DNA of 64,000 nt from Planctomycetota bacterium (GTDB lineage Bacteria; Planctomycetota; PLA2; JAEUHO01): the NCBI GenBank assembly GCA_965223505.1, contig CBDCWP010000007.1:66640-130639 (forward strand), written 5' to 3'. This document shows positions 1-64,000 of this stretch, piece by piece. How positions within the stretch are numbered: position 1 is the stretch's first letter; each line of letters opens with the position of its first letter. The notes under the pieces are model-generated. The model ran no database searches, was not told the DNA's origin, and was given only the letters and a program-made list of their open reading frames with translations. The translations under genes and the position numbers were made by a program.

Positions 1-2
1 CG

Positions 3-251
3 CGGGAGCACGTCGAGCTTCCGGTCCCGACCCACATCCGCAATGCCCCGACGCGCCTGGCCAAGTCGCTCGGCCACGGCGAGGGGTACCGATATCCGCA
101 CGCGTTCGAGCACGCGTACGTCGCGCAGGCGTACCTGCCCGATGCGCTTGCCGACCTCTCGCTCTACGCGCCCACGGAGGTCGGGGACGAGCGCGAGACG
201 GCGAAGCGTTGGGCCTGGTGGCGCAAGTTGCGCGAACAGGGCGGCGAATGA
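3..251 (+). CDS. rarA: Replication-associated recombination protein A (MgsA/RarA), C-terminal fragment, 5' truncated by the window
   Basis: Frame 3 translated by hand: ...LPVPTHIRNAPTRLAKSLGHGEGYRYPHAF...AQAYLPD..., the MgsA C-terminal signature; TGA at 249-251. Confidence 0.85.
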   Translation, partial: REHVELPVPTHIRNAPTRLAKSLGHGEGYRYPHAFEHAYVAQAYLPDALADLSLYAPTEVGDERETAKRWAWWRKLREQGGE

Positions 252-356
252 AGGTCGGTGCGATCGCTGATGTACACGTTCGGTGCGCTGGGACCGCTCT
301 ACATCGCGGTGTACACCTGGCTTGCCCGCAAGACGGAGCGCGTCCGAAGCGTCGAG

Positions 357-1559
357 CTAGGTTCCGGCGACCGTCTTGCGAAAGCGGCGCACGAACTCGT
401 CCACGTTGAGCTCTTCGTCGAGCGCTCGCTGGCCCGCCGCCACCGCCGCGTCGTACGGAGCGGAGTCTTCGACCAGGGACGTGAGCGCGCTCCGGATCTT
501 GCCGGTCTCCAACGAGTGACACGCAACGCCCGCCGGATAGCGCGCGAGGAACTCCGACGGCGACGACACCTCGGGTCCGTGGAAGAAGATCGGACGCCCG
601 GATGCGAGATAGGTGGTCATCTTGTTCGGGAAGCAGAGCCGAACCGAGACCGCGCGATCCCGGTCGAACCAGTACGGCAGGTACGCAACGTGCGACGACG
701 CCATCAGGTCCGCCGCTTCCTCCGGCGTGCGCCAACCCATGCACTCGACGTAGCCCTCGGCGAACTCCGGCAGCTTCGGCTCGCGCCCGATGTGACGCAC
801 GCGCACGTCGCGGCCGGCGATCGTCCAATCGGCCTCGTCGAGGGCGCGTAGCAGCGCGTCCCACTCCGACCGCGCGTACAAGCTGCCGGCGAAGCCGATC
901 ACCAGCGGCTCGTCCGGTGCGGGATAGGCGCCGGGTGGGCGCCGTTCCTCCGGCGTCACGCCCATGATGAGCACCTCGGACTCGCGGCCGAACCGCTCGC
1001 GGTACGCGGCGCGCATCGGTTCCGACGCGGTGCCGAGTCCGTGGCACGAGCGAATGCACCGCTCGAACGCGCGGTACATGCGACGCGCGACGAGGCGGTG
1101 CATGCGCAGGTCCTTCGCGAACGACTCCGGCGGGTCGTTCACGGTCACGATGAGCGGCACCCCGAGCAGGCGCGCCGTCTCCTCGGCCATGTAGATCAAC
1201 GTCGGGCGGTGGAGCACGACCCAGACGGCCTCGACGCCCTGAGCACGGGCGAAGTCCGCCGCCTGTCGGGCGAGCGCCGGCGCCTGCACGCGCCGGATGC
1301 GGTCGTGGATCCAGAAGGAGGTCAGCGGCCGCAACGATCGCCACATGCCGCCGACCTTCTCGCGGGGACGAAGTCCCGCCATGACGGTCAGTCCCTGCCA
1401 GGTCGTGACCTCACCCGGCGTGGCCTTGCCGTCGACGCTGAAACGCACGAGACGACCCTCGGGATACCCGACACAGAGTCGTTGCAGGAAGACCGCGCCG
1501 GCGTGCGGCGCGTCCGGCGCCCCGTGAGCGACGAGCAGCAGCTTGGGCGCCGTCTCCAT
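357..1559 (-). CDS. Glycosyltransferase (GT-B fold, family 4-like)
   Basis: 400 aa; IGFAGSLY and FPNKMTTYLASGRPI motifs; last gene of the sugar-nucleotide operon. Confidence 0.75.
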   Translation of the reverse strand: METAPKLLLVAHGAPDAPHAGAVFLQRLCVGYPEGRLVRFSVDGKATPGEVTTWQGLTVMAGLRPREKVGGMWRSLRPLTSFWIHDRIRRVQAPALARQAADFARAQGVEAVWVVLHRPTLIYMAEETARLLGVPLIVTVNDPPESFAKDLRMHRLVARRMYRAFERCIRSCHGLGTASEPMRAAYRERFGRESEVLIMGVTPEERRPPGAYPAPDEPLVIGFAGSLYARSEWDALLRALDEADWTIAGRDVRVRHIGREPKLPEFAEGYVECMGWRTPEEAADLMASSHVAYLPYWFDRDRAVSVRLCFPNKMTTYLASGRPIFFHGPEVSSPSEFLARYPAGVACHSLETGKIRSALTSLVEDSAPYDAAVAAGQRALDEELNVDEFVRRFRKTVAGT

Positions 1560-1562
1560 GGA

Positions 1563-2651
1563 CTACTCGCCGTGACGGTGGCTCATCAGGATGCCGCGCA
1601 CCGTATCGCTGACGTTCTCGACGAGGTATTCGGGGGGCGGCGTCCAGTGGCCGCCCCGAACCAGCGCGGCGCCGACGCAACGCTCGATCGTGTCGGGGTC
1701 GGCGCCCGCCAGGAGATTGCTGCCGCACTCGAGCGTCTCGGGCCGCTCGGTCACGTCGCGAATCGTCACGTTCGGCACGCCGAAGATGCAGCACTCCTCC
1801 TGCACGGTGCCGCTGTCGCTCAAGACGCAGCGCGCGTTGCGCTCCAGATGAACGAAGTCGAAGAACGAGAACGGCGGCAGGAACCGCACTTCGCCTCCGG
1901 CGGCGTCCACGCCGTGGTGCGTCATGCGGTCCTTGGTGCGCGGATGCGTGCTCACGACGACGGGCACCCCGTGCGCCTTCGCGAGCCGACGAAGGGCCGT
2001 CGTGAGCGCGCGCAGGCGCGGCTCGACGTCGACGTTCTCCGCACGGTGCATCGTGACGACGAAGTACGCGCCGTCTTCGAGGCCCAGCTCGTCGCGGATC
2101 GTGGACGCTTCGATCGAGGGCGCGTGGTGGTTCAGCACCTCGAGGATCGGATTGCCGGTGACGATGACCCGTTGGCCTTCGAAGCCTTCGCGCAGCAGGT
2201 TCATCCGGCTGCGCTCCGTGTAGGGCATCAGCACGTCGCTCGAGTGATCGATGACGCGGCGATTGACCTCTTCGGGCACGCGATCGTCGAAGCAGCGGTT
2301 GCCGGCTTCCATGTGGTAGACGGGGATCCCCATGCGCTTCGCGACGACGGCCGACAAGCCGCTGTTGGTGTCCCCCAGGATCAGCAGCCGGTCCGGTCGC
2401 TCCTCGTCCAGAACGCGCTCGCTCTCGGCCAGGATGTTGCCGATCTGCCGGCCGAACCCGTCGGCGCGAACGTCGAGCCGGTGATCGGGCGCGCGCACGC
2501 CGAGCTGATCGAAGAACACGTCCGAAAGCGCGGGGTCGTGGTTCTGCCCCGTGTGTACCAGCACGTGGTCGCAGGACTTGTCGAGCTTGTCGATCACGAG
2601 CGACAACCGGATGATCTCGGGGCGCGTGCCGAGGATGGTGACGATCTTCAT
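1563..2651 (-). CDS. Non-hydrolysing UDP-N-acetylhexosamine 2-epimerase (WecB/FnlC/WbjD family)
   Basis: Starts MKIVTILGTRPEIIRLS; HTGQN, GDTNS, HMEAGNR and DSGTVQEE motifs; ATGA overlap with the upstream gene. Confidence 0.9.
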   Translation of the reverse strand: MKIVTILGTRPEIIRLSLVIDKLDKSCDHVLVHTGQNHDPALSDVFFDQLGVRAPDHRLDVRADGFGRQIGNILAESERVLDEERPDRLLILGDTNSGLSAVVAKRMGIPVYHMEAGNRCFDDRVPEEVNRRVIDHSSDVLMPYTERSRMNLLREGFEGQRVIVTGNPILEVLNHHAPSIEASTIRDELGLEDGAYFVVTMHRAENVDVEPRLRALTTALRRLAKAHGVPVVVSTHPRTKDRMTHHGVDAAGGEVRFLPPFSFFDFVHLERNARCVLSDSGTVQEECCIFGVPNVTIRDVTERPETLECGSNLLAGADPDTIERCVGAALVRGGHWTPPPEYLVENVSDTVRGILMSHRHGE

Positions 2652-3712
2652 GCCAGCAGCTCGTCCGTCTCTTCCGCGCGATCGTCGACGTGGAGCCGGT
2701 GCTTCGCGAGCAGCGCGTCGAGCTCGTCGCGGGTCATGAGGAAGTCGCCGGAGCTGTACTCCTTCGTCAGCGCGGGCTCGATGCCGTCGGCCTGCGCGAG
2801 CTCCGGAAGGATCGGCCTGACGACGTAGTAGTCGCCGCGCTCGACCGTGCGATGCACCTCTTCCTCGGACACGAGGATCTCGTGCACCTTCTCGCCCGGC
2901 CGAATGCCGATGACCTTCGTCTCGATCGGCCGGTCGCCGATCAGCGCGGCGGCCAGGTCGGTCACCCCGGCGGCCGGCACGCGCGGGATGTACATGTCGC
3001 CGCGCTCGCCGCCCGTCAACGCCGCGAAGACGGTGTCGACGGCCTGGTCGAGGCTCAGGAGGAAGCGCGTCATCTCCGCGGTCGTGATCGTCACGGGACC
3101 GCCGGCGCGAATCTGCTCGTGGAAGAGCGGGATGACCGAGCCGCGCGAGCTCAGGACGTTGCCGTAACGAACGCAGACGAAGCGCGTGTTGGGCGCGTCG
3201 AGGTTCGCCTTGATGAAGATGCGCTCCTGGATCGCCTTGGTCATGCCCATGACGTTGACGGGCTTGCAAGCCTTGTCGGTGCTGATGCCGATGACGGTGT
3301 CCACCGGGAGCTGGTGATTGCGGATCGCCTTGACGATGTTCGACGCGCCGCCGACGTTCGTGTCGGTCGCCTGGCTCGGGAAATACTCGCAGGTGGGCAC
3401 CTGCTTGAGCGCGGCCGCGTTGAACACGACGTCCGACTCGCGCAGCGCCGCCGTCACGTCGTTGATGTCGCGAACGTCGCCGATCCGGAAGTGGAGGGCG
3501 TCGGCGGCCGTCTGGTAGATGACCTCGTCGGTCGCCGCGCGGCGCTTGTGGTAGTGCAGCCGCATCTCGTGCTGCTTGGCTTCGTCGCGCGAGAGCACGG
3601 TGATGCGCGCGGGCGCGCCCAGCTCGCCCGACAACAGCCGCCGCACGAGCACCTTGCCGAGCGAGCCCGTGCCGCCGGTCACGAGCACGCGCTTGTTCTC
3701 AAGTACGGACAC
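2648..3712 (-). CDS. UDP-GlcNAc 4,6-dehydratase/epimerase (FnlA/CapE/WbjB family)
   Basis: VTGGTGSLG, AALKQVPTCE, STDKA, RYGNVLSSRGSVIP and GIRPGEK motifs; GTG start inferred. Confidence 0.9.
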   Translation of the reverse strand: MSVLENKRVLVTGGTGSLGKVLVRRLLSGELGAPARITVLSRDEAKQHEMRLHYHKRRAATDEVIYQTAADALHFRIGDVRDINDVTAALRESDVVFNAAALKQVPTCEYFPSQATDTNVGGASNIVKAIRNHQLPVDTVIGISTDKACKPVNVMGMTKAIQERIFIKANLDAPNTRFVCVRYGNVLSSRGSVIPLFHEQIRAGGPVTITTAEMTRFLLSLDQAVDTVFAALTGGERGDMYIPRVPAAGVTDLAAALIGDRPIETKVIGIRPGEKVHEILVSEEEVHRTVERGDYYVVRPILPELAQADGIEPALTKEYSSGDFLMTRDELDALLAKHRLHVDDRAEETDELLA

Positions 3713-4574
3713 GCCGGATCTCCTCGTAGGGGGTCGGGTCGGCCGCCATGCGCTCCACGAGCGCCGGCCACGCCGGGAACGATAGCCCGGTTGCCGTTCG
3801 GAAGCGCGAGCCATCGAGGCTGCGGTCGATCACGACGGATTCGTCGGGCTCGACCGAGACGCCTGCGCCGTAGGCGGCGTCGATCAGGCGCAGCAGCTCG
3901 AGCTTGTCGATGGGGTCCGCTGCGACGTGGTAGATGCCCTCGAGCTTCGGGTGGTGCTCGGCGATCTGCTCGACGGCCTGCGCCAGCTCGAGCGTGGGCA
4001 CGCCGCTGAAGACGGCCTTCGCGTAGCCCTTCACCGCGCCGCCGCGGTTGGACAGGAACCACTCGACGAGCCCCTGCGTGCTCGCCAGCTCCCGGCCGAT
4101 GATCGACGTGCGAAGCGTGAGACACCCCGGTCCCTCGACCTCGCCCAGGCGCTTCGAGCGACCGTACAGATCGTCCGCGTCCGGCGTGTCCGACTCGCGG
4201 TAGCCGCCCTTCGCGCCGCGGAACACGCAGTCGGTGCTGAAGTGGATCAAGCGCGCGTTCGCAGCCCGGCACGCGTCGGCCAACCGGTGGGGGAGCGCGG
4301 TGTTGATCGCGGCCGCCTCGTCGGGATCGAGCTCGCGTTGCTTGACGAGGCCGATCGCGTTGAGCACCAGCGTCGGCTCCACGCGAGAGAGGAGCCGCCG
4401 CAGCTCGTCATCGTCGCGCGCATCGATCCCCGCCGCGATCTCGGCTTCCGGTGCGAGCTGCCGCAGAAGCTCGACCTGCGACGCCGAACGGACCGTACCG
4501 ACGGCGCGGGGCCCGAAGCGCTGCAGCAGCTTGTGGCCGAGCATGCCTGCAGCGCCCAGGACCAGAACCCGCAT
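3699..4574 (-). CDS. RmlD-like NDP-4-keto-6-deoxyhexose reductase (SDR)
   Basis: GAAGMLG, HFSTDCVF and YGRSK motifs; GGGAGG Shine-Dalgarno (SD). Confidence 0.85.
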   Translation of the reverse strand: MRVLVLGAAGMLGHKLLQRFGPRAVGTVRSASQVELLRQLAPEAEIAAGIDARDDDELRRLLSRVEPTLVLNAIGLVKQRELDPDEAAAINTALPHRLADACRAANARLIHFSTDCVFRGAKGGYRESDTPDADDLYGRSKRLGEVEGPGCLTLRTSIIGRELASTQGLVEWFLSNRGGAVKGYAKAVFSGVPTLELAQAVEQIAEHHPKLEGIYHVAADPIDKLELLRLIDAAYGAGVSVEPDESVVIDRSLDGSRFRTATGLSFPAWPALVERMAADPTPYEEIRRVRT

Positions 4575-4589
4575 TCGCGCCGAGCCTCC

Positions 4590-5252
4590 CTACCACTTCT
4601 CGAACCAGCGCACCATGCGCTTGGCGAATCGGCCGCGCATCCCGCCGGCGGCGCCGCGGTCCGGCTCTCCGTCGAAGTTGCGAAACGCCCAGATGGCGCC
4701 GAACGGGTCGTCGACGGGGTTGCCGTCATCGTCTTTCGTGTGGAACGCCTTGCAGCAGACGAGCTCCCAGCCGTCACCGAAGTCCTCGGGATCCCAGCCG
4801 GAGCGATGCGTCTGCCAGTACGCGCCGTCCATGCCCCAGCGGTCTTCGGCGCCCTCGTGCTCGTACGACTGCGGGAAGAACCCCAGCGGCGTGAAGATCA
4901 TGACCTGTTGCCGGGCGACGCGTTCCGCCTCGGCCAGGAACTTGACGCCGTCCTCCTTCTCCATGTGCTCGACGACGTCGAGCGCAAAGACGCTGTCGAC
5001 GGCGTCGTCGGGCAGGAGCGGTAGGACCTGGTCCCAGGTGCCGTTCAGCGGCACGAAGCGGCGCGGGTCCTTCTGGCCGGCCAGCATGGTCTCGATGTAC
5101 GGCTTGTGCGGCTCGACGACGAGGTGGGTTCGCGCGCGAAAGTAGTCCATGGGCCGGATGCCCGCGCCGACGTCCAACACGACGTCCGTACGCCGCACGC
5201 GCGCGCGCACCGCGTCCTTGGCTTCCTTGCGTTCGACCCACGTGACCGACAT
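4590..5252 (-). CDS. Class I SAM-dependent methyltransferase
   Basis: VLDVGAG motif I and ALDVVEHM; ATG 5252 preceded by GGAG. Confidence 0.75.
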   Translation of the reverse strand: MSVTWVERKEAKDAVRARVRRTDVVLDVGAGIRPMDYFRARTHLVVEPHKPYIETMLAGQKDPRRFVPLNGTWDQVLPLLPDDAVDSVFALDVVEHMEKEDGVKFLAEAERVARQQVMIFTPLGFFPQSYEHEGAEDRWGMDGAYWQTHRSGWDPEDFGDGWELVCCKAFHTKDDDGNPVDDPFGAIWAFRNFDGEPDRGAAGGMRGRFAKRMVRWFEKW

Positions 5253-5334
5253 GTCTCTCCTTCGCGCCGGGGGACAAGCATAGGCGCGCGAACGTACGGG
5301 CAAACCTCGGCCCGAGACGAGGGCCGGGGCGATC

Positions 5335-6132
5335 ATGCTCCGCATGATCGACGTCGCACGCAAGGTCGCGGAGGAAGCCGGTGCGCTGCTCATGGAGCGA
5401 TTCGGTCGGCTATCGGGTCCCGAGATCGAACGCCATGGCCGGCGCGACGTCGTCACCGCCGCGGACCGCGCGGCGGAGGACCTCATCCGCCGCCGGCTCG
5501 AGGGCTACGACGCGGGCATCCCCGTCTTGAGCGAAGAGGACGCGCGCGACGCCGCGCCCGACCGCTCCGGCGGTGCACAGTGGATCGTCGATCCGCTGGA
5601 CGGGACCGTGAACTTCATCCAGGGCATCCCCGTCTTCGCGGTGAGCATCGGGCTCGTCGAGGACGGGCAGCCGCAGCTGGGCGTGATTCACGCGCCGGCC
5701 CTCGGGCAGACGTTCTGGGGCGCGCCGGGCGCGGGCGTGTTCGACGGCAAGCGGCCCGTTTCGGTCAGCGCCACACCGCTGCTCGAGGAGGCGATCGTCG
5801 CGACGGGGTTCGCCTACGGCCGCAACGAGCTCGAGGACGACAACTTCGAGAACGTGCGCCGCATCGGCCTGACGGCGCGCGGGTTGCGGCGCATGGGGGC
5901 GGCCGCCGTGGACCTGGCGTACGTCGCCTCCGGGCGACTCGACGGGTTCTGGGAGCTGCATCTCAAACCGTGGGACGTGGCGGCGGGGGCGGCCCTGATT
6001 CGAGCCGCCGGCGGCCGTGTGTCGGACGCGCGCGGCGGCGAGGATTGGCTCTTTGGAGGGCATGTCGTGGCCACCAACGGCCTGCTTCACGAGCCGCTTC
6101 GCACGGCCCTCGCCCCGCTGAAGGCGCTCTAG
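5335..6132 (+). CDS. suhB: Inositol monophosphatase family protein
   Basis: WIVDPLDGTVNF, RRMGAAAVDLAYVA and KPWDVAAG motifs. Confidence 0.85.
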   Translation: MLRMIDVARKVAEEAGALLMERFGRLSGPEIERHGRRDVVTAADRAAEDLIRRRLEGYDAGIPVLSEEDARDAAPDRSGGAQWIVDPLDGTVNFIQGIPVFAVSIGLVEDGQPQLGVIHAPALGQTFWGAPGAGVFDGKRPVSVSATPLLEEAIVATGFAYGRNELEDDNFENVRRIGLTARGLRRMGAAAVDLAYVASGRLDGFWELHLKPWDVAAGAALIRAAGGRVSDARGGEDWLFGGHVVATNGLLHEPLRTALAPLKAL

Positions 6133-6263
6133 CGAAACGAGCGGGTCCCGACTCCCAGCTTGACGCGCGACCGCGGAGGCGTAACGTCGACGCCTTCCGT
6201 CCCTGGTTTTCGCACACAGACGGAATCACCCGTACAGGCCGAGTTTTTGGGCTTCCGAGGCGA

Positions 6264-7958
6264 ATGGCACCCTCCTCAGACCGTCCCCTCATCGTTCAAA
6301 GCGATCGCTCGCTCCTTCTCGAGGTCGATGCCTCGGGCTACGCGCCCTGCCGGGACGCGATCGCGCCGTTCTGTGAGCTGCTCAAGTCGCCCGAGCACGT
6401 GCACACGTATCGGTTGACGCCGCTCTCGATCTGGAACGCCGCGGCCTCCGGCATGTCGGCGCAAGAGATGGAAGACGCGCTCCAGCGCTTCAGCCGCTTC
6501 GACGTCCCGTCCAACGTGCTGCGGGACATCCGGGATCTCCATCGTCGCTACGGGCGGCTACGGCTCGAAGAGGGCGACGACGGCGAGCTGCGCCTGTCGG
6601 CGGACGAGGCCGAGCTTCTCGACCAGGTGCAGTCGAGCGCGCTCACCAAGGAACTCGTCGGCGCGCGCAACAACGGCCATCTCAGCGTGGCGCGTCACCA
6701 CCGCGGCGAGGTGAAGCGCATGCTCATCAAGCTCGGCTGGCCCGTCGAGGACGTCGCCGGATACGTCGACGGCGGACCGCTCGAGATCAGACTCGCGGGG
6801 CAGACCAACGGCTCGCCCTTCGGCCTGCGCGACTACCAGGGCGACGCGGTGGACATCTTCTACCGCGACGGAACCGTCGAAGGCGGCTCGGGCGTGATCG
6901 TGCTGCCCTGCGGCGCCGGCAAGACGGTCGTCGGCATGGGCGTGATGTCGCGCGTCGGACGCAAGACGCTCATTCTCACGACCAACCACACGGCCGTGAA
7001 GCAGTGGCGCGAAGAGCTGCTCGACAAGACCGAGCTGACCGACGACGACATCGGCGAGTACACGGGCGTCGCGAAGGAGGTGCGGCCGGTCACGATCAGC
7101 ACCTACCAGATCCTCACGTACCGTCGTCGCAAGACGGACCCGTTCGTGCACTTCGATCTCTTCCAGCAGAACGACTGGGGGCTGATCATCTACGACGAGG
7201 TGCACCTGCTGCCCGCCCCGGTGTTTCGCGCGACCGCCGACATCCAGGCCACGCGGCGCCTCGGCCTCACCGCGACGCTGGTGCGCGAGGACGGACACGA
7301 AGAAGACGTGTTCACGCTCATCGGGCCGAAGCGATTCGACCTGCCGTGGAAGGTCCTCGAGCGCCAGGGCTGGATCGCCGAGGCGCACTGCCGCGAGGTG
7401 CGCGTTCCGATGGACGCCGAGCTGCGCAAGCGCTACGTGCTCGCGGGCCAACGCGCGCAGTTTCGCATCGCCGCCGAGAACCCGGCGAAGATCGATCTGC
7501 TCCAGTCGATCCTCGCGCGTCACGAGAACGATCTCGTCATCGTGATCGGCCAGTACCTCGATCAGCTCGATCAGGTAGCGCGCCGCATTCGCGCGCCGTT
7601 GATCACCGGCAAGACGCCGAAAGAAGATCGCATCGAGCTCTACCGCAAGTTCCGCGAGGGCGAAGACACCGTGCTGATCGTCAGCAAGGTCGGCAACTTC
7701 GCCGTCGACCTGCCCGAAGCCAGCGTCATCGTGCAGATGTCGGGGACGTTCGGATCGCGCCAGGAAGAAGCGCAGCGCCTCGGTCGCGTGCTGCGCCCGA
7801 AGTCGGACGGCCGCGGCGCGCGGTTCTACACGCTCGTCAGCGACGAGACGGTCGAACAGGACTTCGCACAGCATCGCCAGCTGTTCCTGACGGAGCAGGG
7901 ATACGCGTACGAGATCATCGATGCATCCAGCGTGCTACAGGACGGCGGTCCTGCATGA
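6264..7958 (+). CDS. XPB/Rad25-like DNA helicase
   Basis: PLIVQSDRSLLLEV N-terminus, LPCGAGKT Walker A, DEVH box, SRQEEAQRLGR. Confidence 0.9.
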   Translation: MAPSSDRPLIVQSDRSLLLEVDASGYAPCRDAIAPFCELLKSPEHVHTYRLTPLSIWNAAASGMSAQEMEDALQRFSRFDVPSNVLRDIRDLHRRYGRLRLEEGDDGELRLSADEAELLDQVQSSALTKELVGARNNGHLSVARHHRGEVKRMLIKLGWPVEDVAGYVDGGPLEIRLAGQTNGSPFGLRDYQGDAVDIFYRDGTVEGGSGVIVLPCGAGKTVVGMGVMSRVGRKTLILTTNHTAVKQWREELLDKTELTDDDIGEYTGVAKEVRPVTISTYQILTYRRRKTDPFVHFDLFQQNDWGLIIYDEVHLLPAPVFRATADIQATRRLGLTATLVREDGHEEDVFTLIGPKRFDLPWKVLERQGWIAEAHCREVRVPMDAELRKRYVLAGQRAQFRIAAENPAKIDLLQSILARHENDLVIVIGQYLDQLDQVARRIRAPLITGKTPKEDRIELYRKFREGEDTVLIVSKVGNFAVDLPEASVIVQMSGTFGSRQEEAQRLGRVLRPKSDGRGARFYTLVSDETVEQDFAQHRQLFLTEQGYAYEIIDASSVLQDGGPA

Positions 7959-10006
7959 GCGCACGCAACGGGAGAGGCATCGCGCTCAAGAAGCACCTCG
8001 AGAAGACGAAGGTCGCCGACTTGAAGGGCGTCTACGCGTTCTGGTCGGGCGACGACGCGCCTCCGGGACAGAAGAAGCAGCTCGTGAGCTCGCTCGCGGC
8101 GCTCATGGAGGAAGAGGGCACCGTCTACCGCCGGGTGCGCACGCTCACGCGCAAGGTGCTCGACGTGCTGCTGTTGCTGCTGCGACGCGACCACTACGCA
8201 TCCGATCTGCCCGGGTTGTTCCAGCGGCTGCCCGGCGAGGACGCGATCGATCTCGAGTTCCACGAGGCCGAGGCCGGCCTGAAGGCGCTCTCGCGCCGGG
8301 GTTTCCTTGCCGAGGTCTCCGAGAGCGCGACGAACGGCCGCGTCGTGTACACGGTGCCGCAGGAGCTCGGCACACTGCTCACCTCGCTGTTCCGCGAAGA
8401 GACGAGGACCGTGGCCAGCGTGTTCTCGCTGCGGGAGCACGCGGCGACGATCACGGCGACCGAGCGCGAACGGCTTCGCAAGTCGTTCCCGAAGCTCAAC
8501 GGCGCCCCGCACGCGGAGGACGTCGAGCGCATTTTCGGCGCGGACGGCGCGCCCGCGTTGCTCGACCGGCTGACACCGGAGCTGCGCGACGTCTTCGAGC
8601 ACGCGCGTCGCCGGTACGGCGGGGTCGCGCTTCGATCGCAGTGGAGCGCACGAAGCGAGCTCAAGAACGTCAGGTGGGATCGCAAGTCGTGGGCGGCGGC
8701 CCTCGAGTCGGCGGCGCTCGGTACCGTCGCCCGACTCGCGCTCAACTCGTACGGCATCGCCTGCGACGACGAGGCGCTCGTCATCTTCACCGAGGTGATC
8801 GAAGACCTGATCGCGCGCGAGAGCGAGGATGCGTTCGAGCACGACGAGGTGCTGCGCTCGGGCTGCGACCTCATCGCCGACATGGGCCACTATCTCGAGT
8901 ACGTCCGCCGCAACCCGGTCAAGGTCAGCCGCAAGGGCGAGGTCTACAAGGCGGGCAAGAGGAAGATCCAGAACGGCTTCGTGTTCCGCGCGTGTTTCCT
9001 GGCCGACGCGAGCCGGATCTGGGACGAGGTTCACCACGCGGCGGACCATCTCGCGCTGGTGGCGACGGGCGGCGACGGGTTCCTCGAGCTTCGTCCCGAG
9101 GCGGAGGCGTTCCTGAAGCACCCGCTCGAAGAGAAGGTGATGGAGCTCTATCGGGTCGCGCTCGAGCAGCCCGGCTCCAAGGGCCGCAGCCTGCATCAAC
9201 ACGAGCTTCGCACGGTCGTGGCGCAGCTTCTCCGCGAGCATCCGCAGCGTTGGTGGCGCGGTCGTTCGCTCGCCATGCTCGCGCGGCACCGCTACTTCGC
9301 CACGCTCGACGAGCGGGGCATCAAGGACCGACACCGCGACCGCTTCTTCTCGGCGTATTTCTCCGGCCGCGAGACACCGGCGGATCTGCTGCACGAGCTC
9401 GATCGGGAGTGGTTGCCGCGGTTGTTCATCCAGGGGCTGACCGAGGCCGCCGTCAAGGACGACCAGGTCGTCGCTTGGCGGCTCACGGCGCTCGGCGCGC
9501 GCGTCTTCGGCGCGGAGATCCCGGAGCTCGAGACCGGCTTGCAGCCGGTCGTCGTGAACCCGGACTTCGAGGTCATGGTGCTGCCGGACGGCGACGTGAG
9601 CGACGTCGTGCACACGCTCGACGCGTTCGCGCGTCGCGAGAAGTCCGGGGACGTCGTCCACTTCCGTCTGACCAAGGAGGCCATCGAGGCCGCGGTCGGC
9701 GCCGGGCGCTCCGTGCGCGAGCTGATCGACTTCCTCGAGGCGCGCTCCAAGGGGCAGGTTCCGCAGAACGTGATCTACACGCTCAACTCGTGGGCCGGAT
9801 CCGTGACGTTCGCCACGCTGGAGCATGGGTTCGTCCTGACCGCCGATGACGAAGCTGCGCTCGATCGGATCTTGGCCTTCGAGGAGATTTCCGCACTCGT
9901 GAAGCGCCGCCTGAGCCCGTCCGAGGCGCTGTTGCGGGAGGCGCCTTCGGACCGCAAGCTGCTCGCGACGTTGCGCGAGCGCGGCATCGAGCTCAAAGGC
10001 CCCTAA
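7955..10006 (+). CDS. XPB-associated protein with C-terminal helicase-associated (Helicase_C_3-like) domain
   Basis: ATGA overlap with XPB; C-terminal VVNPDFEVMV...LTKEAIEAA...VPQNVIYTLNSW pattern. Confidence 0.7.
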   Translation: MSARNGRGIALKKHLEKTKVADLKGVYAFWSGDDAPPGQKKQLVSSLAALMEEEGTVYRRVRTLTRKVLDVLLLLLRRDHYASDLPGLFQRLPGEDAIDLEFHEAEAGLKALSRRGFLAEVSESATNGRVVYTVPQELGTLLTSLFREETRTVASVFSLREHAATITATERERLRKSFPKLNGAPHAEDVERIFGADGAPALLDRLTPELRDVFEHARRRYGGVALRSQWSARSELKNVRWDRKSWAAALESAALGTVARLALNSYGIACDDEALVIFTEVIEDLIARESEDAFEHDEVLRSGCDLIADMGHYLEYVRRNPVKVSRKGEVYKAGKRKIQNGFVFRACFLADASRIWDEVHHAADHLALVATGGDGFLELRPEAEAFLKHPLEEKVMELYRVALEQPGSKGRSLHQHELRTVVAQLLREHPQRWWRGRSLAMLARHRYFATLDERGIKDRHRDRFFSAYFSGRETPADLLHELDREWLPRLFIQGLTEAAVKDDQVVAWRLTALGARVFGAEIPELETGLQPVVVNPDFEVMVLPDGDVSDVVHTLDAFARREKSGDVVHFRLTKEAIEAAVGAGRSVRELIDFLEARSKGQVPQNVIYTLNSWAGSVTFATLEHGFVLTADDEAALDRILAFEEISALVKRRLSPSEALLREAPSDRKLLATLRERGIELKGP

Positions 10007-10293
10007 ACGGCGGGCGATCGGGGCCGAGCGGATGCGCACGGCCGCAAGACGGCTTGACGCTGTGCGCAAGCGAACGCGATTGCGTCTTCCGCGTCTAAGT
10101 TCTTTTTTGAAAGCGTGTTACGTGCCGGGCACCGATGGTTGGCGCTCGGAATGTCATTTGCGCACGCTTCCGTCAGACGAGAGTTCCGCTTCTCGTCGCC
10201 GCAGGGGTGGGCTGTGGCGTTGATAAGACAAGGCGAGGGCGGCGGCGGTACGGCGCGGCCTGATCCCGGCGACGCCGTCGGGGGGAGAGATCG

Positions 10294-12528
10294 ATGATGC
10301 GGTTTGGATCGAGCAAGCTCACGACGCTTGCGGTGCTTCTGTTGCTGGTGGCCGGATCGAGTTTCATGACGTCGTGCAGCGGCGGAGGCGTCGGGGCCAG
10401 GGAGATGGTGCTCATCGAATTCCTGATCGTGGACCGCAGCCTCAAGCCGGTCGCACCCACCGGTACCGAGAGCCTGCCCCGCAACGCACAGCTGATGATG
10501 GTGTTCTCCGAGCTGGTGAACCCCCAGACCGTGACCGACCAGACCATCCAGGTGCGATTCGGTCCGGCGTTCCAGAGCGTGCCGACCGGCTCCCTCAACG
10601 TGAATGCCAACACGGTCGTCTTCGATCCCACGGTCACGGCTCAGGGCGAGCCCAACCCGTTCGGATTCCTGCCGCTGACGCAATACCAGGTCGACATCCC
10701 GAACTTCGAGGAGCAGCAGCAGGTCGTCGAGAACGCGGACTTCGATCCCGTGACCACCACGTTCTTCACCACCTTCATCACGGCCAAGGGCTTCCTGCGC
10801 GAGCTCATTCCGCCGGAGGTGCTGAACGTCTTCTTCGTGCCGGATCCCGATCCGCTGACGAAGAACATCCCGGGGAACGGCTTGCTCGCCGTCGAGTTCA
10901 ACGAAGCGATGGATCCGAGCTCCTTCACGCTCGGCCCGTTCGGCGGTCCGGACCTGAACACGACCTTCGACGTGCGCTACACGAACGACACGATCAATGT
11001 CGACAACCTGATCAACTTCAACCCGATTCCCGGCACCTTCACGCACGACGCCGCGGCGAAGATCTTCTTCTTCAAGCCGCTGTTCTCGTTCGGCGAGAAG
11101 AAGTACGTCTTCACGCTGCAGCTCTTCCAGGGGCTTCAGGACCTGTCGGGCAACCTGCTGATCAACCCGCAGAGCTACGGCCCGTTCACCTGCGACGGCA
11201 ACGGCATCCCGTTGGGGCGGACGCTCATCGAGGACTTCAACACGACGAACGACCGCGACACCGGGCCGACCGACGCAGATTGGGGCTTGAACGAGCCCGG
11301 TGCGTTGAACGGCGCGCCGATCACGTCGCGGCAGGCGTACATGTACACGTACACGCTCACGACGGACCCCGACACGGGCCAGTCGAGCCGCGGACACGCG
11401 TACGGCGACTTCGACATGCTCACCGGCGCCGCGCTCAACCAGTTCAACACCAACGTCGTGCCGCCGACGTCCGAGGGTCGCCGGGTCATCTTCACCTACA
11501 GCGATACCGAGATCGGCGCCGACGGCGCGATCACGGCGGCGGCGTGGGGCCCGGACAGCAACCAGACGCGCGCCGCGTACTACCCGAACGTGATCCTGCG
11601 CGCGGGGTTCCAGGCCGACGACTCGCTCAGCATCGCGCCGAACTTCCTGGCGAACTACGAGGGCCTCGCGCCGACCGTGCTGTACGACGGCGACTACTCG
11701 GTGGCGCAGAACAGCAACATCGGCAATACGCCGGGCCACCCGTCGTTCCCGCACACGCCGCCGGACCAGGTGCCGCCGGGGTACTCGACGGGCGTCGGCG
11801 GTCCCGGCACAGTTTGTTGGCCGACCGGTGGTCAGCCGGATCTGTGGTGGAACCACGTCCTGTTCGACTTCACCGGTTGGTATCCCTGGCCGGAGTTCAC
11901 GTCGTTCTTCGAGTGGACGCAGGGCGATCCCGCGGTCGAGAACGATCGCGTCATGGTCTTCGACATCAGCTCGCAGGAGGGCGATACCTGGCAGACGGTG
12001 CGCACGTGGCAGGCGATCACGTTCCCGTGCTCGGGCGTTCTCATCGACGGCCACCCGACGCGCACGATGTGGGGCACCTACGAAGGCTCCGTGCCGAATC
12101 CGCCGGAGTGCCTCGCGTGCGTCAACCAGGTCATCAACCCGGACATCGTCGTCTGTGACATGTGTTTCACGGTCACGAAGCGGCGCAGCGTCGCGCAGTC
12201 GTTGTTCTACTACCCGGTCGGCGACCCGAATGTCGCCTTCGGTGGTGCGACGTACGGCGACACGAGCAACTACGGCACGCCGTTGCTGAGCCCGCAGGTT
12301 CAGGAGCCCGGCGTCCAGGCGATCATCGAGTTCCAGGGCGCGCAGATCGTCGACGACGACCGCAAGACGATCAACGCCGCCGGCCTGGCGACCGGATGGA
12401 CGCAGGACATCAACGACTGCGACGGCTTCCCCTGCATTCGCTGGCGCGTGACGTTGGTCTCCAACCTGGAGACCGGGGACCGCGCCCGGCTGGTGAACGT
12501 CATCATTCCGATCACGGACGACTTCTAA
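10294..12528 (+). CDS. Large secreted lipoprotein with Ig-like (SbsA/Big_5-type) domains
   Basis: Signal peptide ending MTSC; two Ig-like starts (MVFSELVNPQTV, VEFNEAMDPSSF); strong codon bias. Confidence 0.65.
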   Translation: MMRFGSSKLTTLAVLLLLVAGSSFMTSCSGGGVGAREMVLIEFLIVDRSLKPVAPTGTESLPRNAQLMMVFSELVNPQTVTDQTIQVRFGPAFQSVPTGSLNVNANTVVFDPTVTAQGEPNPFGFLPLTQYQVDIPNFEEQQQVVENADFDPVTTTFFTTFITAKGFLRELIPPEVLNVFFVPDPDPLTKNIPGNGLLAVEFNEAMDPSSFTLGPFGGPDLNTTFDVRYTNDTINVDNLINFNPIPGTFTHDAAAKIFFFKPLFSFGEKKYVFTLQLFQGLQDLSGNLLINPQSYGPFTCDGNGIPLGRTLIEDFNTTNDRDTGPTDADWGLNEPGALNGAPITSRQAYMYTYTLTTDPDTGQSSRGHAYGDFDMLTGAALNQFNTNVVPPTSEGRRVIFTYSDTEIGADGAITAAAWGPDSNQTRAAYYPNVILRAGFQADDSLSIAPNFLANYEGLAPTVLYDGDYSVAQNSNIGNTPGHPSFPHTPPDQVPPGYSTGVGGPGTVCWPTGGQPDLWWNHVLFDFTGWYPWPEFTSFFEWTQGDPAVENDRVMVFDISSQEGDTWQTVRTWQAITFPCSGVLIDGHPTRTMWGTYEGSVPNPPECLACVNQVINPDIVVCDMCFTVTKRRSVAQSLFYYPVGDPNVAFGGATYGDTSNYGTPLLSPQVQEPGVQAIIEFQGAQIVDDDRKTINAAGLATGWTQDINDCDGFPCIRWRVTLVSNLETGDRARLVNVIIPITDDF

Positions 12529-13273
12529 TCGAGACGCCGAGCGCTTCGTAGAACCGGACCGTACGTTCGAGCTTGTGCGCGATGCCGGCGTAGCGCGCGG
12601 CCAGCTCGTACAGCGTCTCCGGATCCGTGAAGAGATACCCGGCGAAGCTGTTGAAGTCGTTCTCGACGGTCGACATGGCGTACTCGTAGAGGAAGCCCTG
12701 CTTCAGCGTCCAGTGATTCGGGCGGATGTCGTCGAGGCCGCGGCGCACCGCCGCGTGGCTACTGGTCCCGTATCGGAAGCCGGCGATGTTCGCCGCCGCC
12801 CAATCGCGCGCGTCGAAACGCCCGCGGTGCGCGCGCAGCAGGACGCTCGAGAGCTCGGCGTGGAACAGGCGGCGCCATTGCCGTTCGCGGTCGGCCGGCG
12901 CAGCCCGCGGCTCGGCGACGTAGACCCGCCGGCGCGAGTTGGTGCCGCCCGCGCGAATGCCTGCAAACGTCAGGTCGCGCACGAGATAGATCCGTGTCAC
13001 GTGGGAGGCGACCAAGCCGGACGGGTAGCGCGCGATCGCACGCTCGACGGCGGCGCGGGCCTGCGCGCGGCGGTGCGGCGGCAAGGGCGTCGCGCGCGCG
13101 CGAATGCCCGGTCGCGACCACGCGCGCGGAAACATGTCGTCGTGCAGCACGGTGTGGACGCGCACCGTGGCGTCGCCGCTCGCGGATCCCGATACGCGTG
13201 GGGACGAGGCGCAGCCCCAAGCGGCCGCGGCGAACAGCAGCACGAACGATGTCACCGGGAGTCTCGCGCCCAT
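12512..13273 (-). CDS. Hypothetical lipoprotein
   Basis: Signal peptide ending AWGC; TACGAT 6 nt upstream of the ATG; globular C-terminal part (RLFHAELSS, YAMSTVENDFN). Confidence 0.6.
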   Translation of the reverse strand: MGARLPVTSFVLLFAAAAWGCASSPRVSGSASGDATVRVHTVLHDDMFPRAWSRPGIRARATPLPPHRRAQARAAVERAIARYPSGLVASHVTRIYLVRDLTFAGIRAGGTNSRRRVYVAEPRAAPADRERQWRRLFHAELSSVLLRAHRGRFDARDWAAANIAGFRYGTSSHAAVRRGLDDIRPNHWTLKQGFLYEYAMSTVENDFNSFAGYLFTDPETLYELAARYAGIAHKLERTVRFYEALGVSIRSRP

Positions 13274-13339
13274 GGCCGCATCGTAGCCCCCGGGAAGGGA
13301 GCGAAACGCGCTGGAGGCGGCGCGGTTTAGGATGTCACG

Positions 13340-15058
13340 GTGAGCCTTGGCAGCCTCGAGCGTCGAATCGTCCTGGCCGGAGCACTGCTGCTGCTTGCCG
13401 GCGGGCCCGCGCAGGCCGACGACGACGTGACCGCGGGCCTCCTGCATCCGCTCGAGGCGCACCGGCGTGCCGCCGAGCAGGCACTGGCGGAGCGCGACGA
13501 TGCCGGGCCGATCCTCGAGACGCTCATCGCGGCCGAGAACCCCCGTTTGCGCGCGACGGGCTGGCGCGTGATCGCGAAACGTGAGGCGGCCCGATTCACC
13601 GCGCGCGCGATCGAGTCGCTTTCCGACCCGTCGGCGTCCGTCGGGGTCGAGGCCGGCCGCGCGCTGTTGAAGATCCTGGCGTCCGAGACGCACTACACAG
13701 CGCCGCGCGTGCCTTCCGGCGAGCTCGACACGGCGGCGCGAACGGCGCTCGCGCACGGTCTGGCGGAGGTGCTCGAGGACGCGCCGGCGACGGAGCTGCC
13801 GACGGTCGTCTACCGGGTGGGGGACGGCGTCCTGCCGTGCCTGCACGAGATCGCAGGCGGCGCTCACTTTCGGACCGGCGCGCGCCGGTCGGCGCTCGAG
13901 CTGATCGCGCGCATCGGCGGCGAGGCGGCGCGTGAAGCGCTCGTCGATCTCGTCGAGCCCGATTGGGACGAGCTCACACCCGACGTCTTGCGCGCACTGA
14001 CGGAGGTCGGGTTCGGCGCGTACGGCGATCACCTGTACTGGACGCTGCGCGGTGGATCGGACACCGAGCTTCCCATCAGCTGGCGCGACTTTCTGCGTAT
14101 GCGCTTTCGTGAGCGCGGGATCGTGCTGCGCTGCATCGTGCATGCGCCGCCTCGCGACGCAGGTGGGTTGCGCGACCACCTGCGCGCATTGATCGAGCGA
14201 CGCCGCTACCACCCGAGCCGGCTGGTCGAGATCGTGCGGGCCCTGCTGGCGCTCGGTCCGCCGACCGACGACGACCTCGTGATGATCGTCGAAGCCGTCG
14301 GCTCCACGCGAAGCCGCCGGCATCCGCGTTCCGCGGAGATGGGCTACGCGCTGGCCGCGCTGCTGCCGTTCAAGGACCGCGTGGCGCTTCAGGACACCGC
14401 CCGCAGCCTGCTCGAGCGCAGGGACCTGCTGGACGAGTCGCGGTTTTGGCAGACGAGCCTGCCCGAAACGGTGGAGGCGTGGTGTCAGTTCTACATTCAC
14501 GGAACCGCCGACGAGCCGACCGCACGAGACGTGTGCGATATGGCGACACACCTCATCCGCGGCGACGGTGAGGTGCCGACGTACGCGAGCCGCCGTTTGG
14601 GCGTCCGGCTCTGGAGCGCGATGGCGAAGCATGCACAACCGTCGCGCGGCCTCGTCACCTCGCTGCTTCGCGACGACGACAGCTGGGTGCAGCGACATGC
14701 CTTGCGTTGGTTGGACCGGGTCGAGCCGGACGAGGCCTCGGCCGCGGTGTCGAACGGGCTGCGCGCCACGGAGATCGACAGCGTGCTCGCCGCCGCGGAG
14801 ACCGACGTGGTGCCGCTGAGCGCGGCGGTCCAGAGCCGGCTGTTGGCGCTCTCCGTCGAAGGCCATCGGTGGCAGCGGGCCCGCGCGTGGCGCGTGCTCC
14901 GCTCGTGCGTGGCGGACGCGGGCGACGACGCGGTGTCGGCGACGGCGCCCGTGACGCTCGACGAGCGCCTGCGCGCAGCAGCCGAGCTCTACGTCGCGCT
15001 GGATCTGGCGCTCTTGGAAGCTTCGGACGAGGGCTTGCGCAAACCGGCCGGACGGTGA
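13340..15058 (+). CDS. Hypothetical secreted helical/HEAT-like repeat protein
   Basis: 572 aa; signal peptide; HEAT-like segments (LSDPSASV, LLRDDDSWVQRHAL). Confidence 0.55.
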   Translation: MSLGSLERRIVLAGALLLLAGGPAQADDDVTAGLLHPLEAHRRAAEQALAERDDAGPILETLIAAENPRLRATGWRVIAKREAARFTARAIESLSDPSASVGVEAGRALLKILASETHYTAPRVPSGELDTAARTALAHGLAEVLEDAPATELPTVVYRVGDGVLPCLHEIAGGAHFRTGARRSALELIARIGGEAAREALVDLVEPDWDELTPDVLRALTEVGFGAYGDHLYWTLRGGSDTELPISWRDFLRMRFRERGIVLRCIVHAPPRDAGGLRDHLRALIERRRYHPSRLVEIVRALLALGPPTDDDLVMIVEAVGSTRSRRHPRSAEMGYALAALLPFKDRVALQDTARSLLERRDLLDESRFWQTSLPETVEAWCQFYIHGTADEPTARDVCDMATHLIRGDGEVPTYASRRLGVRLWSAMAKHAQPSRGLVTSLLRDDDSWVQRHALRWLDRVEPDEASAAVSNGLRATEIDSVLAAAETDVVPLSAAVQSRLLALSVEGHRWQRARAWRVLRSCVADAGDDAVSATAPVTLDERLRAAAELYVALDLALLEASDEGLRKPAGR

Positions 15059-15100
15059 GAATCCCTGGTCCGCGCCGCTGACGGCGCGCGAGGAGATTCC

Positions 15101-15316
15101 ATGGCTGGCAAGGGTGGTCACAAGCATCGACGCGTGAAGCTCAATCGGAAGCGCATGCGCGCGGTGCAGAAGGCCAAGGAGAACATTGCGCGGGTGCGCA
15201 AGCAGTTCGAGGACCGTGGCCAGGCGTGGGATCCGCAGAACAACTCCGCGCAGATGGCAGCGCTGTCGCACGAAGGCCGGCGCGTGCTCGCGCGGACCAC
15301 GTACGACCTGCTGTAG
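15101..15316 (+). CDS. Small basic hypothetical protein (71 aa)
   Basis: AGGAG SD 5 nt before the ATG; protein-like codon usage. Confidence 0.65.
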   Translation: MAGKGGHKHRRVKLNRKRMRAVQKAKENIARVRKQFEDRGQAWDPQNNSAQMAALSHEGRRVLARTTYDLL

Positions 15317-15694
15317 TCGTAGCGTCTTGCGGCTCTCGGGCCTGAATCAGGGCTCCGGGGCTGTTCGTCCGGCGTACGCCTAACGCTCTGTCGGCGCCGC
15401 CGACACAGGATCCTTTGTTCCCGGGCGCCCCGTGGCAGACTCTGCAACCCATGGGAGGGACCCCGGCCATCTCACGCGTTCACGCGCGCACCTGGAATTG
15501 GGTCGCGCTGCGTGGGTTGCGTAGCGACATGCACGTGATGGCGCGGCGCCTGGACCGCGTTGCGCGGCTGCTGCCACGAGACGATGCGCCCGACGCGGGG
15601 CACAGCCGCCGAGTGCGCGGCGACGTTCCCTTGCGCCTGCTTCCGTAGTTCAATCGAGAGCGTGGGCAAGCGGCATTTCGGTATCGGGCGCGAC

Positions 15695-16177
15695 ATGTTG
15701 GTGTCGCCGCTGCTGCTGGTGGGGATCGGCGTGGTCATCGTGCTGGCTCTTCTTGCTTCGACGCTGATGCTCTCGTCGACGCCGACCGGTCCGACATTCG
15801 ACGAGTCGATCGCGATGCTGCAGTCGATCGAGAAGCCGGAACGCGAGCGCGCCGTTCAGCGTCTTGTTGAGCTGCGCGACGTGGACGGGTTGATCGTGGC
15901 GCTGGGGCACGTCCATCGAAACGTGCGTGAGGGTGCGGCGACGGCGTTGGGCAGGCTCGGTCCCGACGCGGCGCCGGCGGTGCCGGCGTTGATCGAGGCG
16001 TTCGAGGATCCGGACGACTACGTGCGCTGGAAGGCGGCGGAGGCGTTGGGGGAGATCGGGCCGGCGGCGAAGGATGCGTTGCCGATGCTGGACGCGGCGG
16101 CGAACGCGAAGCAGATCGACGTGATCACGCAAGCGGCGGCGAGAAAGGCGGTGCAGCAGATTCGGGGGGGACGATGA
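15695..16177 (+). CDS. HEAT-repeat membrane-anchored protein
   Basis: N-terminal hydrophobic helix; HEAT repeats VREGAATALGRLGP and VRWKAAEALGEIGP. Confidence 0.7.
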   Translation: MLVSPLLLVGIGVVIVLALLASTLMLSSTPTGPTFDESIAMLQSIEKPERERAVQRLVELRDVDGLIVALGHVHRNVREGAATALGRLGPDAAPAVPALIEAFEDPDDYVRWKAAEALGEIGPAAKDALPMLDAAANAKQIDVITQAAARKAVQQIRGGR

Positions 16178-16524
16178 GCACGGCGTGCCCGGCTTGCGGA
16201 TTCCAGACCTTCGACGAGGGCAACTACGGAACCTTCGGGATCTGCGACGTTTGCGGCTGGGAGGACGACGGCGTGCAACTGGCGAATCCGGCCTGTTGGG
16301 GCGGCGCCAACGCCGCATCGTTGATCGAGGCGCAGGCGGCGGCGTTGGCGGAGCATCCGTTGACCAAGATGGAGCTCGATGGCGTTTCGCGCGATCCGTT
16401 GTGGCGGCCGCTGAACCCGGCGGAGATCGTGGCGGCAAAGGCGGAGCGCGAGGCGAAGTACTGGAAGAACAAGGCGGTCCTCGACATCAAGGACGCGTAC
16501 TGGATTCGTGGACAGGAGTGTTGA
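16174..16524 (+). CDS. CPCC-type cysteine-rich protein
   Basis: CPACG...ICDVCGWEDD...GGAN pattern; ATGA overlap with the HEAT gene. Confidence 0.75.
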   Translation: MSTACPACGFQTFDEGNYGTFGICDVCGWEDDGVQLANPACWGGANAASLIEAQAAALAEHPLTKMELDGVSRDPLWRPLNPAEIVAAKAEREAKYWKNKAVLDIKDAYWIRGQEC

Positions 16525-16595
16525 TGGGGCTCGGGCAGGCGGGCCGATAGCGCGGGACCTCGATCCCGCAAGCGCGATTCGCCCCCACTTCCCAC

Positions 16596-16620
16596 GGGCG
16601 ACCACGAGGGTCGCCTCTAC
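16596..16620 (-). repeat. Single GTAG-type REP element
   Basis: Minus strand reads GTAGAGGCGACCCTCGTGGTCGCCC, the same palindrome as in the 22051-22387 array. Confidence 0.75.
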
Positions 16621-16623
16621 GTT

Positions 16624-18180
16624 CTACTCGTTGGGACCGAACGACTTCTCGAGCGTTCCCTTGAAGCCCTGCAGCGCGCAGCGCTGCATGTAGAACCCGC
16701 ACCCGCGCAAGCCGCCCAGCTCCTCGCCGCCTCCCGCGCGACCGGGACCGCCGTGAATCATCGCCGGCAACACCATCCCCGGCGGCAACGACTGCTCCGC
16801 CATCTTGTCACTGCCGACCCACAGGCGCCCGTGCCACGGCGCCATCTCCAGCACCGCCTGCTCCTGCCACGACGGATCGTTCGCGTACACGCTGCTCACC
16901 AGTCCACCCTGGCCCAACGCGACGATTCGCGCGGCGTCGGCCGCGTCACCGCTGTACGGCAACACCGTCGCAACCGGACCGAACACCTCCTCCTCGTGGA
17001 AGACGTCCGCCCCCGCGTCGTTGGCCATCACCAACGTCGGCGCGACGAAGTACCCCCGGTCCGCGATCGGACCCGCGCCGCCCGTCACGATCGATCCCGC
17101 ACCCGCGAGCTTCTCGATCCCCGCCCGTACGTCGCGCAGCTGCGCCGCGCTCGCCAGCGGACCCATCGTCGTGTCCGCCGAAGACGGATCGCCCGTCGCA
17201 ATCGCCTCGAGCTCGGCGACGAGCTCGTCGCGGACCCCGTTCACACGGTCCTGCGGCACCAGGATGCGGCGCACGGCCGTGCACTTCTGCCCCGTCTTCT
17301 GCCGCATGTCGAGCACGACGTTCTTGATGAACAGTCGATACGTCTCGCTGTCCGGATCCACGTCCGGCGCGAGCACCGCCGCGTTCAGCGAGTCGGCCTC
17401 GACGTTGAACCGGACGCTGTTGCGCAGGATGTTCTCGTTCGACCGCAGCTTGAACGCCGTCCATGCCGACCCCGTGAAGGCCACGCTGTCCTGCGGGCCC
17501 AGACGATCGAGCAGATCTCCGGGCATCCCCGCGACGAACTGGAACGCGCCTTCCGGCAGGATGCCGCTCTCGATCGCGATCTGCGCGATCCGCCATGCGA
17601 CCAGCGCGGTGGGGGTGCCCGGCTTCTCGATGACCGGCACGCCCGCGAGCAACGCGCACGCCGCCTTCTCCATCATGTTCCATGCCGGAAAGTTGAACGC
17701 GTTGATGTGCACCGCCGCGCCGCGCAAGGGCGCCAGGATGTGCCGGCCCCAGAAACGCGCGGTGCGGCCGAGCTGGACGCCCTCGCCGTCCGTGAGGAAG
17801 TTGCGCTCTCCGACCGACTTCCCGAAGTAGGCGTAGGCCGCCAGCGTGCCCGTCGCGCCGTCGATGTCGAACTTCCCGTCCTTGCGCGTCGTCCCCGTAT
17901 TGCTGACGGACAGGTCCAGCAACTCCTCCCGATGCTCGAAGATCACGCCCGAGAGCGCCTTCAGCATCTCGCCCCGGGAAGCGAAGGTCATCGCGCGCAG
18001 CGCCGGGCTCCCGACGGTGTGCGCGTGGGCGAGCACCGCGCCCCAGTCGATGCCGTCCGTGTTGCACTCGGCCATCTGCTCTTCAGTCGTGGCGTTGTGA
18101 AGCGGCGTGGGCTCGCCGGTGCCCGTGTGCCACGTGCCGGCCACGTAGCTCGTCAACGTCTGTGTCATCGTGGTGCTCAT
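16624..18180 (-). CDS. Aldehyde dehydrogenase of the PaaZ-N / 3,4-dehydroadipyl-CoA semialdehyde dehydrogenase type
   Basis: HINAFNFPAW, FTGS, EADSLN, GQKCTAVRR and HGGPGRAGGGEELGG motifs; no MaoC domain. Confidence 0.8.
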   Translation of the reverse strand: MSTTMTQTLTSYVAGTWHTGTGEPTPLHNATTEEQMAECNTDGIDWGAVLAHAHTVGSPALRAMTFASRGEMLKALSGVIFEHREELLDLSVSNTGTTRKDGKFDIDGATGTLAAYAYFGKSVGERNFLTDGEGVQLGRTARFWGRHILAPLRGAAVHINAFNFPAWNMMEKAACALLAGVPVIEKPGTPTALVAWRIAQIAIESGILPEGAFQFVAGMPGDLLDRLGPQDSVAFTGSAWTAFKLRSNENILRNSVRFNVEADSLNAAVLAPDVDPDSETYRLFIKNVVLDMRQKTGQKCTAVRRILVPQDRVNGVRDELVAELEAIATGDPSSADTTMGPLASAAQLRDVRAGIEKLAGAGSIVTGGAGPIADRGYFVAPTLVMANDAGADVFHEEEVFGPVATVLPYSGDAADAARIVALGQGGLVSSVYANDPSWQEQAVLEMAPWHGRLWVGSDKMAEQSLPPGMVLPAMIHGGPGRAGGGEELGGLRGCGFYMQRCALQGFKGTLEKSFGPNE

Positions 18181-18275
18181 CCGGGAATCGCTCCGAGGTG
18201 GGGGGGCCTACTCTAGCGACCCCGGAGCCGCCGCCGCAGCCTTGGCCGACCCCGGGCGGACCTATGCTCGGGGTC

Positions 18276-19490
18276 GTGAACCGATCCGTCCTCCACGTCG
18301 ACATGGACGCCTTCTTCGCGTCGATCGAGCAGCGCGATCGGCCCGTGCTGCGGGGCCTGCCCGTGCTCGTCGGCGGCGACGGGCCGCGCGGCGTCGTTGC
18401 GACCGCGTCCTACGAGGCGCGCAAGTTCGGCTGTCACTCGGCGCAACCCATCGCCGTCGCCAAGCGTCTGTGTCCCGAGGCCGTGATCGTGCGCCCGCGC
18501 GGGGGCGCGTACCGCGAAGCCTCCGAGAAGGTGTTCGAGATCTTTCACGAGTTCACGCCCCTGGTGCAGCCACTCAGCGTGGACGAGGCGTTCCTCGACG
18601 TCAGCGGGTGCGAGCGGCTGCACGGCCCGCCGCTTCAGATCGCGCGCGCGATCCAACAGCGGATCGCCGAACGTGTCGCGCTCACGGCGTCCATCGGGGT
18701 CGCGCCCAACAAGTTCCTCGCCAAGCTCGGCTCGGAGCTCGACAAGCCCGCCGGCATCACCGTCATCGACGCGTCCAACGTCGACACGATCCTGCCGCCG
18801 CTCTCGATCCGGGCGATTCCCGGCATCGGCCCTGCCGCGGAGAAGCGTCTCGAAGCGCTGGGCATCCGCAAGATCGCGGACGTGCGACAGATGGGCAAGC
18901 GGCGGCTCGTCGAGCGCCTCGGCGACCACGGCGCGCGCTTGTTCGAGCTCGCGCACGGACGCGACGGGCGCGCCGTCGTTCCGGACCGGCGTGCGAAGAG
19001 CATCAGTCAGGAGTGCACGTTTCCCGTCGACGTGGCGGATCCGGAGAACGTCTGGGACGTGCTGCGCGCCCACGTGGAGTCCGTCGCCCGGCGCCTGCGC
19101 CGCAGCGGCGTCAAGGGCGCGACCGCGACCGTGAAGATTCGCTACGGCGCCTTCGAGACGATCACGCGTTCGCACACGCTCCCGGAGCCGACCGACGGCA
19201 CGCGAGAGCTCATGCTGGCGGCTCGGAGGCTGTTCCGAACGTGGGCGCGTCGCGGGTTCGAGCCGGTGCGCCTCATCGGTTTCGGGGTGTCGCACTTTCG
19301 ATCGGATCGCACCCGGCAGCTGGGGCTGTTTCCCGACGCGGTGCGCGAGCGCGACGGTCGCCTCGACCGGGCGCTGGACGACATCCAGGAGCGCTTCGGC
19401 GGCAGGGCGATCGGGCGCGGGACCCGCCGGCACTCGACGCGCCGGCTCGACGAGGGCGCCGAACGCGAGGTCGATCGACCCTCTTCGTAG
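18276..19490 (+). CDS. dinB: DNA polymerase IV (Y family)
   Basis: HVDMDAFF, ASYEARKFG and SVDEAFLD motifs; GTG 18276 chosen because TATGCT lies 7 nt upstream. Confidence 0.92.
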   Translation: MNRSVLHVDMDAFFASIEQRDRPVLRGLPVLVGGDGPRGVVATASYEARKFGCHSAQPIAVAKRLCPEAVIVRPRGGAYREASEKVFEIFHEFTPLVQPLSVDEAFLDVSGCERLHGPPLQIARAIQQRIAERVALTASIGVAPNKFLAKLGSELDKPAGITVIDASNVDTILPPLSIRAIPGIGPAAEKRLEALGIRKIADVRQMGKRRLVERLGDHGARLFELAHGRDGRAVVPDRRAKSISQECTFPVDVADPENVWDVLRAHVESVARRLRRSGVKGATATVKIRYGAFETITRSHTLPEPTDGTRELMLAARRLFRTWARRGFEPVRLIGFGVSHFRSDRTRQLGLFPDAVRERDGRLDRALDDIQERFGGRAIGRGTRRHSTRRLDEGAEREVDRPSS

Positions 19491-19546
19491 TTCGGCGGGT
19501 TCGGTGAGCGTTCGCCGTCGGTCTCCGCCCCAGGTACGCTCCCGGC

Positions 19547-20938
19547 ATGAGCGACGTGGCGTTCCTTCGCGGACTTCTGGCTTTCCAGAGCCTGACCGAG
19601 GAGGACGCGGAGCGTCTGCTGGCGAGCAGCCGCAAGGAGACGTTTCCCCCCGACACCAAGATCCTCCAGTTCGGAGAGTCGGGGGACACGATGTACGTCA
19701 TCGTGGAGGGAGAGGTGGAGGTCAGCGTCCCCGATCAGAAGGGGCGGGCGACCTTCCGGGTGTTTCTCGACCGCGGCTGCATCTTCGGCGAGATGGCGCT
19801 GCTGACCGGCGATCCGCGCAACGCCGACGTGATGGTGCACGGCGACCGGCCGTGCGTGTGCCTCGTCCTCGAGAAGGCCGCGGTGCTGTCGCTGATCGCG
19901 GAGCACCACGACATCGCGCAGTTCCTGACCGAGATCTTGGACAAGCGCCTGCGCGGGGCCGACTCGGTGCAGCGCATCGGCCGGTACCAGGTGTTGTCCG
20001 TGCTGGGGCGCGGCGGGATGGCGACGGTCTTCGAGGCCTTCCATCCGATCCTGCACCAGACCGTCGCGATCAAGCTGCTCGCGCATCGGCTCGTCCACCA
20101 GCCCGGCTTCTCGGCGCAGTTCCAGGAAGAGGCGAAGCTCATGGCGTCGCTTCGCCATCCCAACATCGTGCGCGTCTACGACGCGGCGGCGGGGTACGGC
20201 ACCTACTACATCGTGATGGAGCGCCTCGACGGGGACGACCTCGACAATCTCGTCAAGTTGCAGGGGCCCATGGGCATCGGCCAGGCGCGGCGCGCGCTGC
20301 TGGCCGCGTGCCGCGCGCTTCATTACGCACATGAACGGGGTGTCGTGCATCGCGACGTCAAGCCGGCCAACATGTTCCGCGAGGCCAACGGTCACATGAA
20401 GCTCGTGGACTTCGGCGTTGCCGCCGCCGGCGTCGTCAGCCGGTGCAATCCCGACCTCCCGATTCTCGGCTCGCCGGAGTATGCCGCGCCCGAGCTGTTG
20501 CAGGGGCAGCCCGTCGATCGCCGCGCGGACATCTACTCGCTCGGCATCACGGCGTTCCATCTGCTCACCGGCAAGCTCCCGTTTCCGGCCGCGCCGATCA
20601 CCGAAGCGATCGCGGCGCAGATCGGGCACGACCTTCCGGATCCGCGCGCGCTGCGTCCCGAGCTGCCGGACGACTTGCTCACGTTCATCACCCGCGCGAC
20701 GGCGAAGGATGCCGCCGAGCGCTTCCAGACCTGCGTCGAGGCGGAGAAAGTCCTTCTGGAGGGGCTGCGCGGCGACGATACCGGCCAGCTCAGGGCCCGC
20801 AGCGTGAAGCTGTTCTTCGAGAAGGGCGACGAGGAGCACGCGGACTTCGTTTGCGAGCGCATTCGCGAGATCGTGGACGAGACCGCGCGTGTCACCGCGG
20901 ACATGGACGGCGCGGATTCCGTGAGTCCCGACGAATGA
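19547..20938 (+). CDS. Ser/Thr protein kinase with N-terminal cyclic-nucleotide-binding domain
   Basis: GESGDTMYVIVEG...FGEMALL...RNADV (cNMP domain); GRGGMATV, VAIK, HRDVKPAN, DFG and APE. Confidence 0.9.
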   Translation: MSDVAFLRGLLAFQSLTEEDAERLLASSRKETFPPDTKILQFGESGDTMYVIVEGEVEVSVPDQKGRATFRVFLDRGCIFGEMALLTGDPRNADVMVHGDRPCVCLVLEKAAVLSLIAEHHDIAQFLTEILDKRLRGADSVQRIGRYQVLSVLGRGGMATVFEAFHPILHQTVAIKLLAHRLVHQPGFSAQFQEEAKLMASLRHPNIVRVYDAAAGYGTYYIVMERLDGDDLDNLVKLQGPMGIGQARRALLAACRALHYAHERGVVHRDVKPANMFREANGHMKLVDFGVAAAGVVSRCNPDLPILGSPEYAAPELLQGQPVDRRADIYSLGITAFHLLTGKLPFPAAPITEAIAAQIGHDLPDPRALRPELPDDLLTFITRATAKDAAERFQTCVEAEKVLLEGLRGDDTGQLRARSVKLFFEKGDEEHADFVCERIREIVDETARVTADMDGADSVSPDE

Positions 20939-21012
20939 GAATCGCGCTCAGAGAGAGCTTTCCGTCGACTCGCGTCGCGCTACCCGCCGGACCACGAGGG
21001 GTTCCAACACAC

Positions 21013-22050
21013 ATGAGACTCGCCACCGTTCTGTTCCTGTTGCTCCTGTTCCCCGGCCTTCCGGCGATTGCCGAAGAAGGCGACGAAGAGGAGAAGCCCA
21101 AGGGCGAAGAGGGGGAGCGGCCGGGCGGTCCCGGCGGCCGGCGCGGCGGTCCGGGCGCGGGGCGCGGCGGCATGGGCCGCGGCGGCTCGATGTGGGACCG
21201 CGTTCGTCGCTTCGACAAGGACGGCGACGGCAAGGTCACGGCCGAGGAATTCACGGGCCCGCAGCGCTTCTTCGACCGGATGGACACCGACGGCGACGGC
21301 TGCATCACCAAGGACGAGGCCGAGGCGATGCGCGGCGGCCGCGGTCAGGGCGGCGGTGGCCGCGCGGGCGGTCTGAGCCCCACTGCGATCGACACCGACA
21401 AGGACGGCAAGGTCTCGCAGGCCGAGTGGACGGCGTGGTTCGAGAAGGCCGACAAGAACGGCGACGGCGAGGTGGACACCCACGAGTGGGCCGCGGCCTC
21501 GACGGGGCGGGCGCTTCGCGATCCCGCGCCGAAGGTCGGCGACGCCGCGCCCAAGGTCGAAGTCGAGTCGCTGAAGACCCGCAAGCTCGTCGACTTGAGC
21601 GCGCCGAAGCGCACCACGGTGCTGATCTTCGGCTCCCACACCTGAGGGCCGTTCACGAAGCAGGCGGATCGTCTGCAATCGGTCTACGAGGCATACAAGG
21701 ACAAGGCCGATTTCTATCTCGTCTACATCCGTGAAGCGCACGCGAGCGACGGCTGGCGACCTGCCTCGCACGTCGACATTCCGCAGCCGACGTCGTTCGA
21801 CGAGCGCTCGGGCGTTGCGGGCAGCTGCTCCGAGGCGCTGAAGCTCACGATGGAGTTCCTCGTCGACGACATGAAGGACACGGTCGCCAAGGCGTACAAC
21901 GCCCATCCCGACCGGTTGTTCATCCTCGGCGCGGATGCCAAGGTCGCGTACCGCGGCGACCGTGGTCCGCGCGGCTTCAAGGTCGACGAGATGGAAGCCG
22001 CGTTGAAGAAGATCGTCGCGGCGTCCGAGACGACCGAGTCGAACGGCTAG
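21013..22050 (+). CDS. Secreted EF-hand / iodothyronine-deiodinase-like selenoprotein (UGA 21643-21645 = Sec211 predicted), 345 aa
   Basis: Signal peptide and four EF-hand loops, then LIFGSHT-TGA-GPF continuing in frame into VYIREAHASDGW and AYNAHPDRL to TAG 22050. Confidence 0.85.
21646..21685 (+). promoter_or_regulatory. Candidate bacterial SECIS element
   Basis: Upper stem GCAGGC/GTCTGC (21660-21676) with GGATC loop starting at +21 from UGA; lower stem GGCCG/CGGTC. Confidence 0.6.
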
Positions 22051-22387
22051 GTAGGGGGGTGACCCTCGTGGTCGCCCAACCGTTCGTCGATCGTGCACGG
22101 AGGCATGGCCGGTTGGGCAGCCACAAGGGCTGCCCCTACATGCGATTCGTCACGTGATCGTGCACGACACCTGTAGGGGGGGGGACGACCCTCGTGGTCG
22201 CCCACCGTTCGTCGATCAGGCACGGAGGCATGGCCGGTTGGGCAGCCACAAGGGCTGCCCCTACATGCGATTCGTCACGTGATCGTGCACGACACCTGTA
22301 GGGGGGGACGACCCTAGTGGTCGCCCACCGTTCGTCGATCAGGCACGGAGGCATGACCAGTTGGGCAGCCACAAGGGCTGCCCCTAC
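22051..22387. repeat. Three tandem REPIN-like units (inverted GTAG-REP pairs, period about 122-125 bp)
   Basis: Units start at 22051, 22173 and 22298: GTAGGGG..GACCCTCGTGGTCGCCC-spacer-GGGCAGCCACAAGGGCTGCCCCTAC; identical linkers; lies between convergent genes. Confidence 0.85.
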
Positions 22388-22388
22388 G

Positions 22389-23294
22389 CTACAGCCAATC
22401 CCGCGGCCGCAGGAACTCCGCGTACAGCCGCGCCTCCTCGGAGCCTTTCTCCGGCGACCAGTCGTAGCGCCACGTCGCGACCGGGGGAAGCGACGCCAGG
22501 ATCGACTCCGTGCGGCCGCCTGACTGCAGCCCGTAGCGCGTCCCGCGGTCGTAGAGCAGGTTGAACTCGACGTAGCGGCCGCGGCGGTACGCCTGGAACG
22601 CGCGTTCGCGCTCGCCGTACCGCGCGTCCTTGCGACGCCGCAGGATCGGCAGGTAGGCCGGCAGAAACGCGTCGCCGACGCTTCGCCAGTAGGCGAACGA
22701 TCTGTCGAACCCGCCTTCGGTGAAGTCGTCGAAGAACAACCCACCGATGCCGCGCGGTTCGTCGCGGTGGGGCAGGAAGAAGTACTCGTCGCAAGCGCGC
22801 TTGTGGCGCGCGTAGAGATCCTCGCCGAACGACGCACAGGCTTCGTGGGCCGTTCGATGCCAGTGCCGCGCATCTTCCTCGAAGCCGTAGTACGGCGTGA
22901 GGTCGAACCCGCCGCCGAACCACCAGTCGTCGACGGCGCCGTCACCGATGAGGAACGCGCGGAAGTTGGCGTGGGTCGTCGGCGCGAAGGGGTTGCGCGG
23001 ATGCACGATGACGGAGACCGACAGCGCCTGGAAGGGCTTGCCCGCCAGCTTCGGCCTGCGCGCCGTCGCGGCCGGCGCCAGCGACGCGCCGAGCGCATGG
23101 GAGAAGTTCACTGCGGCGCGTTCGAGAACGTCACCGCCGCTCAGGATGCGCGGGCGCGCGAATCCGCCGCGCTCTCCCGGCAGCTCGTCGCGCCGAAACG
23201 CGGCCGAGGGCTCTTCCTCCTCGAGGGCCGCGCAGACACGGTCCTGAAGATCCAGCAGGTACTCGCGAATGGCGTCCGGGTCGGGCGCGGTCAT
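22389..23294 (-). CDS. hemF: Oxygen-dependent coproporphyrinogen III oxidase
   Basis: [38 protein letters not shown] and [15 protein letters not shown] motifs. Confidence 0.95.
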
Positions 23295-23980
23295 GCCGGG
23301 GATTGTCCCGAGAGCTTCGCTCGCAACCAAGCGCCGATGCGTTGCAGCTCCTCGCCGCAGACCTCGTGCTGCATGGGATACGCGTGCCACTCGACGTCGT
23401 AGCCGGCGGCCCGCAGCGCCTGGCACGTGCTCTCTCCGCGCTCGAACACGACCATCGGGTCGAAGTGCCCGTGGCACTGCAGGATCGGGATCGAGAGGTT
23501 CGCGTCGGAGCGTTCGCTCTCGAGCGTCTCTCCGGCGACCAGGTAGGTCGAGAGCGCCACGATCCCGGCCAGCGGCTCCAGGTGCCGCAGCCCGAGGTGA
23601 AGCGCAACCGCGCCGCCCTGCGAGAAACCGGCGAGCACGATGCGCCGCGCATCGATGCCGTTCGCGCGCTCGCGCGCCACCAGCTTTTCCACCGCGGCGG
23701 CGGATGCGCGCAGTCCGGACTCGTCGTGACGGTTGGCGAGGTCCTCGTCGCGGATGTCGTACCAGGCCGGCATCACGAAACCGGCGTTGAGCGTGACCGG
23801 GATCGACGGCGCGGTCGGGAAGACGAACCGCACGGTGTGATCGGCCGGCAGTCCCAAGTAGGGCAGCGCAGGCACGAAGTCGTTGCCGTCCGCTCCCAGT
23901 CCGTGCAGCCAGATCACGGTCGCGTCGGCGGCGGCCGGCGGATCGACCTCCACACACGGCAGCAGGCTCGTGTCGTTCAT
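23291..23980 (-). CDS. Phospholipase/carboxylesterase (alpha/beta hydrolase)
   Basis: [30 protein letters not shown] and MQHEV motifs. Confidence 0.88.
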
Positions 23981-24016
23981 CGGCGCAACGGTACGGGAAC
24001 CACTAGACTGAGCGGC

Positions 24017-25198
24017 ATGGATCCCGAGTACCGCAGCGACATCAACCGCGACGTCGCGCCCGCCGGCGCGGACGAGTTCGACCCGCTGCAGATCGGGCCG
24101 CTCGAGGTCTGGCCGCCGGTCGTCCTCGCACCGATGGCCGGCGTGACCAACTACCCCTTCCGCAAGCTCTGCAAGGAATACGGCGCAGGGCTCTACGTGA
24201 GCGAGATGATCACGGCGCGCGGGATCGTCAACGAGCATCCCAAGTCGCTCAAGCTCGCCGACTTCGGACCGGACGAGTCGCCGCGCTCGCTGCAACTCTA
24301 CGGCGTCGAGCCGGTTTCGATGCGCGAGGCCGCGCGCCGGCTCGCGTCGGACGGGCGCGTCGATCACATCGACCTCAACTTCGGCTGTCCGGTGCGCAAG
24401 GTGACCTCGAAGGGCGGGGGCAGCGCGATCCCCGCCAAGCCGAAGCTGCTCGCCAAGCTGGTCGGCGCGACGGTCGAAGGCGCGCGCGACGTACCGGTCA
24501 CGATCAAGTTCCGCATGGGCATCGACGAAGACCTGATGACCTACCTCGACGCCGGCCGTGTCGGCGAGGAGCAAGGGTGCGCGTCGGTCGGGCTGCACGC
24601 CCGCACGGCGGCGCAGCTCTACGACGGCGAAGCGCGCTGGGAGGCGATCGCCGAGCTCAAGCAGGCCGTGACGTCGATTCCGGTGCTCGGCAACGGGGAC
24701 ATCTGGGAGGCGCAGGACGCGTTGCGCATGATGCGCACGACCGGCTGCGACGGCGTGATCGTCGGTCGCGGATGCCTCGGCCGGCCCTGGCTCTTCCGCG
24801 ATCTCGCGGACGTCTTCGACGGGCGGGAGCCCCGAAATCCCCCCAACTTCGGCGAGGTGGCGCAGATCCTGCTGCGTCACGCGCACTTGATGAGCGATTG
24901 GTTCGGCGCATGGCGCGGCATGCTGATGATGCGCAAGTTCGTCGCGTGGTACACGAAGAGCTTCCCCGGCGGCGCCGCGCTCCGACACCGGCTCGTGAAG
25001 GTCGAGTCGATCGAGGAGCTGGAGAAGGGGTTGAAGGAGATCGATCCGGAAACGCCGTTTCCGCCGGCCGGCATGCGCGTGCGACGCGGGAAGACCTCGG
25101 GCACGCAGAAGGTGCACCTACCCGACGGGTACCTCGACGACCTCGATGACGACACGCCGCCGGGCCGAGCCGCGGAAGCACTGGTGTCGGGCGGGTAG
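24017..25198 (+). CDS. dusB: tRNA-dihydrouridine synthase
   Basis: LAPMAGVT, IDLNFGCPV, LHART, GNGDI and VGRGCLGRPW motifs. Confidence 0.9.
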   Translation: MDPEYRSDINRDVAPAGADEFDPLQIGPLEVWPPVVLAPMAGVTNYPFRKLCKEYGAGLYVSEMITARGIVNEHPKSLKLADFGPDESPRSLQLYGVEPVSMREAARRLASDGRVDHIDLNFGCPVRKVTSKGGGSAIPAKPKLLAKLVGATVEGARDVPVTIKFRMGIDEDLMTYLDAGRVGEEQGCASVGLHARTAAQLYDGEARWEAIAELKQAVTSIPVLGNGDIWEAQDALRMMRTTGCDGVIVGRGCLGRPWLFRDLADVFDGREPRNPPNFGEVAQILLRHAHLMSDWFGAWRGMLMMRKFVAWYTKSFPGGAALRHRLVKVESIEELEKGLKEIDPETPFPPAGMRVRRGKTSGTQKVHLPDGYLDDLDDDTPPGRAAEALVSGG

Positions 25199-25200
25199 CG

Positions 25201-25956
25201 TCACTTTCCGAACCGGCGCTTGCGCTGCTGGTACGCGCGCACGATGCGCAGCAGATCGAGCTTACGAAACGACGGGAAGTGCACGTCCGTGAAGAACAGC
25301 TCCGAGTACGCGGCCTGGTACAGCAGGAAGTTGCTCAGGCGCGATTCGCCGCCCGTACGGATGATCAGGTCGGGATCGTCGCCGCCGGTGTACAGGTGAC
25401 GGCCGAGCATCTCCTCGTCGATCGAGTCGCGGTCCACCTCGCCGTTCTCGATCTTGGTCAGGAGCGACTTGAACGCGTCGATGATCTCCTGGCGGCCGCC
25501 GTAGGCGATGCAGAAGTTCAGCCGATAGGCGTCGAAGTCCTTCGTGGCCGTGTCAACAAGGTCGATCGCGTCGAGCACGTCCTGGGGGAGCAACTCGGTG
25601 CGGCCGAGGACGCGAACGCGCACGCGATTGCCGAGGATGCGCGGGTCCTCCGCCATCGCTGCCAGCTTGTGGGCGAAGAGCTCCATGAGCATCGCGACCT
25701 CGCGGTCCGACCGGTCGAAGTTCTCGGTCGAGAACGCGTACAGCGTCATCGTCTTGATGCCGACCTCGCGGCCCCAGTCGACGAGCGCCTCGACGGTGTG
25801 TGAGCCGAGCTCGTGTCCCTCCCAGGGGAGGCGTCCGTGCGCCTTCGCGTGGCGGCGGTTGCCGTCCATGATGAAGCCGACGTGCTCCGGAACGGGCAGC
25901 TTCTCGATCTCCCGGCTCAGGCGCCGCTCGTACATGCGGTAGGCGGCGCGCTTCAC
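25201..25956 (-). CDS. uppS: cis-Isoprenyl diphosphate synthase (UppS family); start uncertain
   Basis: IMDGNRR, YAFSTENF and DLIIRTGGESRLSNFLLYQ motifs. Confidence 0.85.
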   Translation of the reverse strand: MKRAAYRMYERRLSREIEKLPVPEHVGFIMDGNRRHAKAHGRLPWEGHELGSHTVEALVDWGREVGIKTMTLYAFSTENFDRSDREVAMLMELFAHKLAAMAEDPRILGNRVRVRVLGRTELLPQDVLDAIDLVDTATKDFDAYRLNFCIAYGGRQEIIDAFKSLLTKIENGEVDRDSIDEEMLGRHLYTGGDDPDLIIRTGGESRLSNFLLYQAAYSELFFTDVHFPSFRKLDLLRIVRAYQQRKRRFGK

Positions 25957-26110
25957 GAGTCCGGGGATCTGCCAGGCCAATCGACTCCTCCGCGCAGATT
26001 CAACCCCGGAAGCGGCGAAAGGGGCACTCAAGACCGCGGCGAACCGGCGCGCCGCCGTGACCGTCACGACGCGGAACTCCTCTCCATGAGCCGGCAGGAC
26101 TCGAGCATTT

Positions 26111-26139
26111 GGACCCGGGCGGTTCGACCGCCCGGGTCC
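26111..26139. terminator. 13-bp hairpin immediately after the CocE-family stop codon
   Basis: GGACCCGGGCGGT-TCG-ACCGCCCGGGTCC; no clear U-tract. Confidence 0.45.
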
Positions 26140-28014
26140 TCACCGCAGCACGCCCACCTCGAGGTGGCTCGGGTGGGCCTTGGAGCGGTGAATCGTGTTC
26201 GTGACCGTGATGAAGTCCTCCTCGTTCGCCTCGAAGATGTTCGGGACGTACTTCTGGGGATTGCGGTCGATGAACGGAAACCAGGTGCTCTGCACCTGGA
26301 TCATCACGCGGTGCCCACGCTTGAACGTGTGCAGCACGTCCTGCAGCTCGAACGAGATCTTCGCGACCTCGTTCGGCGTGAACGGCTTCGGGGTCTCGTA
26401 GCTCTCGCGGAAACGTCCCCGGATCACGTCGGCGCGAACGAGGGTCTGCTGCCCCCCGCGATTGGGCCCCTTGGACTTCTCGTCGTAGCCCGGGATCTTG
26501 TCGGGGTAGACGTCGATGACCTTGACGACGAAGTCCGACGCCGTGCCCGTCGTCGAGACCCACAGGTTCGCCATGATCGGGCCGGCCAGCGTCAGGTCGT
26601 CCTCGAGCACCTCGGTCTGGTAGACGAGCACGTCCGGACGGCGCGCGGCAAAGCGCTGATCCTCCGCCATGTAGTCCTTCGACCACCCGCGCGTGATGTC
26701 GGCCGTGTACGGAACGGGTTTCGACGGGTCGCTGATGTACGTGTCCGCGCCCTCTGCGGACGGCGCTTCGAAGGACAGCCCGCCGTCGGGGCCGAGATGG
26801 AGCCTCTTTGTCTCGCGCGCCTTCGGCGGCCAGGCGTCGAAGTTGCGCCAGCGGTTCGCGCCCGTCTCGAACATGAGCGCCTTGCGCTCGATCTTGGGGT
26901 GATCCCCGTCCTTCAGATGGTGCGTGAAGAACGGCAGCTCGATGTTCTCGCGGAAGTAGTCGCCCGTCTTGAAGCCGAAGTCGGCGTCGCCGAGCTTGCG
27001 TCCGTCGCCGCGCCACGCGCCGTGCGACCACGGCCCCATCACAAGGTGGCTGTGGATGCCCGGGTTCAGCCGCTCGATCGAGGCGAACGTCTTGAGCGGT
27101 CCGTACAGATCCTCGGTGTCGTACCACCCGCCCACGACCATGACCGCCGCCTTGATGTTCTTCAGGTGCGGGAGGATGTTGCGCGACTGCCAGAACGCGT
27201 CGTAGTTCGGGTGTTTCGTCATCTGCGTCCAGAACGGGATCTCGCCCTTCAGGTACTTCTCGCCGTTGGCGTTCTTCAGCGGCCCCATGTCGAGGAAGAA
27301 CTGGTAGCCGTCCGGCGTTCCGAGGTCGAAGCCCTCCTCCCACTCGGTGGTGAGCTCCTTGCGCACCTTGCCGAACGACGAGAAGAAGATGAACGAGAGC
27401 GGCAGGACGAACGCGCCGTGATGGTGCATGTCGTCCCAGAACCAGTCGGCGATGGGGGCCTGGGGCGAGACCGCTTTGAGGGCGGGGTGCGAGTCGATCA
27501 TGCCGGCGGAGCAGTAGAAGCCCGGGTACGAGACGCCCCATTGCCCCACCTTGCCGTTGTGATTCTTCACGTTCTTCAGCAGCCAGGCGATCGTGTCGTA
27601 GGTGTCCGTGCTCTCGTCGACCTGCGTGCCCGTCTTGCCCTCGATGTGCGGGCGCATGTTGACGAACGCACCTTCGGACATGAACCGGCCGCGCACGTCC
27701 TGCGCGACGAAGATAAAGCCCTCCTCTTCGTACTTCTTGCTCGGCCCGAGACGCTCGCGGTATCGATCGGCGCCGTACGGACCGATGCTGTAGGGCGTTC
27801 GGTACATCAGAAAGGGATACGTCTTCGACGTGTCGTTCGGAACGTAGACGGACGTGAACAGCCGTACGCCGTCCCGCATGGGCACGCGAACCTCGTACTT
27901 GCTGTAGTGCGAGCGGATGTACTCGCCGCGGGTGAGCTTCTCCTTCGCCGCCGCCGTCGCGCCGAGCGAAGTCGACGCGAGCAGCAGGGCACCGAGGAAC
28001 AACAGACGACGCAT
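26140..28014 (-). CDS. CocE/NonD family hydrolase (alpha-amino acid ester hydrolase-like), secreted
   Basis: PMRDGVRL, RTPY, QDVRGRFMSEG, GVSYPG nucleophile motif, GGWYDTED and GPWSHG. Confidence 0.9.
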   Translation of the reverse strand: MRRLLFLGALLLASTSLGATAAAKEKLTRGEYIRSHYSKYEVRVPMRDGVRLFTSVYVPNDTSKTYPFLMYRTPYSIGPYGADRYRERLGPSKKYEEEGFIFVAQDVRGRFMSEGAFVNMRPHIEGKTGTQVDESTDTYDTIAWLLKNVKNHNGKVGQWGVSYPGFYCSAGMIDSHPALKAVSPQAPIADWFWDDMHHHGAFVLPLSFIFFSSFGKVRKELTTEWEEGFDLGTPDGYQFFLDMGPLKNANGEKYLKGEIPFWTQMTKHPNYDAFWQSRNILPHLKNIKAAVMVVGGWYDTEDLYGPLKTFASIERLNPGIHSHLVMGPWSHGAWRGDGRKLGDADFGFKTGDYFRENIELPFFTHHLKDGDHPKIERKALMFETGANRWRNFDAWPPKARETKRLHLGPDGGLSFEAPSAEGADTYISDPSKPVPYTADITRGWSKDYMAEDQRFAARRPDVLVYQTEVLEDDLTLAGPIMANLWVSTTGTASDFVVKVIDVYPDKIPGYDEKSKGPNRGGQQTLVRADVIRGRFRESYETPKPFTPNEVAKISFELQDVLHTFKRGHRVMIQVQSTWFPFIDRNPQKYVPNIFEANEEDFITVTNTIHRSKAHPSHLEVGVLR

Positions 28015-28079
28015 GACGACCTCCCGTGGGCGCGAGACGCTACATGGCGTCGTTGCCGGGCGTCAATCGCGGTGTCGGC

Positions 28080-29012
28080 TCAGAAGCGACGCCGCCTGCG
28101 CCGTCGCCGCCGTCGCCGCGGCACGGGCGCCCCCGCGGCAGACGGCGGCGTGCGCAGTGCCTTCAGGCCCGGAGAGGGCGGCGTACGCAGCAGGGCGTCC
28201 AGCGCGTCGCCGATCTCCTTGGCGGAGGCGTATCGGTCGACGGCGTCCTTCGCCAAGGCGCGATTCACGACGGCTTCGATCTCCGGCGAGACCGTCTCGA
28301 CGAACGAGTGCAGCGGCGGGGGCGTGGCGTAGAGCTGGCGCCCCAGCACGACCTGCGTGTCCTCACCGTCGAACACCGGCCGACCGGCCAGCATGTGGAA
28401 CAGCGTCGCGCCGAGCCCGTAGACGTCGGTCTCGGGTCCGAGCTCCTTGGATCCGGCCTGCTCGGGACTGGCGTACTCGGCCAGGCCGCGGTGCAGCGTC
28501 TGTCCGTTGCCGAGCAGCAGCTCGAGCCGCGTGAGGCCGAGTCCGCCCAGCTTGGCCGGGCCGTCGTCGGTGATCACGATGCAGCCGGGATGGACCCGCC
28601 CGTGGATCACGCCGAGGTCGTGCAGGTAGGTCAGACCGGCGGCGACGTCCCGCGCCACGCGCACGGCCAGCTCTTCGGTGAGCGCTCCGCGTTCGAGGAG
28701 CGTTCTGACGTCGCGGCCCTCCGGGCGCTCGAACACGACGTAGCAGAAGCCGTCGTCTTCGCCGACGTCGAGCCCCGACACGATCCGGGGATGCCGGAGC
28801 TTGGCGACGTCACGCGCGTAGCGAAAGAACCGTTCCCGGCCGGCGGGATCGCGGGCCTGGTCCGGCGCGAGGACCTTGAGCGTCACGAGGCGGTCGAGGG
28901 ACTCCTGACGCGCCGTGTAGACCGGCCCCGTCGCGCAGCGCTCCACGAGCTCGATCGGGCTGTAGCCGCCGACGCGGCGTCGCCGCGGTTGCTGTCCTTC
29001 GTCGGTCGACAT
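28080..29012 (-). CDS. Ser/Thr kinase-fold protein with degenerate catalytic motifs (pseudokinase)
   Basis: Kinase scaffold retained (VTLKVL, YASPEQ, TDVYGLGATLF, ALAKDAVDRY) but HGRVHPGC replaces HRDxKPxN and GLG replaces DFG. Confidence 0.75.
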   Translation of the reverse strand: MSTDEGQQPRRRRVGGYSPIELVERCATGPVYTARQESLDRLVTLKVLAPDQARDPAGRERFFRYARDVAKLRHPRIVSGLDVGEDDGFCYVVFERPEGRDVRTLLERGALTEELAVRVARDVAAGLTYLHDLGVIHGRVHPGCIVITDDGPAKLGGLGLTRLELLLGNGQTLHRGLAEYASPEQAGSKELGPETDVYGLGATLFHMLAGRPVFDGEDTQVVLGRQLYATPPPLHSFVETVSPEIEAVVNRALAKDAVDRYASAKEIGDALDALLRTPPSPGLKALRTPPSAAGAPVPRRRRRRRRRRRF

Positions 29013-29085
29013 CCCCGCTCCCGTTGGAATCCCACCTGGGGACTCACGTTGCAACGAGCATGCCGCGCGACACCGCGGCGGCGAT

Positions 29086-30804
29086 TCACGGCGATCGACG
29101 CGTGGCGCGGCGCTTTGCGCGGGTACCACGTGTCCGGCGGGCGTAGCTTCGTTTGACAGCGTGCAGATTCGCACGGCCCGCGACGGCGGCTCGCGGCGCG
29201 AGACCGGGAGGCGCTCCGACAGGCTCCGGAGGCCATTCGTCGAGCCGCCGCGCGACGGCGCGCATCCACAGGAGGCAGAGTAGCGCGAGCGCCGGCACGG
29301 TGATCAGGAACGCGAGTGGGACGAACAGTGCGACGACCGCGTGGACGACGCCAGTGGCGGCGACGATCAGCATGCTGAGGAAGTAGACGCCCATCAGCGC
29401 CGTCTGCTCGGCCGCCTCGAACGCGTGCGAGAACGGCGGCTCCTTGACGAAGCTCCCGAGGAAGGGAATCGAGAGGCAGCCGCCCGCGAGCGCGTGGAGC
29501 ATGCCGAGCGCCGTGCCCCAGCTCGGATCGATGACGAGGACGCAAACGAAGGCGGCCAGGAACGCGGGCAGGATCTGGCGCGTGAGCAGGCCCCGCACGA
29601 TGCCGAGGAAGAACTGGCCGTACCGCCGAATGGGCACGGCGCCGTAGAACCACGCCGCGGCGTGGTGCTCGTGGAAGACGGCCATGCTGAGCAGCGTGCC
29701 CGCGCCCGCAGCGAGCAGGTAGATCGCCATGACGCCGTAGTGGAACCCGCCCGACAGCGGGCGTACGAGACCGAGGAGGACGAGCGCGAGGGGCACGAGC
29801 AGGATCGGCGCGGACCGTGTGCGCGAGTCGCGGCTGCGCATCGCGCCGGCGTAGAGCAGGTACCCCGCGCGCAGATCCGCTGTCGAGCGCGCGAGGGAGG
29901 CGCCGGGGACGGGCCGCTCGCGCTTCGGCTCCGCGTCCGACGCGATGCCCTGCGTCGAGAGCAGCCGAAGCAGGTCGTCGAGGAACCCGCGGCCCATCGC
30001 GCGAACGAGGATCCAGTACCCGATCGGGAGAATCGCGACGCCGATCGCCGCACTTCGAAGCATGACGTCGGCACGATCGCCCAGGAGGACCTCGGGGACG
30101 GCGAAGAACCATGCCGGCGGCAGGAAGCCGAGAATCGGCTCGATCGCCGCCAGCGCGCCGCCGCGCAGGCTCCCGCGGATCAGCAGCTGCGGAACGAGGA
30201 ACGTGAGGATCGAGAACAGCGCCGGCGCATAGGTCAGCATGCCCTGCAGCCGCGCGCCGCCCAACCACGAGAGGCCGATGCGGTAGATCCAGAACGTGAC
30301 CAGTAGCGCGAGGAGCGAGACGGCGACGACCGCGATCAACGCCATCGGCGCGAAGAGCGGTTCGCCGTAGCGCAGCGTCGCGAGGGAGGGGAAGAACCCG
30401 TAGCAGAGCGCCAGAACGCCGACGTGCATGCCGGCGACGGTGACCCGCGCCGCGAGATAGGTGTGGGACTGGACCGGGCGGTGAAACAGGATCTCGTCGT
30501 CGCCGGGCGCCATCACCATCACGGCGAAGTCGGCGATGACCGCCATGCCGATCAGGAACATGGCGCTCATGCCGACGACGGCCGTGAAGATCGGCCGCGG
30601 GACGTCGGAGAACGCCAGCGGCGAGACGAGCAACCCGAAGAGGGCGTAGAGCAACCAGGCCTTCCACAGCGAGCTGCCGCGCTTGCCCTGTCTGTGCATG
30701 ACCAGGCTGCTGCTCGACCGCAACGAGATACGCCAGAACGCGCGCACGAGCGCGCGGTACGCGTCCGGTTGGATGCCGAAGAGCTTCAGGACGGCGTCGA
30801 TCAC
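29086..30804 (-). CDS. Multi-pass membrane protein, probable ABC transporter permease
   Basis: Many hydrophobic helices; GTGA overlap with the ABC ATPase. Confidence 0.7.
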   Translation of the reverse strand: MIDAVLKLFGIQPDAYRALVRAFWRISLRSSSSLVMHRQGKRGSSLWKAWLLYALFGLLVSPLAFSDVPRPIFTAVVGMSAMFLIGMAVIADFAVMVMAPGDDEILFHRPVQSHTYLAARVTVAGMHVGVLALCYGFFPSLATLRYGEPLFAPMALIAVVAVSLLALLVTFWIYRIGLSWLGGARLQGMLTYAPALFSILTFLVPQLLIRGSLRGGALAAIEPILGFLPPAWFFAVPEVLLGDRADVMLRSAAIGVAILPIGYWILVRAMGRGFLDDLLRLLSTQGIASDAEPKRERPVPGASLARSTADLRAGYLLYAGAMRSRDSRTRSAPILLVPLALVLLGLVRPLSGGFHYGVMAIYLLAAGAGTLLSMAVFHEHHAAAWFYGAVPIRRYGQFFLGIVRGLLTRQILPAFLAAFVCVLVIDPSWGTALGMLHALAGGCLSIPFLGSFVKEPPFSHAFEAAEQTALMGVYFLSMLIVAATGVVHAVVALFVPLAFLITVPALALLCLLWMRAVARRLDEWPPEPVGAPPGLAPRAAVAGRANLHAVKRSYARRTRGTRAKRRATRRSP

Positions 30805-31580
30805 GAAGCGCACTCGCCGGGCGCGTCGAGCACGTCCAGGATGCCGCGCGCGCGCATGCGCTGGTCGTCGTCGGCGGTCAGGCGGCTGAAGAGGGCCTCG
30901 AGCGTGCTGTCTCCGGAACGCGTTCGCAGCTCGGATGCGCTGCCGTCCGCGACGACCGAGCCGCCGTCGATGATGATGACCCGGTCGCTCACGCGTTCCA
31001 CCACGTCCATCAGGTGCGACGAGTACAGCACCGTTCGTCCGCGCTCGGCCAACCCCCGTACGACCTCCTTCACGGCGACGGTCGCGTTGGCGTCGAGCCC
31101 GTTGAGCGGCTCGTCCAGGAACACGACCTCCGGGTCGTGCAGCAGCGCCGCGGTGATGACGACCTTCTGCTTCATGCCCTTCGAGAAGGTGGACATGCGT
31201 CCACTGCGGTTGCGCAGAATGCCGAACCCCGAAAGAAAGTGGTCGGCGCGCTCGCGGACCATGTCGTCCGCGAGGCCGTGTAAGCGTCCGATGAGCGTGA
31301 GGTACTCGATGGGGGTCAGGCTCTCGTACAACGCGCCCGATTCGGGGACGTAGCCGATGCGCGACCGCACTTCGAGCGGCTCCTCCAGCGGATCGAAGCC
31401 TGCGACGCGCACCGTGCCGGACGCCGGCCGCAACATGCCGCACAAGATCCTGAGCGTCGTCGTCTTGCCGGCGCCGTTCGGCCCGAGGTAGCCGACGACC
31501 TCGCCCGGCTCGACGGTAAAGGACACACCGTTCAGCACGGGCTTGGCAAAGGCGTGATGCAGGTCTTCGACGACGATCAT
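30801..31580 (-). CDS. ABC transporter ATP-binding protein
   Basis: GPNGAGKT, FSKGMKQK, FLDEP and SSH motifs. Confidence 0.93.
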   Translation of the reverse strand: MIVVEDLHHAFAKPVLNGVSFTVEPGEVVGYLGPNGAGKTTTLRILCGMLRPASGTVRVAGFDPLEEPLEVRSRIGYVPESGALYESLTPIEYLTLIGRLHGLADDMVRERADHFLSGFGILRNRSGRMSTFSKGMKQKVVITAALLHDPEVVFLDEPLNGLDANATVAVKEVVRGLAERGRTVLYSSHLMDVVERVSDRVIIIDGGSVVADGSASELRTRSGDSTLEALFSRLTADDDQRMRARGILDVLDAPGECAS

Positions 31581-31658
31581 GCGGTCACGATACCGGTTGC
31601 TTCAGGTCACACGACACCGGACTTGGACGACGCGCGACGTCGAACCGCGCCAACTGCC

Positions 31659-32999
31659 TCAGAGCGCGAGCTGCCACTGGAAACGAAGTAACATGGACGG
31701 GTCGTCATTGTTGCCGAACCCGCCCGGGAAGCCGCCGTAGGGATCCCACAGGGTGGGACCCTCCTCGAGCTCGTCGTCGGCGACGAGGAACGTGGCCTCC
31801 AGCTGCAGCTTGTTGCCGTGGCCGTCGAGGTAGTAGTTCAAGATACCGCTCGCCGCGCGCTCCGCGCGATAGCGCTGGAATCCCGCGAGCGGGTCCGAGT
31901 CCACGTCGTATCCGGAAACGCGGACCGCGATCTCCAACGGCGTCCCGCGCCAGTGGTACCCGAGCTGGACGTTGGCCGCCAGGATCGACGAGTCGAGCGT
32001 CTTGCCGAGCGCGCCCCATGCCGTCCAGCCCGTCAGCGACCAACCGCCGTATCCCAGCGCCACGTCGAATCCGTACAGGTACGACCGGGTGCGATCGTCC
32101 TGCGAGACGACGCCCGGCGACCGGACGCGGCCCCACACGCCGAGCTCGGCGTACAGGCGTCCGACGCACTGCCGCAGCGCGCCTTCTTCGTACCCGATCG
32201 CATTCCAGATCGCCCAGTTCAGCCGGCCGGCGAACTCCGGGTCTTCGAGCGTCCGGTGGTCGAGCGCGGTACGGAAGTGGTCGCCGCCGTCGCCGCCGGC
32301 ACCGCTCAGGGCGTACGAGAAGGCCTTCTTGCGCCCGAACGCGCCGTGCAGCATGACGCCGTAGTCGCGGTTGCGGTCCGTGTGTCCGGGCAGGTTCTGT
32401 CCGAGGAACACCGCCGCGATCGAGGGGCCCGTGAACTGCGTCAGCTCCACCGGCACCATCGTCTCGCGCGGACCGGGCGGCTGGAGCAGGCCGAAGCGAA
32501 CGTTGAGCGCGTCCGCAAACGGCATTTCGAGCCACGCTTCGCGCAGCACGTCGTAGTTCAAGGTCTGCGGGGTGCTGCTGACCGTCGGCATGGGCGCGAC
32601 GGCCAGCCGTTGTTCGATCGTGTCGCGCCCGAAGTGTCCGAGCTCGAGCTCGGTGTACCAGCGCGTCCGGCACGGCGCCGTGCCCGAGAGCTTCAACGTC
32701 GCGCGCGGCAACGCGAAACCCGAGAGGTCGCCGTTCGGCGCTGACCCGATGCGATCGCTGTACCCGTAGGCCTCGAAGCGCGCCTGCAGGGTCAGGTTGG
32801 CGCGCAGACGGAAGTCGCGGCCGCGGATGACGAACCCGCTGTCGTATCCGGCGCCGCCCGCGTCGAGCAGACCCTCGGCCGTCACGGCCCCCAGCTCGGT
32901 CGACGCGACGCGCACCTCGTGCTCGCCCGCGTGGGCCCGCGGCGCGAGCAGCGCCCAAAGCGCCGCCGCGACGACGAGGATGTTCGTGAGGTTCCGCAT
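31659..32999 (-). CDS. Outer-membrane porin (phosphate-selective porin O/P-like)
   Basis: Signal peptide; AGYDSGFVI, RDYGVMLHG, NYYLDGHGNKLQ; C-terminal RFQWQLAL beta-strand. Confidence 0.65.
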   Translation of the reverse strand: MRNLTNILVVAAALWALLAPRAHAGEHEVRVASTELGAVTAEGLLDAGGAGYDSGFVIRGRDFRLRANLTLQARFEAYGYSDRIGSAPNGDLSGFALPRATLKLSGTAPCRTRWYTELELGHFGRDTIEQRLAVAPMPTVSSTPQTLNYDVLREAWLEMPFADALNVRFGLLQPPGPRETMVPVELTQFTGPSIAAVFLGQNLPGHTDRNRDYGVMLHGAFGRKKAFSYALSGAGGDGGDHFRTALDHRTLEDPEFAGRLNWAIWNAIGYEEGALRQCVGRLYAELGVWGRVRSPGVVSQDDRTRSYLYGFDVALGYGGWSLTGWTAWGALGKTLDSSILAANVQLGYHWRGTPLEIAVRVSGYDVDSDPLAGFQRYRAERAASGILNYYLDGHGNKLQLEATFLVADDELEEGPTLWDPYGGFPGGFGNNDDPSMLLRFQWQLAL

Positions 33000-33051
33000 G
33001 CCCGCGCGCACCACAGCCGCGCGCGGTCATCGACGCGTCACTTCGCCGGCG

Positions 33052-35952
<2,901 letters not shown>

Positions 35953-36078
35953 GGCGTTGATCCCAAACGAAGGAAAAGCGTCCCAGATTGGACACCCGAT
36001 TCCGTCCGACGCGCAGGAAAGGCGGCGCGCGTCCGGTCCCGGCGTCCAGGCCGCCCGCGGACGTCCGGCGGGGCGTCG

Positions 36079-38997
36079 CTACGGCGCCCAGTCCACGCGC
36101 ACGGTGTAGTCCGTCCGCTTCTGGGTGCCGGAGAACACCAGCACGAGGACCCGTTCTCCCGGGGTCAGCGGTGCTGCGGCCGGCTTCACGGCAAAACGAC
36201 CGTGTTTGTCGCTCGGGCCGACGAAGTCCAGCAGCCGGTCGCGGCTCAGGTCGTCGAGGCTCCAACGGTAGACATGGATGTTCTCGCCCGTGTCCTTCGT
36301 GAGGACGACCCAGGCGCGCCGCGGCGTGGCAGCCGTGTTCTCGACGACGTAGTAGTCGTAGAGGTCCCAGGCGTAGCGTTGCTCCGGAAACGGCGCCTGC
36401 CCGTTCAGGATCTCGAACCCGACGGCGTCTTTGATCTCGGTCGTGAGCGGCGTCGCGTGTGCCGGCGAATCGTCGGCCTCCCTCTTGGCCAGCGGGACGT
36501 CACCCGACATCGGCCACACGCCGAGGTTGGCGAGCTGGTACCAGCGCACGCGGAAGTGGCGCAAGGGCACACCGGACGCGTCGTAGGCCTCGACCCAGAC
36601 GTCCTGATCCCATCCGGAGGGCACGATCAGCCGCTTACGGATCGTGCCCGGCGCGCTCAGAGCGGCGTCATCGCCCGTACTCACGTCGACGAGCTCGACC
36701 TGGGCGCCGAGGTCGTTGCCGCCGGCGTCCACCAGTGCGATGCGCGGCGCGGGGCACGAATGCCGAAGCTCGATGACGTCGTTTCCGAAGAACCCGAAGT
36801 TGAAGTCGGCTGAGAACACCCGAAAGCGGTGCGGCTGCACCGTGTTACCCGGTTGCCACCAGGACGGCAGCTCGGATGCGTCGATCGAAAGGAGGCTCGG
36901 ATCGAGCGCCGTCATCTCGTTCGGTTGCCCTACCGGCGGCAGGACGGAGATCGTGAGCGACAAGTCGACCGCATCCGAGTCGGCGTTCCTGACGCCGACG
37001 ACCGGGTCCCATTTGATCTTCTCGCCGCTCGGCGGTTCCAGGATCAGATCCAGCCCCTCGTGATCGGCTTCGCAGACCTCGATGTTCCTGAACCCGTTCA
37101 AGGGAAAGAAGAAAACGCTACTGTTGAAGATGAACTTGAACTGCGGAAGCGGGCCTCCCGTGACGACCTCGACCCGTTCGCCGGGCGCGAGACCGCTCAA
37201 CTGGATGCGCGGGCGAAAGCGTCCGTCCAGCACTCTGTCCCGATCGTCGTCCGACAGCCCGTCGAGATCCAACCGGTAGAACCGCCATCCATTTCCCTCG
37301 ATCGTCGGATTTGCGGTGGACGAGACGAGCGGCGGATCGTCTTCGATCGGCGTGCCCACGTCGCACGTGCCGGGGTCCACGGGCGCGAGGGGGTCGACGA
37401 GCGTCACCGTCAGTGTGTAGCACTCGCCGCTCGTCCTGCCGACCGGCCACGCGCCGCCGAAGTCGGGCTCGACCTTCACGAAGTGTTCGCCTTGGCAGAG
37501 CGTGGCGACCGTCTCGCCCGTCGCGGGGTCGAACGCGCCCACCGACCGGAGATCGGTGTCCGTGACCTTCAGCCGTAGCAGCGGCCCGGACGTCGTGCGG
37601 CAGCGCACGGTCGTGCCGTCCTGCGCCACCATGAACCTGTACCAGTCGGCCGTGTCCGCCGGCTGGCCGTTGTTGGGCTGAGCGCCCACCGCTTTCTTGG
37701 CCGTGGCGATGTCACCGCTGAACATGAGTAGGTTCGCGGTGTCGTCGAAATGATAGGCGCAGGACGACGAACAGTCCGCGTCGACCTTCACGAGGTTGCG
37801 CGGGACGTCGTCACACTCGAACAGCTGGATGTACTCTCCGAACTCGTTCGGCGCGCAGGCCACCGGCTGGGAAGGAATGCCTCCGGCGCCGACCACCCAC
37901 TTGATCAGGCCGTACCCGCCGATCCAGATCTTCTGGAGCTCGGAGACGGGGATCCACATGTAACCGTCGTGACCCCACTTCTTGCCCCACTGGTTGGCCA
38001 CCAGAAAGGAGCCGAACGGGTATGTGTCGGGATCGGGGAACGTCCGGTCGTATCCGATGATCGTCATCATGTGCTGGCTGCCGACGTCGGGGCCGCCCGC
38101 GTTCAGACACACGCCGCGTTCCTCCGTCAGCCCGCAATTGCGGTCACGGAACAGGACCGGCGCCTGGACGCGGTTCTCGCCCCGGTACGTGAGCCAGCCC
38201 TCGCGCATGCGCACCACGATCGCGATGGGCGTGCCCTGCTCGTGCAGCCAACTCTGCAACTGCCGAACGGTCCCACCCTCGATGTTCGGATCCTCCAGCG
38301 TCCCGAATCGAACGAAGCAGCGCGGCCGGAAGTAGTACCCGTTCGGCTCCGCGAACTGCCACGGCGCCAGGCTGCTCGTGGCGCCCAGTGATTCGTGTTC
38401 GTCGTCGCCGCACGAGCGAAACGCCGCGTCTTCCGACGTCGCGCAAATGAACGGCCAGCGGCAACATCCGTTTTGCATCAACGAGGCGATCGCGAGCTCC
38501 GGCCGCATGCATCCGAGGCGGCCGTCGACCTCGCGACAGAGCGGCGCACCGACCAGGTGCGGAGCGCGCTCCTCGATGACGTCCGTGTCCAGCTCTCGCT
38601 GGCTGTAGATGTAGTCGGGCGAGAACCAGTTCTCGGGATCGCCGACGTCGAGCACGTTGCCGCCGCCGTTGCTTCCGCGCAGCCGGAAATGGCGCAGCTC
38701 GAGCGCCGTCATCAGGTAGTACCCGAGCGCCCAGCCGACACAGTTGTTCCAGCGCTGGTTCTGGATGGGGGGAATGACTCCTTCCCGGCGCAAGTCCACC
38801 TGCAACGGGAGTCGATCATCGGCGATGGCGCCGGCCATCTCCGCGCTGTCGTACATCTGCTGGGAGGGCATCAGCGCGCCGGCGACGGTCGTGACGCCGA
38901 CCACGTCGCCCCCGGTGTCGTATCCACAACTGCCCACCGTCGACAACACGAGTGCCAGTCCGACGACGCCGGCCCGTCGCATCACAACATCGATCAT
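36079..38997 (-). CDS. Papain-like (C1) cysteine peptidase lipoprotein with long C-terminal extension
   Basis: Lipobox VGSC; VDLR, NQRWNNCVGWA, SQHMMTIIGYD and ANQWGKKWGHDGY motifs. Confidence 0.7.
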   Translation of the reverse strand: MIDVVMRRAGVVGLALVLSTVGSCGYDTGGDVVGVTTVAGALMPSQQMYDSAEMAGAIADDRLPLQVDLRREGVIPPIQNQRWNNCVGWALGYYLMTALELRHFRLRGSNGGGNVLDVGDPENWFSPDYIYSQRELDTDVIEERAPHLVGAPLCREVDGRLGCMRPELAIASLMQNGCCRWPFICATSEDAAFRSCGDDEHESLGATSSLAPWQFAEPNGYYFRPRCFVRFGTLEDPNIEGGTVRQLQSWLHEQGTPIAIVVRMREGWLTYRGENRVQAPVLFRDRNCGLTEERGVCLNAGGPDVGSQHMMTIIGYDRTFPDPDTYPFGSFLVANQWGKKWGHDGYMWIPVSELQKIWIGGYGLIKWVVGAGGIPSQPVACAPNEFGEYIQLFECDDVPRNLVKVDADCSSSCAYHFDDTANLLMFSGDIATAKKAVGAQPNNGQPADTADWYRFMVAQDGTTVRCRTTSGPLLRLKVTDTDLRSVGAFDPATGETVATLCQGEHFVKVEPDFGGAWPVGRTSGECYTLTVTLVDPLAPVDPGTCDVGTPIEDDPPLVSSTANPTIEGNGWRFYRLDLDGLSDDDRDRVLDGRFRPRIQLSGLAPGERVEVVTGGPLPQFKFIFNSSVFFFPLNGFRNIEVCEADHEGLDLILEPPSGEKIKWDPVVGVRNADSDAVDLSLTISVLPPVGQPNEMTALDPSLLSIDASELPSWWQPGNTVQPHRFRVFSADFNFGFFGNDVIELRHSCPAPRIALVDAGGNDLGAQVELVDVSTGDDAALSAPGTIRKRLIVPSGWDQDVWVEAYDASGVPLRHFRVRWYQLANLGVWPMSGDVPLAKREADDSPAHATPLTTEIKDAVGFEILNGQAPFPEQRYAWDLYDYYVVENTAATPRRAWVVLTKDTGENIHVYRWSLDDLSRDRLLDFVGPSDKHGRFAVKPAAAPLTPGERVLVLVFSGTQKRTDYTVRVDWAP

Positions 38998-39101
38998 CTG
39001 CGCCGCGCTCCACCGTGATCCCGACGCGGAATTCTAGGCAGTGGTGGCGCCGACTTCAAACTCGACGTGGGAACGCGGTCCCGATCGGTCGTGCTCACCG
39101 A

Positions 39102-40451
39102 CTACATCACGCCGTACGCCATCATCGCGTCGGCGACACGCACGAAACCGGCTACGTTGGCGCCCGTCACGTAGTCGACGTGCTCGCCCTCGGCGCCGAA
39201 CTGCACGCACTTCTCGTGGATGTCGCACATGATCTCTTGGAGCTTCTGGTCCACCTCCTTGGCGGTCCAGCTCAGGCGCATGGAGTTCTGGGTCTGCTCG
39301 AGGCCGGAAACGGACACGCCGCCGGCGTTCGCCGCCTTGCCCGGTCCGTACAAGATCTGCGCGTCCTGGAACGCGTCGATGCCTTCGAGCGTGGTCGGCA
39401 TGTTCGCGCCTTCGGACACGGCCAGCACCCCGTTCTTCACGAGCGTGCGGGCGTCGTCGCCGTCGAGCTCGTTCTGCGTCGCCGACGGGAACGCGAGATC
39501 GACCGGCACCGCCCACGGACGCTTGCCGGCGTGGTACTCGCACCCGAACTCGTCGGCGTATTCGCTGATGCGCCCACGGCGGTTGAACTTGAGGTCCTTG
39601 ACCCACGCGAGCTTCTCTTTGTCGATCCCGTCCTTGTCGTAGACGAAGCCGCCCGAGTCCGAGAGCGTCACGACCTTGCCGCCCATGCGCCGGGCCTTCT
39701 CGGCCGTGTAGATCGCCACGTTGCCCGAGCCCGAGACCGCGCAGCGCTTCCCGTCGATCGTCTCGCCGGTGCGCTTGAGCATCTCGTTCATGAAGTAGAC
39801 CGAGCCGTAGCCGGTCGCCTCCGGCCGCATGAGGCTGCCGCCGTAGCTCAGGCCCTTGCCGGTCATGGCGCCCACGTAGCGGTTCACGAGACGCTTGTAC
39901 TGTCCGAAGAGGAACCCGATCTCGCGCGAGCCGACGCCGATGTCGCCGGCCGGCACGTCGGTGTCCTCGCCGATGTGGGGGAAGAGCTTCGTCATGAACG
40001 CGTAGCAGAACCGCATGACCTCGCGGTCGGACTTGCCCTTGGGGTCGAAGTCCGAGCCGCCCTTCGCACCGCCCATCGGCAAACCCGTGAGCGAGTTCTT
40101 GAAGATCTGTTCGAACCCCAGGAACTTGACCACGCCCAGGTCCACGGACGGATGGAATCGCAGTCCGCCTTTGTAGGGGCCGATCGCGCTGTTGAACTGC
40201 ACGCGGTACCCGCGGTTGGTGCGGATCTTGCCCTCGTCGTCTTCCCACGTGACGCGGAACATGATCGCGCGGTCCGGTTCGACGAGGCGCTCGAGGATCG
40301 CTGCGTGCTTGAACTCCGGGTTGGCGTCGATGTACGGCATGATCGTCTTCACGACCTCGTACACCGCCTGGTGAAACTCCTCCTCGCAGGGGTTCTTCGC
40401 CCGCAGGCGCTCCATGAAGACGTCGAGTCGATCGCTGCCGGCGTTGGACAT
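39102..40451 (-). CDS. gdhA: NADP-specific glutamate dehydrogenase
   Basis: GPYKGGLRFHPSV, GGAKGGSDFDPKGKS, RPEATGYG and GKAANAGGV motifs. Confidence 0.96.
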   Translation of the reverse strand: MSNAGSDRLDVFMERLRAKNPCEEEFHQAVYEVVKTIMPYIDANPEFKHAAILERLVEPDRAIMFRVTWEDDEGKIRTNRGYRVQFNSAIGPYKGGLRFHPSVDLGVVKFLGFEQIFKNSLTGLPMGGAKGGSDFDPKGKSDREVMRFCYAFMTKLFPHIGEDTDVPAGDIGVGSREIGFLFGQYKRLVNRYVGAMTGKGLSYGGSLMRPEATGYGSVYFMNEMLKRTGETIDGKRCAVSGSGNVAIYTAEKARRMGGKVVTLSDSGGFVYDKDGIDKEKLAWVKDLKFNRRGRISEYADEFGCEYHAGKRPWAVPVDLAFPSATQNELDGDDARTLVKNGVLAVSEGANMPTTLEGIDAFQDAQILYGPGKAANAGGVSVSGLEQTQNSMRLSWTAKEVDQKLQEIMCDIHEKCVQFGAEGEHVDYVTGANVAGFVRVADAMMAYGVM

Positions 40452-40734
40452 AGGGGGGCCTCTCTCAGGCGGCGAGCCAGGGTACACATCGCCGGCGGGA
40501 ATGCATCCGGCATGACGATCCCGTGCATACAGGCTACGAATCGCGCCTCGCGAGACGCCTCGTCCCGAGCCGGGTTTCAGCCGCCACACGCTGTGTCTCC
40601 CCGTGGTGACGTTCCGCGCGTTCGGGCTGCGGACAAATGGTCGGACAGGCCTGGGAGCGCCTTCGAGGGGGACTAAACTCGACGCGTGCGGCGTTTTCCT
40701 TCCGTACGACGCACCGGCCGCGCAGAGGACCTTC

Positions 40735-41880
40735 ATGACCCGACGACTCCGCTCGACGCGCCTTGCTTGGGTTCTCGCAGGCGCCTCTCTGCTCACGGCG
40801 TGCGGCGACGACGGCGGGACGTACGTCATCACGGAAGTGCGCGACCGCGGCCGCCCGAACCGGATCATCCCGTCCGACGTCACGGACGGCGATCGGCTGC
40901 TGGGTCGCAAGCGCGAGATGACGTACGAATGGACGACGCCCGAAGGCTGGAAGGCGCTCGACGAGAACCCGAATCGCATCGCGACGTACGAGGTGCCCGG
41001 TACGCCTCCGGCCGAGTGCGTGATCTCCAGCCTGCCCGGCGACGCGGGCGGCGAGCTCGCCAACATCAATCGTTGGTGCAAGCAGATGAAGCACGACCCG
41101 ATCCCGTCGTTGTCCGACGACGCCGTTCAGTGGTTGGCGCTCGAGGGCCTGAAGCAGGACGCGATCGCCGTCGATCTGACCGGCACCTACGTGGGCATGC
41201 GCGGGAACGAGGAGCTCGAGAACGCACGCATGTTGGTCGGGCTCGTCCCGCGACCGGGGCACACGCTGTTCGTGAAGATGATCGGCGTCGATGCCGTCGT
41301 GAACGCCGCCGGCGAGGACTTTCGCGCGCTCCTTCATTCGCTCGTGCGAACCGGTGACGCGGCGCCGCACACCATGGACGGCCACGGCGGCATGGGGCAC
41401 GGCGGCGGACCGATCCCGCCGCCGCCCAAAGAGACGCCGGTCGCCAAGGGACTTCACTGGAGCGCACCGGACGGTTGGGCGTCGCGGCGGACACCCGGCG
41501 CGACCCGCCTCGGCACGCTCAAGCCGTCGGAGGACTCGGAGGTCGAGTGCACCGTCACCGTGTTGCGCGGCGACGGCGGCGGCCTGCACATGAACGTGAA
41601 CCGCTGGGCGGAGCAGATGCAGCACGCCCGGTTCAGCGAGGACGCGCTCGAGAAGCTCGACACGATCGAGGTGCTCGGCGTGGACGGCCGCATCGTCGAG
41701 ATTCCGGGTCACTATCGCGGCATGAAGGGCGAGTCCGTCGACGACGCGCTCATGCTCGCGCTCGTCTGCTTCGTCGATCAAGAAGCCGTCTTCGTGAAGA
41801 TGACCGGCCCCCGAGACGAGGTCGCGGCGCTCAAGGACACCTTCCTCGCATTGTGCCGCTCGCTGCGGCTGGAGGCGTGA
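40735..41880 (+). CDS. Lipoprotein with two tandem copies of an unknown domain, first gene of the cytochrome c maturation operon
   Basis: Lipobox LTAC; repeated W..P.GW / GG...N.NRW..QM / FVKM.G. Confidence 0.7.
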   Translation: MTRRLRSTRLAWVLAGASLLTACGDDGGTYVITEVRDRGRPNRIIPSDVTDGDRLLGRKREMTYEWTTPEGWKALDENPNRIATYEVPGTPPAECVISSLPGDAGGELANINRWCKQMKHDPIPSLSDDAVQWLALEGLKQDAIAVDLTGTYVGMRGNEELENARMLVGLVPRPGHTLFVKMIGVDAVVNAAGEDFRALLHSLVRTGDAAPHTMDGHGGMGHGGGPIPPPPKETPVAKGLHWSAPDGWASRRTPGATRLGTLKPSEDSEVECTVTVLRGDGGGLHMNVNRWAEQMQHARFSEDALEKLDTIEVLGVDGRIVEIPGHYRGMKGESVDDALMLALVCFVDQEAVFVKMTGPRDEVAALKDTFLALCRSLRLEA

Positions 41881-43082
41881 CCGTGGGTGTGCTCAAGGGC
41901 CTCTTCCGGCTGTTCGGCTCGTACGGCTTCGCGTGCGTGATCCTGATCCTGTTGCTGATCCTCACGCTGCTCGGCACGCTCGAGCAGGAAGACCGCAGCA
42001 TCTACGACGTGCAGAAGGAGTACTTCGAGTCCACGTTCGTCGTGTCGCGCGTGATCGGGCGGGCCGACGACGGGACCGGCGGGTTCCCGATCATCCTGCC
42101 CGGTGCGTACCTGCTGCTTTCGTTGTTGGCCGTGAATCTCGTCGTGGGCGGCATGATCCGCCTGCGCTGGCGGCCGCGGGTCGTCGGCATCTTCATCGCC
42201 CACCTGGGGATCGCGTTCCTGCTCGTGGGTGGCATGATCGAGTTCCACTACTCGACCAAGGGCAACATGCAGATCTGGGAGGGTGATTCGAACCAGGAGT
42301 TCGAGAGCTACTTCCTGTGGGAGCTGGCGGTCATCCGGAAGAACAAGGACGGCTCGGTCCGCGAGTACGTCGTTCCGCACGAGCAGTTCGCGGAGCTCGA
42401 CGACGACGAACGGTCCGTGTTCACGTCCGACGATCTGCCGTTCGACATCGAGGTGCGCGACTTCAAGCGCAACTGCCGGCCTGTGCCGGCGGGGCGTGGC
42501 TCCAAGGGCATCGGCGGATTCCTCCTCAAGGAGGTGGCGCCGGCGCAGAAGGCCGAGCAGAACCTCGCGGGTCTCTACGCGACGATCATCGACAAGAAAA
42601 CCCAGACGCGACGCCAGGCGGTGATCTGGGGCTGGCAGGTCTACCCGTACGAGCTGGCCTTCGACGGCGCGACCTACTACGTCGATCTGCGCAAGCAGCG
42701 CTACCCGTTGCCGTTCGAGCTCGACCTCGACCGGTTCGTCTACGTGCAGCACCCCGGCTCGATGAAGCCGAAGGAGTTCTCGAGCTACGTCACGAAGAAC
42801 GAAGGCAAGGCCAGCGAGGACGTACACATCACGATGAACGAGCCCTATCGTCACCAGGGCTACACCTTCTATCAAAGCGGATGGGGGCCGCAGAACGTGC
42901 CGCCGGAGCGTGTCGAGCGCTGGTACACGGTGTTCTCCGTCGTCAAGAACCCGGCCGACAAGGTCCCCGAGTACGCGTGCTGGATCATCGCCCTCGGACT
43001 CTTGATCCACTTCGTCTGGAAGCTCGTCCTCTACATGGGTCGTGAAGAGAAGATGCGTTCGCGAGAGAGGCAGGCCGCGTGA
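41877..43082 (+). CDS. resB: ResB/CcsB-like cytochrome c biogenesis protein
   Basis: Three N-terminal TM helices, AHLG, LPFELDLDRF, MNEPYRHQGYTFYQSGW; GTGA overlaps on both sides. Confidence 0.75.
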   Translation: MTVGVLKGLFRLFGSYGFACVILILLLILTLLGTLEQEDRSIYDVQKEYFESTFVVSRVIGRADDGTGGFPIILPGAYLLLSLLAVNLVVGGMIRLRWRPRVVGIFIAHLGIAFLLVGGMIEFHYSTKGNMQIWEGDSNQEFESYFLWELAVIRKNKDGSVREYVVPHEQFAELDDDERSVFTSDDLPFDIEVRDFKRNCRPVPAGRGSKGIGGFLLKEVAPAQKAEQNLAGLYATIIDKKTQTRRQAVIWGWQVYPYELAFDGATYYVDLRKQRYPLPFELDLDRFVYVQHPGSMKPKEFSSYVTKNEGKASEDVHITMNEPYRHQGYTFYQSGWGPQNVPPERVERWYTVFSVVKNPADKVPEYACWIIALGLLIHFVWKLVLYMGREEKMRSRERQAA

Positions 43083-45220
43083 TTCGACCGTTCGCCCGTT
43101 CCCGTCACCGGATGCGCGTCGTGTCGGCGGTCGCGCTCTCCTTGCTCCTCGTCACTGCCTTCACCGCGTCGGTCGAGGACGCCCGCGCCGAAGACATCGT
43201 TCGGCACGTGAGTGGCGACATCCCCAAGCAGCCGCCGCGCGCATGGTCCGAAGAAACGCTCGAGCGCGTCGGCAAGTTCCCCGTGCAGGACGACGGGCGC
43301 GTCAAGCCCCTCTCGACCTGGGCCAGCTACACGTTGCTGCGCTTCCACGGCAAGCAGACGCTCTACCTCGAGGACAAGTCGAAGATCAAGCCGCTTCCAT
43401 GGTTGCTCGACACCGTCTTCTATCCCGAGATCGCGATGCACTACCCGGTGTTCCTCGTCGAGGACCGCCGCGCGATCGAGGCGATTCGCCTCGAGGAGAT
43501 GCGCGAGTCGTACTGGCGCGGCCTGCTTCAGAACGCGCGCTCGGCGGAAGAAAAGCAGATCCTGGAGGCGGCGTTCGAGAAGGCGCGCAAGAACGCGAAA
43601 CGCAAGCGGGATCACTATTCGTATTGGGAGCTCTTCCCCGCGCTCGAAAACCTGTTTTCACGGGGGCGCGAGTACGGAAAGATCGAATCGAAGGACCGCA
43701 GCACCACCCAAGAGCAGGTCGTGAATCTCATGGCCAACGTGCGCGACTACGAGGCGTTGCTCAACACCGCCACCTTCGCGCGACGTCCCGCGCCCGTTCC
43801 CGAGGACCCCGAGGTCAAGCGGATCTTCGGTGACCGTGTCGCCGTGCGCATGAGCGACGTGCTGGCCAACGCCGAGCCGATCTTCGAGCTCTACGGCAAG
43901 CGGACCGCGGGGATCAACGACGTTTCCGAGCTCTCGCCCGAGGGGCTCGCCCTGGTGAGCTTCCTGCGGGCCTTCAACGACGTCACGTCGATGTCGTCCA
44001 GCTTGGCGTTCCTTCCGCCCGAGGAAGGCGCCGAGTGGCTCACCCCGGCCGACCTGTGGCGACGCGCCGAAGACGGCAAGCCCATCGACACCGCGCACAT
44101 CGAGTGGATCCAGTCGCTCGAAGCGATGGCGGGCGCGCCGGAAGACGAGACCACGTTCCAGCACGCGCTCGGTGAGCTGCAATCGGGTGTCGTGGAACGC
44201 GCGAAGTCGCGTGGCGAGTACGAAAAGATCGACCTCGAGGTTTTCTACTACAAGCTCGACGCGTTCTTCTACGCGAAGTGGTTGCTGGTCCTCGCCTTCA
44301 TGCTGCTGGCCGTCACGTGGCTCGTGCCGCGATCGAAGAAGCTGGTTTGGGGCGTGTGGGGCCTCGTCGGTGCGGCCTTCCTTCTGATGACGGTGGGGAT
44401 CGTGCTGCGCTGCGTCATCCGCGAACGACCGCCCATCAGCACGCTCTACGAGACGATCGTGTTCATCGCGGCGTCGGGCGTGCTCGTTTCGCTGATCATC
44501 GAAGCCATCAACCGACGGCGCATCGCCCTGGCAATTGCGCCGGTCATCGGCGCGTTGAGCCTGTGGCTGGCGGAGCTGCACCTGCAGCTCGACGCAAAGG
44601 ACACGATGCCGAGCCTGCAAGCGGTGTTGGACACCAACTTCTGGTTGTCCACCCACGTGACCTGCATCATGTTCGGCTACATGGCGGGGCTGCTCGCCGG
44701 CATCCTCGGTCACGTCTACGTGCTCGGGAAGACCTTCGGCATCAAGCATGACGAGCCCGAGGCCTACCGCGTCGTCGCGAAGATGGTCTACGGCATGGTG
44801 TGCTTCGGACTGCTGTTCTCGCTCGTCGGCACCATCCTGGGCGGCATCTGGGCGAACGACAGCTGGGGTCGTTTCTGGGGCTGGGATCCCAAGGAGAACG
44901 GCGCCCTGATGATCGTGATCTGGAACCTGGTGATCCTGCACGCGCGCATGGGCGGCTACATCAAGGCGTTCGGTGTCTCCATGGCGGCGATCGTAGGCGG
45001 CGTCATCGTTTCGTGGTCGTGGTGGGGCGTGAACCTGCTCAACGTCGGGCTGCACAGCTACGGATTCACCGCCGGCGTTTGGAACCTGCTGCTCAACTTC
45101 TGGATCCTCGAGAGCGCGGTCTTGCTCACCGGCATCTTCTGGTGGTTCATGGTCCAGCGACCTGGGATGAAGACGAGCGCGCCGCCGCCCCCGCCGCCCC
45201 CGCCGCCTGCGGAGGCGTAG
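43079..45220 (+). CDS. ccsA: Cytochrome c biogenesis protein CcsA/ResC with large N-terminal periplasmic domain
   Basis: WANDSWGRFWGWDPKE (WWD domain), WLSTHV and GLHSYG motifs. Confidence 0.9.
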   Translation: MIRPFARSRHRMRVVSAVALSLLLVTAFTASVEDARAEDIVRHVSGDIPKQPPRAWSEETLERVGKFPVQDDGRVKPLSTWASYTLLRFHGKQTLYLEDKSKIKPLPWLLDTVFYPEIAMHYPVFLVEDRRAIEAIRLEEMRESYWRGLLQNARSAEEKQILEAAFEKARKNAKRKRDHYSYWELFPALENLFSRGREYGKIESKDRSTTQEQVVNLMANVRDYEALLNTATFARRPAPVPEDPEVKRIFGDRVAVRMSDVLANAEPIFELYGKRTAGINDVSELSPEGLALVSFLRAFNDVTSMSSSLAFLPPEEGAEWLTPADLWRRAEDGKPIDTAHIEWIQSLEAMAGAPEDETTFQHALGELQSGVVERAKSRGEYEKIDLEVFYYKLDAFFYAKWLLVLAFMLLAVTWLVPRSKKLVWGVWGLVGAAFLLMTVGIVLRCVIRERPPISTLYETIVFIAASGVLVSLIIEAINRRRIALAIAPVIGALSLWLAELHLQLDAKDTMPSLQAVLDTNFWLSTHVTCIMFGYMAGLLAGILGHVYVLGKTFGIKHDEPEAYRVVAKMVYGMVCFGLLFSLVGTILGGIWANDSWGRFWGWDPKENGALMIVIWNLVILHARMGGYIKAFGVSMAAIVGGVIVSWSWWGVNLLNVGLHSYGFTAGVWNLLLNFWILESAVLLTGIFWWFMVQRPGMKTSAPPPPPPPPPAEA

Positions 45221-46184
45221 CCAGGGAAGGTTGCGGCCTGGGTCGCTTGTGGTCGTACGCCGGTAGGTGGGGGCCGGGCACTTCACCGGCGGGGCGATCG
45301 CGCCAGCGCCGGTGCATCCAGTTGTACTGATCGGGAACGAGCCGCACCCACTCCTCGAGCGCCGCCTGGGTCTGCGCCACCGCGGGCCGCACCGACGACG
45401 GGGTGATCGCCTCGCCGCGCGGGAGTGGAATGTGGCGTACGTGCAGGTCGAAGACGAAGTCCTTGCCCGGCACCCGCACGCACGCGCCGACGTACAACGG
45501 CACGCTCGCGCGGGCGGCAATCCACGTCGGGGCGCCATAGGTGCTGGCGGGAATGCCGAAGAACGGAACGAACTCGCCGTTCGGTCCCGCGTTCTGATCG
45601 CCGACCACGCCGACCCAGAAGCCCTGCCGCAGCGCGTGCAGGATGCCGCGCAGGGCGCCGCGTCGCGGAATGATCGCATCGGGACCGCCGCGCTTCTCGA
45701 CGGCGTACCGGTCGAGGTGCGCGTTCTCGATCGGGCGCGCGACGACCTTCAGCTTGGCCCCGTAGATCTGGTGTCCCCGCGCGCTCAGCTCCCAGTTGCC
45801 CAGGTGACCCGTGATCATCATGCCGGGCAGGCCGTCCCGCAGACGTTCGACCAGCAGCTCGTGGTCGCCACGGAAACGCATGCGTGCGCGGAACTGCTTG
45901 CGGGTTCCGAGCAGACGCCGTCCCCAGGTGGATTCGAACGGGATGCGCGCGATCTGCAGGAAGCTGCGAAACGCGAGACGGCGCTGCTCCCGCTTGGAGA
46001 GACGATCGCCGAACGCGACGCGGATGTTCTCGTGCGCGCGGCGGCGGTGGCGTCGGTCGAGTCCGTACCAGACCGCGCCGGCGACGTTCGCGAACTGCAA
46101 CGACGCGCGTGGCGGCAGCGCGAGGATGGCCGCCTCCGCCGCTCGGAACGCGACGTAGAGCAGGTAGTCGAGGACTCGTCCCAC
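45147..46184 (-). CDS. Lipid A acyltransferase-like protein (HtrB/LpxL family)
   Basis: TGHLGNWE, VGDQNAG, VPFFG and DQYNWMHRRW motifs. Confidence 0.85.
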   Translation of the reverse strand: MGRVLDYLLYVAFRAAEAAILALPPRASLQFANVAGAVWYGLDRRHRRRAHENIRVAFGDRLSKREQRRLAFRSFLQIARIPFESTWGRRLLGTRKQFRARMRFRGDHELLVERLRDGLPGMMITGHLGNWELSARGHQIYGAKLKVVARPIENAHLDRYAVEKRGGPDAIIPRRGALRGILHALRQGFWVGVVGDQNAGPNGEFVPFFGIPASTYGAPTWIAARASVPLYVGACVRVPGKDFVFDLHVRHIPLPRGEAITPSSVRPAVAQTQAALEEWVRLVPDQYNWMHRRWRDRPAGEVPGPHLPAYDHKRPRPQPSLATPPQAAGAAGAAARSSSSQVAGP

Positions 46185-46718
46185 GCCGAGAGAATACGTC
46201 GGCCCGCGCGCGGATGTCGCACGGAACCCCTACCCTGTCATGGGGTTGCGCATGCCGAGCACGCTTCAGGAGTTCCTCGTCCGCTCGTCGCCGCTGATGC
46301 CGGTGCTGTTGATCGGGCTGTCCGTGATGTGCGGTGTGTGGGCCGGACTGCGACTGGCGCGCTGGTCGGTCGCGCGCCGCGTGCGCGGACATCGCGCGAT
46401 GGGGACCCGCGGCGCCGAGGACGGCCTGCGCATCCTGGCGCGCTACGGCTGCGAGGTGGTCGAGCTCGAGGTCACGGGCGCCGGCCGGATGTCCGTCGAT
46501 GGAGAGGTGCATCGTTGCCCGGTCCGCGTCGATGCCCGGGTGCGGCACGAGGGGCGCGAGTACCTCGCCGAGTTCAAGGGCGGCCCCCGCTCCGCTCTGC
46601 CGACGAATCGCGCGACGCGGCGGCAGCTGCTCGAGTACGCGTGGGCCTTCGGCGTCGACGGGCTCCTGCTCGTCGACGCCGACGCCGGCACGCTACGGAC
46701 CGTGCGGTTCCTGCCGGC

Positions 46719-48425
<1,707 letters not shown>

Positions 48426-48740
48426 CGTCGCCTCCCTTCGGGCCGGCCGCCCAGTCTACGGGGGGCGAAGTCTCGCGCTCTGCGGTCGTCGGCGCCCTGA
48501 TGATGGGGGATCGATGGGGCCAAAGACCTTCGGGGCGGCCCTGGAGGGAACCGCGAGCCCCATTCCGCGCGTCCCAACACCGGCCGGGGGGAGGGACAGC
48601 CGCCGCCAGCGCGACTATCCTAGTATCGGTCGCTCCGTGGTCCCGCATGCCCGGTGCGCACCGAGTCGCCGGCATTCAATTCCGTCGAGGCGCGTCCTAG
48701 GATGGGCCCCGACCCTGTTTTCGGAGTGAGAGAGAAACTC

Positions 48741-50420
48741 ATGAACCGCTTCCTCTCCCTAGCCCTCGTCCTGACCCTTTGTTTCGGTCTGTTCGGCTCG
48801 TCGCCGGCCGGCGCCGCGGACAATCCCGAGTGGAGCAAGATCCAGAAGGAGTTCAAGGACCTCTTCAAGACCAAGCTTCCGCTCAAGGACCGTCGCAAGG
48901 GCGTCTCGATCGTCTCCAAGTCCAAGGACGGCCGCGGCGTCAAGCTGCTCGTCGGCGCGCTCAAGAAGCAGGAGAAGCACTCCGGCAAGATGCGCAAGGA
49001 GTGGCAGACCCAGGAAGACGAGTGGGCCGAGAAGACGAAGCGGATCGAAGAGGCCTTCGAGAAGCGGCGCAAGGCGCACAACGACCGCTACAAGAAGAAG
49101 GGCGAGGAGCCGCCGCCCATCACCATCGATCTCAACAGCGAGGAGGGCCGCTGGCTCGGTGGCAGCACTCACGAGGGCGAGATGACGCGCGAGAAGCGAC
49201 GTCTCGAAAAGCTGTACCGGCGGGTGCTCGAGGAAGAGGACTTCGTCGTCTACATGCTGCGCGGCATCGGTCGGATCCTCAACTGCCTCGAGGGCGAGGA
49301 CTTCGACAAGCACGTCAAACTCATCACGAAGGCGGCGCTGACGGCCAAGGGTGACAAGAAGCCCCCGTACGTGACGACGCTCGGCTACGTCAAAGGCGAC
49401 GCCGTCACCTCGGCGCTCGAAAGGATCGCGGAGGACTCGGACCCCGTCATCGTGATGAAGGCGATGGAGTCGCTCGGCCGGCAGAACACCGACCGCGGCA
49501 TGGAGATCCTCTTCAAGTACCTCGACGACGAGCGTTGGCAGATTCGCGCCTCCGCCATCCAGGGGCTGGCGTTCCTGAAGAAGCCCGAGGTGATGGACCG
49601 CCTGATCCTGCAGGCGCAGAAGGAAGAGGGGGCCGTGCGTCGCCGTTGCTTCGGCGCGATGGCGATGATCGTCGGCGAGCGTGTCAAGGGCACGATCGAG
49701 GCCTGGCAGTCGTGGTGGAAGGCCAACAAGGACGAGTGGATGGAGCGCTGGAAGCGCCTGCCGGCGTCCGGCCCGATCCAGGACGACCCGCCGGTCATTC
49801 CGGTCGACGCAGAGGAGAACAGCGGCTCGACGTCGTTCTACGGCATCAAGACGGACAGCAAGCACATCATCTTCGTCGTGGACGTCTCGGGCTCGATGCG
49901 AGCCGACCCCGACGCGCCGGAAGGCGAGAAGTCCAAGATCGACGTCGCGCGTACGGAGCTGGTCAACGCGATCAAGACCCTGTCCGCGGCCGACGAGGAC
50001 GAGCGCGGCGCCGCGAGCTTCAACGTCGTGCTCTTCTCGACGATGGTCAACCCGTACAAGCCGGGTCGGATGGTTACGGCGACCAAGAAGAACAAGGACA
50101 AGGTGTTCGAGTGGATCGAGGAATTCGTCATCGCCGACGGGATGACCAACATCTTCGATGCGCTCGAGCAGGCCTTCAACATGATCAGCGGCTCGAACGA
50201 GAAGAAGAACATGGCCAAGGGCGCCGACACCATCTTCCTGATGACGGACGGCGCGCCGAACCGCGGTAAGTTCTTCGAGCCCGAGATGATCTTGAAGGAG
50301 ATCAAGCGCATCAACAAGGAGCGCAAGATCTCGATTCACGCCATCGGCATCGGCGCGCACCATCGCCCGTTCCTCGAGCGCCTCGCGGCGGAGAACAACG
50401 GGAAGTACATGGCGCGATAG
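48741..50420 (+). CDS. Secreted HEAT-repeat + von Willebrand factor A domain protein
   Basis: Signal peptide; HEAT repeats; MIDAS motif DVSGSM, TNIFDAL, FLMTDGAP. Confidence 0.8.
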   Translation: MNRFLSLALVLTLCFGLFGSSPAGAADNPEWSKIQKEFKDLFKTKLPLKDRRKGVSIVSKSKDGRGVKLLVGALKKQEKHSGKMRKEWQTQEDEWAEKTKRIEEAFEKRRKAHNDRYKKKGEEPPPITIDLNSEEGRWLGGSTHEGEMTREKRRLEKLYRRVLEEEDFVVYMLRGIGRILNCLEGEDFDKHVKLITKAALTAKGDKKPPYVTTLGYVKGDAVTSALERIAEDSDPVIVMKAMESLGRQNTDRGMEILFKYLDDERWQIRASAIQGLAFLKKPEVMDRLILQAQKEEGAVRRRCFGAMAMIVGERVKGTIEAWQSWWKANKDEWMERWKRLPASGPIQDDPPVIPVDAEENSGSTSFYGIKTDSKHIIFVVDVSGSMRADPDAPEGEKSKIDVARTELVNAIKTLSAADEDERGAASFNVVLFSTMVNPYKPGRMVTATKKNKDKVFEWIEEFVIADGMTNIFDALEQAFNMISGSNEKKNMAKGADTIFLMTDGAPNRGKFFEPEMILKEIKRINKERKISIHAIGIGAHHRPFLERLAAENNGKYMAR

Positions 50421-50435
50421 CGCCGAAGGCGCATG

Positions 50436-50466
50436 AAAACAGGCCGCGCCGTATCGGCGCGGCCTG
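50436..50466 (-). terminator. Intrinsic terminator (12-bp stem plus U-tract) between convergent genes
   Basis: Minus strand CAGGCCGCGCCG-ATA-CGGCGCGGCCTG-TTTT. Confidence 0.7.
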
Positions 50467-50493
50467 CGAGGTGGTTGCGGCGGGTCTGGCGAA

Positions 50494-51291
50494 TCAACCG
50501 TCGTCGGAGTCGGCACCCTCGGACGGTGCTGCGGCCGCGTAGATGGCGAACGGGGCGCCCAGGGGATCCGCAAACACCGCGAAACGGCCGATCCCCGGAA
50601 TGTCGTCCGGCGCCTTGTGCATCGTCGCACCCAACGACTGCGCCTTCTCCGCCATCGCGTCCACGTCGTCCACCGTCACGTACGGCAACCAATGCGGCGG
50701 CGCCTCGGCGCCCTCCGGCATCGGCATCATGCCTACGCCCATCCTGCCGTCCGGCCGCGTGAACATCGTGTACGCGTCCGGGTTTTCCGGATCCATCGGC
50801 GCCGTGCCGTATCCGAACACGTTCGTGTAAAACGACTTCGCCGTGTCCGCGTCCGTCGTCAACAGCTCGTCCCAGCAGAAGCTGCCGACCGGTGCCTGCT
50901 CCGGCTCCGGCGTGTCGTCGTGCACGCTGCGAAATGCGCAGATGCTCGCACCCTGCGGATCGCGAATGACCGCGAACCGACCGACCTCGGGCATGTCGAT
51001 GCCCGGTTGCGGCGACGAACCGCCACTCGCCTGGGCCTTCTCGACGGCCGCATCCACGTCCGGCACGTTCGCGTAGGCGATCCAGTGCGACGGGCCCTCG
51101 ACGGTCTCGAAGCCGCCGATGCCCTCCTTGCCGTTCTGGATCATGCGGTACGGCTCCGGGCCGCCCATGCCGTGCTCCGTGACCTTCCAGCCGAACAGCG
51201 CCGAGTAGAACGCCTGCGACTTCGCAGGATCGCTCGTACGCAAGTCGTGCCAGACGATGCGCCCGGGGGATTGGTTGATCTCTTCACTCAT
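50494..51291 (-). CDS. VOC/glyoxalase family protein (two-domain)
   Basis: WHDLRT...FYSALFGW and WDELLT...FYTNVFGY; GRFAV..DP.GA twice; AGGAG SD. Confidence 0.85.
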   Translation of the reverse strand: MSEEINQSPGRIVWHDLRTSDPAKSQAFYSALFGWKVTEHGMGGPEPYRMIQNGKEGIGGFETVEGPSHWIAYANVPDVDAAVEKAQASGGSSPQPGIDMPEVGRFAVIRDPQGASICAFRSVHDDTPEPEQAPVGSFCWDELLTTDADTAKSFYTNVFGYGTAPMDPENPDAYTMFTRPDGRMGVGMMPMPEGAEAPPHWLPYVTVDDVDAMAEKAQSLGATMHKAPDDIPGIGRFAVFADPLGAPFAIYAAAAPSEGADSDDG

Positions 51292-51469
51292 GACAATCTC
51301 CTGTCTCTCTCGTTCCTGAGGACGCCCTTCCTGCGGGGCGAAGATCGTAACGACCCACCGGCCTCGGCGGGAGGCTTCTCGACCAAGAGAGTGGGGGACC
51401 TGCGCCGTAGATTGTGCGCTCGGACACCGAGCCGGGGCAGCCGACTGCTGCACCCCGAAGGAGGTTGGC

Positions 51470-52318
51470 GTGCGTCAGTACCTGGACCTGATGAAGGAGG
51501 TTCTCGAACAGGGCAAGGTTCGCGGGGACCGGACGGGAACGGGGACGCGCAGCCTGTTCGGACGGCAGATGCGCTTCGACATCCGGGAGCGCTTCCCGCT
51601 GCTGACGACGAAGAAGCTGCATCTGCGTTCCATCATCCACGAGCTGCTCTGGTTCCTGAACGGCGAGACGCGCGTCGACTATCTGAAGGAGCGCAAGGTG
51701 CGCATCTGGGACGAATGGGCGACGCCGGAGCAGTGCCGGCGGTTCGGGCGCGAACCCGGGGATCTCGGTCCGGTGTACGGACATCAGTGGCGCAACTTCG
51801 GCGCGTCGCGGACGCCGAACGGGTCCTACAACGCCGACGGTGTCGATCAGATTCGTCAAGCCGTCGAACGAATCAAGACGAGCCCCGAAAGCCGCCGCCA
51901 CATCGTCAGCGGCTGGAACCCGTGCGAGGCCGACGACGTCGCGCTGCCGCCGTGCCACACGCTCTTCCAGTTCTACGTCGACGTCGAAGCGGGCGAGCTC
52001 TCGTGCCAGCTCTACCAGCGCTCCGCGGACCTGTTCCTGGGCGTGCCGTTCAACATCGCCAGCTACAGCCTGCTCACGATGATGATGGCGCAGGTGTGCG
52101 ATCTTTTGCCGGGTGAGTTCGTTCACACGTTCGGCGACGTCCACCTGTATCTCAACCACCTCGACCAGGCCGAGGAGCAGCTGAGCCGCACGCCGGGCCC
52201 GCTGCCGATGATGCATCTCAACCCGGCGGTGAAGGACATCTTCTCGTTCGTCTACGAGGACTTCGAGCTGCGCGACTACGTCGCAGCGCCGAGCATCAAG
52301 GCGCCGATCTCCGTTTGA
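51470..52318 (+). CDS. thyA: Thymidylate synthase
   Basis: DRTGTGT, ELLWFL, LPPCH and [14 protein letters not shown] motifs. Confidence 0.97.
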
Positions 52319-52791
52319 AGCCGCTCGCACTCATCGTCGCCCGCTCGCGCAACGGCGTCATCGGGCGCGACGGTGATCTTCCCTGGCACTATCCCGAGGA
52401 TCTACAGCACTTCAAGCGCACGACGCTCGGCCACGCGATCCTGATGGGACGGGTCTGCTACGAATCGATCGGCCGGGCGCTTCCGGGTCGCCGCAACATC
52501 GTGATTTCGCGCAACACCGCCTTCGAGGCGCCTGGGTGCGAGGTCGTCAAGAGCCTGCGCGCCGCGATCGACCTGGCGCGAGAATCCGACGAGCTGCCGT
52601 TCGTGATCGGCGGGGCGCAGATCTACGAGCGTGCGCTGCCGCTGACGACGCAGATGTTCATCACAGAGGTCAACCTCGATGTCGAGGGGGATACGTTCTT
52701 TCCCGCCTTCGACGCGTCGGAGTGGCGGGAAACGCAACGCCGGCACGAGCGCGACGGGGAACTGACGTTTCGCGTGCTGGAGCGGGTGTAG
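52315..52791 (+). CDS. folA: Dihydrofolate reductase
   Basis: [28 protein letters not shown] and GDTFFP motifs; TTGA overlap with thyA. Confidence 0.93.
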
Positions 52792-52882
52792 GGACCGGGG
52801 CGAGGCCGCGCCGGCCGTGAACCGGACCGTCGTTGGACCGGGTCCCCGTCGCTCACGGCGTCTGCTGCGTCCGCGACGCCGA

Positions 52883-53980
52883 CTACCAAAGCCACCGTTC
52901 CAGCGCGACCCGCGCCGCCTCGAGATTCTCCCGCAGGCAATACTCACCTGCCTGATGTGCCTGCGCGCCCGATCCGGGGCCGAGGTTGATCGCGTCGATC
53001 CCCATCTCGGACAGACGCCCCACGTCCGTCCACGCCTGCTTCGCCCGAACCGGCGGCGCGTCCCGCCAGCTCTCTCGAAGCGACGCCAACACCTGATTGT
53101 CGTGGCAAACGCGACCCGACGGGCACAGGTCCGTCACCTCGACGTCCACGTGCTCCGCATTCGCGCCTGCGGCGTCTCGCACGAGCGTCGTCAGATACTC
53201 GACGGCGCCTTCGCGCGTGCGATCCGGTGCGAAGCGCAGGTTCACGTTCAGGCTGAACCGACCCGGGATCACGTTGCGCGCTCCCTCGTATTCGACCATC
53301 GTCGTCGAGCAGACCTCGCGAAACCGCAGCCCGTCGAGCTCGACGTCGCGCACCGGCAGGTTCGCCAGCCGTTGTAGCACCGGCGCCGCCATGTGGATCG
53401 CGTTGCGTCCCTCCCAGGGTCGCGCGGAGTGCGCACGTTGCCCGTCGAAGTGAACCCACGCGTGCATCGTACCCATGCAGCCGAGCTCCACGTGGTTGTC
53501 CGTCGGCTCCATGGCGACGGCGAGCGCCACGTCCTCGAAAAAGGCCGGCGCCGCGGCCACGATCTCCGGCATGCCGGACCGGTCGTACGGTCCTTCCTCG
53601 CTCGCGTACAGGACGCCCACCAGGTCGAACCTCGCCGGCGCCTTCGCCGCACGCGCGAGCAGATGCAAGATCAGCGCGTCCGCGCACTTCATGTCCGACG
53701 AACCGAGTCCATAGATCCGGTCGCCCTCGATCCGTGCGACGTTGTCGCCCGCCGGCGGAACGGTGTCGACGTGCCCCAGCAGCATGACGCGCGGGACGCC
53801 GTCGCGAAACGGCGCGGGCTGGACGGCGACGTTGTCGCCGGCGCGCACGACCTCGTGCATGTCCTGCGAATCGGCCCACTTCTGAACGTAGGCCGCGATG
53901 GCGGCCTCTTCGCCGATGACGCTTGGAATCGAGACGAGGTCGAGCGCCAGCTGTTCGAGCTCGGTGGCGTCCGCCGTCAT
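52883..53980 (-). CDS. dapE: Succinyl-diaminopimelate desuccinylase (M20 family)
   Basis: GHVDTV, GSSDMK, SEE, EPT, AHSARPW and AHQAGE motifs; coupled to dapD. Confidence 0.85.
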   Translation of the reverse strand: MTADATELEQLALDLVSIPSVIGEEAAIAAYVQKWADSQDMHEVVRAGDNVAVQPAPFRDGVPRVMLLGHVDTVPPAGDNVARIEGDRIYGLGSSDMKCADALILHLLARAAKAPARFDLVGVLYASEEGPYDRSGMPEIVAAAPAFFEDVALAVAMEPTDNHVELGCMGTMHAWVHFDGQRAHSARPWEGRNAIHMAAPVLQRLANLPVRDVELDGLRFREVCSTTMVEYEGARNVIPGRFSLNVNLRFAPDRTREGAVEYLTTLVRDAAGANAEHVDVEVTDLCPSGRVCHDNQVLASLRESWRDAPPVRAKQAWTDVGRLSEMGIDAINLGPGSGAQAHQAGEYCLRENLEAARVALERWLW

Positions 53981-54798
53981 ACGGCGAAGCTCCGCAGCGT
54001 TTCGTTCAGCGACGTCTTGCGGTCGGTGCTCTCGCTGCGTTCACCGATGATCAGCGCGCACGGCAGGTCGTACTCGCCCGCCGGGAACTGCTTCTTGCGC
54101 GTCCCCGGGATCACGACGGCGTTCGCCGGAATCTTGCCCTTCGTCGTGACCGGTTCGTCACCCCGCACGTCGATGACGTGCGTCGAGGCGGTCACGACCG
54201 TGTTCGCGCCCAGCACGGCGCCCGGGCCGATGTGCGCGCCTTCGACCACGATGCAGCGCGACCCGATGAAGCAGTCGTCCTCGATGATCACCGGGCGGGC
54301 GCCCGGGGGCTCGAGCACCCCGCCGATCCCCACACCGCCCGCGAGGTGGACGTTGGCGCCGATCTGCGCGCACGAGCCGACCGTGGCCCACGTGTCCACC
54401 ATCGTGTTCTCGCCGACACGCGCGCCGATGTTCACGAACGACGGCATCACGACGACGCCCTCTTCGCAAAAGGAGCCGTAGCGCACGATCCCGCCCGGCA
54501 CGACGCGCACGTTCGCCGCCGCCAGGTCTTGCTTGATCGGCACTTTGTCGTGATAGCTCACGGGCCCGGCCTGCGTCTCCTGCATCGGCGCGAGCGCGAA
54601 GTACAGCGAGACGGCCTTCTGGATCCAGGCGTGGACGTCCCACTCGCCGTCGTCGCGCTTGGTCGCCACGCGGACCTTGCCCTTGTCGAGATCCTCGATC
54701 GTGGCGTAGACCGCAGCGGAGTGTACGTCGTCTTGGAGCAGGGCTCGATCGTCGAACGCGGCCTCGACGAGAGGGGAGCGGGGATCGTCGGATTGCAT
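53977..54798 (-). CDS. dapD: Tetrahydrodipicolinate N-succinyltransferase
   Basis: MPSFVNIGA, DTWATVGSCAQIG and GGVLEP motifs. Confidence 0.95.
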   Translation of the reverse strand: MQSDDPRSPLVEAAFDDRALLQDDVHSAAVYATIEDLDKGKVRVATKRDDGEWDVHAWIQKAVSLYFALAPMQETQAGPVSYHDKVPIKQDLAAANVRVVPGGIVRYGSFCEEGVVVMPSFVNIGARVGENTMVDTWATVGSCAQIGANVHLAGGVGIGGVLEPPGARPVIIEDDCFIGSRCIVVEGAHIGPGAVLGANTVVTASTHVIDVRGDEPVTTKGKIPANAVVIPGTRKKQFPAGEYDLPCALIIGERSESTDRKTSLNETLRSFAV

Positions 54799-54805
54799 CG
54801 CGCCT

Positions 54806-55942
54806 TTATAGCGCGGCGAAGCGTTCCACGGCCCGTTCGCACCCGGCCACGTCGGGCACGAGCGCGATCCGGAAGAACCCGTCGTTGCCGGCGCCGAACA
54901 TCGAGCCCGGTGAGACGACGACGCCCGCCGCGAGCAGGCGGTCGGCGAAGCTCGCGCCCGTCTCGCCGTCCGGAGCGGCGACCCACAGATAAAACGTGGA
55001 CGTCGTCGGGAAGATCGACAGGCCGAGCTCGGAAAGGCCCGCCGTCATCACGTCGCGTTTCGCCCGGAAGACGGCCAGCCGTTCCTCGACGTGCGCTTCG
55101 TCGTTCCAGGCCGCGATGCTCGCGTGCTGGACCCAGATCGTCTGGGCCTGGCCCATGGCCGCCCGCTGCTTGCGATAGGCGCCCAGGATGTTCGCGTCGC
55201 CCGAGATCATGCCGGATCGGTAGCCGGTCATGCCCGAGCGCTTCGACAGCGAATGGAAGACGAGGCAGCCGTCGCGCCCGAATTCCAGCAGGGACAGCGG
55301 GCGTTCGCCGAAGTAGATCTCCGTGTAGCACTCGTCCGAGCAGAGGACGAACCCGTGCTCGTCGCGCGCGGCGACCCACTTGCGGAAGAGCGCCTCCGGC
55401 ATGTCCTGGCCGGTCGGGTTGTGCGGGTAGTTCAGCCACACGATCTGGGTGCGCGCGAGCACGTCCGGCGGCACGTCGTCCGGGTCCTGCAGATAGTCGT
55501 TGTCCGCGGTGAGCGGCATCACGTGGGTCTTCGCCTCGCTGTAGAGGCTCCCGATCTCCATGACCGGATACCCCGGCTCCGGATAGACGACCGTGTCGCG
55601 CTCGCCGCCCGTCTCCATCAGCACGAGCGGCAGGTGGAACATCGCCTCCTTGCTGCCGCGCGTCGGCAGCGCTTCGGTCGCCGGGTCGAGCTCGACGTCG
55701 AAACGCCGGGCGGCCCACGCCGCGTACGCCGCTCGCAGCTCGTCGATCCCGAGAATCGTCGGGTACTGCGAGACGTCCGGTACGGCGTCGATGAGCGCCT
55801 GCTTGACCACGTCGGGTGTGGGCTCGACGGGATCGCCGGTGCCGAAGTCGAGCACGTCGACGCCCTTGGCGATCAGCTCCGCCTTGCGGCGCGCCAGCTC
55901 CACCATGGGGTACGTCTGCAGGTTGCGGATGCGGTCGTTCAT
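54806..55942 (-). CDS. dapC: PLP-dependent aminotransferase, probable succinyl-DAP aminotransferase
   Basis: GSKEA, NYPHNPTG, SDECY and SLSKRSGMTGYRSG motifs; operon context. Confidence 0.8.
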   Translation of the reverse strand: MNDRIRNLQTYPMVELARRKAELIAKGVDVLDFGTGDPVEPTPDVVKQALIDAVPDVSQYPTILGIDELRAAYAAWAARRFDVELDPATEALPTRGSKEAMFHLPLVLMETGGERDTVVYPEPGYPVMEIGSLYSEAKTHVMPLTADNDYLQDPDDVPPDVLARTQIVWLNYPHNPTGQDMPEALFRKWVAARDEHGFVLCSDECYTEIYFGERPLSLLEFGRDGCLVFHSLSKRSGMTGYRSGMISGDANILGAYRKQRAAMGQAQTIWVQHASIAAWNDEAHVEERLAVFRAKRDVMTAGLSELGLSIFPTTSTFYLWVAAPDGETGASFADRLLAAGVVVSPGSMFGAGNDGFFRIALVPDVAGCERAVERFAAL

Positions 55943-55955
55943 CGAGGGCCGGATC

Positions 55956-57011
55956 CTACTCCTCTTCGGCGGCCATGGCGTCCTGCAACCACGCCGAGGT
56001 ATCGCTTCGCTGCGTCGGCACGACGAGCGGCACGAGCGCGTACGGGGGCGGACCGCCGCGGCCCGTCCAGAGGTCGATGATGTCGGGCGCGTCGTCCAGG
56101 TGCGAGCGCACTCGTTCCACCAACGTGTGCGCGACCGCGCCGAACGTGAGCCGCGCGTTGATCTCGCACAGCGGATTGGCTGCGAACGCGCCGTCGTCAG
56201 CGGGAATCAGGTAGCCGTCGACGCCGAACGGTCCCCGGTAGCCGGCTTCACGAAGTGCGCTGCGTGCCCGCCGCGCCGCGTCCTCGTAGAACGGCGGCAG
56301 GTTGAAGTCTTCGGCGGACACCCCGATTCCGGCGAATCGCCCGGCCTCGTCCATGCAGTTGAGGTGCCAGCGCAGCCGATCGTCGTCGCCGACCGTGCCG
56401 GCGCAGGAGATGTCGAGGACGCGCTCGAGCCAGGGCTCGAGCAGGGCCGGCCCCTGGCGCGCGATCAGTCCCTCGACGCGCGCGCGCTGGTCCTCGGTGG
56501 CCGTACCCTCGCCGATCACCCGGTCGCGTCCCGCTGCGGACAGCGGCGTCTTCACGACCCAGCGCGGGGGCAGGTCGTCGTCCAGATCGGCCGGCGACTC
56601 GATCCAACGACTGGGTTCGAGATGCGCACCGAAGCTCTTGGCGAGGTCGAACGTGAAGCGGCGGTGGTTGCAGCGCGCGGCGATGCGCGCGGCATCGACG
56701 TCGCGCACCGCGCCCCACTCCAGCGCGTCGGCCGGCGCCCCGTCGACGCCCTTCACGATGCGCGGCATCGGCAGGCCCTTCACCTCGACCATGCAAGCCG
56801 GGTCGACGTCGAACGGTGTGTAGAGCACGGCATCCTCGGAACAGAACGCGCGCAGCAGCGTCGTCAGTGGAGCGATGCGGCGCATGGCCTCGGCCGAGAG
56901 GGAGCGGTCGGCCATCGGCACCCGCAGGTCGGCCAGCGCCGGGTCGCGCGAAGCGAGCTCGAGCCACGCGAGCTCGCAGTCCAGGTTCGCGATGACGTGC
57001 TCGGCGATCAT
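55956..57011 (-). CDS. ATP-grasp-like protein
   Basis: WVVKTPLSAAGR, LLEPW, GYRGPFGVD and CEINARLT motifs; ATGA overlap with the DUF455 gene. Confidence 0.6.
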   Translation of the reverse strand: MIAEHVIANLDCELAWLELASRDPALADLRVPMADRSLSAEAMRRIAPLTTLLRAFCSEDAVLYTPFDVDPACMVEVKGLPMPRIVKGVDGAPADALEWGAVRDVDAARIAARCNHRRFTFDLAKSFGAHLEPSRWIESPADLDDDLPPRWVVKTPLSAAGRDRVIGEGTATEDQRARVEGLIARQGPALLEPWLERVLDISCAGTVGDDDRLRWHLNCMDEAGRFAGIGVSAEDFNLPPFYEDAARRARSALREAGYRGPFGVDGYLIPADDGAFAANPLCEINARLTFGAVAHTLVERVRSHLDDAPDIIDLWTGRGGPPPYALVPLVVPTQRSDTSAWLQDAMAAEEE

Positions 57012-57814
57012 CGGCCCGCACCGCCGGGGCGCGTGGGCGGTGTCGCTGCGAGCCGTTGGATGAACGCCGCGTCCAGGCCCGCCTGCTCGCGCGCGAGCGC
57101 GTCGAACTGCTTGCCGCGCGCCCGGTCGGGACCGTGCGGCCACACCACGTTGGCGCAGTAGGCGTCCCAGGCCGTTTGCCCGGGCTCCTTCCAGCGCAGC
57201 AGCCACTTCCAGGCGAAGGCCACGTGCCGCACCTCGTCGTGGTGCACGGTCTGCAGCGCGTCGGCCGTTGCGACGTCGCCGATGGCGCGCGCCGCGTCGA
57301 CGTGCTCCTGCGCGAAGTCGAGGTTCGCGTTCTCGAACGTGAGGCCCATCGTGCAAACGAAGGCGAGCGGCGTCGTCATGTCCGACGCCTTGTTCCAGAA
57401 GTGCGCGTTGACGGGATGGTCGCCGAACCGCGCCCCCAGGGCTTCGATCCGTTCGACGTACAGTCCGAGGTGACGCTGCTCGTCCGTGAGGATCTTGAGG
57501 CAGCCCCGTCGAAACGAGCGCGGCGTCTCGGGAAAGGCGAGCAGCGCCCACGCGAACAGCTCGATGGCCTGCAGCTCGTGGTTGGCCAGCGCGTGCAGGA
57601 TGCGGACGCGCTGCGCCGGGTCGGGCATGCCCGTTGCCGGAGGAACGGGCACCCGGGCATGCTTCACGATCTGAAGCGCGTCCGGCCGACCGGGCGCTTC
57701 GATGCGAAGCGCCGGCCCCGGCTCGTCGTCCGTCAGGGAGGCCGGCGCCGCACGCAGCTTGGTCGCCAGATCCGTGGCTTCGATCAGTTCGAGGGCAAAC
57801 GCGCGCAGTTCCAT
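57008..57814 (-). CDS. DUF455 family ferritin-like diiron protein
   Basis: HALANHELQAIE, DEQRH, FENANLD and DEVRHV motifs. Confidence 0.8.
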   Translation of the reverse strand: MELRAFALELIEATDLATKLRAAPASLTDDEPGPALRIEAPGRPDALQIVKHARVPVPPATGMPDPAQRVRILHALANHELQAIELFAWALLAFPETPRSFRRGCLKILTDEQRHLGLYVERIEALGARFGDHPVNAHFWNKASDMTTPLAFVCTMGLTFENANLDFAQEHVDAARAIGDVATADALQTVHHDEVRHVAFAWKWLLRWKEPGQTAWDAYCANVVWPHGPDRARGKQFDALAREQAGLDAAFIQRLAATPPTRPGGAGR

Positions 57815-57853
57815 CCCTTGCGGATTCTGCCACGCCTGCTGCAATCGCCGACC

Positions 57854-58726
57854 GTGAGCCTGATCGATCGCATTCGCGAGTGCACGACCTACGACATCGG
57901 ACGCTACGTGCCGCTCGAGATCGCGGGCGAGGTCTGGGGCGCCGTCCTGCCCTCGTTCGCCGACGTCCTGCGGCCCTACCAAGACGTGTTCGAGCGGCAC
58001 GGCGACCGCCTGCGTCTGCGCGGCGCGACGGCAGGGGCGCGTACGGAGGGCCTCACGCGGGTCGCGGCGGACCTGCGTGCACGGGGGCGGCTGCCGGAGT
58101 GGCGCGGCGAGCCGTACGCCGTCGTACGCCAATGGGGCGAAGAGCCGGTCTGCACCGTCGAGCGCGGACTCGTGGTGCGTCTGGGGCTGCCGGGGTTCGG
58201 GGTGCACCTCAACGGTCACGTCGCCACCGACGACGGGCTGCGGCTCTGGGTGGCGACGCGCGCGCACGACAAGCCGACGCACCCGGGACGGCTCGATCAT
58301 CTCGTCGGCGGGGGGCAACCGGCCGGCGTCGGGTTGCTCGACAACATGATCAAGGAGTGCGGGGAAGAGGCGGCGATTCCGCCGGAGCTCTGCAAGGCGC
58401 TCGAGCCGGCGTCCACGCTGCGCTATCGATACGAGCGGGCGGAGGGCCTTCACCAGGACACCGTGCACGCGTTCGACCTTTCGCTCCCGCCGACCTTCGA
58501 GCCCCGCAACGACGACGGGGAGGTCGCGGCGTTCGAGCTCTGGGAGGTGTCGCAGGTGATCGAGACGCTACGCGACACTCGGCGCTTCAAGCCGAACGTC
58601 ACGCTCGTGATCCTCGACTTCCTCCTGCGCAGGGGCCTGCTCGAAGACGACGCCGAGCGCGACGACGTGGTCGCGGCGCTCGGCCCGGTTCGCGGCCCCG
58701 TTCACCCCACGTTGCAGTCGTCGTAG
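57854..58726 (+). CDS. NUDIX hydrolase with DUF4743-like N-terminus
   Basis: WRGEPY, GVHLNG, KPTHPGRLD, KECGEEA, NDDGEV and FKPN motifs. Confidence 0.8.
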   Translation: MSLIDRIRECTTYDIGRYVPLEIAGEVWGAVLPSFADVLRPYQDVFERHGDRLRLRGATAGARTEGLTRVAADLRARGRLPEWRGEPYAVVRQWGEEPVCTVERGLVVRLGLPGFGVHLNGHVATDDGLRLWVATRAHDKPTHPGRLDHLVGGGQPAGVGLLDNMIKECGEEAAIPPELCKALEPASTLRYRYERAEGLHQDTVHAFDLSLPPTFEPRNDDGEVAAFELWEVSQVIETLRDTRRFKPNVTLVILDFLLRRGLLEDDAERDDVVAALGPVRGPVHPTLQSS

Positions 58727-58736
58727 ACTCGCGCGT

Positions 58737-59387
58737 GTGGATACGCGGGATCAGCTCTATCGCGTGATGCTGAACGGCTTCGCGGAGACCGAGTACGCGA
58801 GCGGGCGGGCCGCGCCGTCGCGTGCCGTCGCCGCCGCCTTTCGCGCCGTCAATCGAGCCGACTTCGTGCCGGCCGGCGAGCGCGGTGAGGCCTACACCGA
58901 TCGTCCGCTTCCGATCGGACACGGCCAGACGATCTCGCAGCCGTTCCTGGTCGCGTTCATGACCGAGATGCTCGACCCGCGTCCCGAGCACGTCGTGCTG
59001 GAGGTCGGCACGGGCTCCGGATATCAGACGGCGATGTTGGCGCGGATCGTCGAGACCGTGTACAGCATCGAGGTGGTGGCCGAGTTGGCGGCGCGCGCCG
59101 TCGAACGACTCGCGCGACTCGGATACGAGAACGTGGTCGTCACGAGCGGCGACGGCTACGCGGGCTGGCCCGAGCATGCGCCGTACGACCGCATCATCGT
59201 CACGGCCGCGGCGCCGTACGTTCCGCGCGCCCTCGTCGATCAGTTGAAAGCCGGCGGACGTCTCTTGATTCCGGTGGGGCGGCCCGGCGCGCGGCAGGAG
59301 CTGCGCCTCGTCGAGAAGGACGCCGACGGGGGACTGCGCGAGCGTTCGATCCTGCCCGTCGCGTTCGTTCCGTTGGTGCGCGCCTAG
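58737..59387 (+). CDS. pcm: Protein-L-isoaspartate O-methyltransferase
   Basis: GQTISQP, LEVGTGSGYQ, APYDRIIVTAA and VAFVPL motifs. Confidence 0.93.
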   Translation: MDTRDQLYRVMLNGFAETEYASGRAAPSRAVAAAFRAVNRADFVPAGERGEAYTDRPLPIGHGQTISQPFLVAFMTEMLDPRPEHVVLEVGTGSGYQTAMLARIVETVYSIEVVAELAARAVERLARLGYENVVVTSGDGYAGWPEHAPYDRIIVTAAAPYVPRALVDQLKAGGRLLIPVGRPGARQELRLVEKDADGGLRERSILPVAFVPLVRA

Positions 59388-60925
59388 CGCGTCATCTCGG
59401 CGAGCCAGCGCATCAGCCGGACCTCGAGCACGGAGACGGGGAAGCCGAACGCCGCGCGACACGCGACGTCGAGGTCCTTGCCCTGGCCGAGCGCCTCGAA
59501 AAACGGGACGGCGGCGTCGGGACGTCCCTCGAGCAGGTAGACCGCGAATGCGTAGGACAGCAGCGAGTCGCGCACCGTGAACCCGTCGACCGCCTTCCCG
59601 AGCGTCAGTCGCAAGTGCAGCCTCTCGGTCTTGGCGAGATTCGCGTGCGCCTTCTTCAACCACGCGTCCTTCGACTCCGGGACGTGCCGCGTGTCGTCCT
59701 TCTGCTTGTCGCCGTAGCGCCCGCCGAGTCCGACCGAGAGTCGGGTGCCGACGAGGAGGTAGGTGAGGTGCCGGCTGATGCCCTCGTCGAGCCAGCCCTT
59801 CAGGTTCGTCGATCCGAAGAACGTGTCCGACAGCATCACGGTGAACAGCATGTTGAGGCCGAGGTCGAGCTGCGCGTCCGGCGGGTTCCTGTCAGCGAGC
59901 ATCGTGCGGCCGTCGATCCACGTGATGTGCAGCTTCAGCTCCTTGAACATCTTCAGCAGGGGGCTGTCCTTGGTTTCGTGCCGCTCGAGGAACTCGTCGA
60001 CTTCGCCCTTCTGCGAGAAGAGGAACGCCGTGTTCTGCGGACGGCGCTTGGGTGCGCGCCCGACGGCGGCCGCGAAGAACGGTCCGGCGGCCTCGCACGC
60101 CGCCGCGAACCGCTGCAGGTCCTCGGGCTTTCCGGTGCCGACGGCGCGCATGTTGGGACGTTCGAAGGCGCGCAGACCTGCCATGCCCAGAATGGCTTCG
60201 TCCGCGCGAAGCTCGACGGCCACGGCCGTTCCCGCGGCCTCGATCGCCTCTTTTCCGGCCGCGAGGACGACCGGCCGGTGGGCGCGCGCCTGCGCCGTCT
60301 CCCGCAGGACCCACTGACCTGCGTGGCGCGCGTGTCCGAGGAGCAGCCGCACGTCGGCGTCGTCCGGTGACGCGGCGAGCAGCGCCGTCTCCGCCTCCGC
60401 CATGGCACGGACGTCGCCCTGCTCGAGCCCGGTTCCATAGAGCTTCATGCGCAGCGCGCGGGCCACCGCCGCCGGCTTGGGGTCCTCGAGCTCGGCGCCG
60501 AGCGCCGCCGCCGTGGCGATGCCCCAACGAAGCGAAGGAATCGTCTCGCACCCGGCGAGCACCGCGAGCACGGCGTCTCGGTACGTGTCGTCGATCGGGG
60601 CGCGACGCTCGGGATACGCCTTCAGCTTCGAACGATTCCAGTTCTTGGGGCGCTTGTACTTGGGATTCTGCAGCCAGGTCCCGTCATCCTGCTTCTTGTA
60701 GCGCAGCCACTGACGCGCCTTGGCGTCGTCGGGCGCGTGAACGAGCAGGTCTTCGTAGATCTCGTCCCGCAGGCCGAATAGCTTGCCTTTCCGGCACCAC
60801 TCCGCGAGATCATGGAGGTCGGCGACGTAGCGTTCGACCGCGGCGCGGTAGTCCGCGGGCGGCTCCCCGGCGCGCACCACGCCCTGCAGCAGGGCGACGA
60901 CGACGACGATTCCGATGATGCGCAC
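59384..60925 (-). CDS. Hypothetical secreted protein (513 aa)
   Basis: Signal peptide; TAGCAT 6 nt before the GTG; WLDEG motif but no HExxH. Confidence 0.6.
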   Translation of the reverse strand: MRIIGIVVVVALLQGVVRAGEPPADYRAAVERYVADLHDLAEWCRKGKLFGLRDEIYEDLLVHAPDDAKARQWLRYKKQDDGTWLQNPKYKRPKNWNRSKLKAYPERRAPIDDTYRDAVLAVLAGCETIPSLRWGIATAAALGAELEDPKPAAVARALRMKLYGTGLEQGDVRAMAEAETALLAASPDDADVRLLLGHARHAGQWVLRETAQARAHRPVVLAAGKEAIEAAGTAVAVELRADEAILGMAGLRAFERPNMRAVGTGKPEDLQRFAAACEAAGPFFAAAVGRAPKRRPQNTAFLFSQKGEVDEFLERHETKDSPLLKMFKELKLHITWIDGRTMLADRNPPDAQLDLGLNMLFTVMLSDTFFGSTNLKGWLDEGISRHLTYLLVGTRLSVGLGGRYGDKQKDDTRHVPESKDAWLKKAHANLAKTERLHLRLTLGKAVDGFTVRDSLLSYAFAVYLLEGRPDAAVPFFEALGQGKDLDVACRAAFGFPVSVLEVRLMRWLAEMTR

Positions 60926-61103
60926 CGCGAGATGCTATGCGTTCGGCCGATCCGGCGACAACCGAACGCACGGCGAACGGCGGGGCGCCCTGTGACCGGG
61001 GTGAGACGCCGAGACGGGCCCGGATCGGCGCGGATGGCGGCTTCGCCGGTTTGAGGCGCGGCTTCTTCTTCCCTTTGCCCGTTCTTGAGGCACCCTATCG
61101 GCC

Positions 61104-61307
61104 ATGGGTCAGTCGTACGAGAAACGAGCACGCGAACGCCGCAAGCAGCAGAAGCGGCGGGAGAAGGCTGCGCGCAAGCAGAACAAGGACCCTGAAGAGG
61201 TCAAGGAGGTCCTCCCCGACAGCGCGTGGTTCGCGGTGCCCGGCGAGGAGCCGGAGCAGGAAGAGGGCGAAGGCACCGAGGGCGAGGGCCCGGCCGCCGG
61301 CGCGTAG
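61104..61307 (+). CDS. Small charged hypothetical protein (basic N-terminus, acidic C-terminus)
   Basis: 67 aa, MGQSYEKRARERRKQQKRREK...; typical codon usage. Confidence 0.6.
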   Translation: MGQSYEKRARERRKQQKRREKAARKQNKDPEEVKEVLPDSAWFAVPGEEPEQEEGEGTEGEGPAAGA

Positions 61308-61329
61308 CTACGAGGCGCCCGCTCCGTCG

Positions 61330-62679
61330 CTAGTGTCCCATCACCTCGGGCCGCGGTCTCGGCACCTTGAAGTCGACCTGAATCGTCTCACCCTGCCGGA
61401 CCACCTTCAGCTTCACCTTCGCACCGGGCTGTTTCTCGCGCATCAAGTAGGCCAGGTACGTGCTGCGGGTCCAGCCCGACTTGCCGTCCACCTCGACGAT
61501 GAGGTCGCCGCGTTGGAGCTTGTTGAAGGGCTCCCGGTTGGACTTCTTGAACCACCCCGGTGAGCGTCGGGCCACCCGGACCCCCTTCGGGTCGTCGGCC
61601 AGGGACACGCCGCCCCAGAGCCACATGGCATAGCCGGCGACGCGGTAGCGCCAACCGAAGTCGCCCTCGCGGCGCCAGCCGTCGGCCAACTCGAACGTGA
61701 GGTCGTGTGACGCGCCTTTGCGATCGATCTTCGCGGGCATCGTTCCGCCCTCATCGGGAAACGTGTGCAACACCCACTGCAGGTCGGCCACGGAACACAG
61801 AGGCTGGCCGTCGAGGAACCGAATGTCGTCGCCCACCTGCAGACCCGCTTTCGCAGCCGCGGAGTCGGGTTCGACGGCCGTGACGCGCGCGCAGTGGTCC
61901 TTGCTGAGCGTGAGTCCGAGGATCGACGGGAGCGGATAGACCCACAGCTCACGGTCCGGCAAGGCGCGCTTCGACATGAAGTGCGAGTCGATCACCATCC
62001 GCTGCACTTCGTGGCAATGTATGCAGCCCTTGGTGTCCGTGTTGCGAACGCGGCCGGGCCGCTTGTACTTGCGCGCGGACGGCGTCTTTTCCGGAGACGG
62101 CCACGGAGGAGCGGCGCCGGTCTTCGCGGCCAGCGTCTTGCGCGTCGCAGGATCCTTGCGATAGGCCTCGTCCAGAAGCAGCGCCCGCCTGAGCGCCGCC
62201 ACGATCCCCGCCACGCTGTGATTCGGGTTCGAGTCGAGCTTGTTGCGATTGGCCTGCGGTGAGGCGGTCCCGTAGCGCCCGTAGATCGTCTTGTCGGGGT
62301 GCATGAGGAACACCGCCCACGACAGGAACGGGTCGAACTGGAACGTCGCCAGGTCCGCGCCGCCCATCTGCACGATGCGCACGCACACGAACCGGTCCAT
62401 CAGCTTGCTGAGCTCTTCGTCCTGTCGTCCGACCAACTGGCCGTCGATGCTCGCGCAGCCTACTCATGGGACGCAGCGGAAAGAGACGAGCATGGGCTTG
62501 CCGGCCTTCTCGGCCTCGGCGTACCCGGCCTCGATGTCGTCGTAGATCCAGTCCCCGGAGAGCAGCTTGTCTCCCAGGGCGTCTTTCAACTTCTCGTCGT
62601 CGCCGAAGCTCGAAACCGCCGTCAAGACGCAGATCGAGCCCCAGACGACGAGAAGTGCCGGCGCGAGGGTTCGTTTCAT
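61330..62679 (-). CDS. Secreted thioredoxin-like/PDZ-domain selenoprotein (UGA 62464-62466 = Sec72 predicted), 449 aa
   Basis: Signal peptide, WIYDDIEAGYAEAEKAGKPMLVSFRCVP-TGA-VGC, in frame with the downstream 368-aa ORF (CIHCH and two PDZ-like domains). Confidence 0.85.
62422..62458 (-). promoter_or_regulatory. Candidate SECIS element of the Trx/PDZ gene
   Basis: Upper stem ATCGAC/GTTGGT (62448-62432, two GU pairs) with GGCCA loop starting at +22 from UGA. Confidence 0.45.
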
Positions 62680-62691
62680 CCTCGCGATTCT

Positions 62692-62723
62692 AGCGGGCGG
62701 CTGACCTAGCCGCAGGTGCCGCC
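62692..62723 (-). promoter_or_regulatory. Candidate SECIS element of the micro-ORF
   Basis: Perfect stem GCGGCT/AGCCGC (62713-62697), loop AGGTC with GG at +21/+22; lower stem GGCGG/CCGCT. Confidence 0.5.
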
Positions 62724-62789
62724 GTTTCAGCAGCCCGTGAGGATCGCGGCCATGACGGCGAGCATCGCCAAGCTGAGCATCCAGCGCAT
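62706..62789 (-). CDS. Candidate 27-aa seleno-lipopeptide precursor MRWMLSLAMLAVMAAILTGC-U-NGGTCG
   Basis: AGGAG SD 6 nt before ATG 62789; hydrophobic signal with lipobox LTGC; TGA 62727-62729; TAG 62706-62708; too short for the ORF track. Confidence 0.55.
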
Positions 62790-63077
62790 GTCTTTCTCCT
62801 GCTGTGAATGGCCTGATGCCACATCGAGGCCGCCCCTGCCTTTGGGTCGGCACTCTATGCCCGCGACTGGACCGATGCAACGCGCCGATCCGGCGTTTCC
62901 GACCACCTACTTCGGGCGGGTGCGCCCTCGCAGCGCGCACGGTGCGGCGCGCCCACGACGCGACCCCGGGATCGAGCGGCGGCGCGCCGCGGCACGCCTC
63001 CAACGCGCTCGACGAACGCGAGACGGGCAGCGCGCGCCGTTCGCGGACGCGCGGCCCGCGGTCACCAAGCAGTCGGC

Positions 63078-64000
63078 CTACCGCAGCGGGTGCCAGTCGA
63101 TGTAGCCGATCATCATCTCGTCGAAGGTCTGCTCGCCGAAGTGGACGGCGCGCGTGGGATCGGGATTGGCCGGGTTGCCCTCGCTGTTGTCGAACCATCC
63201 CGTCGCCTTGATGCGGCACCCCGCCGGCAGGTCGAGCGGCTCGCGCAGCTGATAGAAGAGCTGCCAGTTGAAGTCGTAGCGCGGAACGTCGAGCAGCAAG
63301 GAGACCGTGCCGTCCGGGCGGATCAGCTCGTACCGAAACGCCTTGCCGCGTAGATGCATGTGCGGTGTGAAACCGAAGATGCGCACCCGCTGCGGAAAGA
63401 AGCGCGTGCCGCTCACGGGGTGGTTCGCGGCGCCCGGCGGAATGAGGAACTTCGTGCTGTAGGCGCCCGCGCTCCGGATCTCGTGCTCGGGCTCGCCCGG
63501 GGCGAAGATCAGCCCGAGCCGCGTGCGGTCCTTCACCGCCTTCCCGTTGGGCGTGTAGTGCAACTGGAACCGAAGCGTCGCGCCCTTCGGCAGGAACCGC
63601 GCCGTTCCCGTCGGGAACGTGAACGCCGACTGTCCCGGCACCATCGCCGCGAAGTACCCGGCGAGGCCGCCGCGCACGCGGGGCTGATCGGAACGGCGCG
63701 GGTGCGACGTCGGGTAGCGAACGAACACGAGCGCGTGGTGCACGACCTCCGGCGCGGTCGGCCGCACCTCCATGGCCTTCACCCAGCGGTCCTCGCCGAA
63801 GTCGGTCTCGACGTCGAAGTACTGGTACTTCACGACGCCGTCGGCCGGCACCGGGAACGCGCGCGGAAGCTCGACGACCGCGTCGGGCTTCCCGATCTTC
63901 CACCCCTTGACGAAGGTGCGCGGAACCGGGGCGGCGTCCTTCGGTCCCTGCGGCATGCCGGCGTCGATCCACGCGAGCAAACGCTGCTTGTCGAGCGGCG
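63078..64000 (-). CDS. Copper type II ascorbate-dependent monooxygenase-like domain protein, 5' truncated by the window
   Basis: VVHHALV, FQLHY, PHMHLRG and DEMM match the HH/H and HxH/M copper-ligand pattern; the frame stays open to the window edge. Confidence 0.7.
   Translation of the reverse strand, partial: PLDKQRLLAWIDAGMPQGPKDAAPVPRTFVKGWKIGKPDAVVELPRAFPVPADGVVKYQYFDVETDFGEDRWVKAMEVRPTAPEVVHHALVFVRYPTSHPRRSDQPRVRGGLAGYFAAMVPGQSAFTFPTGTARFLPKGATLRFQLHYTPNGKAVKDRTRLGLIFAPGEPEHEIRSAGAYSTKFLIPPGAANHPVSGTRFFPQRVRIFGFTPHMHLRGKAFRYELIRPDGTVSLLLDVPRYDFNWQLFYQLREPLDLPAGCRIKATGWFDNSEGNPANPDPTRAVHFGEQTFDEMMIGYIDWHPLR

Follow-up and report, generated by a model that had tools for sequence, protein, structure and literature searches.

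A predicted exported EF-hand selenoprotein with a deiodinase-like domain and a putative resolving cysteine in a Planctomycetota bacterium

Introduction

Does the in-frame TGA of a gene for an EF-hand protein in a Planctomycetota bacterium end the protein, or is it read as selenocysteine (Sec), and what might the longer product do? The gene lies in a stretch of 64,000 nucleotides of contig CBDCWP010000007.1, which is the window analysed here, and an earlier reading made from the letters only (the sequence-only reading) had taken it for a hidden selenoprotein. Passages of PMC1088965 described bacterial deiodinase-like selenoproteins in 2005 and suggested a redox function for them. An EF-hand fusion of a deiodinase-like protein was reported in 2021, with extra conserved cysteines noted (PMC9402790, Fig. 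2B and passages of the text), and no mention of EF-hands was found in 12 of the 17 supplementary files of that paper. The function is called largely uncharacterised in passages of a 2026 review (PMC13188914). Both the family and its fusion to EF-hands have been published before, and the gene itself is no new kind of system. What is added here is a resolving-cysteine hypothesis and a candidate reductant system. In addition, a predicted soluble, two-domain and well-modelled protein offers a practical route to the function of bacterial deiodinase homologs, a question standing since 2005.

The gene and its parts

With TGA translated as U, positions 21013-22050 (+) form a single frame of 345 aa that stops at TAG 22048-22050, and the sole recoded codon is TGA 21643-21645 (residue U211). 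Pfam T4_deiodinase (PF00837) matches residues 174-333, across the TGA, with an E-value of 3.5e-32 and 112 bits against a gathering cut-off of 27, and the four matches of Pfam EF-hand_5 are all located upstream of this domain. The parts of the gene are listed below.

21013..22050, +: whole gene, 345 aa, Sec at 211 (frame and Pfam domain spanning the TGA)
21013..21072, +: predicted Sec-type signal peptide, residues 1-20, cleavage after AIA (by eye)
21073..21189, +: linker, acidic and then Gly/Arg-rich, predicted disordered, of variable length (pLDDT 43-56; poor ortholog alignment)
21214..21318, +: EF-hand pair 1, loops at residues 68-79 and 91-102 (motif and Pfam; pLDDT 91-96)
21391..21486, +: EF-hand pair 2, loops at residues 127-138 and 147-158 (motif and Pfam; pLDDT 84-94)
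21520..22017, +: deiodinase-like thioredoxin-fold domain, residues 170-335 (PF00837; model; Dio3 fold match)
21643..21645, +: TGA, almost certainly read as Sec, U211 in S-H-T-U-G-P-F (TGA in orthologs, TGC elsewhere, Sec machinery)
21660..21676, +: predicted upper stem and loop GAU of a bacterial SECIS, G at 21667 (folding; conservation of G25)
21724..21741, +: YIREAH, with Y238, E241 and H243 (Dio3 Y197, E200, H202; 4tr3 alignment and conservation)
21826..21828, +: C272, putative resolving cysteine, on the helix after the deiodinase loop (covariation; helix 262-275)
21913..21915, +: R301 (Dio3 R275; in 118 of 118 TGA alleles and 145 of 150 representatives)

The sequence-only reading had carried the frame past the TGA to the TAG that ends at 22050, which the translation bears out, and the segments that it quoted, namely LIFGSHT-U-GPF, FYLVYIREAHASDGW, AYNAHPDRL and four EF-hand loops, were all found as written. 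The signal peptide, Gly/Arg-rich linker and four EF-hands that it had placed upstream are likewise present, the first judged by eye and the EF-hands by Pfam. Databases carry the gene as a 210-aa form and related genes as EF-hand proteins of 190-213 aa; the annotation of such genes as short EF-hand proteins is a systematic error, corrected here.

Selenocysteine at the TGA

Could the host decode such a codon, and is the codon kept by its relatives? Both checks had been proposed with the selenoprotein claim. As for the Sec machinery, selA (507 bits), selB (336), selD (338) and tRNA-Sec (69) were all found above cut-off in the host genome, which is 92% complete; ARAGORN reports a tRNA-SeC with anticodon UCA, and the host selD itself has an in-frame TGA. 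As for Cys/TGA alternation at the catalytic column, 17 TGA and 5 TGC were observed among the 22 other domain-bearing loci, which come from 41 genomes. The close orthologs (50-64% identity, motif U-G-P-F) have TGA in 13 of 13 cases, and 136 of 145 family representatives have C at the catalytic column. Therefore, the claim of a selenoprotein is supported by the Sec machinery, by the conserved TGA in orthologs and by TGC in other homologs, and there is hardly any doubt that the UGA encodes selenocysteine within one protein.

The recoded form is widespread. In the order-level survey, 21 of 40 genomes have a match, and the 33 matches comprise 26 with one TGA, 5 full-length Cys forms and 2 fragments beyond the column. 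At the phylum level, 104 of 301 genomes have up to 5 matches each, and 139 of the 150 matches contain TGA; the position of the TGA was verified in the fetched phylum loci only, where the codon stands at the Sec place in 19 of 19 new TGA loci. Metagenomes scanned with the motif yielded at least 120 stretches, the domain being present in 109 of those listed, and a contig scan with the Cys pattern gave 17 loci, by design Cys forms only. A contig of run X1, identical over 21133-21650, extends just 5 letters beyond the TGA; it was left uncounted because X1 is possibly the source sample itself. The host genome also has a second paralog, L009 (G000:C24:60994-64488, -), with EF-hands and the motif Y-T-U-Q-P-F. 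This paralog groups with a second clade, and within that clade some of the family's genomes switched to Cys. Cys alleles were also considered as a sign of lost Sec machinery, an idea rejected since 4 of the 5 Cys-form genomes have selA and the fifth is 57% complete.

The hairpin after the TGA

A hairpin, GCAGGCG-GAU-CGUCUGC, is found at 21660-21676, and its loop G at 21667 is nucleotide 25 counted from the U of UGA. The mark of a bacterial SECIS is a guanosine in a small apical loop, as given in passages of PMC1088965. The presence of a hairpin after the UGA, already noted by the sequence-only reading, was confirmed, and family members keep both its position and its loop G, but its stability alone does not exceed chance: z is -1.3 to -1.5 in three of four folding windows and 0.04 in the fourth, and 23% of synonymous shuffles fold as well as the native hairpin. 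Stability was consequently rejected as proof of a SECIS, given the weak z and the fact that Cys alleles also fold hairpins at that place.

The loop itself is more telling. G25 is found in 120 of the 124 distinct TGA alleles but in 7 of the 17 Cys alleles, and the loop rule is passed by 82 of the 124 versus 5 of the 17; note that the 124 alleles were mostly picked by the U-G-P-F pattern and that many are kin. A repeat of the count on phylum loci not picked by motif found G25 in 18 of 19. The G is kept across different codons (Gly 92, Val 19, Glu 4, Ala 4, Asp 1), and the present gene is the only one among the 124 with an Asp codon, with the G retained at the loop start. When 18 sequences were forced into a fixed 6-pair register, pairing was 74% versus 67% in shuffles (1 of 500); in the same register only 2 pairs changed on both sides, and 448 of 500 shuffles scored as high. 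The weak pairing in a fixed register arises because the stem shifts register between lineages. The hairpin of the host SelD gene is without G at the loop start. With these data, it is very highly probable that the UGA is decoded by SelB at the predicted hairpin.

Could the TGA instead be a normal stop, or the result of a nonsense mutation or of an error in sequencing? Any of these would leave a 210-aa EF-hand protein. TGA ends 591 of the 1504 long genes of the host genome, the databases hold the 210-aa form, and the hairpin alone is not significant. However, all 13 orthologs, with identities of 50-64%, have the TGA in this column and it alternates with TGC, the SECIS G signature is present, and conserved coding sequence follows. 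In that sequence, the earliest in-frame ATG, GTG or TTG 3' of the TGA is M280, beyond the conserved YIREAH as read off the frame, so that a separate second gene is impossible. A plain stop or an error is therefore already refuted by conservation, and we regard it as extremely improbable.

Predicted export and EF-hands

The signal peptide was judged by eye (MR, a hydrophobic core and AIA|EE), and the orthologs with the start included have similar hydrophobic N-termini. The protein is thus predicted to be exported, which we consider very likely. The loops of EF-hand pair 1 follow the canonical D-x-D-x-D-G-x-[VI]-T-x-x-E, and the ortholog clade keeps four canonical loops; in all likelihood the four EF-hands would bind calcium. 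NCBIfam lanmodulin (NF053806) scores 30.9 bits, below its cut-off of 135, and NCBIfam XopAW 42, below its cut-off of 120; these weak matches reflect the EF-hands only. The mark of lanmodulin is a Pro at loop position 2, and the loops here have no Pro at that position.

The family counts 6585 clusters at 50% identity. Among the best 150 representatives, the 71 longer than 300 residues were scanned for fusions, with EF-hands in 33, TPR in 5, and BNR, HEAT and CarboxypepD_reg among the others; 38 of the 71 have no EF-hand match at E 1e-6, and the EF-hand motif is missing from 16 of the 19 phylum TGA loci. Where EF-hands occur in the family, they lie before or after the deiodinase-like domain. Because EF-hands are optional in the family, they are most likely a calcium-stabilised tether or scaffold rather than a switch. 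Three proteins (P0122, P0123 and P0137) have two deiodinase-like domains in tandem.

Fold and active site

The model of the domain (95 sequences) has a pLDDT of 97.7 and a pTM of 0.93. Foldseek on this model places Dio3 (TM 0.83) and Dio2 (0.81) first, followed by ResA, DsbE and BCP proteins (0.56-0.69). In the wide structure search, Dio3 has a Z of 22.7 (rmsd 3.3, 172 residues aligned) and the next chain 16.8; the next-best folds after the deiodinases are SdbA, DsbE and ResA (Z 16.6-16.8), and any peroxiredoxin is at 16.4 or below. In the sequence alignment the domain matches mouse Dio3 (4tr3) with an E-value of 3.9e-21, and Dio2 (9h48) was also aligned at U211. An EF-hand protein with a deiodinase-like domain of oxidoreductase fold, as first proposed from the letters, agrees with Pfam, with the domain model and with the Dio3 fold match, and the UGA does fall on the catalytic Sec, since in the alignments U211 is paired with the catalytic residue of mouse Dio3 and of Dio2. 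In the full-length model (21 sequences), both EF-hand pairs are confident and the linkers disordered; no fixed docking of the modules is predicted, because the pTM is 0.63 versus 0.93 for the domain alone.

Compared with Dio1-3 (4tr3/4tr4, 9h48), the fold, S-x-T-U, Y-x-x-E-A-H, the D-G-W loop and the Arg275 equivalent are alike. The Dio3 residues S167, T169, Y197, E200, H202 and R275 are kept as S208, T210, Y238, E241, H243 and R301, and Y238, E241 and H243 each occur in 129 of 129 TGA alleles. The differences are as follows. The proximal Cys168 is missing, its place being H209; the place of His219 is P259, with Pro in 109 of 125 TGA alleles; and the place of the distal Cys239 is Met280, about seven residues after Cys272, which lies on a helix. 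Here the motif is U-G-P-F, with a predicted cleavable signal peptide, EF-hands and an in-frame bacterial SECIS, whereas the animal enzymes have U-P-P-F and a membrane anchor. Here the sequence-only reading has to be amended: it had called SHTU unusual in place of SCTU, whereas Cys at that place is rare in bacteria, found in 5 of 131 TGA alleles (F 56, Y 41, W 13, H 12, C 5, L 3 at the residue two before Sec), and mouse Dio2 has SAT before the catalytic residue. One metagenome sequence, L137, combines S-C-T-U with a His219 equivalent and a Cys at the Cys239 place, and looks like an animal-type deiodinase.

As for the bacterial relatives, the gene shares PF00837, the Sec/Cys alternation and the SECIS loop G with the deiodinase-like selenoproteins in passages of PMC1088965 and of the reviews PMC9312934 and PMC13188914. 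The motif in the passages of the two reviews is UxxC; here it is U-G-P-F with the second Cys 61 residues downstream. The EF-hand-fused protein of PMC9402790 is likened to it from passages and a figure legend of that paper. NCBIfam deiodinase_rel (NF038285) also covers the EF-hand part, and both the EF-hand and the deiodinase parts match the profile, with a score of 211 bits, below its cut-off of 250.

A movable second cysteine

If the proximal cysteine is missing, which residue could resolve an oxidised Sec? Among 275 distinct domains, counted where both columns are filled and Cys or Sec is at the catalytic place (other rows being dropped), C272 stands alone in 221 and the proximal Cys alone in 15; no domain has both, and 39 have neither. 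The last group has a Cys at 269-273 in 20 domains, at 215 in 6 and elsewhere in 8, and 5 have no second Cys. In a tree of 55 rows, built without the two Cys columns and with the animal-like L137 left out, it takes 6 changes to account for the 14 proximal-Cys rows, with at least 5 of these changes on well-supported branches; all 14 rows have Phe at 272. A single clade of proximal-Cys rows was rejected (p-AU 4e-39).

Because C272 and the proximal Cys exclude each other, C272 is probably the resolving cysteine, acting through a Sec211-Cys272 selenenylsulfide. Note that the covariation itself shows one cysteine taking the place of the other, and does not show a bond of either with Sec. Passages on the animal enzymes give the proximal Cys as the demonstrated selenenylsulfide partner in DIO1 (PMC9141512) and the distal Cys as dispensable in assays of Dio3 and DIO1 (PMC12025243, PMC9141512). 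Peroxiredoxins relocate their resolving Cys among several places, helix alpha3 included (passages of PMC4749874), and in our reading of the topology of the model the C272 helix would correspond to this alpha3. Neither a cysteine swap nor a biochemical study of a bacterial enzyme was found in the literature covered, subscription papers lying outside the search. The exclusion of Cys272 and the proximal Cys gives a specific, testable catalytic cycle, which is new with respect to the literature covered.

Candidate redox partners

The neighbours of the gene are a cNMP-domain Ser/Thr kinase on one side and a convergent hemF on the other. When 512 frames from 93 loci were clustered, local synteny only was seen (convergent hemF at 5 loci, dinB at 2, kinase at 2), and neither a conserved functional partner nor a halogen-metabolism neighbour was found among them, nor a conserved neighbour suggestive of calcium control. 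A heuristic scan of the whole host genome gave 139 UGA-joined frame pairs, 68 with a hairpin. Of 34 pairs picked by eye and read through, 22 match Pfam (TlpA-like, Trx-like, MsrA, ArsC, CMD, HMA, DUF3179 and FG-GAP) and 12 have no match; the latter may include unlisted families, and one candidate, L237, is probably an ordinary stop. It is plausible, judging from these frames, that the host genome is rich in selenoproteins, with about 30 UGA-recoded genes (loci L206-L238), most with apparent signal peptides, and at least 14 of the UGA candidates have a thioredoxin fold.

Among them, a DsbD-like protein and six AhpC-TSA/Redoxin (TlpA-like) candidates have U-x-x-C and apparent signal peptides. 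The DsbD-like membrane protein, L222 (G000:C11:6804-7664), has FTADW-U-ATC in its C-terminal thioredoxin domain and is a candidate electron source for exported selenoproteins. Together, the DsbD-like and TlpA-like candidates could recycle the present enzyme, the basis being their co-occurrence in one genome.

Proposed function and its rivals

What does the enzyme act on? We tentatively favour, at somewhat less than an even chance, an exported selenol reductase of small oxidants in the cell envelope. Sec211 would attack a hydroperoxide, hypohalous acid or haloamine, Cys272 would resolve the oxidised Sec211, the DsbD-TlpA relay of the host genome would recycle the enzyme, and the EF-hands would hold calcium and serve as a tether; in this mechanism the reductant and the class of substrate are the least secure parts. 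A generic envelope role agrees with the occurrence in 104 of 301 genomes, the varied fusions, the missing conserved pathway neighbours and the presence of the DsbD-like and six AhpC-TSA/Redoxin candidates in this genome. The domain shares with the atypical 2-Cys peroxiredoxins (Tpx, PrxQ/BCP) the thioredoxin fold, S/T-x-x-C(U), a distant Arg and a second Cys on a later helix that is movable in evolution. However, it differs from them in the extra deiodinase loop and in the PxxxT/SxxC motif, where L204 stands in place of the required Pro (Leu in 268 of 298 rows, Pro in 0 of 298), and its fold resembles Dio3 (Z 22.7) far more than it does any peroxiredoxin (16.4 at most).

These points bear on a reductive dehalogenase, one of the two activities named by the sequence-only reading, in which Sec211 would remove I or Br from a halophenol or halotyrosine that His243 and Arg301 hold in place, and Cys272 would resolve the selenenyl halide. 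Dehalogenation fits the active site as well, because T210, Y238, E241 and H243 are nearly invariant in the family; the closest structures are Dio3 and Dio2, and S208, R301 and the D-G-W loop are also kept. According to passages on the animal enzymes, His202 of Dio3 binds the phenol and Arg275 the carboxylate (PMC12025243), and the loss of the His219 equivalent need not kill activity, as DIO1 H174A is active (PMC9141512). Nevertheless, this reading remains rather doubtful in view of the Pro at the His219 place, the lack of halogen-metabolism neighbours among the 93 loci, and the wide spread, many paralogs and varied fusions, which suit a general role better. Moreover, selenol chemistry works poorly on aryl chlorides, and iodo-aromatics are scarce outside the sea. 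A bolder version, which we deem unlikely, would have real halo-aromatic dehalogenases in about one third of the searched Planctomycetota genomes, fed by a selenium-based DsbD-TlpA envelope relay and keeping the ancestral deiodinase cycle with the helix Cys272; the animal-type proximal Cys would then have arisen by a swap on at least five occasions within the family.

Instead of a small molecule, the substrate could be oxidised envelope proteins (disulfides, sulfenic acids), repaired by a TlpA/ResA-like reductase to which the EF-hand or TPR modules bring the client. The next-best folds (SdbA, DsbE and ResA), the fusions to protein-interaction modules and the many thioredoxin-fold UGA candidates of the genome point this way, but the U-x-x-C motif is missing, and the 25-residue deiodinase loop and E-A-H, not present in TlpA-type proteins, suggest a small-molecule pocket, which makes such a repair enzyme quite unlikely. 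Calcium gating, that is, a redox sensor or switch in which EF-hand calcium controls access to Sec211, would fit the four canonical loops kept in the ortholog clade and the recurrence of EF-hands on either side of the domain; it is improbable given the long representatives and phylum TGA loci that have no EF-hand and the absence of predicted fixed docking.

Other observations in the window and beyond

A second UGA-recoded candidate is found in the window at 61564-62679 (-), with TGA 62464-62466, Thioredoxin_7 and PDZ domains and FRCVP-U-VGC. It appears to be exported and resembles the Trx7/PDZ selenoprotein family, its 3' end being traced to 61564. Elsewhere in the genome, L230 and L236 (G000:C21:433635-434918, -) form one frame with two in-frame TGA codons and a haem-type motif CAKCH, probably a two-Sec exported cytochrome. 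The upstream neighbour of one ortholog, L015 (G012:C334), combines thioredoxin-like and TPR-like parts with FFLPG-U-GPC, and is a second likely selenoprotein.

Around the gene itself, no match to a sigma-70 promoter or an intrinsic terminator was found. The upstream gene, 19547-20938 (+), joins a cNMP-binding domain to a Ser/Thr kinase, and the ortholog in genome G003 is also preceded by a kinase gene. Right after the stop codon, at 22054-22387, a 125-base repeat that includes a REP-like palindrome is present in 2.7 copies, and its 25-base core occurs 142 times in the genome with no more than two mismatches.

Follow-up and report, generated by a model that had tools for sequence, protein, structure and literature searches.

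Does a 27-codon open reading frame (ORF) with an in-frame UGA, lying just ahead of a selenoprotein gene in a planctomycete genome, encode a product of its own, and is the UGA read as selenocysteine (Sec)? We examined this question in a window of 64,000 nt (contig CBDCWP010000007.1, positions 66,640 to 130,639, assembly GCA_965223505.1). A preliminary description of the window had proposed an unannotated gene for a very short, lipid-anchored selenopeptide.

A 27-codon ORF with an in-frame UGA

We observed all of the ORF features listed in the preliminary description on the minus strand: the AGGAG, the ATG at 62789, the lipobox Cys, the TGA, NGGTCG, the TAG and the hairpin. The parts of the element and its two neighbours are as follows.

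62796..62800, minus strand: AGGAG Shine-Dalgarno-like motif, 6 nt 5' of the ATG
62706..62789, minus strand: 27-codon ORF plus stop, predicted precursor of a tiny seleno-lipoprotein (family A), conserved in relatives and indel-free
62789-62787, minus strand: ATG start codon of the small ORF
62730..62789, minus strand: predicted lipoprotein signal peptide, codons 1-20, ending in the lipobox L-T-G-C (62741-62730)
62732-62730, minus strand: Cys20, predicted lipidation and cleavage site by the lipobox rule
62727..62729, minus strand: in-frame TGA, proposed Sec codon (residue 21, mature position +2), TGA in 9/9 copies, Sec machinery in the genome
62709..62726, minus strand: six post-UGA codons, N-G-G-T-C-G, with the second Cys of the U-x4-C unit
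62708-62706, minus strand: TAG stop codon, spanned by the hairpin stem
62697..62713, minus strand: SECIS-like hairpin, 6-bp stem and 5-nt loop AGGUC, dG about -9 to -10
62713-62708, 62707-62703 and 62702-62697, minus strand: 5' arm, loop and 3' arm of the hairpin
61330..62679, minus strand: Trx7/PDZ (seleno)protein gene, neighbour outside the element (NF041199, 328 bits against a cut-off of 300)
63078..63998, minus strand: upstream ORF with a Cu2_monoox_C domain (PF03712, E = 4.3e-7), outside the element and running off the contig end

The gap from the small-ORF stop to the Trx7/PDZ ATG (62679) is 26 nt. The Trx7/PDZ gene has its own UGA at 62466-62464 and its own hairpin, with an AGUU loop 25 nt past that UGA. 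A -10 box had also been suggested at 62857-62852; the TAGAGT hexamer is present, but a promoter and terminator scan of 62400-63200 gave its role no backing (0 promoter-like and 0 terminator-like sites). Rfam and tRNA scans over the window returned no matches.

Conservation of the small ORF among relatives

We found the family A ORF in 8/29 genomes of one Planctomycetota family (profile search, E <= 1.6e-12), and each of the eight matches contained exactly one TGA. The profile matched 0/11 genomes of the sister family. A degenerate DNA pattern searched against 185,579 species genomes gave 31 loci, only 7 of which had a signal peptide, and all 7 were in Planctomycetota metagenome-assembled genomes (MAGs). 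On metagenome contigs, the same pattern gave 2 genuine loci among 37. Contigs of runs X1 and X2 were identical to the window, probably from the same source sample, and do not count as independent evidence. All family A carriers are uncultured MAGs of a single family. The comparisons below use nine distinct copies, eight from these genomes and one metagenome variant.

The ATG, the TGA at codon 21 and the TAG at codon 28 were fixed in 9/9 copies, and the 84 nt were free of indels. The expectation that a real gene would recur in relatives with TGA, and not TAA or TAG, at codon 21 was thus borne out. Variable columns numbered 14, 9 and 20 at codon positions 1, 2 and 3, and the Ser6 codon was AGC in some copies and TCG in others. 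Mean pairwise identity was 0.74 across the signal and 0.87 between TGA and stop, compared to 0.35 upstream of the unit and 0.29 past the hairpin. A GGAG-type motif lay 7-10 nt 5' of the ATG in every member, and the L-T-G-C lipobox (9/9) and Arg2 were invariant.

Past the UGA, the frame, the length and the G-G and C-G residues (4/6) were constant in all nine copies, and the two variable codons took 3 and 5 forms. Because three of the six codons and the stop lie within the hairpin, this conservation does not separate cleanly into peptide and RNA constraint.

A SECIS-like hairpin spans the stop codon

The bacterial SECIS (bSECIS) model quoted in PMC13188914 has a loop of 3-9 nt, a stem of 4-16 bp, a G in loop positions 1-2, a distance of 16-37 nt from the UGA and an MFE <= -7.5. 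Family A hairpins satisfied every one of these constraints. In 9/9 copies, we observed a 6-bp stem, a 4-5 nt loop of the form A-G-[G/U]-U, a UGA-to-loop distance of 19 nt and a dG of -8.0 to -10.9. The 13-nt spacer between the UGA and the stem kept its length and reading frame in all nine.

Pairing was judged from per-sequence folds; the loop carries a 1-nt indel. One stem pair was compensatory: five copies had C-G and the other four G-C. On its 5' side this pair uses a third codon position, in the last Gly codon, where the change is synonymous, and on its 3' side it falls in untranslated sequence. A G-U stem pair was seen in a single copy. This covariation is thin, a single compensatory pair that possibly stems from one event.

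Related tiny lipoproteins with Sec or Cys

We also observed a second set of genes, family B (lipobox C-x3-5-U-x4-C), in 8/29 genomes of the same family, as well as further Sec relatives comprising one variant in genome G003 and two others. The hairpins of family B and the variants differed in stem sequence and were alike in position: 9/9 lay 20-23 nt from the UGA, and their loops were GUC or GGUCU. Changes on both sides of a pair were limited to 1 pair in family B, a signal equalled by 57/500 shuffles. The covariation check proposed in the preliminary description was therefore answered in part: family A contributes its compensatory pair, and the family B signal is weak.

Past the UGA, the related genes remain open in frame for another 13-31 codons. 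One variant (C104 of G018) was 54% identical to a database protein, P0002 (E = 2e-15), which has a Cys opposite the TGA and shares a tail of 30 residues beyond it. Similarly, Cys occupies the Sec column in Cys-only tiny lipoproteins, with a spacing that differs from family A. Paralogs of the small ORF carry CxxC or CC. The nearest Cys relatives of family A were 136-residue lipoproteins beginning C-C-x-G-G-x-C, a loose match (E = 2e-5), and the search found no strict Cys ortholog. The family B profile had a sole match in the protein database, the truncated P0001. Weak family B matches with TGA were seen outside the family in G236 and G247.

These observations bear on the strongest alternative, that the UGA is a plain stop. 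The product would then be a hydrophobic mini-protein of 20 residues, or a signal peptide with a terminal Cys, and the hairpin would be a terminator or an mRNA-stabilising stem. Tiny hydrophobic membrane proteins do occur in bacteria. The 3'-end hairpin is GC-rich, and since a U/C-rich stretch lies 3' of it in about half of the family A copies, it could also act in termination. The fold of the 66-nt segment is unremarkable as well (z = -0.76; 45/200 shuffles fold equally well). However, the terminator scan was empty, and in the G000, G008 and G044 copies the hairpin has no U tract. A plain stop also leaves the spacer unaccounted for, with its constant length and frame, fixed G-G and C-G and codon-wise variation between them, and an invariant lipobox would be pointless if the peptide stopped at the lipobox Cys itself. 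The relatives run on past their UGA, one of them with a tail that matches a Cys-containing database protein, and their hairpins sit at 19-23 nt from the UGA despite their different sequences. We consider a plain stop improbable.

Machinery and database models

Sec insertion depends on selABCD, and we detected all four genes in this genome: a tRNA-Sec (selC), SelB (335.7 bits), SelA (507 bits) and SelD (338 bits). SelB was present in 28/29 genomes of the family. Lgt (136 bits) and LspA (80.9 bits) were also found in this genome, both above their cut-offs. The family A ORF passes the PROSITE lipoprotein rule (basic n-region, uncharged h-region, lipobox [LVI][ASTVI][GAS]C and Cys at 15-35).

We observed no Pfam or NCBIfam family match for the tiny peptides (NCBIfam release 20, E <= 1) other than weak matches to lipoprotein signals. 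The best of these was to LptM (NF047847, E 0.012-0.25), below cut-off and over the signal part only. The models for SaoC (NF040734), KCU-star (NF033934), MbdU (NF045648) and selenobacteriocin (TIGR04081) gave no match at E <= 1, and none of 119 catalogued selenoprotein families matches the small ORF. Among 1.84 billion representative proteins, there were only 3 weak matches, one of them a fragment ending at the UGA. This near-silence of the database is attributable to an ORF of under 30 codons with an in-frame UGA. The searches of family models and selenoprotein catalogues agree with the earlier statement that no example had been described, and we found no earlier lipoprotein with Sec at its +2 position.

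Gene neighbourhoods differ between genera

The preliminary description had drawn attention to the Trx/PDZ gene that follows the small ORF. We compared seven Trx7/PDZ orthologs (56-61% identical) and observed the small ORF upstream in 0/7. The proximity is specific to this genome and does not hold as a shared arrangement. The ORF with Cu2_monoox_C likewise did not adjoin the small ORF in any other genome examined.

A convergent RND pump is the gene that follows family A in five genomes of one genus. In G008, the family A gene lies within an ABC_tran / Peripla_BP_2 / FecCD operon, and at other loci it adjoins an MFP-RND efflux operon. Multidrug models scored above CusA/CzcA models for the adjacent RND pump, all under cut-off. 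The syntenic slot that holds family A in G022 holds family B in this genome, and the flanking proteins are 44% and 65% identical. A HEAT-like protein was considered as a common upstream partner and rejected, as it was present in G000 and G022 but not in G008 or G005. Pfam searches of this protein and of the 136-residue Cys relative gave nothing useful. Because the neighbours vary between genera, the context gives no consistent pointer to function.

The neighbourhoods also speak to two further alternatives. In the first, the small ORF would be a Sec-inserting leader whose peptide is irrelevant; it would sense the selenium or Sec-tRNA supply and set expression of the downstream selenoprotein. 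The arrangement in this genome suits such a leader, with the ORF on the same strand as the Trx7/PDZ gene and the hairpin placed between the two. Elsewhere, the arrangement breaks down: the orthologous Trx7/PDZ loci are without the ORF, the convergent RND pump leaves nothing downstream to regulate in five genomes, and the downstream genes in G008 and G012 are different again. A sensor would also need no invariant lipoprotein signal and lipobox. We regard a leader function as very unlikely.

In the second, which the preliminary description had raised as a RiPP-like precursor, the hydrophobic N-terminus would be a leader, and a maturase would cross-link a Cys/Sec core before export, as in selenobacteriocins. 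Small Sec-containing precursor peptides are indeed already catalogued (selenobacteriocin, TIGR04081, motif SGUG), and a Cys-only tiny lipoprotein of this genome (C26) lies tail-to-tail with a radical SAM/SPASM-methyltransferase fusion. This adjacency was rejected as a maturase link, since G003 has a full-length ortholog of the enzyme without a tiny lipoprotein beside it. We found no radical SAM gene in the flanks of any other locus examined, and family A is flanked by transporters and unrelated enzymes. The small ORF matched neither TIGR04081 nor, apart from the lipoprotein-signal matches above, another NCBIfam model, and its N-terminus is a textbook lipoprotein signal. With no maturase beside family A, the RiPP suggestion was not upheld, and we rate it slightly below the leader.

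Chance level within this genome

Spurious ORFs are abundant in high-GC genomes, and the preliminary description had cautioned that short ORFs and hairpins arise by chance. We performed a lipoprotein-rule scan (lipobox Cys, TGA <=8 residues on, later Cys) of the genome and of a reversed-genome control. The scan gave 2 matches in each, so the caution was upheld for the bare ORF pattern. A SECIS-like hairpin accompanied 2/2 matches in the genome, compared to 0/2 in the reversed control. As background, perfect hairpins of >=6 bp with a G[G/U] loop beginning 19-23 nt past the TGA and a dG <= -7.5 followed 260/40000 sampled TGA trinucleotides of this genome (0.65%). From this genome alone, the small ORF is unconvincing; its conservation in relatives is the decisive evidence, and it overcomes the caution. 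The last alternative, a chance ORF over a conserved non-coding element, fits the equal frequency in the control and the richness of high-GC genomes in spurious ORFs, but is made the least probable of all by substitutions that favour the third position, the AGC/TCG switch at Ser6, the constancy of Shine-Dalgarno motif, ATG and stop with zero indels in 9/9 copies, and the steep fall in identity at both edges of the ORF-plus-hairpin unit.

A lipid-anchored octapeptide as the probable product

Overall, our data suggest that the small ORF is a real gene for a 27-residue prolipoprotein in which UGA encodes Sec and from which a lipid-anchored octapeptide would be made. They also suggest that it belongs to a lineage-specific group of such tiny Cys/Sec lipoproteins within a single Planctomycetota family. 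We place a probability of about 0.8 on this joint reading, which was reached by sequence comparison. The gene, the Sec codon and the 8-residue mature lipoprotein of the preliminary description are all backed by the UGA and stop in 9/9 copies, the fit to the SECIS model, the two machineries and the Sec and Cys relatives.

In the proposed mechanism, the ribosome would meet the UGA at codon 21, where SelB with Sec-tRNA(Sec) would be held by the hairpin 19 nt on. Sec would be inserted at this codon, and termination would follow six codons later at a stop inside the hairpin stem. The comparison of copies and relatives supports this Sec insertion step. The signal peptide would direct the product to the membrane, where Lgt is predicted to lipidate the lipobox Cys and LspA to cleave before it. 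Processing of this kind would leave an octapeptide of lipid-Cys, Sec, x-G-G-x-Cys-Gly. Because the sulfur of the lipidated Cys is blocked, the working unit at the membrane surface would be the selenium of Sec(+2) and the sulfur of Cys(+7), with a flexible Gly-Gly linker between them.

The most likely role for this chalcogen pair, at a little under even odds, may be to bind or pass on a thiophilic metal ion, e.g. Cu(I) or Hg(II). CU and CC motifs are argued by Haft & Gwadz (bioRxiv 10.1101/2022.07.06.499078) to signal heavy-metal contact. We lean to a metal role on the basis of this argument, the CxxC and CC paralogs, the transporter operon in G008 and the MFP-RND neighbour. A lesser prospect is that the pair would cycle between selenol/thiol and selenenylsulfide as a membrane-tethered redox arm for peroxides or disulfides. 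More broadly, we tentatively propose, with distinctly less than even confidence, that these planctomycetes may encode lipid-anchored Cys/Sec micro-peptides as an entire class, whose mature parts measure about 6-12 residues and which may form a membrane-surface thiol/selenol layer that buffers thiophilic metals or detoxifies peroxides. The class so proposed has U-x4-C, CxxC and CC members and occurs together with longer Cys-rich lipoproteins, and the layer would be a genetically encoded, lipid-tethered counterpart of small-molecule thiols.

If the main reading is true, the gene and its product are the shortest described for any selenoprotein (27 codons, with an 8-residue mature peptide), and the product is an uncatalogued type of molecule, a ribosomally made lipid-anchored selenopeptide. 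If the reading of the class is also true, its Sec forms are the smallest selenoproteins known, with a SECIS mostly past the stop codon. The family falls into a double blind spot of annotation, missed by gene finders and selenoprotein catalogues alike, with an ORF of <30 codons and an in-frame UGA. A hairpin of 17-18 nt straddling the stop would be a natural minimal design for Sec near a C-terminus, of relevance to selenoprotein engineering. Since a synthetic octapeptide would suffice as a test, the peptide could serve as a fold-free system for the advantage of Sec over Cys at a membrane surface.

Comparison with known systems

The nearest parallel is SaoC (NF040734). According to Haft & Gwadz (bioRxiv 10.1101/2022.07.06.499078), SaoC is mostly a lipoprotein with rare CU members, its UGA sits at the extreme 3' end of the gene and the SECIS hairpin in or past the stop, and heavy-metal contact is proposed. 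It also averages 158 residues, with a C-terminal CU, and belongs to the conserved nine-gene SAO locus of anaerobes. In contrast, the small ORF encodes a 27-residue precursor with the CU at the lipobox, and it has no SAO-type locus and no match to the SaoC model.

KCU-star/DUF466 (NF033934) is similarly small, with a CU motif near the stop. Unlike the small ORF product, it is cytoplasmic, has no signal peptide and is about twice as long or more; its model gave no match here. Selenobacteriocins (TIGR04081) resemble the small ORF in being very short, Gly-rich and Sec-containing. They have two Sec and a radical SAM maturase, whereas here there is one proposed Sec, a lipoprotein signal and no conserved maturase.

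The G-C-U-[S/N/A]-G of the precursor resembles the G-C-U-G tail of animal thioredoxin reductase, with adjacent Cys and Sec and flexible Gly flanks. That tail belongs to a large flavoenzyme, and its own Cys-Sec pair makes the selenenylsulfide. Here the Cys next to Sec is the predicted lipidation site, so the corresponding partner would be Cys(+7). LptM, Lpp and the entericidins share a short precursor and an Lgt/LspA-type signal, but their mature parts are tens of residues long and without Sec, compared to 8 residues here. Similar to the E. coli fdhF-type SECIS (consensus as quoted in PMC13188914), the small-ORF element has a loop size, G position, 16-37 nt spacing and MFE that all agree with the consensus. 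Unlike the fdhF-type SECIS, which is within the coding sequence, it is a minimal element with a 6-bp stem, half of it past the stop.

Sequence features of the window ORF

The preliminary description had read a minus-strand ORF at 62789-62706 as a candidate unannotated seleno-lipopeptide gene, with its UGA encoding selenocysteine (Sec) and a hairpin past the UGA. Comparative evidence supports this core reading. The ORF most likely belongs to a real family of tiny seleno-lipoproteins (family A) that is restricted to one lineage and has escaped annotation, with a minimal SECIS that straddles the stop codon. We observed every sequence feature of the original description on the minus strand.

Features of the window ORF, as read from the sequence
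62800-62796, minus strand: Shine-Dalgarno-like AGGAG
62789, minus strand: ATG start
Codons 1-20, minus strand: basic start, hydrophobic core and lipobox L-T-G-C
62729-62727, minus strand: in-frame TGA
Between TGA and TAG, minus strand: six codons, N-G-G-T-C-G
62713-62697, minus strand: hairpin, perfect 6 bp, loop AGGUC
62708-62706, minus strand: TAG stop

The hairpin draws its 5' arm from the Cys and Gly codons plus the first nucleotide of the TAG; the 3' arm is untranslated. The window forms the end of contig C7 (assembly 5.15 Mb, 67% GC). The gene for the Trx7/PDZ selenoprotein starts 26 nt past the stop of the ORF, and its product matches NF041199 (328 bits, cut-off 300). In an ORF truncated by the contig end (63078-63998, minus strand), 288 nt upstream of the tiny ORF, we detected a domain of the copper monooxygenase type (Cu2_monoox_C, E = 4.3e-7); this adjacency is absent from the other genomes. 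Every family A peptide has Gly as its C-terminal residue. Gly is the residue on which peptidylglycine monooxygenases act.

Considered in its own genome alone, the window ORF hardly exceeds chance. The 66-nt fold had a z of -0.76, and a promoter and terminator scan around the ORF returned no promoter-like or terminator-like sites. A genome-wide search for lipoprotein-rule ORFs (lipobox Cys, TGA within 8 residues, later Cys, SD), proposed in the preliminary description, gave 2 matches in the genome and 2 in the reversed-genome control. The placement of the hairpin relative to the TGA is unusual. Qualifying hairpins (perfect stem ≥ 6 bp, 3-5 nt G[G/U] loop starting 19-23 nt past the TGA, dG ≤ -7.5) followed 260 of 40000 sampled TGA trinucleotides (0.65%), both genomic matches and neither reversed-control match.

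Family A is conserved within one Planctomycetota family

No tiny ORF was found upstream of Trx7/PDZ orthologs, where the preliminary description had suggested looking (0/7 loci; orthologs 56-61% identical), and the link to Trx7/PDZ is therefore local to the window genome. A profile of five copies detected family A in 8 of the 29 genomes belonging to the window genome's own family (E ≤ 1.6e-12 and exactly one TGA in every case) and in none of 11 sister-family genomes. A degenerate DNA pattern, run on one genome per species (185,579 species), gave 31 loci. Only seven, in the same 7 Planctomycetota MAGs, had an in-frame upstream signal peptide; the other 24 were chance matches. Among metagenome contigs the pattern gave 37 loci, two of them genuine (one new variant, one identical to a MAG copy).

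We compared columns, identity and hairpins across nine distinct copies. Conservation in relatives, a check named at the outset, held in all nine: the ATG, the TGA at codon 21 and the TAG at codon 28 were invariant, with no indels in 84 nt and a GGAG motif before each ATG. Variable columns numbered 14, 9 and 20 at codon positions 1, 2 and 3, and seven copies encode Ser6 as AGC, the other two as TCG. Between pairs of copies, mean identity was highest from TGA to stop (0.87) and next highest in the signal (0.74), against 0.35 upstream of the ORF and 0.29 past the hairpin. The consensus was M-R-x3-S-[LI]-x-[MF]-L-x3-A-A-[ILV]-L-T-G-C-U-[SNA]-G-G-x-C-G-stop.

Pfam and NCBIfam release 20 held no model matching these peptides beyond weak lipoprotein-signal similarity. 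A profile search of 1,835,955,588 representative proteins gave 3 matches at E ≤ 1e-3, one of them a fragment that stops at the UGA. None of the 119 prokaryotic selenoprotein families tabulated in the accessible text of PMC13188914 is of this kind, and "lipoprotein" and "Planctomyc" do not occur in the accessible text of that paper or of the BSepDB paper (PMC13326102). A full-text literature search returned no related description of a selenoprotein with a lipobox.

Related tiny lipoproteins continue in frame past the UGA

The window genome contains a second such gene (C41:116057-116170, minus strand, locus L041/L122), with a lipoprotein signal, C-x4-U-x4-C and 8 further codons; an 8-bp hairpin with a GUC loop lies 20 nt past its UGA. 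It represents family B, with lipobox C-x3-5-U-x4-C, found in 8/29 family genomes (E ≤ 2e-12, one TGA each). Among 401 sampled Planctomycetota genomes, strong matches were confined to the same taxonomic family. Weak matches with an in-frame TGA outside it (G236 C68:4559-4636 and G247 C3:819118-819222; E about 1e-3) might be distant members or noise. A bridging form in genome G003 (C-x3-U-x-G-G-x-C-F-stop) and two further variants were also observed. In total, one or more Sec-type tiny lipoproteins occur in 15 of the 29 genomes.

The clearest single result for the Sec reading is a variant in genome G018 (C104), which aligns with database protein P0002 (54% identical, E = 2e-15) as a Sec/Cys ortholog pair: the TGA of the variant is matched by Cys in P0002, and the tail is common up to 30 residues past it. 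Cys-only tiny lipoproteins (C-x-G-G-C-x-x-C-G..., C-R-G-G-C-C-G) likewise have Cys in the Sec column, and in several genomes lie in tandem immediately upstream of the family B gene. Family A in genome G022 and family B in the window genome occupy the same slot, between a HEAT-like unknown protein (44% identity) and a convergent, tail-to-tail MFP-RND operon (RND 65% identity). This shared slot suggests that the two families are interchangeable forms of one gene.

Other Cys-rich lipoproteins were observed. The nearest Cys-only look-alikes of family A (E = 2e-5) are 136-residue lipoproteins at loci L077 (G006 C8:150119-150526) and L081 (G024 C522), locus positions 1495-1902, whose mature part starts C-C-A-G-G-K-C, is then Cys-rich and has no Pfam domain. 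Lipoproteins of ~65 residues at L051 (G016) and L061 (G010) carry C-N-x-P-N-K-C-N-T-C-type repeats and look metallothionein-like. In the window genome, five tandem tiny lipoprotein ORFs (L190, C40:223695-225950, plus strand) encode mature parts rich in Cys, Asp and Pro that contain CDPC-type repeats, ~2.5 kb from a FUR-family regulator gene. A Cys-only tiny lipoprotein there (L191, C26:39755-39850, C-TSGGG-C-ST-C-GG) is tail-to-tail with an 826-residue radical SAM/SPASM and methyltransferase fusion (C26:39975-42452); no tiny lipoprotein lies beside the G003 ortholog of the fusion.

An ordinary UGA stop followed by a terminator hairpin leaves unexplained why the frame and the spacer between UGA and hairpin are fixed, why the lipobox is invariant and why related genes continue in frame beyond the UGA. 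A RiPP-like precursor, which the preliminary description had offered as an alternative, finds neither a TIGR04081 match nor a conserved maturase. A selenium-sensing leader ORF is contradicted by downstream genes that vary or are absent, and a chance ORF by the substitution pattern of the nine copies.

Sec machinery and the candidate SECIS

The selABCD set, whose absence the preliminary description had considered fatal, is present: tRNA-Sec, SelB, SelA and SelD were each found over cut-off in the window genome, as were LspA and Lgt. SelB occurs in 28 of the 29 family genomes, the single miss being an 88%-complete MAG. In the window genome selA and selD are adjacent (C8:36851-39232), with an in-frame TGA within selD.

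In the bacterial SECIS model, as given in the accessible text of PMC13188914, the stem spans 4-16 bp and the loop 3-9 nt, the first two loop positions include a G, typically followed by G or U, and the UGA-to-loop distance is 16-37 nt with an MFE ≤ -7.5. All nine family A hairpins fell within these four constraints (stem 6 bp, loop A-G-[G/U]-U, optionally followed by C, spacing 19 nt, dG -8.0 to -10.9). The Trx7/PDZ hairpin has an AGUU loop 25 nt past its UGA. One family A stem pair is C-G in five of the nine copies and reversed to G-C in the other four; it joins the silent wobble position of the final Gly codon to a base past the stop. The outer pair is G-U in one copy. The covariation sought in the hairpin is real but thin, and may stem from one or two events.

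Hairpins of all nine family B-like genes (7-8 bp, GUC or GGUCU loop, 20-23 nt past the UGA) comprise at least three distinct stem sequences. In the family B alignment 95.1% of cells were paired (reached by 0/500 shuffles), and one pair changed on both sides (57/500 shuffles), a modest count because six stems are identical and the window genome's copy is out of register.

Proposed product and function

Comparison supports translation of the family A ORF with Sec inserted at codon 21. Sequence rules, together with the LspA and Lgt found, predict that Cys20 is lipidated and the chain cleaved before it, which would leave a lipid-anchored octapeptide. Lipidation would make the sulfur of Cys20 a thioether, so that the reactive pair would be formed by Sec(+2) and Cys(+7), on a Gly-Gly linker.

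We lean, at somewhat short of even odds, towards a peptide that binds or hands off a thiophilic metal. This lean draws on paralogs with CxxC or CC, on the many further Cys-rich tiny lipoproteins of the window genome and on gene neighbourhoods. In genome G008 (L188, C4:376000-392000, about 2499-9006) the gene sits inside a transporter operon, between DoxX and ABC ATPase genes and Peripla_BP_2 and FecCD permease genes on the same strand; in other genomes its neighbour is an efflux pump. The G008 row also encodes a protein with six CarboxypepD_reg repeats. Nearly as likely is a selenol/selenenylsulfide redox arm, since most selenoproteins are redox proteins, a periplasmic Trx-type selenoprotein lies directly downstream in the window, and the G-C-U-x-G string resembles the thioredoxin reductase tail. 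Neighbours are not conserved across genera, and context is therefore no arbiter between the metal and redox readings.

Known systems offer two comparisons, both from the accessible text of Haft & Gwadz. CU and CC motifs are argued there to mark heavy-metal contact, which also informs the metal lean. In SaoC the UGA adjoins the stop codon and the SECIS is positioned after it, a precedent for the SECIS placement proposed for family A.
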